Positions 1-64,000 of a DNA stretch of 64,000 nucleotides are shown here, piece after piece. Each line of letters starts with the position of its first letter. The first letter of the stretch is position 1. The stretch lies in contig OZ024741.1 of assembly GCA_964016885.1 (NCBI GenBank), positions 69,564,001 through 69,628,000 on the forward strand, in the 5' to 3' direction. The stretch comes from Eledone cirrhosa (taxonomy: Eukaryota). Below the pieces are notes generated by a model. It made no database searches. It had not been told where the DNA came from and saw nothing but the letters and a program-made list of their open reading frames with translations. The position numbers and the translations under genes are program-made.

Positions 1-391
1 AATGACCAGTAGATGGACAGACACATAAACACACCTGGACACAGCTTACAACATGTGGGGAAACCAATAAATAAACACAAACACCAGTGCACACATACAT
101 ACATGTACACATACACACAAACATGCACACATACACACATACATGCACACACACACATACATGCACACATACAAACATACATGCACACATACAAACACAC
201 ACCTCACAATAACTAGAACACCTTGAAAAAAGTGTGATATTGTCTAGTCTATTTAAATCTATTGCAGGTGGGATCAACCAACTGGCATTTGTTAGTAATA
301 TATCTGAAGGAAAGAAAAATATGATTTTTTTTTAATCATCTTTTAGATGATATAAATTAATTAATTAAAAAAAAAAGAAAAAATAGATTAA

Positions 392-597
392 CCCTTTAGC
401 ATTTACATTACTCTATATGTACTATTGTATTTTCATGGTAAAGGCTTTAATCTCAGATAATATTGAATCTATGAGATGTTGATATTTATTTTGAGAACAA
501 TACCTTAATATCAGTATGTGTGGCTGGTTACAACCGGTTTGAACAGAAAGAAGTGAGAGAATTCTGGCCGGATGCAGCCAGTTTAAATGCTAAAGGG
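392..597. mobile_element. piggyBac-type MITE
   Basis: TTAA|CCCTTTAGCATTTA...TAAATGCTAAAGGG|TTAA. The right end is partly duplicated at about 608-694. Confidence 0.8.
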
Positions 598-2331
598 TTA
601 ATATAGATATGAGCAGCTGGTTACAACCGGTTTGAACAGAAAGAAGTGAGAGAATTCTGACCGGATACGGCCGGTTTAAATACTAAAGGGTTAATGTACA
701 AAAATAACAAAATACTAAAATCAAAGACTAATATAATGACCAAGTCAAACCAAAGAGTATTGTAGTAATGAAAAATCTCTTTGTCGTGCTGCCGCCAATA
801 AATGTTTATTGTATTGTTTTCTTTCTCAGTTGGATTGTTTACAATGAATCGGCAAAGATATTTTGAACCACAGATTTAAAACATGCAAAAAAAAAAAATT
901 ATTTTATATTTTGTAAAATTTCTTCCTTTTTTTAAAAAAGAAAACAAAACGAAAAATTTTATTTTGGTTCTTTTATATTTTCTATATTATATATATATAT
1001 ATATATATAATTATTTTAAAATTTTGTTTCATTTTAATTTTCCATCTGTTTCATTTTAACTTCTCATTTAAAAAACGTTTTTTTTTTCTTACTATAATTG
1101 GTATCTATTGTCATTTAATTAATTGTTTCCCCCTCTTTCTCTCTCTCTCTATCTCTCTCTATCTGCCCCACTCTCATAAACACACACACATAGTGTGTTG
1201 GAGGTAGTCACACTACTATATATATATATATACACGCACTCACATATATGCAAATGCATATATACATATGCATACATATATATATATGTACATACACACA
1301 CATATATACAAATGCCTATGTACAGAGGTATGTTAGTATAAAAATGCTTGCACACACACACACTCATTCACTCATAAATATTTACAAGTAGTGTGTGAAA
1401 CAAATGATTTTGAAATCACAAATACCATTATTATTTCCATTTAAGTTTAATCAGCATCATCCATCTGAATATTGAGAACATCAGACAAATGAGTCAGTAT
1501 TTTATCAGTCATTGTTACCCTATCATATCAATACACTAGTAGAACTAGTAATGGCAGTACAAATTGCAATGGACTGAACTAGAACAAGAGAGAGGATGAG
1601 AGACTCTTTCTTACACAATTTTAAACTTCGGTTTTTGATCATAAACCTAGTCTTAAACTTGTTTTAGTTTGTGCAGTGGAGCATGATAATTCTTTGTTTT
1701 AAAATCACAGGCAACTTTCAGCCATATCTGTGCATGGAAATAACAATTTTCCTTTTTTTTTTTATATATTTCTATCAACGTAATCATAATTTATACCTTT
1801 GAAAATGTATCTCTGCAAAATATGCATTAAGAAAGTTATGAGGAAACAAAGTCAGATATGGGAGTATTAAACTGTAATTATACAAATGATGGATTATAAT
1901 ATTTACATAATTTTCCCTCATAGCTTCCTTAGTAATGCATGTTTTACAGATATATTTTCAATTGGTGGAAATTACGATTATGTTGGTAAAATTTTGTTTT
2001 TAAATTGTCATTTTCATGACCGCAAACTACCAGAAGCTTGTGATTTTAAAAATAAAGTATTATCAAAGAAAATGGCTGCATATTATCAACAAATATCTTG
2101 AAATGTGTTATTTCCTCATTCCCCTAGTGGTGCTTACAGTGAAAGTCAGAATTTGACTGAAAGATTTCTCTCTCTCTATCTCTCTCTCTCTCTCTCTCTT
2201 TTAAATCTTGAACATTTTCTTTCCAAGAACTTCAACAGCATAATTAAAAATTAGTGTTAACAAACCATATAATGTAATATATGCAATATATATCAATTAG
2301 TGTTAACCTACCATATAATATATGCAATATA

Positions 2332-2411
2332 CAGGATGTTCCCAAAAATTGTATACACATATTTATTAGAATGCTGTTGAAGTGTGTATACAATTTTTTG
2401 GGGAGACCCTG
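2332..2411. mobile_element. Tc1/mariner-type mini MITE inside a ~41-bp tandem repeat
   Basis: TA|CAGG...CCTG|TA with ~29-bp imperfect TIRs. A degenerate relative lies at about 51719-51815. Confidence 0.6.
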
Positions 2412-3084
2412 TATATCAGTTAGTGTTGATATACCATATAATATATGCAATATATATCAGTTAGTGCTAACATACTATGTAATATATGCAATATGTACGT
2501 CAATACTCATCTTTTTCCATTTCTTAGAGGGTTCTAAACCCCACTATCAGGCTAATTTTCTTTAGACAAAATATGGCGAAAGCTTCTATTTCTAACTCAA
2601 TTTCCAACTTCACTCGTCTTCAAAATAAAAATGCTTGCTTTGATATCAATTAACATCAACTTACATAAACAACTCCAAATTTACTCTCTCTGTGTTACTC
2701 TACATAATTTGCAACCTTGCTTCACATCTTCACTTTTTTCAGTGATAAAAAACAAACCAATATTCCGTATGTATATTTTTTTTTAAATCTTACAATAATA
2801 CATATGCATGGGTTGCATCAGTATACAAGGGTCAGCTGAAAATTAGTCAGTGAAAAGAGTCAGAGTTTAACCATTAAAAAAATGTGCACAGTATTACTTC
2901 ATTGTGTATGTGTATATGTATAGTCAACAAAGAAATACAATACAGGAGAAGAATATATGCAATAAAGGTATTTTGGTTTAACACTTCATTGGAAGATATA
3001 TATATATGTAAGTTTATCCTGGGTCAATCGGGAGTAACCACAGTAAACAGTTCTAACCCTGTAGAAACCATTTATATATGTGAT

Positions 3085-3422
3085 GGAGGCACATGGCTTA
3101 GTGGTTAGAGCATTGGTCTTGCAATCGAAGGGTTGTGAGTTCAATTCTCAGACCGGGTGATGTGTTGTTTCCTTGAGCAAGACACTTTATTTCATATTGC
3201 TCCAGTTTACTCAGCTGTAGAAATGAGATGATAGGGACTGGGGTCCATATCATTCCACTGTAAAGTGGTCGTGGAGGTGCCACGGAAAAAAACCACCCAG
3301 CACTCACTGTAATGAGGTTGGTGTTAGGAAGGACATCCAGCTGTAGAAATCAAGCCAGAATCAGTTCCCGACCCACCCTTGCAAGCAGGGAAAAGCGGAC
3401 GTAAAATGATGATGATGATGAT
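3085..3422 (+). mobile_element. tRNA-derived CORE-type SINE with an RTE-like 3' tail
   Basis: A box TGGCTTAGTGG, B box GAGTTCAATTC, CORE-like CCTTGAGCAAGACACTT...CTCAGCTGTAGAAATG, then GTTAGGAAGG..CATCCAGC and a (GAT)n tail. Confidence 0.8.
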
Positions 3423-4334
3423 CTATATATATATATGTATAAGGAAAATTATTTTTAAAAAAGGGTTTGAAAAGTGCACCTGGTATCTATATATATATAG
3501 AGAGAGAGATTTCTTTATATATATATAAAGGACCTTTATAACATGTACAAAAATTGATGTTAGTACATCAATCTTTGTACATGTTATAAGGATCCTTCAC
3601 ATATATATATATACCAGGTGTGCTTTTCAAACCCTCTTTTTAAATCATTTTCCTTATATAACATGATCTGTATAGAACGTTTTCTAATGTTCACACTTTT
3701 TTCATTATATATATATATATATATAAAGATGATACACATCTTTTTCCATTCAGTGGGTTTCTATGCCTTGTTATTAGACTATATTATCTAGTCAAATGTT
3801 ACGGCAAAGCCTTCTATTTCAATTTTCAAACTTCACCTGCTGCTTTCAAAACATACTGCAACACACACACATACTGTAGATGTGGTTGGTGTTAGGAAGG
3901 TCATCCAGCTGTAAAAATCCCAACCAAAATACAGTTCCATCTGAGTAAGGTATGGTGTGGCCAGACATGTCTCATGATTGATATGGGCGACCCATCTAAT
4001 CCATGCAAGCATGGAAAAATAGATGTTATATAGTGATGGTGATATATATATGTATAGCTGAATTTTGTTTAGTTCATCCATAAATTTTTCAGAAGCAAGA
4101 GAGAGAGAGAGATTAACACATCCTCATTATAGTAGCAGTATATACACAGATACATATATATATATATATATATATACTTACACCTACAGAGATGCATTTA
4201 TATTTATGTAAATATGTACACACACACACATAGATAGGCACAAACACATAAATATATTTTTGCACCTCCATTGCAGCAATGTCTGGACAGTATGTCCAGA
4301 AGGTTCTACATGGCATCAATTTTTTCATCTTCCA

Positions 4335-4620
4335 ATCAACCCTGTCATATCTCAGTCTTGTCATATCTCAACCCTGTCATATCTCAACCCTGTCCTATCT
4401 CAACCCTGTCATATCTCAACCCTGTCATATCTCAACCCTGTCCTATCTCAATCCCGTCCTATCTCAACCTTGTCATATCTCAACCCTGTCATATCTCAAC
4501 CCTGTCCTATCTCAGTCTTGTCATATCTCAGTCTTGTCCTATCTCAATCCTGTCTTATGTCAACCCTGTCATATCTCAACCCTGTCCTATCTCAACCTTG
4601 TCATATCTCAGTCTTGTCAT
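4335..4620. repeat. 17-bp minisatellite (CTGTCATATCTCAACCC-like)
   Basis: About 17 tandem degenerate copies. Explains the three overlapping repetitive ORFs. Confidence 0.9.
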
Positions 4621-7214
4621 ATATATAATTTTTATTTAATTCGTTTTGTTCTGATTTTTTTTTTTTTCACATCTTAAATTCTTTATTTTTCACATTTTGT
4701 TTCTTTACATTGAAAAATATTTTTGTTATCCTATGTGTTTATTGGGAGAGATAACTTTACTGATTTGTATGTCTCCCATTTGATAACCCACCAACCAATA
4801 CTGCTGAAGTGCCTAAATCTTACCTCAAATTACCTATTGGTCACTTCACTTAGATATATTATTATTATTATAACATTTCAATTTTTATTTTCTCTTGTTT
4901 TAAAAAAAACCTTTTATTTTTCTTAAATTTTTTTCCATTTTTCAACAAAAAACCCCCAATCCCAATACTTCTCATTCAAATATTGTATCAATATCATCAT
5001 TCTCATCACCATTACTACCACCTTCACCTTCCATTTATAACATTTTTTAAAATTATTTGTTTAGTCTTTGAATGTGTGATTTCCTCTCACTTCATATTTA
5101 CCGTACACAAATATATTTCTACACAGAGAGCACAACACATATATATGCCTATACCAAAACACATACACACATGTTGATATCTTTACATACATACATACAC
5201 ATGTTGATGAGGATAACCATATTCTACATCCTATATAAAGGCTGATGATTTAGGGCCTGATTCAGAAATATCTGAAAGAGGCAGCCAAAGAAACACGTGT
5301 ACCAAATATGATAGCATAGTTAGTGTAATATATATCTGTATACCACAACTCTTCCCATGAATGGGTGCTCATGAATAGGTAGACTTAACCATTACTACAA
5401 TTGTATGTGTGTATATATATATATAATGGGTCAAGTATGAAATTTGTAGAAATTATTTTTACAAATTTCATACTTGACGACCCAATATATATATATATGT
5501 ATGTATATATATATTGATGATGATATACACACACACACCCACACACATACAAGTATCTGTGTGTGCAGATACATACTCATCTTCAAATTCATTTGACACA
5601 CACACACATGTACTTACATGCCTAGCTTTTCAAACACTCTTCACATATTCATCTATATACACAGACTCAGGTAGTCAAAGAATCACTGTTTACTGTAGAT
5701 GATATTGAAGAGGAGAGAGGGCTAGGACAAACATAATTATCAACCAAGCTAAAGAAATCATAAATTGACTGATTTTTAACTCGTTAGCACTCATGATATA
5801 TATAATGGTGGTGAGAAGAATGTGTATCTGCTTGTATATTGTAGTTGTTTAGCTCCAGGTAATCCCTGGTTGAGTAGATTTATGATCACAGCTATTCCAT
5901 CTGTGACCATCATGTCTTTTCAGACATTATCCAATGTGTCCTTCCTTTTGTTTTATTTTCTTTATTAAAGATGGTAGGGTGTGATTTGAGGAAGATTTGG
6001 CTGCTATTTCTAACAAGTTGAGCAACTATATAAGCAGCTCTCTTGTTGGTTTGTCTTTGTGTATGAATATCTGCCTACCTACCTATCTAAGTGTAAATGA
6101 TTGGATCGTCATTACAAAAATAGCAAAGCAGGATATTTTTGATTGCTATGGTACCAGAAATTTCTCTCATCTACAATATACTTTGCCCACTTCTGTCATA
6201 TATATATTTTTTAAATTAGATTCTTTGTTTGTTTGTTTTCAAATTGTATCTCAAAACCTTACTTTGTCAAATTATTTAAACTATGTTTATTAAGAAGCTA
6301 TGCTCTTTTTTTCTACCTGAGATGTTAATATATTTAATATTTTTTATTATGAATATACCAACGTATGCAACAGTATTGTTACAACTCAACAAAGGAGCCT
6401 CTATGAGGTCACTCAGCATGCTAAAACTAGCAGTGAAATTTCCCTTAAAACAGACTGTCATTTTTAAGGTTACATTGTTGTTCAGTATACAATATCTCTG
6501 AAAATAAGACTGGATGTTCATGGCTGGCTTAACAATGCTTTTAATAAGAGCCATCTTGGGATTAAAATACAAAACCTACAACAAATATTGTTACATATAT
6601 AAATAGTGAATATGTATTTGAAAAAAATCATGAAAAGGTGAAAATCGTTCAAATTTAACTTCTTGCATAATGTTGTATATATGTGAGTGTCCATTGGTTG
6701 GAAGTTGACTGGTGTTCCTGCTGTCATATGAAATATATCGGCAAGACCAATATGATCAATCTGAATAGCACTGTACGAAACATGAAACCAGCTGGCCTAC
6801 TATGATGAATAAGTGTTAGAATTATGGTAATGGATAGCAAAAATGCTAGGTTATTTTATAAAATAATTGCCTTACAGTATTTAGTCATATTTCTAATCTC
6901 ACTACAGTTGGCTTTGCCTTTCATACATCCAGGGCCAAAAGTAAAAATCAAATAACTGGGGTTGATTCAATTGACTATATCCTTACAAATTTGTGGTCTT
7001 GTGCTGATATTAGTTAGTATCCTTTATGCATGTCCCAGGAATGAATATATATATATAAATTGGTAAAATCCCAACGGCAGGGCCCACTCCATTTCAGCTG
7101 GCCTGTTTATTCCTAGTCAAAGTCCAGAATGAGGCCAGCCTCATCAGAGGAGACAATCTGTTTGTTTAGTTGATGCAATGACATCATGTTGGGGGTAATA
7201 TTTTTTCATCTAGG

Positions 7215-7253
<39 letters not shown>

Positions 7254-10200
7254 TTTGTGTGTAATAAGTTTAATGTGGAATATTATGGTGGCAGAATGCT
7301 AAAATGGATGAGATATCTAAAGTTTAAGATTAAATACTTAAAAGAGAAATGTAGCAACAACTTCATATGCATCATATCATCTTCACCCCCACCACCCCTT
7401 TCCTATCTTTTTGTTTACAAAAAATAATGTAACTGAGGAATTGGGAAAGCTTGACTGCAGACAACTTGTGTTGTTATAATTTCATGGTCATTTAATTTAA
7501 TTTTTTTTCTTTGCTCTCTTAAAAATTAGTTGGGAGTTTTATGGTGGCAGACAAATGATATATTTATTGTATATATATATATTTTTAATTTGCATGTTAT
7601 TTTTATTCATATTCTTGCCATTGTTTCACTCATATTGATGTGTGTTTTTAGCTTGTGTGCAAACTTTTTACTTCTTTTAAGCCCTAATAAAATGTCTCAG
7701 ATACCTTGCTGTTTTCCTAATAAGCTAAACTATTTATTCCCATTCATACAAGCTCAGATTCAGTGATTATATATAAACATATGCACATAATCATCACATG
7801 GTTACTTCACATACAACCCATATTTGAAGTATGGGCTGTGTATGATATTGACAGACTTTGGTGGTCTATGTCTTCTTAACTTTTTATTTTGACCTCAAGC
7901 TATTTATTTTCGTCTGTTACCACTACTTTACCATTATTTCACTCAGTTTTTTAGTTATCAGAATCTCACCTTCTGGAGTTAGTAAAATATATGCTAGTCA
8001 AGTACTGAGGTTCATATTATCAACTCTGCCATCCCTAAAATTGGGACCTTGTGCATATTTAGCTATGTCCCTCTACAATCTGAACTCAGATCTCACCAGG
8101 CTCCACTTTTCCTTTCAAACTTCTATAGTCAAGAAAATAGAATCCTGGCATCAATTCAATCCATGCTATATCTTCATTGGAAAATGTGAAGCTTTGTGTT
8201 AATCAGAAGTAAAAAACCACTATGTACAAATTTATTTTCAATAATGAACCTGTATACTCTGCTGATCGTAAGTAACCATCACTATTAACTTTCTTTATGT
8301 ATGTTTTATATAGGTAGATGACTTCATTTTCGAAACTAAGCTGCATCTTTTATTTTTTTAACTGGAGCAAAATCTTTTTGATACCTCCTTCTTTAGTATA
8401 GAATTTAGATATCAGATTTATAAATGAGAAATTTGCTCTTAAATTGTTTAAGTTATTATCAGCTTCAAGTTACGATATACACAATACAAGCTATAAATCT
8501 TAGATCCCAAAACTAAGCTATGTATATGAAATAAACATTTTTATTCATATATTTCTACTAAATCGTTATAAAGAACATACCCCACCCTTAGTAATAGTCA
8601 TCAAAGTTATCTCGTTTCTCAGTTCCACCAACACCACGCAATTTTGTCCCTCATTTTTAGTGCATTAGAAAGAAAGGAAGACGTAATCTGTTATTTACTA
8701 GTTAATGTTACACCAACCCTCAGCAGGACCTAAAAGATCTTGGTTGAAATAATCGCCACAACTGGTTACTTCTCGAAATGTATACGAACCTGCAATATAT
8801 TAGAATGATTTCAATTGACAAATAAATTATTCATCCTCTCATATTAATACTGGCCCTATGCCTTATCAAATGGAATCAACGGCACCAGAAAACTATACAT
8901 GAATGGGTGTATGTATGTAATTATATATTTATATGTATATGGGCATTTGAATTTACAAATGGGAGAAAAATGTACTCAATGCATATAGTTCTTATTTAAA
9001 AAACAAGGCTTTCCTCACATTGTATGTGGGAGAGAAAAGCTTGGGAAACACCAATTTAAACTAACCTTGAAGCTACATCACTGAAGGTTGATGTGACGAA
9101 TATTTCTTTGTGCATATGCAACGTTATTGTAAAAACACAGTTATGTTTGAATATAAATTCACACATATACCTGTAAACCATTATATTTACTATATGCATA
9201 AATATGCACACACATATGCTATTGCTATTTCACATTCTTACTCAATCCTCTTTAATGATAGAAAACATACTCAGGAGTACTGTTATTTTCAATTTCAGGC
9301 CTGAACCATGCTTAAGGCTTCTGTCGGGAAATATATATACAATATATATATATATATATCTTTTTTTCTTCTCCATAAATTTCTAATTTATATATATTCA
9401 TTTCACCCCTTGATGTAACCAAGATGTTTTTTTTCTGTGCAACAAATGATTCAACTTTAAAAAGTGTGAGATCTTACTAAATGGAAAAGTAAACTTAAAA
9501 TGATTTGTTAATTATATTTTTTTTAATTGATTCATTTTGTTATAATAATTGTTTTGTCTTTTAGTTATATATATATTTGTCTGTGTCCAATGGTTTCTCT
9601 CTCTCATATATATATAGAAAATACTATACAGGTGTCTTGTTTTGATCTTGACTGCCGGTTGTAAATATATTGCTGTTGACTACCTAATCTTTGAAACTTG
9701 GCTCCACCTTTCATCTTTACAGCTCCAGCATAGTAACCATATAAATATATAATCCATTCATTTAATTTCTGTTTTTTACCTGGTAAGTCCCATAAGCCAT
9801 TATTTAGGTCATTGAAGATGTTGCTATTCAAGCAGTATATGGATGATGATATATATACATTATCGTTCTTGCCATTTAACCCTTTTTTTTTTTGCTTGAA
9901 TGGGTTAGAGAGTAGGCAACTCAGATAATAGTGTCTTGCTCTTATGATCCATTTTGGTTTGGTTTCTACAGCTGGATGACTTTCCTAATGCCAATCAATT
10001 CATAGTGTGTATGGGGTGTGTTTTATCATAGGAGTACTCCATCCTTTTAGTTATACTCACTGTAGTTGTTCAACTTTCTACAAAAATCTAACAAAGCTTA
10101 ATTGCTGTAGTGTACGAACTACTTACTGAAATGAGTTGTTCCTACTCTGTGTTAACTTATTCTTAACTAGATGGACTGGGTTAGGGTTGCTGAGAGTTAG

Positions 10201-13200
10201 CTGTTTTACCAACATGTACAGTTCAACCCCAGTGATGATAAACAAACCATAGCAGTAGACCAACATTGAATTGAATAAAGTCCTCACTATTAACTTGTTA
10301 CTTTTTCATACAGAAAGATTATGTAATCTGCTTGACTCTCATAATGGAATAGCGTGAAAGTTGTTTTACTGTTAGCACCTCTAGCCTTCTTCACAATGCC
10401 ACAGTAACACAGGTTACTGAAGTTGTTTTGTCAACACAGCACTAGTCAACATTATATTGCAGTATGAAGCAGTAGTTCCTTTTTTTATTCAAATCATTTG
10501 AGAAGGAATGCGGAAGATCTAGAGCCAAGTTTCTGTAAAAGAAGTGGACAATCAGGCAAATTTCATTGCTCTTTTCTAGAAGATTTCAAGATGATGTAAG
10601 TGAATACAGTTAATGACAGGCAGTGTTTAGAGCACCACAAAACCAATTCATTTACCAATGTATTTAATTAAAACACTGCATCAAGGTTTGTTTTTATAAT
10701 ATGGTTATTTTACATGGCTTTCATACAAATTTGAAGCCATCAATGACCAACAAACTTATATATATAATTAGTATTATAGCGACTGTCCTACAGTTAAGCT
10801 TATACCTTAGGATAAAGGACCTCTATATTGATATCTACACTCTACTTTCCTTAAGTATAAAGGACTAAGTTGAATAATGTTCTTACTGATTAACTAGTAC
10901 CATCTGTATTATATATGTGTGTGTGTGTGTGTATATATATATATAAAGGAAGCAATTTTTTTTTTAAATCAACCATGACAAACATAGCCCTGCCCCCATT
11001 ATTTCTGTATATATATATGCATGTGTATACATACATACCCACTCTCTATATGTCTGTTAAATGTTGTTTCTACCTAAGTGTTGTGTGACTCTTTTATCTA
11101 TCTGCCTTCTGTTTATCAATCTATGAGAATTACATAATTCATTGTCATCTCATTCAGACTTTTTTTTTCTTATTTTATTATTACAACTACTTTATTCATT
11201 AAATTTTAATTTTATCACCTCATTTAAGCTAAAAAATAAACTTTTAAAATAAAAAAAAAACTGAGCTGACTTCAACTATTTGTCTTATTGTTCAAGATTT
11301 CTTTCCTTTACAAAAATTGTCCTTACAAGTATAAACTTATAACTTCATGAAATTGTAGCTGTACCCTCCCCCTCTCTCTCCCTTTTCCTTGATCCTACAA
11401 ATGATTTCACATTGTTTAAACCTGAAGGGAGCTCTCAGTTTAATAGCCCTTGTGTTGTATTAATATTTTTTTTTTTTCCTTAATTAAAAAAAAAAAAAAA
11501 ATAACTAGGGATGTGTATGTATGTTGGTGCCACCATACTTTTCAACAGTTCAGAATTATAAAAACAGAAAAAAGATGTTTGTTAGTGTAATCTAAATGTC
11601 CAGCTAAATCTCCTAGATGTAGGATGGCCAATTAAGTGACTGGAGTTTATTGAATAAACATTAACATTATGCCAAAAATGTGTTGTGTTAATTATTAATT
11701 TTTTTTTAAATCTTCATTATTCATTTTTGCTACCATCTTTATTAACCTCATTGAAGGGCTGTGGATTGGCAGAGTTATTATTAGATCATTAGTCAAACAC
11801 TTAGTATTTGTTCTGGGTTCAAATCCGCTGAAGTTAGCTTTGCCTTTCATCCTTACAGGGTCAATAAAATAAAATACCAGTAATGCATTGGGGTTGATTT
11901 AATCAAGTTTCCTTTCCCACAAGATTGTTGGCTTTGTACCTAAATCAGAAACCATTATCATTGATGTTCATCAGGTTTGATATTACTCACACCATTATAA
12001 TCTGTGTTTCTTTTTCAACCTCATCAATTTCCTATGTTGTGAGTTCATATCCTACCAGTATTGTCTTTGCACGTTGTTCAATTGAAGGATGAGGTGGTAT
12101 CTACCAGTTATATATTTCAGTCAACTCTGCCAATGTAAAAAAACAGTTATCTTGTTTCCATTGAGACATTACTTAGTCATTTAACTGGCTCAACCACTCA
12201 ATGAGGAAGCCTCATCATTATTGCTGGACATGCATGAAATAGCAACTAAATCTCTCTCAAATCCCACCTATCATAAATAAAAGAACATTAACCCTTTCAT
12301 TACCTTATTTCTAATGAAAGACAATGAAAATAGTTAAGATTTTGGAAGGTGTAATAATATAACTAACCTCCTCATTGTCTAGTTAGTGTTTGGAACATAA
12401 CTTAAGAAAGGTTCTTACATAAAATTGTGATTGGAAGTTTGATATTGTGAAGCCAAAAATGGTTTTACGTGGTTTGGTATCAAAACCATTAAATTACTCT
12501 TAAATACATTATGTCCAAAGAAATACAAGATGGTTTATAGTTAGGACATCTTTGATTTATTCCTGTTTTTTGCATTGTGACTTCAAATCCCACCAAAGCT
12601 AACTTCACCTTTTATCCTTCTGAGGTCGAAAATAAAGTACCAGTCTAGGGTGGTGAATGTTAGAGCTTCAGACAATGTTATTTGTTCCGAGTTCAAATCC
12701 CACTGAGGCCAACATCACCTTATGCACAAAACTGAAATTACATATAACCATTGCATATGTTTTTTCTTGGTAGTATGACCTCCCCAAAGTACAATATTGG
12801 TTTCAACTCACAAAAATTTTGTAAAACAAATATATAATCAATAATATAAAAGTTATCAGCCTGAGAGAGAAAGATTATCTTGAAATTGATCTTTAAAAAA
12901 CCGTCTAGATTGAGATGCAATATATTGTCATGGATCTATCAACCATAAACATGATCTTCCAGTACATGTAGGTTATGAAAATGTTCAACAGAATCTTTTA
13001 GCTGCTTTATAGATGTCCATGTTTACCCCGTTTTCGTATTTATGCCTCTTTTTCTCTCTCAGTCTCTCTTATTTTTGTTTCTTAATTATAAGAGGTATTA
13101 GATAACCTCTCCTAATTCTGTCTTAAATGAATTAAATAAATAAAATATTAACAACTCATCTCAGATATTTAGATGTTTAATAAATTATTCAACATAAACA

Positions 13201-13260
13201 GGTTAATGGAAAAGAACAAAAATAACTGAAGTATTTGTATTATATATCTTAGTTCTTGAG

Positions 13261-13266
13261 TTTATT
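13261..13266 (-). promoter_or_regulatory. Candidate GAPDH polyadenylation signal AATAAA
   Basis: TTTATT on the plus strand about 160 nt past the stop codon. The AT-rich context makes this weak evidence. Confidence 0.35.
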
Positions 13267-13424
13267 TTAGCATTACAACTATGGCTATACTGGAACATCA
13301 CCTTCAACATATATATATATATAAACAAAAATCAAATATAATATTAATTAGACATAAATAACTTAAATTAAAAATTCAGTGAATAAATTCAATTAACATT
13401 GGATATGAAGAAAACAAATTGACC

Positions 13425-13706
<282 letters not shown>

Positions 13707-15284
13707 TTAAAATAAATTACTAGTGTAACAAAATAAAATATAACAAAAAAAGAGGAAATTTAATGCTGTTATATATTCGAATAAATTTCCAACTGAAGGA
13801 TTTGGTTAATATGAATTTTCCCTTCATTGGTCATTGATATTGTTTAACCCTAAATCAACTCTAATTGAACAGATTTATGATCAAAGGTGGCAGTCATTTG
13901 AACATCAAATAGAATGCTTTGGGTATTTGTTCTGGCTTTCTGTGCTCTTTCGAGGTCAATAAAAAACATACCTGTCAAGTACTGGGGTAATACTTCCTCT
14001 GTATCTCTTTCTCTGGAAGAAATCAGCTGTATTCAAACATGGTGGGGATGGGCTCTGCCAAGTTTTAAAAATACCCCAAAAACAGTGTCGCTAATGTGCC
14101 CCTGCAACTCCATGAGTTATGGGTAAAGTAAAAAAAATGATCAAATGTGTAACAGCTTAAACCATCCAGTGTTTTTTTCCAGACACATGTTCTCAGAACC
14201 ACATCTAATATGTCTTAAAACAGTAGGGTGTGACAGTGATGTAACATGGGTCAAGGCAAGTATTGTACCTCCTAACAGGAAGATCATTAGCACTCCTTGA
14301 GTTCCTTCCACTAGTCCAGCATTGAACACCTTACCCACAAGCACATGTATTGTATTTTAAGAAAATATTAATGTAATCAAAGTAAAATACATTTAATGCT
14401 AGTATGCTGAAAATTTTTTCAATATAACCGTATCAAAATCTCCATTGAAATCTCTCAATTAACTAGGTTATTTAGTATTGCTAGGTTGCTGAGTATGATT
14501 AGGTTACTGATTATAGCTATGCTACTGAGCACTGCTTCATTACTCAATACTGTTGGGTTACTCTGTATTCAAATAGCTAGATTACTCAGTACTCCTAAGA
14601 ATTTTGCACCCAAGACAACCATCCCTGCTATGCAATTGGGGTGCAATATTGAGATTTGGCTGCTATTTCTTGTAGGTTGAGTGGCCTCATTGAAGCGCAT
14701 TCACTGCTGAGTGTCTATTTGACAATAGTATTGTTGAATAAACTTTTTGCTGCTATATTTCAAAGATCATTTGTTTTTGACCTTTCTGGATAGTGAATGA
14801 TAGACTTAATCTGTCACCCAGTTTTACACCACCACCTAGCCCTCGTGCTCTTTCTTGCAAGCATTCAGACCAGGTCTGCAATCTGAGTATAACTATATCT
14901 TGATGCACTGCTTCCTATTCACATCTCATTGTTTCTTCTCCATCACAAGTCTCAGAGACCCCTGAAAGGTATTAAGTGGGTGTCCTTCCTCTTTTAACTC
15001 AGCCACAAAACGGAAAAAATAAATTCTTTGGTAGTACATGGGATCACATGCGAGTCACAGGCACCTGGCCTGTCTGAACACTAAGCAGGATGCAGCAGGA
15101 ATGTTAGCGAGATGCAGGCTCCCGGCCCACCCTGACATCAGTATTTTCCCTTCGAGTACCAGTCTAATTTGCAGATGACCTGTCCAAATCTTGATAGAGA
15201 AAGTAGACATCAATTATGATGTTGATAAATAATACTCATTTTGTAAAATGACGCCCAAGAAGATATATATATAATAGAAAGCTA

Positions 15285-15401
<117 letters not shown>

Positions 15402-16854
15402 TTATTAATAAGTCAAATAAAATAATGATTTCTTACATTGATACAAGGCTACAAATTAGTAGAAGAGAGATATAGTCATTTGAATTGATTTGTACTTATT
15501 TTATCAATCATGGATAGATATAAGACAAACTCATTTTCAGTGAGGTTTTGTACTCAGAATATAGACAAAATTATAGACTCTGTTAGACTGTCAGTTCACC
15601 ACCCTCCAGTGGCCATCCAATGCTGCAGACACACTGTCATATAGATTTTATATATTACATATGAATCACAATTCAGAAACAGTAGGGAGATTTTGACTGC
15701 TACTTCTATCAGATCAAAGAACTATACAGAAACGATCTATTTGATGAAAACATTTAAAAAATACATTGCATAGTTTCCAATGAACTTTGATCTCACAAAC
15801 TCCATCAGGTTGTGCACATGTGATTCTAATCTGTTTTGCCATTATTTGTTCATTTCTATCCTAAGTTGCAAACCATCTTCCGTAAATTCCAACTGAGTCC
15901 ACTTAAATTTTGTTTCTGTATAATCAAAGATTTTATTGTTGGTGACCATTAATAAAATATCTATTATATAACATACAATATTTCCAGACTGCCATCTTCA
16001 CATACTGTATAACAGAGTTTTATAATATGATCCATAACACAAACATTTACCAGTTTAAGATAGCAAAAAATCAACCTATTTCACATACTATTACTGTTTT
16101 ACATATTGCCATCATTGTAATTGTAGATAACTGGAGTCATATGTCCACAGATATATCTCCTTGATACCCAAATTCAATCAATGCATGTATCTTGATACTT
16201 TATGTACATGTGTGTGGGTAGATATGTGTTTTTATTGAGTACAATGCATTTGTTGTTTTATGTGTGTATGCAAAAATGTCTTAGTTTAGATGTGCTGCCT
16301 TAATTTGGTGTATGTAGGATTCTCAGTTGAGTCTAAATCAATTAAGCCTTACATTGTTAACTGAATTAAGTAACATTAATAAAGCTTGAGAAAACTAGTA
16401 GTAGTGAGTTGTATTGATAAGAATCAATTCAAAGAGTAAAAAAGACATATATAATTTGTGGCATATATATATATCTTTTTTTTTTTTTTACTCAAGTAAA
16501 AATTCAAGGATATTTTTTGGTAAACCCTTGTTACCATATTTATAATGAAAGACAGCCTATAATTTTCAAATAATTTTGAAAATATTAGAGGGATTAAAAT
16601 AAACTTTCTCATTGTTCATCTGGTATTTGGAACATAAAGGTTCTTACATAGAATTATAATAGAAGGCTTTTAAATAAATCTAGACACTTTAAAATACAAT
16701 GTTGTATTATAGAAACAGAGACAATTTGATGTGGTTTAGTATTAAAAAGATTACTGTCTAAGAGTCAAATATCAACAATTTTTTCTCATAGGATTTGACA
16801 TAAGTAAAAAGAGAGGTATACTGCCTTCACTCAGTCATCCATTTATTATGAATT

Positions 16855-17175
16855 CATTTTTCATTTCATTTCATTTTACGTCCGCCTTTTCCCTGCTTGC
16901 AAGGGTGGGACGGGAACTGATTTGGGCTTGATTTCTACAGTTGGATGCCCTTCCTAACACCAATCTCATTTTACAGTGAGTGTTGGGTGCTTTTTTTTGC
17001 TGTGGCACCATATGGACCCCAGTCCCTATCATCTCATTTTTACAGCTGAGTAAACTGGAGCAATATGAAATAAAGTGTCTTGCTCAAGGAAACAACACAT
17101 CACCCGGTCTGAGAATTGAACTCACAACCTTTCGATTGCAAGGCCAATGCTCTAACCATTAAGCCATGTGCCTCC
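16855..17175 (-). mobile_element. CORE-type SINE in a GAPDH intron
   Basis: Reverse complement of the 3085-3422 family. Confidence 0.8.
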
Positions 17176-17282
17176 ATCTTTTACTCAAACTGTCAACTAA
17201 GCACAAAACCTGATTAGAGAAATTTAATTTGTTTCTTTTAATGTTTCTGAATTTCAAACTGATAAGAAAAGGTGTTCCTTAA

Positions 17283-17499
17283 CCCTTTAACATTTAAACC
17301 GGCTGTATCCAGCCAAAACTCTCTCACCTCTTTCTGTTCAAATCGTCTGTAAGTAGCCGCTCATACCTACATTAAGGTATTGTTCTCAAAATAACATCAA
17401 AATCTTGTAGATTCAATATTATATGAGAGAATTATGTGAGGTAAAGCCTTTACCGCAAAAATATAATAGTAAATATAGAGTAATGTAAATGCTAATTGG
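17283..17499. mobile_element. piggyBac-type MITE (reverse orientation)
   Basis: TTAA flanks and homology to 392-597. Confidence 0.7.
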
Positions 17500-18105
17500 T
17501 TAAATATAATTAATATCTTTTATTTGAATTTTATCCTCACCTACCAAATTTAGGGTTTATTAAAATCAAATCACTGTTAGCAATATGAAACAGCCCACAC
17601 AGTAAAGTGATGGTGTAGGTGCACGACAAAAAGTACCCAACACACTGTAAATGTGGTTGGCATTAGGAAGGGCATCCACCCGTAGAAAACCAGCCCATAC
17701 TGTAAAGTACACATGTAAAAGACACGGCAAAGAGCATCCAGCACACATTGTAAATGTGGTTGGTGTTAGGAAGGGCATCCAGCCGTAGAAAACCAGCCTA
17801 TACTGTAAAGTGGACATGTAAAAGACACGGCAAAGAGCATCCAGCACACACTGTAAATGTGGTTGGCGTTAGGAAGGGCATGAAGCAGTAGAAAACCAGC
17901 CAGAAACTCTCCTATATGAGCGAGACATGGTCACCCATGCCAGCGTTAATTGATGATGCTTTCCGCCCTCAGAGAAAAAAAGAAAAAGAAAATGATTAAA
18001 TAAACAGAAAACTGAAAAATCATTTGGACTGAAATATCAGCATTGCTATGAAACAATAATTAGAAGTCTAAGTGAAGTGATGAAAGTAAGATGTTGGTTT
18101 CTTTA

Positions 18106-18204
<99 letters not shown>

Positions 18205-18688
18205 TCAAAGATTGTTATAAACATGTTACTGACTGTATAGTTGTATTGAAAATTTATATCAAATAGCATATGACATGCACACACATGCAATAAAAATACA
18301 TTTCTACATTGTCTAAGAACTTGCAGTATAAATTGTTGCATATCATCACAAACATATCTGTGTCAAATTATAGGGATATCTTCTATTGATTTGGGCAGAT
18401 ATTTCACCGAAATGCCATGAGTGAAGTTAGTGATAGGGCTAGGAGCTATGAGTGATGGCTAAGGTCATTGCTTTCTTTTTTTTCTCTCTTTCTTTGCATT
18501 AGCCAAAAGGGATAAATTCATTCTTAAGAGATGGATGCAAATCTGGTAGGTCTTAGTTTTGTTAAATAATTTTGCAAATCTGTTTGCATATTTGATCCTA
18601 CTTGTACATGTATGTTTGTGTATATATGATTTAATCTTATGTTTTGCATTCGTGTGTGCATATTTATATTTAAACGTATGTAAATAAT

Positions 18689-18871
18689 TGTTTCTACTTT
18701 TGGCACAAGGCCAGCAATTACCCAGTACATTACTGGTACTTTATTTTATCGACCTCGTAAGGATGAAAGGCAAAGTTAACCCCAGCGGGATTTGAACTCA
18801 GAATGGCAAGGGCCGTAACTATGCGTCAAAGCATGGCGTCCGACCCTCTACCGATACTGCTAATTCACTGC
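18689..18871 (-). mobile_element. Nin/Deu-domain tRNA SINE
   Basis: Reverse complement of the 41376-41560 family. Confidence 0.75.
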
Positions 18872-19756
18872 TTTATATGCATGTAAATAATGGTTTCTAG
18901 TATAGGCACAAGGCCAACAATTTTGGGGAAAGAGAAAAATCGATTAAATCGTCCCCATAAGGATGAAAGGCAAATTCGAACCAAGAAGGTAAAGGGCCGT
19001 AACTATGTCCTGAAACATGTTGCCCGACAATTTGCCGATACTGCTAATCCCCTACCCTTATGTATGAAAATAATGACATTGAAGTTTATGTCTTTTGTGA
19101 TTTTCATCTTGGATTCATTTTCCTATTCTTTAATGGCTTGGGTATTTTCTTGATTATTATTATTTTGGGTTTTAAGTTGTGTTGTACGAACTAACTTCCC
19201 GGTGCATGGCATCACGTCATCTAGGTAGATAGTTTAAGGGTTTAAAGTCGAGAGATGAGAGAAACTGGAGCATGCCCTTTTACATTACTAGGATTTTTTC
19301 AACACGCTGATGTGTATGTATATATGTATGAGCGTGTGTGTATGTGCATATGCATACGTTTATATGTATGAGTATATAAATATAAACGCGCAAACACAGG
19401 CACTCTCACAGACATACATTCACACAAATACACATATACTCACACAAACACATACACATTGAATGACGGACGGAAGTCGCTCAAATTTATATATAGATGG
19501 AGTTATAATCGCTGCAGATATAATAACTTTATTATATAGAAACTATGTAATATGACAGCTTCAGCTTGATAACGCTTGTCTTCCCCATTTGATGGCTGTT
19601 GCAGTCAGGTTCAGTATGCCGAGTGTGGGAAGGTGGGTGGTCCACATTCAGTTTGCCGAATTTGGAATGTGGGTTGTGGGTTGGTTTAGCAGGAGTCATG
19701 AGTGCAAGTTGGTGATTAGTTTATGATGTTTGCTAAGTGTTTGTGGACTGATTTAC

Positions 19757-19797
<41 letters not shown>

Positions 19798-19802
<5 letters not shown>

Positions 19803-21327
19803 TATTTATTATTGCCCTTCAGGCTATAACAGAGGAGTTCAAGACCGGCTGCCCATGGGAACTCCTATACGCAGATGATCTAACGCTCATAGCTGAATCA
19901 ATGACCGAACTAGAGAAGAAATTCCAAACATGGAAGCACGGCCTAGAATCAAAAGGCCTTAAAATTAACCTGGCTAAGACTAAAGTTCTAGTTTGTAGGA
20001 AAGAAAATAAGGCGGCGGTCCCATCTGGGAAATGGCCATGCTCAGTGTGTAGGAAAGGCGTAGGTAGAAACTCCATTTTGTGTCCCAAATGCAAAGTATG
20101 GGTGCATAAAAGATGTAGTGGGATCACAGGTAAGCTAACTAAGAATATAGATTTTACATGTGGCCAGTGCTCAGGTGCAATAAGTAGCAGCAAGTGCCCA
20201 CAAAATACTAGCTCATTCCATTGCACAGATGGTTCTATAGAAATAGTGGACAGCTTCCGTTACCTGGGTGACAAAATCAGCAGTGGGGGAGGGTGCTCTG
20301 AAAGTACAGTAGCTAGAGTCAGAACTGGTTGGAAAAAGTTCAGAGAGCTTATACCACTATTAGCCGCTAGAGGGTTCTCCCTAAAAATGAAAGGCAGGTT
20401 ATACGATGCCTGCATACGAACAGCAATGCTGCATGGCAGTGAGACCTGGGCATTGTGTGCAGAGGATATACGCAGACTAGAGAGGAACGAAGCTTGCATG
20501 CTCCGCTGGATGTGCAATAGTAATATACGTGAACGGCAAAGCATAAACGAACTAAGGAAAAAATTAGAAATAAGAGGGATCAGATGTTTACTCGAGAGAA
20601 GGCTACGTTGGTACGGACACGTGATGCGCATGAAAGACGACAGCTGTATAACAAAGTGCAGGGCAATAAAGATAGACGGTAGCCACGGAGTAGGCAGACC
20701 CAGAAAAACATGGGACGAGCTGATAAATTCCGACCTCACACGCTTACACCTCTCCAAGACAATGTCACTGGACCGAGACCTTTGGCGGTGCTCAGTAATA
20801 GAGAAGACCTGCCTTACCTAAATACAAAGTAAAAACCTACTACAGTCAGTAGGCATCTCTATCAAAACACACCCCCGTCCCACCACCTCCACCCCATCCA
20901 CACCGCCCCTTTCAATGTAAAGTTATGTTGGTCCCACAACATCCAGGCCGAAACAAATGAGATCGTGTAGGTGTCACGACAAAAAAAAACACACAGTCTA
21001 CGCTGTAAATGTGGCCGTGTAGGCAACACGGTAAAAACCTCCCAGCCCCACACTGTAAATGTGGTTGGTGTTAGGAAGGGCATCCAGCTGTAGAAAACCC
21101 GCCAGACAGTCCACGCTGTAATGTGGCCGTGTAGGCAACACGGTAAAAACCTCCCAGCCCCACACTGTAAATGTGGTTGGTGTTAGGAAGGGCATCCAAC
21201 TGTAGAAAACCCGCCAGACAGTCCTATGCGAGCAAGACAACCACTCTTGCCTCAAGTGGGAAAACCCCCGTCCAAACCCATGCAAGCGTGGAACACGGAC
21301 GCTAAACCTGATGATGATGATGATGAT
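19798..21327 (+). mobile_element. 5'-truncated RTE-clade LINE with a PHD finger in the RT, antisense in GAPDH intron 6
   Basis: ORF has LLYADD, KINLAKTK, FRYLG, LHGSETW, RRLRWYGHV and GRPRKTW. The 3' UTR has a ~115-bp tandem duplication and a (GAT)n tail. Confidence 0.93.
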
Positions 21328-21757
21328 ATATGGAAAACACTTTATTTTTTCTTGAATCACCAGTCTAACAAGCAGATCGATGCTGGAGGCAGCTCCAATG
21401 CTGCAATAGGTGACCTTGAGGTAAAAGGCACCTAACAGGTCAATATTTAATAAAAACATAAATACATGCAAATGAAACTTCATTTTTTTTCTTATATACT
21501 CTCTGCCTGTGCAATGAATCACTTACACTATATATGTGTGTGTGTGTGTGAGAGAGAGATTTGGATGCTATTTCTAGCATGGTCACTTGACCTGTTAGAA
21601 ACTTGCCAAATCTCTCTGAAATCCCATCCTACAATCTTAATAAATAAAAAGAAAGACACTGGATAATGTAATCTAAGATAAATTATGCCTGAAAAGATGT
21701 GATGGACATGACAAGAATGCCTTTGATTATGGGTCTCCTAGTGCTGGTCTGGAGTTA

Positions 21758-21973
<216 letters not shown>

Positions 21974-22749
21974 TCAGAAACTGAAAACACTAACAGCTTA
22001 TAAAACTAAAAAATTCAAACAACCTAAAATACACTTTAGGAAAAAACAATAAAAAGACATTTAGTTTTAAAAGGGGGTATCTATTTGAATAATATTTTAT
22101 TTACATTTTATTTTTAAATGCAAATAAATATATATATAAAAAAGTATTGAAGGTGTAACTTTATTATGATTATGAAAATCATAGATAAAAAAGATATTCA
22201 TAAAAGTCATTTATTTATATTTTAAAAGTATTTCTTTAATACTTTTGATACCAAACAGTCTGAAACTGCCATAGGTTCTACAATATAAATTGTTAAATTT
22301 TTAAGTGTTTACGTATATTTATAAAAAATCTTTCCATTATAATTTTATGAAAGAACCTTTGTTAAGCTGTGTTCTAATTACCAGCATAATATTCTATTCA
22401 TGTCTAGAAACAGTGAAATCCCTGTTGTGGATTAGGAACTGGCTGTCCAATACCTTATCTACTCAGCAGTTTGGGGTTTGGTCATAATGGCAATCCTCTA
22501 AAAATTGAATGGATTATTTTCAAAATTATATACAGTGTCTTATTAGAAATATGCTAACAAAAAGGTTAATCCTTGTCACATTCAAACCAGCCAATTAGGA
22601 AACCTCTAAGTGGTTGCTCAAACTGTTAAAAATAGCAGCCAAATATTTCCTCAAATCACATCTTGAAACAGCCATCTTGAAACAGAACTCTTTGGCTAAT
22701 GTAAACCTAAATACATTGTCTGAATAAAATAGCTGAAAAGTTCAAGTTA

Positions 22750-22920
<171 letters not shown>

Positions 22921-24722
22921 CTACTTTAGAGAAAAACAATAAACTTTTCAACCATAATTGTACTCTCCCTCTTCCTTTAAAATCATAGCTATACTCCTCC
23001 ATCAATAGCTGTATTGCTCCTGCTTCAACAATAGATGTATTCCTCTTCTTTCAACTATGACTACTTCACCTCCTTCAACCATAGCTATACTTCCTCCTTC
23101 TCCTCCTTCAACCACAGCTATGTCACCTCCTCCTCCTCCTTCAACCATGGCTATACATCACCTCCTTCAAATACTATCATTCTTAATATTCCCTTGAAAT
23201 GTTCAATATTACAGCCAAATCACCTTCAATAATTTCCCCACAGACTTCATAATATAATAAACCAACGAATCCAATAGCAACTGCATTCAACTGATAAGTA
23301 AATTGACACTCTATTGACTGGAAAATCTGTCTTTTGATTTGGCAGAATCATTAGTGTCAGAAAAAATACACAGTAGTATTTTCAAATGCTGCCGATATCA
23401 ATTTTGCATTTCATAATTCCAGGTTTGTTAAAATAAAGTACCAGTTGTGTACTGGTTTGATTTAATTGATTAACTCCTCATCCAAAACATTTCTGGCCTT
23501 GTGCCTGTGTTAGAAACTTTTCTTCTTTGTCCATTTATTCCTAAGAGGGTCATCAGGTAAAGTCCTCACACACCTTCCAGAGGGTCCTATCAGAAGCAAA
23601 CACCTATCTAAGCAACATCAACCAAGCTTATCTTCCTCGTGGAGACCCAGAGGTAGATCATGAACAAGATGGGTGTTAGAAACAAGTATTATTATTCGGA
23701 TTGGCAGCATTGGTAGAGCGTCAGACATGTTTTGCGATATATAGTTATGACCCCCTTTATGTTCTGAGTTCAAATTTCACTCAGGATACCTTTGCTTTTC
23801 ATCCTTACAGGGGTGAGAAAATAAAGTACCAGTGCACTGGGGTTGATTTAATCGATTTTTCCCTTCCCTTCAAATTGCTGGCCATGTGCCAAAGGTAGAA
23901 ACAATTATTAATATTATTTAGTCAGATTAAGAAGGGCAGTGCCCATGATCTTTTCAAGCTATGATTTGTAAAGTCAATATTTAGTTTAAACTTTTTGAAG
24001 GTTGTTGCTTTTGAGAGAAACCTGGGCAGAGAGGAAATTCCAGAAGCCCATTGTCATAATGAGGAATGTTTAAGTTAAATTTTTAGTGTGATCAAAGAAA
24101 AAAACAGATGTGTACATTGGGAGAGTCAAGTAAGAAGTGATATGTAGCTTGTTAGCTCAGAAGATGCTTTCAACTTCTGACTTCCAATTTTCCTCATTCC
24201 ATTGCTTTAATTCCAACACATCAAACCCAATCAATATACTTTGCTGTACGTGCCACTTTACATTCTATTACTCTCAGCTGTATCACACCACCAAGACACT
24301 CCAACTAACTTGCGTTATCCACTCTCGTATGATAAAATTTAGACAGATTCTACCTGAAACAATAGATATTTCTTCTTCTCACAGTAACCTAATATAATTC
24401 ACTTTTTGTGTACACAATCTAGATTTCTGTTGATTAAGAGTTGACACTTCTTCCTTGCATTATCTTCTTACAGAAAAACCCAATTTTTTTTTAACCCAAT
24501 ACACATTAGTTAGAAACGGATTAGTGGTACCTTTATTTGACAAGAATGCTAATAAAAGCTAATTCAAAGCTCTAGATTTCAGATACAACGGTGCTAATGA
24601 TAATAATAATATTAGTCTATATTTGATATCAAATTGTTGATTAGTTTGAGAGTATATTATAGTGCCATGACCAAAAGCTTAGTACACAAGAATGACTGAA
24701 TGGGCCACAATACAAGAAGTCA

Positions 24723-24845
<123 letters not shown>

Positions 24846-25619
24846 TTATTAAAATTCAAAAAACAATAAAGCTGATAGGGAAGAGACAGGTAAGAGAGCC
24901 AAATATAACATAATGTAGCTCAAACCAGCAAGGAAGTCTTTATGCAGTCACTTGACCAACTAGAAATAACAGAAAAATCTTCCAAAAATCATTCTACTAC
25001 CTTTAAAAAAAGGAAGTACACATTGGAATACTATTGTCCTGGATATATTATGTTATAACAAAGGTTGGATGGTCACAGCTGGAATTTTTTTATCATAGGT
25101 CTACTCAATCAGGGCTGATCAGGGGTTCAGCAACTATGGAAACATAAAATTTTTTTGAAATACTTGGTTTGATCATAACAATATCTTGAATACACCAAAC
25201 ATTTTATTCATTGTCATATTTTACTCATTGTGGGAACTCCTATACTCTTATGACCTATTACATATAATTGACTCTGTGGAAGATTTAGACAAGAAATTCC
25301 AGACATGGAAACAAAGCCTAGACTTAAGAGGCCTCAGAGTAACAAAAATTAAAGTCTTAGTAAGTAGCAAAAAAGACAGAACTTTGCTAATGTCAAAGAA
25401 ATCTAAATTAGGAATGCACAACAGCAGCAGTAGGATCACAGGAAGGTTTCTTTTTCTTCTTCAGGCCTGATCTAGGCGATAAACAATAACTGTAACTATA
25501 AAGCTATTAGATTACAACAAATAAAAATAAATACAAAGAAAAAAGTGTGTGTAGCTCGGCGGGGGTGCATGTATGTGTATTAAATGAAGCAAATAACAAA
25601 ATAAGACAGATTAACTCAC

Positions 25620-25726
25620 TCGTTATATACAGTGATGAGAGTGTTGTTGATCTTCAGCTTATTGCCTTCTTTGCTAACACAACAAGGGAATTGTCCATGG
25701 GTACTGTCATACATCAGCATGTAGAC
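25620..25726 (-). CDS. GAPDH: GAPDH coding exon 3 (VYMLMYDSTHGQFPCCVSKEGNKLKINNTLITVYNE)
   Basis: YDSTHG motif. 107 nt, the same size as the homologous vertebrate exon. AG/GTGAGT. Confidence 0.95.
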
Positions 25727-26077
25727 CTACAACAGTGACAAACATTAAAACATGCCCAGAGTTGTTTCCTATACTTTCTAAAAAGCTCAAAATAACATTT
25801 GTCAATAACTAATATTGTTTATTCCTCACTGCATTATTTTTTCTGCCCTAAAAATATTAACAATAATATAACTATTTAGCATTTAGCCTTCTACTAAAGA
25901 CTCAGAACAATCTTGCAATATATATGTATATATAGAGAAATATATATATATATATCATCATCAAAGACTAATTGAGAAAAACAAATAGGGGATGTAGGGA
26001 AATATATACAGACATTTGTAAATTAGAGTCAAATAACATAAGCTTCTAAGTATTACAATCACAGCTATGACTGGTTA

Positions 26078-26278
<201 letters not shown>

Positions 26279-28015
26279 TTAAAGTACCTTGTTTCTCAAG
26301 CTGTCATACATCTAAATACTAACTTGGCATGGATTTGGTGATCAGCTGAGAATCCATGTATCCAGCATGCCCAAATATACATTTGTATATGGAAAGGAGT
26401 TTATTGAACAAAAGTTATACAATGATGAAAATATTAAAAAAAGGATAAAAACCAAATTAAGAAATGAAAAAAAAAAGAGGGGGAAATGGGGAAGGAGTAA
26501 AGAACAGATTTGGTTGTACTGGACTATAAATGGCATAAAATGAAAGGAAAAGGGGAGAAAGAAGAAGAAGAAAAAGAAGAAAAAGAAGAAAAAGAAGAAA
26601 AAGAAAAGAAGAAAAAGAAGAAAATAGGTTTTAAGGTTTAAGGTTACGGAGGTAACAAGAGAGTCCAATATTCACAGCAAGCTATCCTATCAGAGAAATC
26701 TATGTCATTATTAGTTTCATCCTTATGGGGTCGATAAAATAAAGTACCAGTAATGTACTGAGTAATTGCCAATAGTAGAAACAATTATTAGACATTGTAG
26801 TGAAACATGTGTGAGATCAGGAATTGTAATGGATAGCATGGTACAAGTTTATGAAAACAATTACATAGACATGGTCGTACTCTGGGCTTATTTTATTCAC
26901 AAGGATGTAATTTATTCAATTTTTTTAGCTTCATAAACAGAGGTTGTATGACAATTTATTTATGAACGTACAAAAGTATATAGCTCAGTTTACATCAACA
27001 CAAAATGTAATAAAAACTGTACAATATACATAGCAATAAGGAAAGAAAAAGGGAAAAGAATTAAGCAATGAAAGAAGGGTGAGAGGGAGGGAGTGACAAA
27101 TTCTACACCCCCGTCTGAGCGGTATTTCAGTTTCACCTTGTGAACAAAGTTATTGTTGCAGAGAATAGCCAGCAACACCCGCCTCACCTCACAGGACTCC
27201 TTCCTCTGGTGGGCGGCTGGCTTTAGGATTTAATGAAGGAAATCAGCAGTGTGGGGACTGAAGACAGCTGAAATATTGACAGCAACCAGTATGAAAAGGA
27301 AGCGGTCAGTCAAGCCCCGGTATTTAGTTATCTTTTTCACCTCCACATTGTAGGTGTGGTGTTCAGGTTTGCAGCCAAAGCAACAAGGTTGGAGGCAGAG
27401 AACGAATCGCAACTCATCATATTCCAGATTAGGGATTTACTTACCTCGAATGGGAAGAGGGTTATTCCATCGAGGTGCTTACCATCATGACTGTCAAGAC
27501 CAGCTAGCTCCAGTTGGTCTGGGAAACCAGCTTCCTTCTGGTGATATTGTTCAGAGTGGTATGTTGGGGAGGGGGTGGCAGTCTGTGCTATGACAGTATT
27601 AGTTGTATGTTAGACAAAGAAATACCACAGTGTATCAGATGTCCTGTCTGAAGATAAATCAATGCTGCTACCTATGAGTCATGGTTTATTTCTCTTTTTC
27701 TTCCCACTGGTCCCAAAAGCAAAAAGGTTATAGTGGTTTCCTTCTCCCTATGACTAGATTATATATATATATAAAAATAAATAATGTGGTCTATAGTCTA
27801 GCATCTTAACCTCAATTTTAACCGTGCTTTGTCTTAACTTTTTAGCAGTTAAACCGGCCGTATCTGACCTGAATTCTCTCATTTCTTTTTGTTCAAACCA
27901 ACCTTAACTGACCACTCATATTGATATTAAGGTATTGTTCTCAAAATAAATAATATCGAAGTCTTCATATGTGAGATAATTATGCAAGGTAAAGCCTTTA
28001 CCATGAAAATATAAT

Positions 28016-28199
28016 TGTTTCTACTTTTGGCACAAGGCCAGCAATTACCCAGTGCATTACTGGTACTTTATTTCATCGACCCCATGAGGATGAAAGGCAA
28101 AGTTAACCTTGGCGGGCTTTGAACTCAGAATGGCAAGGGACGTAACTCTATGCGTCAAAGCATGGCGTCCGACCCTCTACCGATACTGCCAATCCACTG
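28016..28199 (-). mobile_element. Nin/Deu-domain SINE with a ~20-bp TSD
   Basis: CTTTACCATGAAAATATAAT at 27996-28015 and again at 28200-28219. Confidence 0.85.
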
Positions 28200-28245
28200 C
28201 TTTACCATGAAAATATAATAGTATATATAGAGTAATGGAAATGTT

Positions 28246-29820
28246 GTAATAATAATAATGAAATTATTGTGTACAGTGCTCAGATGCACTACAACTCATC
28301 AAAGGTGCATTTATAGTACATAGAGTAATGTTCAAATGTCAGGGAAGTGAACTGTGTATGAGTCATGATATACATGTGTGTATGTGTATGGAGTGGGGAT
28401 ATCAGGTGTAGTGTTGGCGAATCTCAGAAAGCATGGAGGTTTTAAAAAATGCAGTGCCTCGGCAGCTAACAACTGATGCAGGTAGTTTATTCCATGCTTC
28501 AGCAGCTTTGAGGGGGGAAAAAATGTTTCCGAAAGTCATGGGAGCTGTGCTGTTTTCTGACTTTGTAGGCATGTCCACGGGTGCTAGACACACGGAATTC
28601 AAAAAGGTGCTCAGGGTTGTTGGAAAGATGGTTAACAATCTTGTGGGTGTCTACCAAGTCAGTTGCCAGACGTCAGAGCTTTAATGAATCCATGCCCAGG
28701 GAAGCAAGGTGTTCAGAGTATGGTAGATGCCTGATGGAGGGTATTCGCTTGGTTGCTCATCTCTAAACAGTTTCCAAGTTTCAATGTTCTGAGCAAGATA
28801 GGGGTTCCAGACTGGTGATGCAAATTCTAAGTGTGGCCACACCATAGCTATATACAGCTTTAAATAGATAGCTGGAGAGCAGCTGACAAAGATCTTGCTG
28901 AGTGATGTCAAGACACCCTCGGCCTTCTTGACAATTTTAGAGATGTGCTTTGTCCAACTCAAAATCGCTGCAGACAGTAATGCTCAGGTCACATTCACAA
29001 GGAGACTTCTTGATTTTAGTGTTGCGGAGGAAGTATGTGGGTGCAGGGTTTTCCTCCCAAAATGCATGATGCTACACTTGTCCACAACCAGCTTGAATTG
29101 CTAGTCCGTGATCCATTGCTGCATTGTGTCCAGGTCTAATTGCAGGAAAGATCTATAGTGTTCAGGATCTGTCCTTTTTATCTCAAGGTAGAGCTTGATG
29201 TTATCTGCATATTTCAGCCCTGTGGCATTCTTTAAGTTGCCATCTATGCAACAAACAAAAAACGACCAAGAACAGATCCATGTGGTACACCAGATGACAT
29301 CTCATACGGTGAAGAATGCTGTCCTAGAACCGTAACTACCACTTTTCGACTGAGAATGAGGGACTCAACCAGTTAAACAGATTATCTTTCACATCCATTG
29401 CAGAGAGTTTTGCCTCTTTTTCTTTTGTGTGGCACAGAATTAAAAGCTTTAGCAAAGTCAAAGTAAACAACATCCACCCATGATCCACCATCAATGATCC
29501 AGGTGATGTCTTCGAGAAACTTGATAAATTTGTCACAGCAGCTGGAGTTAGGGATAAATCCAAATTGCAAGGGCTGGATAAGGCTGTGAGAATTCCAGAA
29601 GTTCCAGAGTGTTTCTCTGACACAGGATTCCATCAGTTTGGCAATGCAGCTAGTAAGACTGACTGGACGATAGTTGACAGGCAACATGTGGTCACCTTTT
29701 TTGAACAGAGGAATGACACTGGCAGTTTTCCATTGTTCTGGTGAAGCACCGTTGTTAAGACAGAATTGAAAGAAGAGTGAAAGTTGGTGCAGAATAAAGT
29801 ACCCACCACGTCTGAGAAGC
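28246..29820 (-). mobile_element. Decayed 5'-truncated CR1-clade LINE
   Basis: WKTASVIPLFKKGD, NYRPVSLTS, QFGF, DVVYFDFAKAF, SGVP, KYADN and PHLEFASPVWNPY across frameshifts. (ATT)n tail near 28250. Confidence 0.88.
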
Positions 29821-29898
29821 ATTAAAGGGTTAAATCCTATACAATGACGGAGGGAGGTATATAAACTAGTAAATGAAGAAATTAAAATAGTAGCTTAC

Positions 29899-29924
29899 CC
29901 ATTGATTCCAACTTTGGGTGCCAT
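29899..29924 (-). CDS. GAPDH: GAPDH coding exon 1 (MAPKVGING)
   Basis: Minus strand reads tttctgcag AAA ATG GCA CCC AAA GTT GGA ATC AAT GG|gtaagc. The acceptor 3 nt before the ATG implies an upstream non-coding exon, which I did not locate. Confidence 0.9.
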
Positions 29925-30047
29925 TTTCTGCAGAAATAAAATAAAAATAACAAAACCAATAAATAATTAGTCAATAAAGTATTAAATGTAAAGACAAAAT
30001 GTTTTTTTAATCAGACATTATTTGTTTTATTATTAAGTAGCACTCAA

Positions 30048-30260
30048 GGGCGGTGGATTGGCAGTATCGGTAGAGTTGAACACCATGCTTTGCAGCATAG
30101 AGTTACAGTCCTTTACAGTCTGAGTTCAAATCCCGCCAAGGTTAACTTTGCCTTTCATCCTTACGGGGTTGATAAAATAAAGCACCAGTAATGTACTGGG
30201 GGTCGATTTAATCGACTTTCCCCTCCTCCCAAATTACTGGCCTTGTGCCTATACTAGAAA
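30048..30260 (+). mobile_element. Nin/Deu-domain SINE, first of a cluster running to about 31260
   Basis: A/B boxes plus GCCTTTCATCCTTACGGGGT.GATAAAATAAAG.ACCAG. Flanked by a TTATTAA(G/A)TAGCACTCA duplication. Confidence 0.75.
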
Positions 30261-33200
30261 TCTTTATTAAATAGCACTCAGTGGGCTACATTGACAGAAT
30301 CCATTACAATATCAGTCAAAATGCTTTGTAACATTTAGTTATGACTCTTTACATTCTGATTTCAAATTCCACTGAGATCAACTTTGCCTTTCATCTTTCT
30401 GAGGTCAATAAAATAAAGTACCAGTTAAATGCTAGGTTTCTATTCGACTTTCCTTTTTCCCCCAAAATTGTTGGCATGGTGCTTAAATTAGAAAACATTA
30501 TTAGTTGTAATGAGACTACACCACTAAAGAATTGTGGCCTTGCATCTATGATTGTAAAGTGGTACTTTATTGTAAGACCAGTACTCATCCAGCATAGTTA
30601 TGTCCCTTTACGATTTGAGTTCAAATCCCGCCGAGGTTAATTTTGCCTTTCATCCTTACGAGGTCGATAAAATAAAGTACCAGTAATGTACTGGATAATT
30701 GCTGGCCTTGTGCCAAAAGTAGAAACAAATATTAGTTGTATTGAGGGTGGTAGATTGGCAGTATCAGTAGAGCATCAAACAAAATGCCTTGTGATATTTA
30801 GTTACAACTTTATGTTTTGAGTTCAAATCTCGCCATGGTCAACTTTGCATTTCATCCTTCTAGAGTCAATAAAATAAAGTACCAGTTAAATATTGGGGGC
30901 AATATAATTGACATTACCCTTCCCCTGAATTGCTGGCCTTGAGCCAATGTTAGAAACAATTATCAATAGTACTGTGGCATGTCAGTGGTCATGTAGAATG
31001 GTGTACATGCAGCAATGTTTAGGTAGCAGTTTCAATGTCTGATTAATTTGAGGGTGGTATATTAGTAGAATCATCAGAGCATTGAGAAAAATAACTTTGA
31101 CATTTGATCCAGTTCATTATGGAGTCACTAAAATAAAGTACTGGTCTTACAATAAAGTACCACTTTACAATCATAAATGCAAGGCCACAATCTCGCAGTA
31201 CATCATTGGTACATATTTTATCAATCCCCAGTGTGGAAAAAAAAATCAAATTGCAAGGTCAGATCTGGAGTGAAATGAACACAGAATTATGACTTTACAA
31301 TTTTTTCAATACCTAACACATATATTCAAAACATGGTGTATTACGAAGAAAACAAAATTATTCAAATGCTATCTTTAGTTGTGTGTGACTCTGAAAATGT
31401 TTATTTATATCAGTACACCTCTATGATCTGTGTACATACATATATGGTCACAGTCACAAGAACACAAGCACTGAGAAAGAACCACACACACATACATAAA
31501 CAGGACCACAGACATTCACAAACACAGATACAGGCACCTGCACACATGAATACAAACATATACACTTCAAAGAGACACCCAGACATTGGGACTGAAGCAT
31601 ACATTTCCAGTGTGATACATATGCACACACACAAGTGCATGCGCACTACACACACAATTATTTAAATTTCATTTGATGTTTTATAAACTTCAAAACAATG
31701 TTGCCAGCTTACTGGAATGTTGCAACATCAATAATCCATCCACTCAAAAGTTATATTTTATTATGCTGACTAGTGAACTTGTGCCATCAATAATGATGGC
31801 AATAGCATTGAATATATTTCATCTTTGGAGTCCAGGATTGGTATGTTATATATACTAAGATTACTGGATATAGGAACAATCATAGGAACTGGGGAATTTG
31901 TTTTGATAAATTATATTTTTGCATAAAAGAAACCTTATAATTTATATGGATTACTGACACACAGACGTGATTAAAGATAAAAATGATGTTTTAATAATTT
32001 ATTTCTAGGATATAATTACATAAATATTCAGCATATATGCGCAAATGACATATAGGAGTAACTTTGAAAAAATAACAATTTATAGGGACAAATGTATGGT
32101 TAGAATTCAGGATCTTGTGATTAGAAAGCAAACTTCTTATTGTAGCAATTGGATGATATAGGAAATTCATTGTGTGTAAATTTTAAAGAGTTACAGTACA
32201 CATGATTATTAATACCTTGTACTCACCATTAACCTTCCATCTCAACAAGGTGAGTCAAATTTCAAGAACTGATAAGCCCAGCCCTAATCTTCATGCTTAC
32301 AAATGTTATCAACCTTTCTAGATTTAATGTATTCAAGGTCATAGTATAAACAACACCACTACCACCGTAAAAGCCCCAATTTATTCAGATTTGCAACACC
32401 AGCACATTTTCATTTAAAATTTTTATTTTTCATGCTTGCATAGGTTAGACAAGCTGTCTCTTGAGGCTAGACAAGCCAGGGGACATCATGCTCATATGCT
32501 TGCTTTTGGTTTGATTTTACTGTTGGATGGACTTCCTAATGCCACCCATGTTGGGACTGGGTGGGTTATGACATGGCACCAGTATGACCACTTTACAGGA
32601 TGGACTGAGTGCTTTCTGGAAGTGAGAAAAGCAAAAACAGTGCTGGTAACATATATATATATACACATGCACACATATATACATACACATAAATACAAAC
32701 ATATACACACATACATTATATACATATATATACATACATATTGTATCCAGTGAGGATCAGTATCTGATTTAGAAAAGGTACACCATATTGCTGCAAGTCA
32801 TAAGAAGTGACTAAGTGTTGGCACTGAGAAGGGCGTCCAGTTGAGACATTGCTTTAAAAAAGGACCCCATGACATGCAAGACTAAGCCCTGCATTAGCAG
32901 TGTAAATGGTTTTGTTGTTGTTGTTGTACATACACAAATACACACACACTCATACATACAAAACCAAGAAGATACTAACCCTTACTGATAACTTCCACAT
33001 CAAGAGTGATACTGACAAGATCTAAATTAAACAGAGGAATGCAGACAGAAGCATACAATCTTTGAGTATCATATATCACTCAGATAACACTTGATGAACA
33101 GTAAAGAGAGAAATGAGTATATAACATGTATACTCAGTAGTGAAAACAACAGCATCTTGAGAGTACAAAAAAAGTGAAGAACCCATAGGTGAAGAACTCT

Positions 33201-34844
33201 TAATCAAATATGAGTGTACAACTGTTCCATGCAACTCAAAGATAGTTGGACAAATTTACTTAAAGCGAAACCTGGAAGTGAAAAACTCATCATACCAGCA
33301 GAAAATAATGCATGGGTACATATCTCACAAGCCAGAGGATACCAACAGCATTTAAAGGAAAAGTAGTTTCTGGACTTGTGACAAATACATCACATCCCAC
33401 CGGGAACAGGAAATAGCTGCTAAATACTAAATAAAATGAGAGAGATAATGATATCTCTAGATCCCAACATTGTGATATAAAATATTGATTGTGGAAGGTA
33501 TCATTTGAATCATCTGCATTGACAGCATGCAATATTTTGCTGTCTGATGGTCCTAAAGAAAACTGTGAGCACATGAATGGTTTATAAAAGCAGTGCAAAC
33601 CATGCACAGAATAGCTGTCAGCAAAGTGAAAGTTGGCAATAAACTTAATAAGGAATTCTGGTCGATGTTTATCAAGGTTCAGTTCTCAGCCTCTTCTGTT
33701 CATTAGTTTTCCAGGTTATAACAGAGTTTAAGACTAGTTGTCTGCAGGAATTCCTATATACTGATGAGCTAGTACTACTAGCTGAATTGATAGGGTTTAG
33801 ACAAGAAACTCCAGATATGTAAACAAAACTTATAATCAGAGTAAATTTAGTGAAAAGTAGAATCATAGTAAATAAAACGACAGGCCCTTGACACCATAAG
33901 AAAATGGTCATGCTAAATAAGCAGAAAAGGAGTAAAGAGAACCTCTATACAGTGTAGTCAGAGTAAACATGAGATGTAGTTAGGGCCAGATTTAGACCTT
34001 GGGGGACTTGGGACACTTCAGGTTTGGCAGGCTCCTCATACCAAAAAAATTAGAATACACACCAAACCCCCAATTTTACATATCAAAGTCAGCTGACGCA
34101 AGTAATTGAAATTGAAACATTATGCATACAGGTATTAAATTCCAAAAATCTCCACTCTCCACACAGATTATCATAGTTCGAGACCAGACATATCGGAGTG
34201 ACCTCATCTTGTTCAAACATTACATATTTGGTATAGTTTCTATGGCTGGATGCCCATCCTAACATAACCACTTTAGTGTGTTTATTGGGTGCATTACTTT
34301 TGCAATACCAGCACAACCACTTCACACAGTGGCATCAAATGCTTTTTATTAGAATACTGTTCTGATAATAACCTGCTGTCTCTAAAGTTCAGAAAATTTG
34401 ATGAATTTTGTCACAGTAAGGACATTAAATACTTTTTGTTAAAAATATAGTTCTCGTTGACAAAGGCAATTGCTCAATTTCCCCCCTCATTAAATCTAGA
34501 CCTGGGTGAAGTAGTATCACAAGCAAACTAACAGAGAAAATACTTTTTGTGTATGGCATAATGAGATACAATCTCTTCAATCCAAGGAAGGCTTTGTAGA
34601 TGTTGTTTGATAGTTTGTTACCTAGATGACCGAATTAACCATATTGGAGGATGCTCTAAAAGAATAGTGGGCTCTCTCCAAACAAAGAGTAGATTGTGTG
34701 GTGCCTGTGTACATAATGCAATACTGCATAATAAAAGAAGTATATATCTGTATTTATATATAATGTAATTTGATCAACAACAAAAAATCTCTGAGAGAAG
34801 AGTTGACTAATAAAGATCATGCAGCCAACTATCAACAAATTATC

Positions 34845-36172
34845 GTTTAACGTCTGTGGGCCGAGTGCAAACTATCCTTGAAAGGTCGAGCGGAGGTGGC
34901 AAACACTTTTATAGCATCCGTCATCTACAACCGCTTGACCGTCGTGCCTTGTTCAGCCAAAACGCTCACCAAAATGGAGCGCGCGCTCTTCCAATTCCTT
35001 TGGAAGAAATGGGCTCCTTTCGTGAGAAGATCCATCTGCTGCCAACACCCTTCAAACGGAGGGCCGGGAATGCCGTGGCTGGCAACGCGCAAACACACGT
35101 TCAGGCTGCAGCACCTCCACGTATTCCTCACCGGACAACCAGTGTGGGCTCCGTTCGTGAGGCGAGCCTTCCCATGACTCGTCTCGCTGACCAAGCTGCA
35201 ATCCTGGGTCAAGCAAAGACCGAGGAAAATGGGCGACTGGCACATCGAATGTGCTCAGGCGCTCACAGTCCTCTGGCAAACGGACCCGGCGATTAGTGGA
35301 GACTCCACTTCGTCATTCTATAGAGGGTTAGTCCGCAGCAGGTGCGACGATGCGCTCGGAGATATTCTTGGCGTAGAGGAGGACGAACTGGCCAGTCTGT
35401 TCGGTAGGACCTTCCGCCCGGGACCGATGGACAACTTCCAAAAGTCCCGGGCCTGACAGTGCTACCGAGGAGCTCTACCAGTTCGAGACAAGCTCTACAG
35501 ACACGGGCGCCCAGGCAGGGACCCTTCAATGTCCGAGATGCGTGCGCGATGAGGAAACCGTCGCGCACGCATTCGTACACTGCCCGGGCGTTACCGATCT
35601 GTGGGGCTATGTAGAACGACTATTGTCGCGGGTGCGACCAATCCAGTTGACCACCGAGTCCATTGTCATAATCAAACCGCCACCCTCCTTCAAAAACGAA
35701 GGAGAGGCAGTTTTCCTGTGTTATGGCTATGGTGAAAGAGGTTATATGGTGGACGAGGTTAAAAGGGCTGAGGTCAGACACCTTTCTCTCCAGTGAACAA
35801 CCGATTCGTTTTTTCAAATATCATTTTGGAAGAAGAATCAGGATGGAGAGAGAGGTGCTGTACCCCAGCAAATTTTATGAAAGGTGAGTGAATGTGGCAA
35901 AGATGGCCCGAGTGGTTGGGCCTTCTCTCTATATAAGCCTGTAGGTTGAGGAAAAAGAAGAGAGGAAGGGAGTACTCACACTTGGTGCTCCTGGAGATGA
36001 GGGTTGTACATTTTTTCGGGGTGTGTACAACCCCTATGTAACGCCTCCCCCCTATTGGGGATTTCAATTGTTATTTGTTATTTTATTAATAGTTTTATTT
36101 TCATATACCTGTATTTAAACTCTCCATTTGTATTTGTCCCCTTCTTTTGTGCCCTTATGGCTAATAAAGAAA
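34845..36172 (+). mobile_element. Decayed L1/Tx1-clade LINE 3' fragment
   Basis: GC-rich island encoding SLKGRAEVANTFIASVIY, FQFLWK, GGPGMP and a C-terminal CPRC...ETVAHAFVHCP zinc knuckle. AATAAA at the end. Confidence 0.85.
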
Positions 36173-36743
36173 TTTATCTTCCACGCTAGCATGGGTTAGA
36201 TGAGAATTGTCCCACTTGAGGCAAGATTGGGCGAGTGACCGTGTCTCGCTCGTATAGGACTGTATCTGGGAGGTTTTCTATGGCTGGATGCCCGTCCTAA
36301 CACTAACCACATTTACAGTGTGGATTGGGACCCCTTTTTACTGTGTCTCCTACACGACCACTTTACAGCATGGACTGGGTGCTTTTTGTCATGACACCTA
36401 CACGACCACTTTAGTGTAATATATATTTTTTTAGTGATATGGACATTCTTTTTGCTCCTCATTTTTTTATATGACTGTATACACTTATGTAAAGTCATCC
36501 CAGTAGACAAATTACATGCTGGTTTTTCATGTATTTTTTATGGAAAAAGTATAACACATACATGAGTGCATATGTGTATGTATGTCTGTTGTGTATGTAC
36601 GTGTGTGTGTATACACTCAAAACAAATACACAAATAAGCAAGTAAACACCACTAAGAAATTGCCTGATATCCAACTTGTTCAATCACAACCTTTTGGAGA
36701 ACAGGTAGTGCTTTAATGTACTCTTACATGATAGACGCTTTAA

Positions 36744-36948
36744 CCCTTTAGCATTTACATTACTCTATATTTACTATTATATTTTCATGGAAAAGGCTTT
36801 ACCACACATAATATCGAATCTATGAGATTTTGATATCTATTTTCAGAACAATACCTTAACGTCAGTATGAGTGGCCGGTTGTGGCCAGTTTAAACAGAAA
36901 GAGGTGAGAGAATTCTGGCTGGATACGGCTGGTTTAAATGCTAAAGGG
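36744..36948. mobile_element. piggyBac-type MITE
   Basis: Perfect 14-bp TIRs CCCTTTAGCATTTA with a TTAA TSD. Confidence 0.85.
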
Positions 36949-38559
36949 TTAAGCTGTAGAAATATATATATATAAATGTTGCGGGGGTAAGTTTTATATG
37001 ATAAATGCATTTATAGTAGCTTTAACTCTTAATGTCCTGTGCCACATGAAACTGCATTAACAAGATATTAAGAAGTACAGAACAGCACTATGACTATTTC
37101 ATATTCAATATTAAAAACTTCACTGCAAATTTTCACAATGATCTGTCCACTAGTAAAGATACTATAAATATTTCAATTAATATGATATTAGAAATTATAA
37201 GCACTTGTTTGAAGCAAAAAGGAGAAATATGTACACACATGTATTACATACCATTAGTGGACATGTTTCTTTTTTTGTTTTTTGTTAATATGACTTTACA
37301 ATGATAACCATAGTAATTAATTCATTCTTTAAAGATATATAGTTAAGCAAGCCATAGGAAGAAATCACTGACTGAGGTGTATATTCTTGGTGATATTGTT
37401 GTCTAGCTCAAGATTAGACATGATTGAACACTACATAACCAAACAGTTAAGGAGTGTGCTTCTCAATCATTAGGTTATCGGTTTGATATCATTGCGTGAG
37501 AAATCTCTTTTACCATAGCTTCAGGTCAATGGAAACAGTTTGGAAGCCTGTCAGATGAGCTATACCTGTAATTCAAAGGGCTAGCCTTGCTACACTCTGT
37601 ACAACACTGATTCTCCCTTGGAATTAAGTTAAGGGTACACATATCTGTGGAATGTTCAGCCACTCACATAATAATTTCAGAAGGCTGTTCTACTGATCAA
37701 ACAACTGGAACAATCATTCCAGACCTGATCAAACAGATTAAAGGTATTCCAGCCATCACCATTTCATGTTTATTTTAAGATATAATAAATATATATATGT
37801 GACTAATATATATGAGTTGTACCATTTTTTAAAAAGAGATTGGCGTATGAATGTAGCTAAATTTGATAGCTATATAGAGAGTCCATCACTGGTTTGTCAG
37901 AAATGGATTTAGAAATATGATGTGTTATAATTTGTATAAAAGTATGATGTATGGTAGATATGTGTAAGATTATACTAAACTAGAAAGTGGAAAGATTATT
38001 TTCAGTAAAATATAAGACATTTTTTAACTGAGTGAAGAAATGTAGAAAGATATCTTACTTGATGGTGGAGGCAATTTCACAAGCCTACAACTGACAGCAA
38101 TAGTGAATAGTGAAAGGAATACAAACTTTCTGAGATATATATATATACGTGTCTGTGTCTGTGTGTCTGTGTGTCTGTGTGTCTGTGTGTGTGTGTGTGT
38201 GTGTGTGCAGAGATAAAGATAGATTGTGAAAAGGATGAATAGAAGACAATGACAATGAAAAAAAGAAAGAAATAATTAGAAAATGATAATGACAGAGAAA
38301 AGCAAGAATGAGAGAAAAACACTTTATACATATATACATAGAGAGATAGATGTAAGAGAAAGAGAGGGGATTGATAAGTGGGCCACAATTAAAGCTAGAT
38401 AACAAAGAGGATGAAAATCCAGGTAAACAATAACACAATTAACAATAATTATTATCATAATAATAACTATTTCTAACATAGGCACAAGGCTGGAAATTTC
38501 AGGGACCAGTTCATTACATTGACCCCAGTACTTGACTGGTACTAGGTTGGTAACATGAC

Positions 38560-39250
38560 AAGAGCACCTAGTCTGCCCTGTCAGGTGGTCGTAGTTGTGA
38601 TGGTGACATTACAAAAGCACCCATCCCAGCCTGTAGGGTGGTTGTGCCAGTGACACAACACAACAATAAACCGCCCAGCCCACCATGTAAAGTGGTTATG
38701 ATGGCGATATGACAAAAGCACCCAGCCCAACCTGTAAAGTGGTCATGTTGGAAACAACGAAAAGCACCCAGTCTTCACTGTAAAAGAGTCGTTTTGATGA
38801 TGCGACAAAAGCACCCAATTGATACTGTAAAGTGATTGTTTTGGTGACATGACAAAAAGTACCCAGCTCACACTGCAAAGTGGTTATTTTGGTGCCACAA
38901 AAAAAGTACCCAGTCCACACTGTAAAGTGGCCGTTTTGGTGTCATGATAAAAAGTGCCCAACACTGTAAAGTAGTTTTGGTGACACAACAAAAAGCACCC
39001 AGCCCACACTGTAATGTGTTCAAATTGGTGACACAACAAAAAATACCCAGTCCACACTGTAAAGTGATCATTTTGGTGTCATGATAAAAAAAGCACCCAG
39101 TTCACACAGTAAATATGGATGGCATTAGGAAGGGCATCCAGCCATAGAAACAGTTCTGTATGAGCAAGATATGGTCATCTGATCTGACGTGTCTAACACA
39201 AGCTAGCATGGAAAAATGGACATTAAATGGTGATGATGAAGATGATGATG
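38560..39250 (+). repeat. ~57-bp tandem array derived from the RTE/SINE 3' tail
   Basis: Repeated AAAAGCACCCAGTCCACACTGTAAAGTGGT units ending in TTAGGAAGGGCATCCAGC and (GAT)n. A similar array lies at about 46110-46550. Confidence 0.75.
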
Positions 39251-40267
39251 AATGTACTCACATACATGGATCCCCCCATAACTTTGCACACACACACCAC
39301 AAACAAATATAGCCCTATGATGCCATTTTTAATGAATGATTCAATATCCTCCTCTTCCCATAACACTTCTATTGACTTCATAATATCCCACCACAGACAC
39401 ACATTTTGCTATAGTCTTCAACATCTCTCCATGCTACCACTTTTCTTCCCACCCAACAATTCTGGTACATGTCAATAAAACCAACAAAGGACAAGAAAGA
39501 CAATTCTTTAAAAGAATTCCTTTGTAGTTATTTGTCCATTCCATTTCAGCCACAATGGAGAGAGTGACAGAATGAGAGAGAGAGAGAGAGAGAGAGAGAT
39601 CATAGGAAAATAGAAGCTTTAAATAACCACTGCTACAAACAGTAATACAACTACTTTACATCACTTACAAAACATTATTTATGTTTATCCGTGGATAATT
39701 TCATAATTTTATTTTAGATATTTTTCGTAAGAAATGTTCTCAATATCACCTTACAAATGAAAGAATTTGTTATTTTATTAAATTCTTCCAAATGTTTGGT
39801 TATTTTCAAAATGAATTGAAACACATGAAGTGCCTAGAAATGCCAATGGAAGGAAACCACAGTAGAGGTAGACCAAGAAAGACCTGGGCAGAAGTTGTGA
39901 GAGCTGACCTCAAATCACTGAGATTCACAGAGGCGATGACAAAAATTCTGACGTTTGGCGAAATGCCATGCTGAGAAGGGCCCATTCAACCCATGCAAGT
40001 GTGGAAAAGCAGATGTAAAAATGATGATGATGATATGAACAGTATATTTCATTAGAAATATGATAACGAAAGGGGTACAAGCAAGAGGAGAGGGGATATG
40101 TAATAGTACACAGCAAACCTAAGATTATATCTGAAGGTCCTAACATACCTTATTCAAGCTACAGAACTACACTACAAAGCTGACCACAACCAGCAGTCTA
40201 TACCCTGATTTCTTGTCCAAGCAACAACACTACACCACTACAAAGCTGCCCCCCCCCCCTCGTATCT

Positions 40268-40470
40268 GCAGTAACCTCCATCATACAACACTACACCACC
40301 ACAAACCTGACTCCCCTCCTCCTACCTGCAATAACCTCCATCATACAACACTACACCACCAGAAACTTGACTCCCCTCCTCCTACCTGCAATAACTTCCA
40401 TCATACAACACTACACCACCACAAACCTGACCTCCCCACTTACAGTAACATTCATCATACAACACCACAC
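40268..40470. repeat. 60-bp tandem repeat (about 3 copies)
   Basis: CATCATACAACACTACACCACC repeats at 60-nt spacing. Confidence 0.8.
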
Positions 40471-41375
40471 CACCACCTGCAGTACCATTCATCACACTAT
40501 ACCACACCACCTGGCAACAGTACCCTCCAATCAACACTACCATCATCACCACTACAACTGCACAACAAACCTGAACCCCCCCCCCCCCCCCCCGGTTTGT
40601 TGAAAGCTTCAGCAAACCTGTTATAATAAACTTTAATGCTAGTGCTGTTGGTGATATGTTTAGGATGTAATGATAGTTGGGGTGATGCTGCTGGGAATGA
40701 TGGTGTGGTGATTTACATAAGCCCTGGTATTGATTATTATTGTCCTGGCAACAAGGATTATTCAACTGATTTGGGGACCAGTGGTTGACTAATGTAGGTG
40801 TATATCAATCCATATATAATAAATATGTTTACATAAATGTGGTAGAAAATGCAAAATCACTTACCAAAATCACTCACCATCTCTCTTATCTACTAGTGTA
40901 ACCCAAGAATCATACTTCCCTCAAACTCTAGTTTCATTCACATTATACTCTCGCAACACAATCAGTCCCTTTCAAATCTTAAGAGAAAACACGTAATTCA
41001 ATCTATTCTGTTAATGCGATGTCACTGCACCCTCATACATTTAATCATGTTTTTAGTATTTTAATCTGTGATCATGTATGTCACAGCTAACACAGCATCA
41101 GAGAAAGAATGTTGTTACTGTTCACTACTTGCTTACTTACACTATGATGATGAGATATGGAAGTCAATATTGTCTTATAGATTTAGTAAACAAACTATTC
41201 TTGGTGGAAGAATACTTGCAAACTTGACGGACTAATATTCGACTGGTAGTTTATTTATCAACCGTGAAAGAATCAAAGTTGACCTTAGCAGGATTTGAAC
41301 TCATTGAGCTAGAACAAATACCAAGGTATTTTTAATCCAATGCCCTAATTTGCCACCTTTATTTATTATGCATAA

Positions 41376-41560
41376 GGGTGGTAGATTGGCAGAATCGGTA
41401 GAGCGTCAGACACCATGCTTTCTAGCATAGTTACGTCCCTCTACAGTCTGAGTTCAAATCCCGCCGAGGTTAACTTTGCCTTTCATCCTTACGGGGTCGA
41501 TAAAATAAAGTACCAGTAATGTACTGGGTAATTGCTGGCCTTGTGCCTAAAGTAGAAACA
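41376..41560 (+). mobile_element. Full-length Nin/Deu-domain tRNA SINE with an 18-bp TSD
   Basis: TSD TTTATTTATTATGCATAA at 41358-41375 and 41561-41578. A box TGGCAGAATCGG, B box GAGTTCAAATCC. Confidence 0.88.
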
Positions 41561-42907
41561 TTTATTTATTATGCATAAACATTGTATATGCCTTTATTCT
41601 GAATTACACTTTGTTAGTGTTATCGTTAATGTGGTAGTTATTATGGTGGTAGTCAATGTGGTGACAATATTTAACCAATCCCAGGATCCTCCAAACATAG
41701 CTCACACACACATTTACTCAGGGTTCAAGTTGCAAGGTCAATGAAGTTAATAAATTATGCATGTATACAGCAGTAATATAGATGTGCATATTAACATGTC
41801 TACAGAGCATGTATGTTACATTTGTCAAAAACAAATTTTATCTATAACAGTTTTCACCTTACTGAATGCCAATGAAGTAACATATATAGGAAGGAGTAAA
41901 GCACAAGTAGATAATTAAAAAAAGAATATCAACAAGAAAAGAAAAAATGAGAGGTGGTGAAAGAGAGGGGTTTATTTAATTCTTTTTTTAACCATATTTC
42001 TAATGAAAGAGACTGCCAATGTGTTTCAATTCATTTTTTCTATAATTTTTTTCTATAATAAAAGACAACCACATGCGACCTCCCTATTGCAAATATATAT
42101 TTTGTTAGTACTCTGAGACAGGTTTGCTCAATTATACATTCAAATCATATCTCGTTGAGTGAGTAATCTGAGCAATTGAGATTAAAGCGAATATATTTCC
42201 TATAACCTTGCTACTATAGACTCATAAAAGATATGAAGAAATTCAGTAAAATAACTAACTTGATAATCATTAAGTATATGCTTGGAATAATACTTAACAA
42301 AAAATCTCTTAAATAAAATTATGACAGGAGGTTTTAATTATAAATATGAACCCTTTAACATAAGCAAGCTTGTATCATAGAACCAGGGCAGTTTCATGCC
42401 AGTTGGTATCAAAAGAGCTAAAGAAAAAAATTGCTTATATCTTTATATATTTCAAATATATTTCCCACTCTGTCCTTTCTCACCACAACAACCACAAAAG
42501 GCCCTAGATAAGAACCCCATTACAATATATTTTGTCTCTTATCTATCTGATGTCAAGTTATCACCATGATGACCTTTCAACAGATCCTCAAGCTACGAAC
42601 TACAGAGTAATAGTACAGGTATTCATATAACTTGAAGATATATGTCTGGCCTGTAACGGGAAGACCTTTATATGCATTACTCATATTCTGTATTTTGTAA
42701 CTAACACATCTTGTTAGGAAGGGCATCCAGCTATAGAAATTAAGCCCAAATCAGTTCCCGTATGAGCAAGACAAGGTCACCCAACCTGGCATTGCCCACA
42801 ACAGGACAGCCTGTCTAACCCATGTTAGCATTGAAGAATGGACATAATACGGTGATGGTGATGATGATGATGATGATGATGATGATATATATATATATAT
42901 ATATATA

Positions 42908-44885
42908 AGATATGAAGACAGGCAAGGCAGCTGGGCCTTCGGAGATAGTTGCTGAAAGTATCTGGAACGGTGGGACACACTATGGTCACCCGGATAGTAA
43001 ACCAAGTCATACAGAACGGGGTCATACCAAATGACTGGCGTAGCAACATCATCATTAACTGCTACAAGGGTAAAGGAGATGCCCTAGATAGGGGAAACTA
43101 TAGAGGCATTAAATTAATTGACCAGGTCATGAAGGTTACAGAAAAAGTTATAGCGCAACTAATCAGAGAACGAATTGATCTAGACGAAATGCAGTTTGGG
43201 TTTGTGTCAGGTAAAAGTACCACAGACGCCCTTTTCCTTGTACGACAACTACAGGAGAAGTACCTAGATAAAAGTAAACCCCTATACTTAGCTTTTGTTG
43301 ACTTGGAGAAAGCATTTGGCAGAGTCCCCCGCACCACTATATGGTGGGCGCTTAACAAACTAGGGGTTGATGAATGGCTTGTGAGAGCTATACAAGCCAT
43401 GTATAAAGAAACAGTCAGCAAGGTTAGAATTAACAACGAATATAGTGAAGAATTTAGCATAAAAGTTGGGCTCTGTCCTTAGCCCCCTCCTATTTATTAT
43501 TTCCCTTCAGGCTATAACAGAGGAGTTCAAGACCGGCTGCCCATGGGAACTTCTATATGCAGATGATCTAATGTTCATAGCTGAATCGATGGCTGAACTA
43601 GAGAAGAAATTCCAAACATGGAAGCATGGCCTAGAATCAAAAGGCCTTAAAGTTAACTTGTCTAAAGTTAACTATGTAGGAAGGAAAATAGGACACAGGT
43701 CCGCTCTGGGAAATGGCCATGCTCAGTGTGTAGGAAAGGAGCAGGCATAAATTCCATTTTATGTCCCAAATGCAAAGTATGGATGCATAAAAGATGTATT
43801 GGGATCACAGGTAAGCTATCTAAGAAAGTAGATTTTATATGTGGCCGGTGTTCAGGTGCAATAAGTAGCAAGTGCCCACAGGATACTAGCTCCTTCTATT
43901 GCCCAGATGGCTCTATAGAAATAGTGGACACCTTCCATTACCTGGGTGACAAAATCAGCAGTGGTGGAGAGTGCTCAGAAAGTACAGTAGCCAGAGTTGG
44001 AACAGGATGGAAAAAGTTCAGAGAGCTTATACCACTATTGGCAGCTAAAGGTTTCTCTCTAAAACATGAAAGGCAGACTGTATGATGCCTGCATACGAAC
44101 AGCTGTTACATGGCAGTGAGACATGGGTATTGTGTGCAGAGGATCTACGCAGACTGGAGAGGAACGAAGCATGCATGCTCCGGTGGATGTGTAATAGTAA
44201 TAAACATGAACAGCAAAGCATAAATGAACCAAGTGAGAAATTAGGTATAAGAGGGATCAGATGCTGTTTACTCAAGAGAATACTACGTTGGTATGGTCAC
44301 GTGATGCGCATGAAAGACGACAGCTGTATAAAAAAGTGAAGGGCGATCAAAATTGACGGAAGTTACGGAGTAAGCAGACCCAGAAAAACCTGGGACGATT
44401 TGATAAATTCCGACCTTACACACTTACACCTCTCTAAGACAATGTCACTGGACCGAGATTTTTGGCGCTACACAGTAATACAGAAAACCCACCTTGCCTA
44501 AGTACAAAGTGAAACCTACAGTCAGTAGGTACTTCTTAATCAAATATACACCCCATCCCTTTACCCCAACTCCGCCACCCCCACCAACACCACCCCTTTC
44601 TCTGTAAAGTTATCTTGGTATCACAACATCCAGTCCTAAATAAATGAGGTTGTGTAGGTGTCACGACAAAAACACACACACAGTCCACGCTGTAATATGG
44701 CCGAGGTAACACGGTAAAAACCTCCCAGTCCACACTGTAAACGTGGTTGGTGTTAGGAAGGGCATCCAGCCGTAGAAAACCTGCCAGACAGTCCTATACG
44801 AGCAAGACGACCAATCTTGCCTCAAGTGGGACCATTCCCGTCTAAACCCATGCTAGACATTAAACGATGATGATGATGATGATGA
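42908..44885 (+). mobile_element. Frameshifted RTE-clade LINE with a PHD finger (same family as 19798-21327)
   Basis: YKGKGDA, NYRGIKL, QFGF, AFVDLEKAF, LLYADD, PHD and HGSETW, with several frameshifts and a (GAT)n tail. Confidence 0.93.
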
Positions 44886-45068
44886 TATATATATATATAG
44901 AATTAGAATTTAGCTTTGAGCATAGCTGGATACAGATATGTATTGGAATTTCGTATTTCTAAAGAAATACAGTATGTTTATAAATAAACATTTAGAAAGC
45001 CGTAGCTATGCAAAAACACCAGCGGCTATAACCACCTGGCGGTCTCCAGCAGTTACAAGAGTGGGAGG

Positions 45069-45114
45069 AATTGTCCTGATTAGAACCAGTTCAGTTCGAA
45101 ATGCATCGACGATT
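45069..45114 (+). ncRNA. Minimal type I hammerhead ribozyme (G8U lesion)
   Basis: AATTGTC-CTGATTA-GAAC(CAGTTCA)GTTC-GAAA-TGCA-TC^GACGATT. Confidence 0.75.
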
Positions 45115-45399
45115 GTCCCCGTTGCTTCTGCTGGACACCACCAGGTTGCGATAGCTACCAGTTTTTTTGCATAGTTACGGCTTTCTAAATGTTTATTTAT
45201 ATACATACTGTATTTCTTTAGAAATTCGAAATTCCAATACATATCTGTATCCAGCTATGCCCGAAGCTAAATTCTAATTCTATTCTATTATAAGTTGAGC
45301 GAACTTATACAGCTTTATATGCAAATGAGATTAATCATTTACACAGATGAGAAAACTATATATTCTTGCCTGTTTTCAAGTTCAGCAGTTGCAAGAACA

Positions 45400-45454
45400 G
45401 GAGGGATTGTCTTGATGAGAACCAGTTCAGTTCGAAATGCATCGACAATTCTCC
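45400..45454 (+). ncRNA. Minimal type I hammerhead ribozyme (C3U)
   Basis: GGAG-G-GATTGTC-TTGATGA-GAAC(CAGTTCA)GTTC-GAAA-TGCA-TC^GACAATT-CTCC. Confidence 0.8.
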
Positions 45455-46692
45455 CCCTTGCTTCTGCTGGACTCCACCAGGTCATAATAGCTGCTAGTGT
45501 TTTTGCATAGCTATGGCTTTCTAAATGTTTATTTATAAACATATCGTATCTCTTTTGAAATACGAAATTCCAATAGATATATATATATATTACAAAATGG
45601 TTGACTGAATATGACATGCTTTTAAAAAAAAAAAAAAAAAAAAAAAGGTATTATGTTCCTTCCTATTCTCACTATCTTTCTATTTCATTTCAATTTCTTC
45701 AAATACATTAGCCGACTACCAGGACAAATAATGAAAGAAGCAAATAATTAAAGAAGCTTCTTTCATTATTTGACCTGGTAGTCGGCTAATGTATTTGAAG
45801 AAATTCAAATCTTTTCCTCTCTATTCAGTCTCTGTGTCTTTCTCTCTCACTCTCTCTCTCTCTCTTCCTGCTTATGTGTGTATATGTGTGTGCTTGTGTT
45901 ACATGAGGGCCTCCTCACGGTCTAATTCTAGTCCTGGTTGTGATTGATATTAGTTCTGGTACATATATATATATATATTGGCAATGGTGTTGGTGGCAAA
46001 ATAGTGATAAGTTCTACCTCCAAAGTCCCTAGGGAAAATAAACTGGAGACAGGTGGATATCGTACATATTCAGACATATATATATATATTTTGTGTGTGT
46101 GTATATGGCAATCTGGTGCCACAACAAAAGCACCCAGTCCATCCTGTAAGATGGTCGTACTGGTAACATGACAAGAGGTTGCTCCCAATTCACTCTGTAA
46201 GGTCTTTGTGCTGGTCACATGACAAGAGGCCCCCAGTCCACCCTGTATAGAGGTCATGCTGGTGACACACGAAAAAATATTCAGTCCACCCTGTTGGCTT
46301 GTGATGCTACTTACACCATTAAAAAGAAATTGACTCAATCCACCCTGTAAAGTGGTTGTGCTTGTGACACGGCATAAAGCGTCCAGTTCAGCCTGTAAGG
46401 TGATTGATGTTAGGAAGGGCATCCAGCAGTAGAAACCAAGCAAAAATACAAATATGTATAAGAAAAATGTGGTCACCTAACTTGAATTGTTTCATAACAC
46501 AACCCGCCTAACCCATGTAAGCACAGAAAATGAACATTAAACCCTGATGATATTGATATATATAAATATATAGTAATATATGAGGTTATAGTGTAATAGT
46601 TCACTATTTTCATTGGTTAGATGAGTTAGGCTCAATGCACATTTTTACCCTTTGTTCTTCAGGAGTGAACAGTTACAGTAGCAAGACTAAGA

Positions 46693-46725
<33 letters not shown>

Positions 46726-48149
46726 TATTTATACATCTATGGTCATTTCAACATAGCTAGATTATCTCATCAACTGTGGAGAAAAAAAACAGATATTATC
46801 AGTTAAGTTACTCCATTATAGGTGCTATACACAAAAAGAGATACATATATAAAATACACACACACACAAATACATAGAGTCTGTTATTGGAGTGTTTTAT
46901 TTCACAAGGCACTTCTTTTGATTTTTTTTATTAGAAAAGGTAAGAAATTATTCATATTTTTAATAATTTGTAAATGTCTAACTAATTTTACAAGTGAACA
47001 TTCATTTTCCATAGAATTTTCGTCGTTACTCACTAAAGTTTATGTGCAGTAAATTGGTTATACTTCTACAATACACAAGATATTTTAATTTTTTTATACA
47101 GTTCCTAATAATATTTAATTATAAAAATGCAATAAGATTTTTTAAACAACAAATGGCTATGGGGATCCACCAGAGTAAAATAGGAATCAAAGTGGTCCAT
47201 AGGTAAAATAAAGGTTGAGAACCACTGATCCAGATGGTCAAACCAAGCCATTTAATGATCTTGTAGGATACATATCTACCATATATGCCAGCATACAAGT
47301 TAACATTTGGAGCCTAAAAATATCCCTCCAAAACCAGGGGTCAACTTGTCCGCCGAATATAAAATATGAACCTTTACAACTGAGGGGTAAACAGTGAAAC
47401 TGCCTGCCTAACAGTCGTTGTTCACCACTTACCATAACTCTAGCAGCCCACCACAATTATTTCCTACTGAATCTCATATTTGTTAAGTCTATTTAACATA
47501 GAGATAACATATCATAATATCAATGACTTGCTGTAGCTTGTTTACTAATAAAACTGTTCAGTTAAATCATTTTGTTATCTTTAAAATAAGTTTTACAAAT
47601 TGTATTTTCTTCATATGCATTTTAATTTTACAACTATTTAGTGTTTATTTCCATGTTTTATATTTTATGCAAATAAAGAATGGCAAGCACATCTAGAGCT
47701 GGGGACATGGTGCTGCCTTATTTTTGGGGTGGGAGGAGGGTCATCTTATTTGGTGAATATAAGCCTAAACTTGAATTACACCTCAGAATTCTAGGGGTCG
47801 ACCTATGCGACAGATCAACTTGTACACCATCATGTATGGTAATTTCTCTCACATCTATGCATGGCTCTAATTTCTCCCAGATCTTGTACAGCTCTCACAA
47901 AACATTCATCTAAATCTAGTTTTCTTAATGACCACCAGATAATAAAGCATGGTACCCTATAAAAGGCCTTTCCTGGGTGGAATGCTAGGGACAAAGGCTT
48001 GTTCTTAGCTAAGAACTTCTGCAATTGTTTCATTATCAAGAGGACATCAGTGGAACTTCATCTGGGTACGAATCCAAATAATTCATCTTAGCAATATTTC
48101 TTCTTAATAAGTTGTGCTATAACTTGGGTCATCTATTTGACACCTCTAT

Positions 48150-48954
48150 CTATCTATCTATCTAAGGCGGGTAAAATTCCCGAGATCCATAGACGAGTTC
48201 TCTCCAGCGGTCTCTGTCCCTCATTATCGCTGCCATGTCTTGCGTCTCCAACAGACCAGTGTCTGACCATAGGGCATCAACATACGTCAACCTTGGTCTT
48301 CCTCTTCCAATGTGTCCATGTAGGGGCTCCCAAAGGAGCACTGAGTGCAATGTCAACTCTGGATGTCGGTGAGCATGTCCAGCTAACCTCAGTCTCCTCT
48401 GTGTCACTTTTGAGCTGACTTTTGGGATGCTCCCATACAGCTCTGAGTTTTTCATCCTCAGTGTATACTGATTAATGTTCAGAACCATCCTCAGCATTCT
48501 CGTGTAGCACCCATCCACCATCTGAGCGAGTTTCTTGGTCAGTGTCCAAGTCTCAGACCCATACAGCAGCACAGACTCCACTACAGCAATGAAGAGGCGG
48601 ATTTTCAGGTCTCTACGAAGGTCCGACTTCCACACCGATCTCAAGCTGTGGCACGCCGCCCAGGCCTTGCTCTTCCTCTCAACCACATCATCTTCCGTTA
48701 GAGCAGGAGAGTTAGGGCGAAAAAGGTATCGGATGCTGAATTTGCCGACGACATAGTTTTGGTGACAAATACAGTGAAAGAGGCAGAGGATTTGATGCGG
48801 GAGGTTGAGACTGTGTCGATGAGTGTGGGGCTGAGAATGAATGAGACTAAAACAAAATATCTGGTAGAGAATGTTGAGAAGCCAGAGGGGATCACTAATG
48901 TAGGCGGGAAGCCACTGGAATTGGTTGAGGACTTCTTGTATTTGGGAGCAAAGA
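48150..48954 (-). mobile_element. RTE-superfamily LINE insertion with a 5' inversion and 13-bp TSD
   Basis: Minus segment encodes LLYGSETWTLT...RRLRLAGH...GRPRLTY with a (TAGA)n tail. Plus segment encodes FADD...FLYLGAKI. TSD is TTGACACCTCTAT. Confidence 0.9.
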
Positions 48955-49423
48955 TTGACACCTCTATAGTCATTTTATATAGAGCATCTCCTATACATGC
49001 GTCCTATTTCACCCGAGATTTTCAGAGCATCTTCTTTACATGTATCCTATTTCACCGGAGATTTTCCCTTCCTTTATATTCTTATTAGCCTATATCAGCA
49101 AATCAAAGTAGTTTAGGCAGTTATTCATTTTAGCAGGGGTATTTTTTTGTACTCTTAAATTTTTAGGTTATCAATGACAATAGAACTTTTTAGAAGAAAA
49201 GGAATACATCCTGTTGTATTCATACACACTCACACAAGAGAAATTTCACCTGTACCTATGAAATCTGATAAGATTTTTTTTTTTTAAGCCCTATTTTTAA
49301 GTTGTGTTTTTTAATGATAATCTTTAATTGGCTTTGAAATATCAGATGACATGCAGAGAACCTTGTCAGTAACTCTACCTAACCCCTTCCAAACAACAGC
49401 AAATGTTTACCAGATTAGTGAGA

Positions 49424-49749
49424 ATCATCATCATCATCATTTCATTTTACGTCCACTTTTTTCCTGCTTGCAAGGGTGGGGACGGGAACTGATTCTGGCT
49501 TGATTTCTACAGCTGGATGCCCTTCCTAACACCAACCTCATTTACAGTGAGTGGCACCTCCACGACCACTTTGCAGCGGAATGATAGAGACCCCAGTCCC
49601 TATCATCTCATTTCTACAGCTGAGTAAACTGGAGCAATGTGAAATAAAGTGTCTTGCTCAAGGAAACAACACATCACCCGGTCTGAGGATTGAACTCACA
49701 ACCTTTCGATTGCAAGCCCAATGCTCTAACCACTAAGCCATGTGCCTCC
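49424..49749 (-). mobile_element. CORE-type SINE
   Basis: Reverse complement of the 3085-3422 family. Confidence 0.8.
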
Positions 49750-52700
49750 ATAATAATTGTTTCTACGTTTGGCACAAGGCCAGCAATTACCCAGTGCATA
49801 CTGGTACTTTATTTTATCGACCTCTCCATAATAATAAATGTCATAATACAGTCAAACATTCCGCATTTTAATGTTTTATTTTTTATTTTTGTAATATGAC
49901 TCAATTCTAATCTGAAACATGGAAACGAAAGTTAAATTCTAAAATATTTGTAGCAAGCTTGTATATAACCTGCGCCATTTTCCCTCGAAATTGACACAGC
50001 AAAATCCTTAAGGTTTCCTTTCCTCTTCTGTTCCTGGTTATCCATGTATAAAACAAAGCCAATCTATTGTACACATACTAACAACTAATAGGACGGGTGA
50101 TGATTATTTCGACAGTTTGGTGAAGTGGGTATAGAAAAATACTGGGAGTTTGGAATATGGGTGATCGTCTGACTTGCTAGAAACAGTAGCCAAATCTAAC
50201 TCAAATCATTGAATAATCTAGTACGAAAATTAAAAGATGGGATGATCATGACTAAACAACAAACTAGGTTTAAATAAGTAACATGAATATTTATTACATG
50301 AATATTTATTACAAAAACCTAAAAACTGGCACAAGTGAACATTTTATATACCCACCTGCCTATTCAGCGCTAAGGGGCTTATACCCCACCAATAATGTGG
50401 AACTTGTTGCTATACCATCGAAGAGTAAATATACTTAAGCCCCTTCTACCCCAAAACTGTAAAGGAAGCTCCGCAGTATATGTTTTGGGGGGTTTTTTTC
50501 TAGAAAAAATATTCATGTATATGGTGAGTGAATGGCATAATCGGCAAAATGTCGACAAAATATTTGGTTGCGTCCATTTACTATTTTGAGTTCTAAGAAT
50601 CCTTCTAAAGTCGACTTCAACCTTCATACTCCCATGGTTGATAACATTTAGCAATCGAATACTATAGTGTATTATACCCCTAAAATTGGTGCCCTAACCT
50701 ATTTCCAGTCCAGTCCAATGACTAAAACCAGTAAACTGAATAAAAAGAGTACGTTTATGCTTGTTGTTTAATCTCGATCAAAATGGAAAAAATACTATAA
50801 CCGAAGTAAACCAACTAAAATAAAAACAGCATGTGTTTCAATGTTATCTATGACTACATTACGCAATGTGTCGTTTTTTTTAAATAGTAGGGAGATGAGT
50901 TGCTATTTCTAGCAGGTCGAGCGACTATGTGGCGACTCCATCATTAGCTTGTCTTTTTCTTCCTTGTCAAGTATGGCGCTCTACCCCGTTAATTCATGAA
51001 ACCCGATCAAATTTACTGAACGTTTATGATTGTTTTAAACTCTCTATATATAATTTTATAGAAGCATGATAATCTGACTTTCATGAATTTATGGAAAAAC
51101 AAAGACTATAATTGTATAAAAGCAATTTTCATTTGTTTCTCATTCTTATTCAAAGCAAATATCGTGCTAGAAATCGATACCCGATTCGTTTTTATTAACG
51201 TAGTTATATAATTTGTTTCAATTTTCCCTACACATATTCTCGCGTTTTACCAAAATTTTATACACACACACATACATACAAACACAGATACACACACACA
51301 CACATACTTACATATATACATATGTGCATGCACATACATAACATATACACTCACACACATACATAAATACATACACTCACATACGTACATAACATACATA
51401 CAAGTTAAATAATTCTTCCTTTTTTTAATATTACAAATGAACGGTTAAAATGTTATCTCATTGAAAATTATTTATGTTCTTCTCTGATAATACTCACCAA
51501 ACAAATATATTAAGTAAATAAAATTACATCGTGGAAGAATTATTTTCAATCAGACGCTGTTTTGTAATATTGGACTATTTTCCTTTTCATTGTGTATATA
51601 TCACTATATAATTTTGACAATATATATTGTTACTTTCCTATAATGTCAAGGTTTTGCTATGAATTAACGACCAGGTCATTGACAGAGGAATTATGTCAGT
51701 TACAAAAAATAAAATATACATGGTGTATATCTTATTTTCTGGTAAAAATGTATACACAGTTTGTTCAGAATGCTGTTGAAGTGTGTATACATTTGGGGGG
51801 GGGGGGGGCATTCTGTATATATTTATATGAATGAATAAATGTCATGACACTTTATATTATACAATAAATATTATTACAAATACTAATAAAGCAAGAATAT
51901 GTGTATGTTTTAAATGACTGATGACTAATTATTGATGTGATTATTTATTTCAGTTTCAACTTACGAATCTCAGATTAAGTCATTTGCTAAACTAATACAA
52001 CTCAGAAAACTGTCCTCTAAACAACCCATTTCTCCCCCGCCTCACTCAAGTTAAGATAGAGCATAACAGTGCCATTTTATTTCAAACTCTGAAATTAGTA
52101 AGGATATCTTTGAATTAAGCCGAACAGTAATGTTTATAATGTTCGTAGCTGATTTATTTTAAGTGACTGAGACAATCGAGTGCTGGACGAAATTAATATC
52201 CAAGTATATGGCTTATCTCATCTGGAATGGAAGTTCAAGTTCCATCGCAGGTCAGCCCTGCTCTGATCGAGGAGACCTATGATCAAAGGTATTCTAATCA
52301 CGACTACACCATAATAAAAAATATCTTTTGTGGGTATATCTAAAACCAGTATCTAGTGCAGAGATGGGGAACCTGTGGCTTTATATGCCATTATGTGAGG
52401 CCTTTTGAAAGAAGGCAATAGAAAACTCATCTTAAGCAACATGCACGAAAGGTACTCTCTTGCTTTTCAACCACTTATTAATGCTGCAAATCTACATTCT
52501 CCTACCTAACCAAAATCAAGACGCTTTTGAGATCACAAATGGCGGATGCCAATCTAGAGGTTCAGTTGAAACTTCAGACTTCCGTGCTGCAACCAAATAT
52601 CAAAATGCTTTCCTAAAACAAGCAGTCACAACAGTGATTAAAAGGTAGTTAGCTTTAAAATTAATTTTTTGTTTTCGCTTTTTAGATCATTACTTACATA

Positions 52701-54296
52701 GTAATTAGAGTTTACAAAATAATGTAGATTTTAAGAATATATAATTATAGTCTCTTAAATGCGGCTTTATTATATTACAAGTAACTTAGTGTGGCCTTTC
52801 AACAGGAAAAAGTTCCCCCACCTCTTGTCTAGTGTGTTCATCCTTTCTTAAAGGTAGAGTGTGATTTGAGCAGGATTCTAGCTACTAAATCTAATAAACC
52901 AAGCGACAACATAGACGTTCTTTCCTTGATTCCTGTTCAAATTTACCTTAATTATATATTGGAGACGATCTTGCTAGAAATAGTATCCAACCTTCCATTA
53001 ATATCTCACCCTACCGCCATTAAATTAGATCATATATCTATATATGCCTGAGAAAGAAAATGATGAGATGGAACGCTTTTGAGAGTAGATCAGTGGCAAT
53101 CATGGCAGGTGTAAGTTAAATAAATACGTGCCATTTAAATATTGAGGCTGATACAATGGACCTGTAACTGATATATATTTTTTAATTCTGTAAAATTAAT
53201 ATTTTAGTACTGAGTATCATGACACATGACACATGATTCTTAGTTAACATTTTTGTTGACATTAATAAAATATGTACTCCTTGGCTAAAAATGTCTTGTC
53301 TTGGGTCAATGAAAGAAATCACGATTCTTGTTATTGTTTACACAGACTGTATGATGGCAAGATAATAAGCAATAGCAATATACAGTCAGAATGAGAGTCT
53401 ACATTATCTTTTCCACTAATATCTTGAGGCTAGTTCAATTGACAAAATGAATTTCTCACTTTATATACATATATTACAAGATATATATATATATATCTCA
53501 AAATTACGTAATCCAACTAACAGGTTCAAACAAAATTATTTCTTACCGATTTCTTATCGCCAGGTTGGGATGATGAACAACATATCAGACAGAGCGATTT
53601 TTCTTCCCCCATTGTTTGTATTCAGATGAAACCATCATGCTTCACTATTAGTCTGAAACATTGAGTTATACATATACACACACATATTTACATACTCACA
53701 CACACATACAATATATTGGCACACATACATACATAGGCACGCGCGCACACACACACACACACATATATGTGCGTGTGTGTGTAAATATATATATATATAT
53801 ATATAAAATATATATATATATATATATATGAGTGTGTGTATTCTTTTTATTTTTAATTACAGAAACACGACTATATTAGCGTCCAACTCTGAGTGTTTGC
53901 ATTTTATTCAATCGAAACAATACTGAAAAAAAAAAGAAAGTCTATATAATTATATATACCGACATTCCCAGCGTTACGTTAACTCGGATTGCGGCATTGT
54001 AAAGTATTGTCACTAATTTTGGGATACGATATGTAGTTCAGTCATTACGGAAACTGTCAAATTTTAACCATTTAAAAACTATCTATACCTTGAAGATCAA
54101 AATTAACAATCTGAAAACCTATAATCACGATACGTGTTTATATATATAAATATATATATATATATATTATGCTTTGGGAGGGTCATGTTGCCAGTAAGAA
54201 ACACACGCACCAGTTGCTTTTACTCCAATTTATTATAAGTTAAATTTATAAATTTCCGGTTGGTTGGTTTCACAACCGGACGGTTGTTCATATATT

Positions 54297-54339
54297 GTCA
54301 AAGTTCTTTCGTCACACATTCTGTCACCTCTTCAGTGAC
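54297..54339 (-). ncRNA. Degenerate minimal type I hammerhead
   Basis: Minus strand GTCA-CTGAAGA-G-GTgACA(GAATG)TGTGAC-GAAA-GAAC-TT^TGAC, in a (TA)n-flanked island. Confidence 0.5.
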
Positions 54340-54997
54340 TGGGGATTCTTTTCTTTGTTTTTGTGCCTCTCCTTTGTTCTGTCCTACGCCATCTTGTTTT
54401 TTTTTTGTGTGTGTATATATATATACTAGATGGTTATCTAGCGTTGCTCCGGAAAAAAAAAAAAAATTCAAAAGTAATTTTTTTTTTTAATCCATCTTCT
54501 CCTTTTAACTGTAATAAAGTTTCAAGCATGGCTGAATGGTTAAGAAGCGTGCTTTGTAACCAAATGGTTTTAGATTTATCGTTAGGAGTTGACCAATACT
54601 TTGTGGCAAGAAAATATACTTTTATTCACAGTTGTTTAAAAATAAAATAATTTACTTCATTGAATAATAATGATAAAGGGAAATTCAATGATAAAGGGTA
54701 ATTCACCACCAGTGCTTCAATCGGCCGCACCTCACACCTTAGGGTTTAACTACACACTTTGAGGCAAGCCAACATGCTCGCAGCATTACCACTGATGATG
54801 GCAAGGCTAAGGCGCTGAAATAACCAGGCACCCTCACGGGCATTACCTGACATCTCAGTAAGGTGAGCCGCCAGTGATGACGAGAACTTTGTGAATGAAA
54901 TTTAGAAAATAGATTGAGTATATATATATATCTATATCTATCTATCTAAACGTTGAAACCTCCTCCATTTCCACCAAGCGTGAACCTAATATAACTG

Positions 54998-55030
<33 letters not shown>

Positions 55031-55247
55031 TCCATATATATATATATATAGCAAATATATATATATATATATATAGGAACCAGAATTAGCCGTCGAAACG
55101 GCTTGAGCTCAGCCGTCGGGGTCTTACTGGTTCCTATTACCCACTCTACTACCCTAAGTATTGAGTACTTTGGTGCGTTATGGTCCACCTGGTTCCTTAC
55201 CACATTTCCTTCGTTATATATATATATATATATATATATATAGCAAA

Positions 55248-55281
<34 letters not shown>

Positions 55282-55510
55282 GTATATATATATATAAATA
55301 TATATATTATGGAGTGCTGTTGGCTTTTCGCTGCGGTGTTTTCTATACCTTTCATTTATATATATATATATATGGCAAGTAAGTATGTTTTGAAACAGTG
55401 AGCGAGTTTGAAATTAGAAAATATATAGCTTTCACCGTATTTTTAACTAAAGGAATTTTAGCTTGATAACGGGGTTTAGAACCCTCAGATAAATGGAAAA
55501 AGATGAGTAT

Positions 55511-55581
55511 TGATGTACATGGGAGTCGAACCCACATCTGTGGTTATCGCGACCACTGTGCTACCATTACACCAACACATC
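55511..55581 (-). ncRNA. tRNA-like cloverleaf, second copy
   Basis: Reverse complement of 56008-56078. One U-G acceptor pair is U-A in this copy. Confidence 0.75.
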
Positions 55582-56007
55582 ACCCATCTCTTTCCATTCA
55601 AATTAGAAACTACATTCTTAGCGAGTTTAAATGGCAAGTAAGTATGTTTTGAAACAGTGAGCGAGTTTGAAATTAGAAAATATATAGCTTTCACCGTATT
55701 TTTAACTAAAGGAATTTTAGCTTGATAACAGGGTTTAGAACCCTCAGATAAATGAGAAAAGATGAGTATTGACGTACATGGGAGTCGAACCCACATCTGT
55801 TCGACTCCCATGTACGTCAATACTCATCTTTTTCCATTTATCTGAGGGTTCTAAACCCTGTTATCAAGCTAAAATTCCTTTAGTTAAAAATACGGTGAAA
55901 GCTATATATTTTCTAATTTCAAACTCGCTCACTGTTTCAAAAGATACTTACTTGCCATTTAAACTCGCTAAGAATGTAGTTTCTAATTTGAATGGAAAGA
56001 GATGGGT

Positions 56008-56078
56008 GATGTGTTGGTGTAATGGTAGCACAGTGGTCGCGATAACCACAGATGTGGGTTCGACTCCCATGTACGTCA
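56008..56078 (+). ncRNA. tRNA-like cloverleaf, probably non-decoding
   Basis: Acceptor GATGTGT/GTACGTC, D arm GTGT/GCAC, anticodon arm GTGGT/ACCAC with loop CGCGATA, T arm GTGGG(TTCGACT)CCCAT. Lacks U33 and purine 37. Confidence 0.75.
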
Positions 56079-56251
56079 ATACTCATCTTTTTCCATTTAT
56101 CTGAGGGTTCTAAACCCCGTTATCAAGCTAAAATTCCTTTAGTTAAAAATACGGTGAAAGCTATATATATATATATATAAAGAAAAAGGGATGAAATCGA
56201 AAATGCAACTGAAGTCTTATTTTTTTTAAAAATATATATATTTATTTGGTT

Positions 56252-56289
56252 CCTTTACCGGTTTCGCAGTTCTTCTGCTTTTCAAAAGG
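56252..56289 (-). ncRNA. Inverted copy of the U3-A8 hammerhead
   Basis: Exact reverse complement of 61909-61946. Confidence 0.8.
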
Positions 56290-57315
56290 TGAGTTGAGAT
56301 GGAGGGTCTGTGGTTTTTCTCACATCTGGTTGGTCTCTAAATGTTACTTGTTTTATATGGAAAAAGTGGCTCGAAAACCAGGTTTTTCGAGAAGTAATTT
56401 GATTGGTTTGTCAATAATTATAATAAATTTCGCGCCAGTTCGCGTTACAATAGTTCTTCAAATAAGAGGGGGGGGGGGGGGGGTTGTCGCAGGTTGTTTT
56501 TTCATATATGAGTGTTTGAATTTCTTTTTACTTGAAAAAATGAGGCTCACGAAGGCTTTTTTTTGGTTGGTTATAAATGAAATTTGGCTGTCACGTGAAC
56601 AAGTTTTCATTACATTTTTGCGCCCTTATTTGGAAAACTATTCTGTAGTCTTTATAGTGAATGTTATGACAATGGAGAGATAGTGGTCAAGGGAAAAGGG
56701 ATTGGAAGAAATGTTCTGGTTCAGTGAATATGGCCAGCTGTCAGAGTTCAGGTGTCAGAGTTCAGATTTTCTATTGAGACTGAAGATATGTGTTTATTTG
56801 TTTGCTTGTGTGTTTGTATATGTGTGTGTGTGTGTGTATATGTGTGTATTGGAAGATGATTCTATTAGTAGAGATGGGGGAGGGAGTTGTGTGTTATGTG
56901 TGTGTGTGCGAGTATGTTAGATAGAGAGAATATATATTTTGTGTGTGTGTATATATATATGTGTGTAGGAAAGTGGTTCTATTAGTAGAAATGGGGAGGG
57001 TGTTGTAGGTGTGGGGGTTGTTATGTGTGTGTATGGGTGTTATGTGTGTGGGAGTATGGTTAGCATGTTAAGATGAAGAGAATATATATATATATATATA
57101 TTGTGTGTGTGTGTATGTGTGTGTGTAGGAAAATGATTCCTTTAGTAGGAATATTTTTGAATGAACATATTTTCCTGACTTTTTCGTGTTTGCTATTGTA
57201 TTGCCAGTGCAAACGTATGTTTAAGGTTTATTTAGTTCGGGTTTTTATTTTCTAAAGTAGAAGGTGTTATGTGTGTGTGTGTGTATGTCATATTGTGGTG
57301 TTGACATAATGTATA

Positions 57316-57723
57316 TTAAACCTTATTTAATGTTGGTCTATATTTTTGAATAAACATATTTTCCTTATTTATTCGCATTTGTTCTGTTGTATTGTTAGCG
57401 CAAAGGTAAAATGGGAAGACTTGGAATTTGGGTGTCTTATTACTTGCGCAAATGTCTAGATATGCACTTAGTGGTATCTGTCTCGTGGTTGGATCTCGTA
57501 ATTGTTGGCGATGAACTGTCATTCTGTTTCTGAGTGTGAGTTTAGTTTGTCCTATATAATCTTCATTGCATCCTTTACATTTAATGGCATAAATTAGATT
57601 TTTTGATGAGCAAGTGAAGTGATTTTTTACAGTAAAATTTTGTCCTGATTTAAATGTATACGTGTTGCCTTCAATGAGGTGAGTGCAGGTTCCACAATTA
57701 GAGCGACCACATTTTTTGATACT
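57316..57723 (-). other. Inverted duplicate of the PLE GIY-YIG coding region
   Basis: Translation is identical to the C-terminal part of ORF 60369..60884. Confidence 0.9.
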
Positions 57724-57907
57724 AATCAACATATGGACTTAAAAGCTCACAGCCCGCAAATTCGCCCTTTGGAATCTCCTAAAAAATAATGGCAAGGCAG
57801 ACATATATGAAAAGTGGCTAAACTCTACCCCAATCATCCTCCCCAAAAAACTCCAAATAAAACCCATCCCGAATGAACCAGAAAACCAACAAAGACTTAG
57901 GGAAAAG

Positions 57908-58648
57908 ATGGCATTGGAAAAATTTAAAACAGAAATAGAACTGTTGCGATTAAGAGCCAACTCCAACGAAGAAAAATTCAAGTCACTCGACCAACAGATG
58001 GACACAGAAATCTCAAAGCACTCTGAAGGCCTACTCTACAAAAAAACCCTAAAACTTTGGAAAGAAAACTGTGAGGATGAAGAACTCACATCCCTCCAGC
58101 GATGGGAAAAAAACGCCACCTGGTTCAACAACTACGAAATGGACTTCAAAAATGAACAACATACAGGTAACCCATTTTTAAAACAAACTAAAACTCACAC
58201 ACCACATGCACAACAAATAACAAAAAAAGTAACAAAACGTCCAACATACCCCCAGCAAAACTATAACGATAATCCCAGAAACCATAGACAAAACTATAAC
58301 CCTACTAACAAAAACCAAAGATCCCCGAACACAAGGCAGGACCTGATCCGCAGATCACAACCCACACAAAACCTATTCCAAAACCGTAGACCCCTGCCCA
58401 CACAGAGCCTGTTCCAAAACCATAGATCCCAACCCACACAAAGGAACCAAATCTACAACCCGGACTATCAACAAACCGAACCTCAATACGTCCGAAACTT
58501 CTATACAAGACCACACAACAACAGGGGAAATACCATTAGATATAATAATACCAATGAAAAAACATTCCAGAAAAATCATTTTTTAGACCAAGGCTACAGG
58601 ACTCACGACACCCGGTGGCACAAACCGATTTTGAAAAACCGAAAATAA
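57908..58648 (+). CDS. PLE upstream ORF1 (coiled-coil-like N half, N/Q/R/P-rich C half)
   Basis: 246-aa ORF whose frame is open from about 57742. It overlaps the RT frame by about 90 nt. Confidence 0.6.
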   Translation: MALEKFKTEIELLRLRANSNEEKFKSLDQQMDTEISKHSEGLLYKKTLKLWKENCEDEELTSLQRWEKNATWFNNYEMDFKNEQHTGNPFLKQTKTHTPHAQQITKKVTKRPTYPQQNYNDNPRNHRQNYNPTNKNQRSPNTRQDLIRRSQPTQNLFQNRRPLPTQSLFQNHRSQPTQRNQIYNPDYQQTEPQYVRNFYTRPHNNRGNTIRYNNTNEKTFQKNHFLDQGYRTHDTRWHKPILKNRK

Positions 58649-60884
58649 TTAACATTTCAAATACAAACCTCTCAGCCCAACAAGTAAAAATTCTCTCCAA
58701 AGGTCTGAAATTCACACCAACACCACAATATCCTAACCCCAACGAGATAAATGACGATATCTCACACTTCTGTAGAAAATTACGTCTCACAGAGGAATTC
58801 TTTGACAAGGAGAATAACGACGAATCAATTGTACGGAATAAAAGCAGCTACAACCCAACAAAAGGTAGAAACAGAGTTCTGGACAAATTTTGTGACCACA
58901 TAGCTACCTTCCCATACCATGAACTACCGCAACCTAAACCCAAACCCAACACAAGTCGAAGGGAATGGGAGATTATCCATGAACTAAAAAACAATCCGGA
59001 CATTGTAATTAAGGATGCGGACAAGGGAAGTACTGTTGTCATTATGGAGGCTGAAAAATATAAAAATTCTATGTTCTCTCTCTTACAAAATGCTAATTAC
59101 TATGAAAGAGTAAAAAACTACCAGCAATCAAAAATAATGACCAAATTAAACACACTGATTTATCGATACCAGTAAGACCTAACTAAAAAGGAACGCGATT
59201 ATTTAACAAATTTTGAATACAAAACCAGCAACCTTTACAGACTTCCGAAGATCCACAAATGTAAAATAATCAACGATGCCTGTAAACAATCCACCTCAGC
59301 CTGCGTGAACACACAATACCCCACAGACCTTAAATTAAGACCAATTGTAGCGGGCCCACAATGTGAAACACACAGATTGAGCAACTTTATAGACATACTA
59401 CTGAAACCAATACTGAAACACATACCAAGCCTTGTAAGAGACGATCTGGACCTCTTAAACCACCTCCCCAAACATGTCAACAACGACACTATTATTGTGT
59501 CTTTCGATGTAGTGAATCTCTACACAACGATCCCACACCAATACGGACTAGAAGCAATAGGATTCTGGCTAGAGAAATATCCCAATGAGATACCTGACAG
59601 AATAGAAAAAAGCTTCATCACCGAGGGATTAAAATTCATCCTACAGAACAACTTTTTTGATTTCGATGGCAATACTTACAAGCAAATATCGGGGACTGCG
59701 ATGGGCACAAAAGCCGCTCCAACTTATGCCAACTTAGTCATGGCATACTTAGAAGTCCAGATATATGAACAGTCCAAATCAAAATACGGATTGAACTTCC
59801 ACAAATATTTATCAGAGAATTGGAAACGCTACTTGGATGATTGCCTCATTCTTTGGTCCCACACACTCGACCAACTGAAGGATTTCAAAAACTTAATAAA
59901 CGGCATCAATAACCACATCCAATTCACAATGGAATACAGCCAAGATCAACTCCCATTTCTGGACATCTTAATCACAAAAAAGACACAAATATCGAAACTG
60001 ACATACACTACAAACCAACAGATTCCAAACAATATCTGCTATTCACCTCCAACCATCCAAAGCACACGAAGACGAACATTCCTTTTAACCTAGCAAGAAG
60101 AATTTGCACAATTGTCTCCAATTATGAAACGCGAAATAAAAGACTTCAAGAATTAAAGGAAATTCTACTTGAGAGAGAGTACCCACTATTACTAATAAAT
60201 AATGGAATAGAAAGGGCTAAAGCAATAGGCATTGATGAATTACGGAAACAGAAACAAATTCAAGGTACGTCCAATATTCTATCATATATCTCAACACACA
60301 ACCCAAGAAATGCGGAAGCTTACAACACTATTCACAATAACATCCCACTACTAAAACAAAACCCAAGAATGAAAAAAGCCCTTGAAACACACAAAATAAT
60401 CAAAAGCAAAAGACAACTAAAATCACTGAAAACATTACTCACCAATGCCAAATTACCTACCACAAACCCACAACCAAGTATCAAAAAATGTGGTCGCTCT
60501 AATTGTGGAACCTGCACTCACCTCATTGAAGGCAACACGTATACATTTAAATCAGGACAAAATTTTACTGTAAAAAATCACTTCACTTGCTCATCAAAAA
60601 ATCTAATTTATGCCATTAAATGTAAAGGATGCAATGAAGATTATATAGGACAAACTAAACTCACACTCAGAAACAGAATGACAGTTCATCGCCAACAATT
60701 ACGAGATCCAACCACGAGACAGATACCACTAAGTGCATATCTAGACATTTGCGCAAGTAATAAGACACCCAAATTCCAAGTCTTCCCATTTTACCTTTGC
60801 GCTAACAATACAACAGAACAAATGCGAATAAATAAGGAAAATATGTTTATTCAAAAATATAGACCAACATTAAATAAGGTTTAA
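58579..60884 (+). pseudogene. PLE reverse transcriptase plus GIY-YIG endonuclease, disrupted
   Basis: LSKGLKF, ADKG, LPKIHK, RPIV, DVVNLYT, GTAMG, RYLDD, LPFLD, CGRSNCGTC and NLIYAIKCKGCNEDYIGQT. In-frame TAA at 59173-59175 and a 1-nt frameshift in an A-run near 59976-59981. Confidence 0.9.
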
Positions 60885-61908
60885 TATACATTATGTCAAC
60901 ACCACAATATGACATACACACACACACATAAAACCTTCTACTTTAGAAAATAAAAACCCGAACTAAATAAACCTTAAACATACGTTTGCACTGGCAATAC
61001 AATAGCAAACACGAAAAAGTCAGGAAAATATGTTCATTCAAAAATATTCCTACTAAAGGAATCATTTTCCTACACACACACATACACACACACACAATAT
61101 ATATATATATATATATTCTCTTCATCTTAACATGCTAACCATACTCCCACACACATAACACCCATACACACACATAACAACCCCCACACCTACAACACCC
61201 TCCCCATTTCTACTAATAGAACCACTTTCCTACACACATATATATATACACACACACAAAATATATATTCTCTCTATCTAACATACTCGCACACACACAC
61301 ATAATACACAACTCCCTCCCCCATCTCTACTAATAGAATCATCTTCCAATACACACATATACACACACACACACACATATACAAACACACAAGCACACAA
61401 ATAAACACATATCTTCAGTCTCAATAGAAAATCTGAACTCTGACACCTGAACTCTGACAGCTGGCCATATTCACTGAACCAGAACATTTCTCCCAATCCC
61501 TTTTCCCTTGACCACTATCTCTCCATTGTCATAACATTCACTATAAAGACTACAGAATAGTTTTCCAAATAAGGGCGCAAAAATGTAATGAAAACTTGTT
61601 CACGTGACAGCCAAATTTCATTTATAACCAACCAAAAAAAAGCCTTCGTGAGCCTCATTTTTTCAAGTAAAAAGAAATTCAAACACTCATATATGAAAAA
61701 ACAACCTGTGACAACCCCCCCTCCCCCCTCTCTTATTTGAAGAACTATTGTAACGCGAACTGGCGCGAAATTTATTATAATTATTGACAAACCAATCAAA
61801 TTACTTCTCGAAAAACCTGGTTTTCGAGCCACTTTTTCCATATAAAACAAGTAACATTTAGAGACCAACCAGATGTGAGAAAAACCACAGACCCTCCATC
61901 TCAACTCA

Positions 61909-61946
61909 CCTTTTGAAAAGCAGAAGAACTGCGAAACCGGTAAAGG
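61909..61946 (+). ncRNA. Minimal type I hammerhead with U3-A8 covariation
   Basis: CCTT-TTGAAAA-GCAG(AAGAA)CTGC-GAAA-CCGG-TA^AAGG. Confidence 0.8.
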
Positions 61947-62077
61947 AACCAAATAAATATATATATTTTTAAAAAAAATAAGACTTCAGTTGCATTTTCG
62001 ATTTCATCCCTTTTTCTTTATACTTCCACTCGTGTAGGACACCTCGGTTATTTTTCATTTTGTAAAAAAAACCTCAC

Positions 62078-62136
<59 letters not shown>

Positions 62137-62357
62137 TTAAAATAACAGATTAAAGTTTAAGCAAAGAATCGCTGCTTTCACCCTTAACGGGATCCCGTCT
62201 TTCCACAAACGAGCGTATTTTCAACGACCATTCCACTTATTACAATGAAGCTCTTGCTCGAAGTGGATTTGTCGATAAGGTAGCACATACAGAGTACGAA
62301 AATAGACCTAGAAGAAATAGATCCCGTCGCATTTGTTGGTATAACCCACCATATAAT

Positions 62358-63008
62358 ATGGAGGTGGCCACACCATTAGCTAAGATCTTTCTTTCCCTTA
62401 TTACGAAGCATTTTCCCCCTACACATAAATATAGTAACATTTTTAATAGAAATACTATTAAAATTTCTTACTCTACGACTCCTAACCTTGCACATAACAT
62501 CACAGCTTCAAATTTAGCTAAACTACCTAGCCGTGGGAACACATGCAACCCTGTAGTTAGTACTAACTGTAATTGTAGGAATCGGGTTGATTGCCCCCTA
62601 TCCGGGAAATGCCTCTCTAGTAACATTGTCCACAAATGTAACGTTGTAACACCCACGTCCCGTAGGGCCTACATAGGGTTAACCGCCAATAGATTCAAGC
62701 AGCGTCTTTACACGCATACACATTCTTTTCGTTACCCTCTAAGAAGGAATATGACGTCACTTTCAGCTTATACCTGGAGTCTAAAAGACAACCACACCCA
62801 ATATAAGTTACACTGGGAGATCCTAGCTAAGGCTAGATCGTATAACGGAAATAAAAGACCATGTGACCTCTGCGCCGCTGAGGCCCTGGAAATACTCTAC
62901 GCCACAGACCACATCTTAAACCAAAAATCTGAGGCAATTTCGGCTTGTAAACATAAATTGCACAACACTTTCCTGTATTACAGCGTCACGTTATACCTTA
63001 ATGGATAG
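62358..63008 (+). CDS. Naiad-type PLE C-terminal region with Cys-rich linker and GIY-YIG endonuclease (truncated)
   Basis: 216-aa ORF. The frame extends upstream to the truncation point (YNEALARSGF...WYNPPY). Confidence 0.75.
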   Translation: MEVATPLAKIFLSLITKHFPPTHKYSNIFNRNTIKISYSTTPNLAHNITASNLAKLPSRGNTCNPVVSTNCNCRNRVDCPLSGKCLSSNIVHKCNVVTPTSRRAYIGLTANRFKQRLYTHTHSFRYPLRRNMTSLSAYTWSLKDNHTQYKLHWEILAKARSYNGNKRPCDLCAAEALEILYATDHILNQKSEAISACKHKLHNTFLYYSVTLYLNG

Positions 63009-63170
63009 TACGATCTATACGTGGATATTTTACGTCTTGATGTGAGAGCTAAGTATATGTTTTGTTTATACCATTACTTATTTGCATAGCGAACGTTTCC
63101 ACGAACCAAAGTATCGTCTTCCTGTCTTCCTCCGGTTGCAACGTTTTTTGAAATATCCACTTCTGCGTTT

Positions 63171-63246
63171 ACAGATTGACTTTGTTAGTTTCAGAAGATC
63201 CCGTTAAGGGTGAAAGCAGCGATTCTTTGCTTAAACTTTAATCTGT
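63171..63246 (+). ncRNA. Type I hammerhead with variant core CAGAAGA
   Basis: ACAGATTGA..AGTTT-CAGAAGA-TCCC(GTTAA)GGGT-GAAA-GCAG...TTGC-TT^AAACT-TTAATCTGT. Confidence 0.65.
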
Positions 63247-63347
63247 TATTTTAATAAATATTTGCTCTACGGTTCTCATATATTTGATATATATTTATCC
63301 TTATCGAGCCCTCTTTGGATTTTAGTCTTGAAATTTATTATTATTAC

Positions 63348-63387
<40 letters not shown>

Positions 63388-63411
63388 GCAAACCTCTCTC
63401 TCTATATATAT

Positions 63412-63870
63412 AGTAATAATAATAAATTTGAAGACTAAAATCCAAAGAGGGCTCAATAAGGATAAATATATATCAAATATATAAGAACCCTAGAGCAAAT
63501 ATTTATTAAAATAACAAATTAAAGTTTAAGCAAAGAATCGCTGCTTTCACCCTTAACGGGATCTTCTGAAACTAAAAGAATCAATCTGTGAACGCAGAAG
63601 CAAATATTTCGAAAAACGTTGCAACCGAAGGAAAACAGGAAGACGATACTTTGGTTCGTGGAGACGTTCCCTGGCAATAAACGGAAATAAAGCGAAGCTA
63701 ATACGTCATTATGTGGATCGATGAGAACAATTACACACAAAGAGAAAACCACATTTATGGTATAAATAAAGTCGTAGACTAATATTCTATTTAGGAAACC
63801 GAATGATTCTCGGCTTCAGAGTTAAGAATAAATAAATTACAGGGGTTATTGAAATCAACAATAATTAAAT
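63412..63870 (-). mobile_element. Second, diverged Naiad-type 3' end/pLTR, tail-to-tail with the first
   Basis: 63412-63670 is an imperfect reverse complement of 63090-63348 and includes the hammerhead at 63514-63589. Confidence 0.75.
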
Positions 63871-64000
63871 ATATACATACACGCATCCATATATGTATAC
63901 ACATGCATACGCGAAAACACCCGCCATGGTATGCATATACAAGCATGTACACAAAAGCACGCGCACACATACAAAAACACGCGCAACACCCGTACCCGCA

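Follow-up and report, generated by a model that had tools for sequence, protein, structure and literature searches.

A high-copy octopod hammerhead repeat, most likely an animal non-LTR retrozyme, with insertion scars of the PLE type

The hammerhead locus of the window (the whole 64,000-nt stretch of DNA analysed here) is very probably an old copy of a hammerhead repeat that is high-copy, lacks an ORF and belongs to the animal non-LTR retrozyme kind; it was likely inserted into (TA)n by a PLE reverse transcriptase-endonuclease. The repeat is a high-copy family in two species and, judged by its sequence, most likely adds a new family, of octopod host, to the animal non-LTR retrozymes. With somewhat less confidence, its insertions can be read as a record of Penelope enzymology, namely two fixed RT starts ~39 nt apart, a mirror-image head per landing and (TA)n targeting, left by an RNA without ORF.

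The locus was enclosed by (TA)n, with a microsatellite on the left (44885..44899, preceded by a GAT run and the probable target) and another on the right (45577..45590), and was made up of an inverted head, a complete unit of 336 nt and part of another. The head (44897..45052, minus strand) was a 5'-truncated reverse complement of 45128-45283 (156 nt, 90%) that included the tail extension, its outer end being uncertain by 3 nt in the (TA)n. At the inversion junction (45046..45052), 6-7 nt inside the outer clamp of the hammerhead were common to both orientations, in agreement with the ~155-bp inverted arm joined at CAGCAG microhomology that the initial annotation had described. The first hammerhead was followed on the plus strand by a 3' segment (45135..45244) reaching the short family end at 45239-45244, by a tail of ~39 nt (36-44 nt; 45245..45283) lying between the two 3' ends of the family, and by a 99-nt non-coding spacer (45284..45382) at the place of the ORF in an autonomous PLE. 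The second hammerhead was followed by a second 3' segment (45471..45580, plus strand), which lacked the tail and stopped at the short end at 45575-45580. The tail was one-sided: the right end of the locus left the unit at the equivalent of 45239-45244, and the head matched out to 45280-45283, 36-44 nt farther.

The direct repeat covered 204 nt (45047-45250 and 45383-45586; 86%), or ~1.6 units and not two complete 336-nt units; Tandem Repeats Finder did not report it. The locus copies differed at 26 of 193 sites (about 14%). In the tail, 7 of 20 variable columns were compatible with CpG decay, as were 3 of 10 differences in the hammerhead, which ruled out CpG decay as the sole source of divergence. 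The longest stop-free frame in 44897-45590 had 83 codons, bearing out the lack of coding capacity noted at the outset, and LTR, PBS and PPT were absent from the unit (PBS and PPT judged by eye). A target-site duplication was unreadable within the (TA)n flanks. A hairpin at 45687-45810 (55-nt arms, 96%; 14-nt centre), 100 nt to the right of the locus, was MITE-like or another palindromic stump.

Hammerhead 1 (45047..45134, plus strand, type I) ran in the order of stem I strand, core CTGATTA (45076-45082), stem II as GAAC-7 nt-GTTC (45083-45097), GAAA, palindrome ATGCAT (45101-45106), C45107 and stem I partner, with the predicted AUC cut after 45107. Hammerhead 2 (45383..45470, plus strand) had the core TTGATGA (45412-45418), the palindrome at 45437-45442 and the predicted cut after 45443, which in the sequence reading lies 336 nt from the first. 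Stem II GAAC/GTTC, the ATGCAT palindrome and the outer clamp CAGCAG/CTGCTG were all present in both, as initially annotated. When both strands of the window were scanned with a hammerhead descriptor, three loose matches resulted, and two of them, the locus pair, passed a strict palindromic helix III filter. Ten shuffles under the same scan gave one loose and no strict match, so the pair was beyond chance. An Rfam search of the locus returned no hammerhead match, whether at the gathering score or with E as high as 10, and its four matches at E<10 were taken as chance.

Helix I had 7 bp and helix II 4 bp, helix III had 1-2 bp with a palindromic loop, and an extra base after A9 was absent. This geometry is that of the 'canonical' metazoan type I hammerhead of PMC4209133 and not that of the 'minimal' PLE class, described there with a helix II of 7-8 bp, a helix I of 4-5 bp and an unpaired base before stem II, from which the locus hammerheads differed on all three counts. 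The initial annotation had placed type, cuts and spacing correctly, and its term 'minimal' was a mislabel.

Each copy carried one altered core position, G8U in copy 1 and C3U in copy 2, leaving no intact core at the locus. The double-hammerhead fold of the natural 45047-45471 transcript reached -111.5 kcal/mol, versus -103.2 kcal/mol for two single folds and -113.8 kcal/mol unconstrained. In the dimer of the folding model, the cut at 45443 falls to the G8U core and that at 45107 to the C3U core. Single C3G or G8C changes abolish cutting (PMC11167929), and natural U3 variants are reported to be slower and presumably still active (PMC7151607); that G8U would be lethal is our own extrapolation. 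Since the G8U core works on the cut at 45443, the locus copy, with G8U and C3U, is predicted to be unable to release a monomer, which argues against the circRNA template initially proposed at this place. The unit itself (336 nt, GC 36%) had a moderately stable circular fold (z -2.6, 58% paired).

The family was compared in four of seven listed sequencing runs with one unit, 45047-45382, as the query at 80% likeness. Runs X1 and X2 were contigs from one sample of organism A, X4 contigs from organism B, and X5 RAD reads from organism A. These four runs came from two studies and contained part of the stretch (shares 0.15-0.48), and X1 may be the same sample as that behind the window. The unit matched 3507 contigs in X1, 3362 in X2 and 419 in X4, and 1265 reads in X5. 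The listings covered 15 of the 85 joints, 24 of the 811 loose ends and 24 of the 7551 pieces. Summed contig depth in X1 was ~50,000-100,000 versus 4-16 for single pieces, a value that is not a copy number, and contig counts were used instead; this depth hints at thousands of copies.

Position 45081 was G in 5828 of 5990 (X1), 5360 of 5559 (X2) and about 573 of 636 (X4) of the depth, and in 70 of 73 reads (X5). Because G made up 90-97% of the family depth there, CTGATGA is taken as the ancestral core, as the initial annotation had supposed from one lesion per copy. Position 45076 (C3) had no entry among the 40 of 183 rows listed, and the family letters at 45072 and 45121 improved the hammerhead stems. 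The cut base was A in place of C in 12% of X1, 6% of X4 and 219 of 384 reads of X5. By the NUH rule, A is permitted at the cut base of a hammerhead. The same is stated for H17 in PMC7151607.

Head-to-tail joints from 45379/45381 to 45047 were found in 5 contigs of X1, 4 of X2 and 1 of X4 and in 9 reads of X5 among the joints listed, and loose ends behind 45381 carried the hammerhead start sequence (37 and 33 contigs). A frequent 5-nt insertion after 45334, together with shorter joints, gave unit lengths of ~325-342 nt, so that the length of 336 nt first given holds for the window copy and not for the family as a whole. The claim of a retrozyme-like family gained from these public reads, which held an intact ancestral core and ORF-less head-to-tail units. 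Loose ends of (TA)n stood behind 45244 in 38 contigs of X1 and 34 of X2 (same sample), and (TA)n-like loose ends behind 45283 in 6 contigs of X4; the long 3' end (45283) was listed for organism B and the window locus only. Five of the 24 listed pieces left the unit at 45241-45244 and continued. The tail-spacer junction was bridged by 4 of the 24 listed pieces, each with 17-30 differing letters and so from other copies. Two of these reached 45375 and 45379, at most 7 nt from the next hammerhead, one per species. Among the joints listed, three in X4 were opposite-strand (1 contig each), at positions other than the locus clamp.

Among the 24 of 7551 pieces listed, none spanned the whole unit and none held two cores. 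Arrays of more than two hammerheads were absent among the joints and pieces listed, and an RT ORF attached to the unit was absent among the joints, loose ends and pieces listed. Three listed pieces had 360-872 nt upstream of the hammerhead, a sequence itself unseen, which could belong to a longer parent element. None of the runs listed was an RNA dataset containing the stretch, and metagenome pattern scans for the unit gave 0 matches. In the RAD run X5, 157 read ends piled up at 45233 and were set aside as a library feature. In X4, a ~36-nt part of the 3' segment (45179-45214) was common to a contig set of much greater depth (~100,000 versus 1,500-3,000 beside it), which may be a separate repeat or a related element.

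Before 45098, loose ends of 27 and 25 contigs and of 159 reads (agreement 0.73-0.75) led into a sister hammerhead with the core CTGACGA. Its stem II was AGGC/GCCT, with three of four pairs altered on both sides; the RAD consensus kept two of these changes and had one mismatch. In stem I, a U-A pair was replaced by C-G, matched by 45112 A>G in 52% of the X1 depth. Compensatory changes in stems I and II are thus shown, at the level of sequence, for the sister subfamily, and this covariation argues for selection on the RNA fold. The subfamily, set apart by its stem II, its stem I and the segment after the hammerhead (loose ends at 45098 and 45144), made up about half of the organism A depth at 45112 and ~7% of that of organism B.

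Animal non-LTR retrozymes are described as ORF-less head-to-tail repeats of 150-450 bp with GC under 50% (PMC7229834). At the family level the octopod repeat had a type I hammerhead with intact core, a head-to-tail unit within 150-450 bp, no ORF and GC <50%, and it resembled the retrozymes of PMC7229834 and 10.64898/2026.07.22.740005 also in its many copies and coexisting PLEs. The canonical type I hammerhead with a weak palindromic helix III resembled that of axolotl HHR_Amex1. Mussel retrozyme units have 350-390 bp, compared with 336 nt here and ~325-342 nt in the octopod family. The octopod repeat differed from animal retrozymes in its host, in being a dispersed insertion of 1.6 units and not a long array, in being known here from DNA sequence alone, and in its inverted head, one-sided tail and (TA)n ends. 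Inverted heads and tails were unmentioned in the main text of PMC7229834 ('inverted' 0, 'tail' 0), and the main text of the preprint 10.64898/2026.07.22.740005 had 'tail' 0 times and 'inverted' once, in a reference title. The same preprint asks for two intact hammerheads, and the window locus had both cores altered. No cephalopod retrozyme was found in the literature searched, although supplements, Lunse et al. 2017 and Repbase/Dfam may include the family; among the papers listed on octopus hammerhead ribozymes, none described such a family by title or abstract start.

The insertion structure resembled that of PLEs. In PMC8557442, PLE insertions are described as partial tandems whose 5' end bears an inverted 5'-truncated copy, with a tail of 30-40 bp on one of the two ends, and Pen2a_Av has two direct pLTRs, an adjacent inverted pLTR overlapping by 15 bp and a 31-bp tail (PMC3846280). 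The locus likewise had a partial tandem with an inverted 5'-truncated head, a one-sided tail of 36-44 nt and a (TA)n target. With EN+ PLEs (Penelope/Poseidon, Neptune, Nematis; Pen2a_Av; PAc) it shared two direct hammerhead repeats plus an inverted copy overlapping by a few bases, a one-sided tail in the range of 30-40 bp, an AT-rich target and 3' ends 100-180 nt past the hammerhead. In contrast to these elements, which carry a 2.5-3 kb RT/GIY-YIG ORF and a minimal hammerhead, the octopod unit had the 99-nt spacer in place of an RT and GIY-YIG ORF, and its hammerhead was canonical. Chlamys elements such as MRC1 (PMC8557442) are also ORF-less PLE derivatives with pLTRs and head-to-tail copies; they are algal, have no hammerheads and have 3' sequence in common with an autonomous partner that is known, whereas no such partner was found for the octopod unit. 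The inverted head, the ~39-nt one-sided tail and the (TA)n ends gave the PLE mobilisation suggested at first stronger evidence than the initial annotation had offered.

In vitro work with a PLE protein showed cutting and extension on both strands of AT-rich DNA, the tail being the stretch between two internal RT starts (PMC11167929). A multimeric RNA of the octopod unit would pair two ATGCAT palindromes into a 6-bp helix III, forming a double hammerhead, and would be cut to ~340-nt monomers that a host ligase could close into circles. The PLE protein would nick both (TA)n strands, and cDNA would start at two internal sites ~135 and ~175 nt past the cut; because both sites sit on AT-like bases of the unit, base pairing of both with the target is possible. 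Copying from the short start would yield the direct run of 1.6 units, and a circle or a linear multimer would serve equally well as its template. The long start would yield the 156-nt head, and the two cDNAs would pair with each other at the clamp stem, whose strands are complementary. Since the three X4 inversion joints listed lie elsewhere, clamp-guided joining is drawn from the window locus only. After insertion the copy would have decayed (~14% between copies, partly by CpG decay). The inverted arm is, on this reading, an insertion scar and not part of the unit.

Dimer cleavage and RtcB circularisation have been reported for axolotl and mussel retrozymes (PMC7229834), and of nine predicted frog retrozyme dimers, eight did not cut and one did (10.64898/2026.07.22.740005). 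The PLE hammerhead is dispensable for insertion in vitro (PMC11167929). Suitable octopus PLE enzymes exist, and none is singled out as the helper: the metadata of PMC8557442 include three Naiad families and one Hydra family for Octopus, all with (TA)n preference. Three short motifs of the unit were absent from the readable supplement of that source, and no resemblance was found between the unit and the window's PLEs, local scores being 25-29 versus shuffled maxima of 29-32.

Alternatively, the unit could be no more than a pLTR belonging to an autonomous PLE, in which case the locus would be a pile of that element's 5'-truncated stumps (solo pLTRs) without an ORF-less RNA of its own. PLEs show an identical tandem, inverted and tail structure, their copies are mostly 5'-truncated, retrozymes are related to pLTRs according to 10.64898/2026.07.22.740005, and the three pieces with 360-872 nt of upstream sequence also fit. 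Independent truncations would not, however, produce the identical tail-spacer junction seen in other copies of both species (the 4 of 24 listed pieces). Among the 24 of 811 loose ends listed, none behind 45283 or in the spacer entered a common longer sequence, the hammerhead geometry was canonical, of the retrozyme kind, and not PLE minimal, and an ORF start or end was not evident. We consider solo pLTRs an unlikely account of the locus.

Without any RNA step, unequal crossover could have duplicated a hammerhead-bearing pLTR stump locally or spread it as a satellite, as the 14% difference between the locus copies, expected of an old duplication, and the local amplification proposed in 10.64898/2026.07.22.740005 would allow. 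This seems very unlikely, given that dispersed copies with different flanks share two (TA)n end points and show inversions, that a one-sided tail is not a crossover product, and that the stem covariation implies selection on the RNA fold. Even less probable, to the point of being nearly negligible, is a MITE-like DNA element at 44897-45283 with an adjoining partial duplication. The long inverted repeats (156-nt terminal repeats around a 75-nt centre), the TA-rich flanks and the folding of 44897-45283 as one hairpin of -236.5 kcal/mol suit such an element, but in the family the right 'terminal repeat' goes on into the spacer and not into flank, the inversion points vary among copies (three X4 joints elsewhere) with no fixed palindromic form, and the centre is a covarying hammerhead.

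The preferred reading, a PLE-mobilised retrozyme, bears on what moves animal retrozymes, which is still a hypothesis. PLEs were proposed as helpers from co-occurrence (PMC7229834), retrozyme repeats are described as having no motif that points to a helper (PMC7761336), and pLTR homology was later added, with local DNA amplification allowed (10.64898/2026.07.22.740005). To these lines of evidence a family with PLE-specific scars adds a third, and it offers a substrate that is small and defined. If true, it would provide homology-independent footprint evidence that PLE proteins move ORF-less retrozyme RNAs, would place the cis signal within ~175 nt past the ribozyme cut, testable in the existing in vitro PLE assay, and would extend retrozymes to octopods. 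The window locus is a dead repeat copy, and retrozymes and PLE scars are each already known; the octopod family is useful as footprint evidence for PLE mobilisation of retrozymes. Dispersed copies of this kind are overlooked when a search requires a detected tandem with two intact hammerheads.

A recent PLE at 56176-62084 encoded an RT plus a GIY-YIG at the C terminus in an ORF interrupted by a few stops and shifts, with a CxxxxCxxC motif before the GIY-YIG, and was Neptune/Nematis-like by eye. Its inverted head had 1548 nt (99.4%), its 62-nt tail was one-sided and its ends lay in (TA)n, and it carried a small hammerhead (U3-A8) with the palindrome ACCGGT at 61913 and its mirror at 56285. Its RT matched Octopus bimaculoides best (78%), with other octopods and bivalves next (best 120 of 245 matches), a result that favours an octopod as the host. 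Its different hammerhead, its 62-nt tail and the lack of similarity ruled it out as the direct parent of the unit; it could act on the unit in trans. A second PLE-like fragment (62130-63672) had a 284-aa frame with a GIY-YIG-like end by eye and adjoined a 588-nt inverted repeat (91.5%); it had no Pfam match, and no hammerhead in a relaxed scan.

The PLE at 56176-62084 sat in the (TA)n that ended a young non-coding element at 55369-56168 (97-98% identical), which had a 259-nt period, a partial tandem plus inverted copy and ends 52 nt apart, in (TA)n. This element, which may be an octopus SINE (a literature search for the SINE motif gave no match), contained an intact-looking tRNA-Ser(CGA) at 55510-55582 (minus strand) and 56007-56079 (plus strand). 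Older copies stood at 2493-2638 and 3732-3857; the scars were of PLE type, with the tRNA where the hammerhead would be. Two LINE fragments, both decayed and RT-bearing and with a PHD-like finger behind the RT, occurred at 19727-20821 and 42949-44500, the second ending 400 nt to the left of the hammerhead locus.

Follow-up and report, generated by a model that had tools for sequence, protein, structure and literature searches.

The 259-bp non-coding tandem repeat described here, from a stretch of 64,000 nucleotides of the Eledone cirrhosa genome (the window), is a new form of non-autonomous Penelope-like element (PLE), a SINE-like counterpart of the retrozymes. We consider it reasonably likely that this element is copied by a PLE reverse transcriptase (RT)/endonuclease into (AT)n, with a tRNA module in its RNA that is methylated at A58.

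The first-pass annotation of the window had described a 284-bp mobile unit, arranged as a partial tandem plus an inversion inside (TA)n and next to a PLE. Repeat analysis of the window gave a period of 259 bp instead (families D11 and D12) and the 284-bp unit size was rejected, while arm mapping bore out the layout. With unit position 1 placed at window position 55910, the locus (L001) consists, in order, of (TA)n, an inverted arm (55372–55800, minus strand; unit 139–259, 1–259 and 1–49, or 1.7 units), a head-to-head inversion junction at 55799–55800 where 5′ ends at unit 139 and 149 meet with a 2-nt overlap, a direct arm (55799–56168, plus strand; unit 149–259 and 1–259, or 1.4 units) and an (AT)n tract held in common with a PLE that starts at 56176, the 259-bp element itself ending at about 56168. 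The sense 3′ end of the inverted arm lies at start site S2 (unit 45–49) and the 3′ end of the direct arm at start site S1 (unit 253–259), each followed by (AT)n. The element has no open reading frame of at least 120 aa, except for one low-complexity frame that overlaps its left edge. Two older relatives, noted previously near 2494–2640 and 3730–3860, were also recovered: one at 2493–2638 (plus strand), which runs from unit 160, immediately 3′ of A58, to near S2, and one of the oldest subfamily, C, at 3732–3857 (plus strand; unit ~170 to ~39). The (TA)n tract at this locus has gathered at least three element types, and positions 55075–55215 correspond to the end of another (TA)n-targeting repeat, with similar sequence beside L226, L227 and L299.

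Each arm contains a tRNA-like cloverleaf, at 56008–56078 (plus strand; unit 99–169) and, as the inverted copy, at 55511–55581 (minus strand). Both had been recognised from the sequence in the first-pass annotation, and both were called by ARAGORN, which assigns copies of the element as tRNA-Ser, and by Rfam RF00005, with 44.3 and 47.4 bits respectively and a gathering score of 29. The loop at 56038–56044, CGCGATA, has neither U33 nor R37, as had been read. Beyond a 3-nt bulge (56078–56080), the acceptor stem is extended by a long helix whose 5′ strand (55989–56007) and 3′ strand (56081–56099; both plus strand) pair at 19 of 19 positions with three G-U pairs, confirming the pairing first reported, against only 10–11 of 19 in four shifted registers. 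The 3′ strand contains a T5 run (56088–56092), which we take to be a would-be Pol III terminator; it lies 9 nt downstream of the tRNA module and is a T4 in subfamily B. The A box and D loop lie at 56015–56025, with loop positions that are the same in all five subfamilies considered below, and the B box and T arm, with a GUUCRA motif, at 56057–56067 (both plus strand); A58 is position 56063 (unit 154), and copies break off beside it. Folding of the 111-nt segment gave z-scores of −4.6 on the plus and −3.3 on the minus strand, with none of 200 shuffles as good on either. The minimum-free-energy folds were not exact cloverleaves, the D arm being shifted in the plus copy and the minus copy forming a rod, so that it is the covariance model and covariation, not energy alone, that support the cloverleaf call. 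A search of the doubled unit on both strands for the hammerhead core CTGAnGA found none, and no Rfam ribozyme family matched the unit at E ≤ 10, in agreement with the original reading.

The D arm had also been likened to tRNA-Gln, an ancestry that our searches did not establish: the 63 of ~552,000 candidates scored with Rfam yielded tRNA-Thr genes (70–75 bits, versus 44–47 for the cloverleaves of the element) and two repeat families, none of them close (29–43 of 71 positions), and BLAST against phage returned partial tRNA-Trp matches (best E 2e-3). Among the loci examined, L304 and L306 hold clusters of 5–7 tRNA-Thr-like genes within 3 kb, intact ones alternating with degenerate ones. A second dispersed repeat (L305–L315, e.g. 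L309:1190–2100) starts at a fixed 5′ position following TA and carries within it a near-perfect tRNA-like gene that scored 53–72 bits in the 10 copies found and mostly bears a GGC anticodon; it looks like a DNA-transposon derivative. Its loop, CYGGCAA, and its T arm match those of the oldest subfamily of the 259-bp element, a likeness at the sequence level that may reflect either shared ancestry or convergence.

Through the older relatives in the window we reached subfamilies C, B, A3, A2 and A1, from which 28, 7, 112, 36 and 54 tRNA-covering copies were taken respectively (array units counted), with median divergences from the class majority of 12.5%, 12.5%, 7%, 3.6% and 1.8%. Stem covariation, which had been proposed as a check at the outset, is present, with compensatory changes across the five subfamilies. 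Between the oldest (C) and the youngest (A1), 15 of 40 pairs are altered and none that paired breaks: five change from pair to pair on both sides (2:71 and 5:68 in the acceptor stem, 11:24 in the D stem, 27:43 and 29:41 in the anticodon stem), six change from pair to pair on one side and four pass from mismatch to pair. The structure having been drawn on A1, it is pairing in the C state, with 4 of 40 positions unpaired, that provides a fair test; 11 of the 15 altered pairs also pair in C, where 5.3–7.9 are expected (p 0.002, 0.011 and 0.068 for transition weights of 1, 2 and 4). A set of 40 copies, picked as those nearest their own class majority, gave 68 cells with changes on both sides compared to 30 ± 4 in shuffles, and 15 pairs with such a change compared to 11.8 (32 of 500 shuffles as high), counts that kinship among copies inflates; in slid-register controls on the same copies, pairing dropped to 36–56%. 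A G-A mismatch at 27:43 is present in A2 and A3, which still spread, and is repaired in A1. No difference between subfamilies is seen in the D loop, the T loop or any of the five T-stem pairs, and the D-loop and T-arm positions of the A and B boxes (a type 2 Pol III promoter) are constant in all five. The anticodon loop, on the other hand, differs at 4 of 7 bases, with C, U or G at position 33 depending on the subfamily and A, later T, at position 37; the module thus has the cloverleaf and the D/T-loop elbow bases of a functional tRNA gene but not its U33, purine 37 or stable anticodon. Since the stems covary and the D and T loops and A/B boxes are fixed while the anticodon loop drifts, the module is a tRNA mimic that does not decode but has kept its elbow and A/B boxes, and it is highly probable that the tRNA fold is under selection.

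In the 3.0-Gb assembly, a search with one unit gave 2,144 candidates at first look, 40 of them scored; neither figure is a copy number. We analysed an insertion set of 91 loci at ≥93% identity, with 150 arms; duplicates among overlapping loci were removed by comparing sequence and flanks, a step that may have dropped or double-counted a few separate insertions. In 138 of the 150 arms (AT)3 was found within 14 nt of the 3′ end; both flanks of the insertions are (AT)n, where no target-site duplication (TSD) can be read. The 91 loci include 56 head-to-head two-armed insertions and no tail-to-tail ones. Two-armed insertions end at S1 (unit 250–14) and S2 (unit 41–53), some 40–50 nt apart, in 48 of 56 cases, at S1 on both arms in two, at S2 on both in none and at another site in six. 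We attribute this pairing to the two internal start sites of a PLE RT: passages of Frangieh et al. (PMC11167929) describe a PLE protein that cuts and extends both strands of AT-rich DNA, with cDNA beginning at two internal sites of a multi-copy RNA and a 'tail' formed by the stretch between them, which here would be 55910–55958 (plus strand), between the inferred sites S1 and S2. That one arm is simply a fold-back copy of the other was rejected for those loci in which the second arm outreaches the first (e.g. L002, L029). The tRNA 5′ end (unit 98–100), as the SINE-type start, accounts for only 2 of 35 query arms, and 3′ ends lie at two sites rather than at a single LINE-type tail; the pattern of an ordinary SINE is therefore absent, as the first reading of the locus implied, and its suggestion of a non-autonomous element mobilised by PLEs is supported by the two start sites, the head-to-head arms and the (AT)n target. 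We are confident that mobilisation of the 259-bp element is of PLE type. The unit period is ~259–262 in all subfamilies, and young arms reach 2.5 units; two older arrays have 25.6 and 28.4. These arrays (L056:1805–8328 and L057:911–8086) show higher-order repeats, with a 13-bp deletion common to five units and alternating dimers, and represent a retroelement turning into a satellite, L056 keeping its PLE-type ends.

The PLE next to the element (56176–62085) encodes an RT plus, at the C terminus, a GIY-YIG domain preceded by CX4CX2C, is of Neptune/Nematis type and is frameshifted; it too is inserted head to head, with arm ends 63 nt apart (62022/62085). Its family (L073–L112), of 698–1,266 candidates with best matches 98–99% identical and many at 99–100%, has the same head-to-head arms with ends 63 nt apart and represents a candidate class of mobiliser, and the PLE families examined end in (TA)n, the same microsatellite target as that of the 259-bp element. 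The adjoining PLE had been offered as a clue to the mobiliser. The adjacency stands, but sequence kinship does not: alignments of the unit with this PLE, with its pLTR-ORF junction and with a second PLE at 62130–63700 scored at or below shuffles, and the adjacency therefore likely reflects the shared (TA)n target. Comparison of the unit with 30 of 150 scored GIY-YIG loci (1.5 kb flanks, six clusters) gave only low-complexity or 15–23-nt matches, and the sequence common to the unit and PLEs, among the loci compared, was an 8-mer at one end only. An ACTCG motif that follows both start sites resembles PLE tails and is not conserved in subfamilies B and C; as a short sequence likeness it is suggestive only. 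One PLE family matched a subfamily-B copy over 23 nt, antisense within its coding region; this match (E 0.002 against a very small database) was taken as chance. The neighbouring PLE family is itself very young, with no CTGAnGA core on the sense 3′ UTR or at the pLTR-ORF junction, and its tail has a motif complementary to the stretch just past the long end, a similar motif occurring in two other local families. The second, distinct PLE-like fragment at 62130–63700 has a 284-aa frame without a Pfam match and, around a (TA)n tract, inverted repeats of 65 and 270 nt.

Because the first searches favoured long copies, 5′ ends were studied with a query cut to the 95 nt next to the 3′ end. The young sample consisted of the best 40 matches minus the window's two and one duplicate (37 insertions, 65 arms); the older one, obtained with a separate A3 query, consisted of 30 of the best 40 matches, with 4 dropped as the query's own or duplicates and two that are possibly segmental duplicates. 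In the young sample, 38 of 65 arms have their 5′ end at unit 153–166, as do 19 of the 31 first-unit query arms (p 2e-13 versus uniform over 46–210); the corresponding figure for first-unit arms in the older sample is 13 of 21 (p 1e-9 versus uniform). Pooled, 32 of 52 arms stop at unit 153–166, flanking A58 (154). Most of these insertions are short palindromes whose centre is one of the 4-nt palindromes at 159, 162 and 164; single arms meet the target at the AT at unit 160. The furthest arms end at 155–156, or at 153 via short overlaps (2–3 nt at the junctions of L230, L337, L340 and L343, which may reach 153). An equally good palindrome that spans A58, at 151–154, served as a join in neither sample, and one symmetric join there was seen among tRNA-selected loci (L198). 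Comparable starts occur in older copies, namely the window relative at 2493 and 6 of 24 subfamily-C loci, which begin at 159–163. As a control, junctions of the neighbouring PLE showed no pile-up, with at most 3 of 32 in any 14 nt. No 4-nt palindrome exists between unit 167 and 210, and fold-back joins are thus favoured at 159–166 whatever the cause of the stop. Arms that pass one tRNA end at 123–150 of the next in 16 of 22 young arms, and not at 155–166. Both of these observations speak against arrest at m1A58. In passages bearing on this modification, m1A58 is reported to stop RT (PMC8599865) and to be installed on precursors (10.64898/2026.05.17.725798), and m1A to occur on GUUCRA motifs outside tRNAs (10.1101/202747). 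Judging from the genomic ends, RT arrest at m1A58 probably produces the pile-up of 5′ ends.

Insertions also bear on the form of the template. Subfamily-diagnostic sites are uniform within them (site 140 in 32 of 32, site 88 in 24 of 24, and site 235 in 53 of 61 multi-copy loci, with only two T/C mixes; T 92 and C 54 of 152 letters), so that a single source accounts for both arms and every repeat. Private variants comprised 281 singletons, seven present in both arms with one register covered, one mixed, three found in all registers (L011, L069 ×2) and three found in both arms in one register only (L026, L262 ×2), with L001 and L029 looking alike. The register-specific variants favour a linear multi-unit RNA, although gene conversion between inverted arms could mimic them. 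Cuts by RNase P and RNase Z, formerly proposed to define monomer ends, were not borne out, as 5′ ends lie at 153–166, in the 3′ half of the tRNA, rather than at 99 (RNase P) or 170 (RNase Z), and 3′ ends lie at the PLE-type start sites, 50–100 nt upstream of the tRNA.

These data can be set against other readings of the element. A retrozyme-like circle, in which RNase P/Z or an anticodon nuclease together with RtcB would cut the multimer once per unit and the PLE RT would copy the circle by rolling circle, agrees with the steady period across subfamilies, the near absence of mixed diagnostic variants, the three private variants common to tandem registers, the passage from arms of 2.5 units in young copies to old arrays of 25–28, and a size and tandem layout like those given for non-LTR retrozymes in passages of PMC7229834. 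Ends at the anticodon arm or variable loop in 16 of 22 long arms, and at the RNase P site (98–100) in 2 of the 8 young first-unit arms that pass A58, point the same way. Nonetheless, we judge a circle unlikely, since three other private variants are register-specific, as expected of a linear multi-unit template unless gene conversion has intervened, ends do not cluster at 170, and the long arrays carry higher-order duplications at the DNA level, so that a circle is not needed for lengthening. The same element and mobiliser could also yield the pile-up without methylation, through a cut in the T loop (tRF-3-like) or a block by protein or structure. Genomic ends cannot separate arrest from run-off, read-through copies show no clear excess of an A58 mismatch signature (1 of 113 young copies, median 0.7%; 3 of 87 older ones, 1.4%), and the palindromes at 159–167 attract joins. 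Structure alone fits poorly, however, because the long helix, the acceptor stem and the T stem are already open by the time the RT reaches 156, and the boundary at 153–156 is found in both samples, as a block at m1A58 predicts; we regard this alternative as quite improbable.

Two further readings concern the identity of the element rather than its ends. It might be a tandem repeat within an autonomous PLE that has escaped notice, in its 3′ region or pLTR, the copies observed being 5′-truncated ends of that PLE; retrozymes are reported as pLTR-derived in a portion of 10.64898/2026.07.22.740005, and the genome holds several (TA)n-targeting families of Neptune type. Yet 5′ flanks vary by locus or are the inverted arm, arrays of 25–28 units have no coding sequence at the ends inspected, and neither the GIY-YIG loci compared nor the neighbour's pLTR-ORF junction gave anything beyond the low-complexity or short matches described above, which makes this reading very improbable. 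The intact A and B boxes and the long tandem arrays at two loci would suit a satellite, an array of tRNA genes or a conventional tRNA SINE driven by LINEs. Such an identity is scarcely credible: the copies have no fixed start at the tRNA 5′ end, the tRNA is internal to most of them or missing, their 3′ ends fall at either of two sites, their arms lie head to head, the loop is non-decoding and differs by subfamily, and their Rfam scores are far from those of the tRNA-Thr genes.

In the mechanism that we favour, PLE copying of a tandem unit with a methylated tRNA module, a locus of at least two units would be transcribed, most likely by Pol III from the A/B boxes with read-through of the T4–T5, or else passively inside Pol II transcripts; with that run 9 nt past the tRNA, most Pol III transcription should end short of the start sites, and read-through is assumed. 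The RNA would then fold as a pre-tRNA-like domain on the long helix, as covariation suggests. The PLE protein would nick both strands of (TA)n and start two cDNAs from the internal sites ~40–50 nt apart, a step based on the genomic pattern shown here and, for its mechanism, on an anole PLE in vitro. On methylated RNA, arrest of both cDNAs at m1A58 would be followed by their joining at the 4-nt palindromes that lie immediately 3′ of that base; the resulting copies, short and palindromic, would have no A box and would probably be dead. On unmethylated RNA the cDNAs would run on to give arms of 1–2.5 units able to seed new sources. Growth would also occur by duplication of units at the DNA level, which is shown for some arrays. 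A58 is part of the B box and of the tRNA elbow and hence likely cannot be lost; a large number of truncated offspring would be the price of the element's promoter. We give an even chance to the fullest form of this proposal, a PLE counterpart of SINEs in which a ribozyme-free tandem unit with a true, host-modified tRNA fold hijacks a PLE RT and its copies record m1A58 truncating more than half of new insertions.

SINE heads usually lose their cloverleaf. The 259-bp element resembles tRNA-derived SINEs in being a non-autonomous retroelement with tRNA-derived A/B boxes, but differs from them in having no LINE tail or fixed 5′ end, in its tandem and inverted copies and in a cloverleaf kept by compensatory change. 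In mascRNA and menRNA, a non-decoding cloverleaf with a GUUCRA T loop lies within a longer RNA, as it would here; those are single-copy 3′-end processing signals of lncRNAs and are not mobile, whereas the 259-bp element is, and cutting by RNase P/Z is not evident from its copy ends. Animal non-LTR retrozymes are described, in passages of PMC7229834 and 10.64898/2026.07.22.740005, as non-coding tandem repeats of 170–400 bp that range from dimers to long arrays and for which mobilisation by PLEs has been proposed; each unit holds a type I hammerhead. The element is like them in its non-coding tandem units (up to 28) and its probable PLE-type mobilisation, and unlike them in that no hammerhead and, in the sequences compared, no pLTR homology was found, a tRNA mimic with A/B boxes being present instead. 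Similarly, with MRC1 and non-autonomous Chlamys, as presented in parts of PMC8557442, it shares pLTR-type insertions, a multicopy head-to-tail arrangement, a tail, an inverted 5′-truncated arm and a microsatellite target. According to the same source, non-autonomous PLEs generally, though not universally, share 3′ sequence with an autonomous family; for our element such sequence was not found among the loci compared, and the tRNA module that it contains has no mention in those parts of PMC8557442. Helenus/TRIMp3, in the relevant text of PMC10886601, is likewise a non-autonomous, non-LINE retroelement with a tRNA-derived Pol III promoter, but has LTRs, a PBS, a PPT and 4–5-bp TSDs and uses LTR elements, in contrast to the PLE ends found here. 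We found no description of a tRNA-bearing PLE parasite in the open literature, including the portions of PMC13282606 and PMC6685494 that treat related elements, nor any genomic record of m1A58 arrest in insertions; the family may be present but unclassified in Repbase, Dfam or the older octopus SINE literature.

As a putative natural trans-substrate of 259 nt with two mapped start sites, the element offers a minimal template for the study of RNA recognition and initiation by PLEs. It would extend to the PLE class, without a ribozyme, the SINE principle of a tRNA-derived promoter that parasitises a retroelement, and a ribozyme-free PLE parasite bears on the role of the hammerhead in retrozymes. 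If the stop at A58 is due to m1A, insertion ends would report the germline RNA modification of past generations and tRNA methylation would become a candidate brake on a mobile element. In annotation, such families would inflate tRNA-gene counts, given their assignment by ARAGORN as tRNA-Ser. The window also holds common tRNA-derived SINE head copies (28–29 bits) at 3094–3151, 17109–17166 and 49683–49740, which are unrelated to the 259-bp element; a 13-nt match of the unit to this SINE (E 0.55) is absent from subfamily C and was taken as chance. Fragments of LINE-type RT frames, identified by eye from translations, lie at 19727–20821, 29382–29894, 34814–35796, 42949–44085 and 48162–49088.
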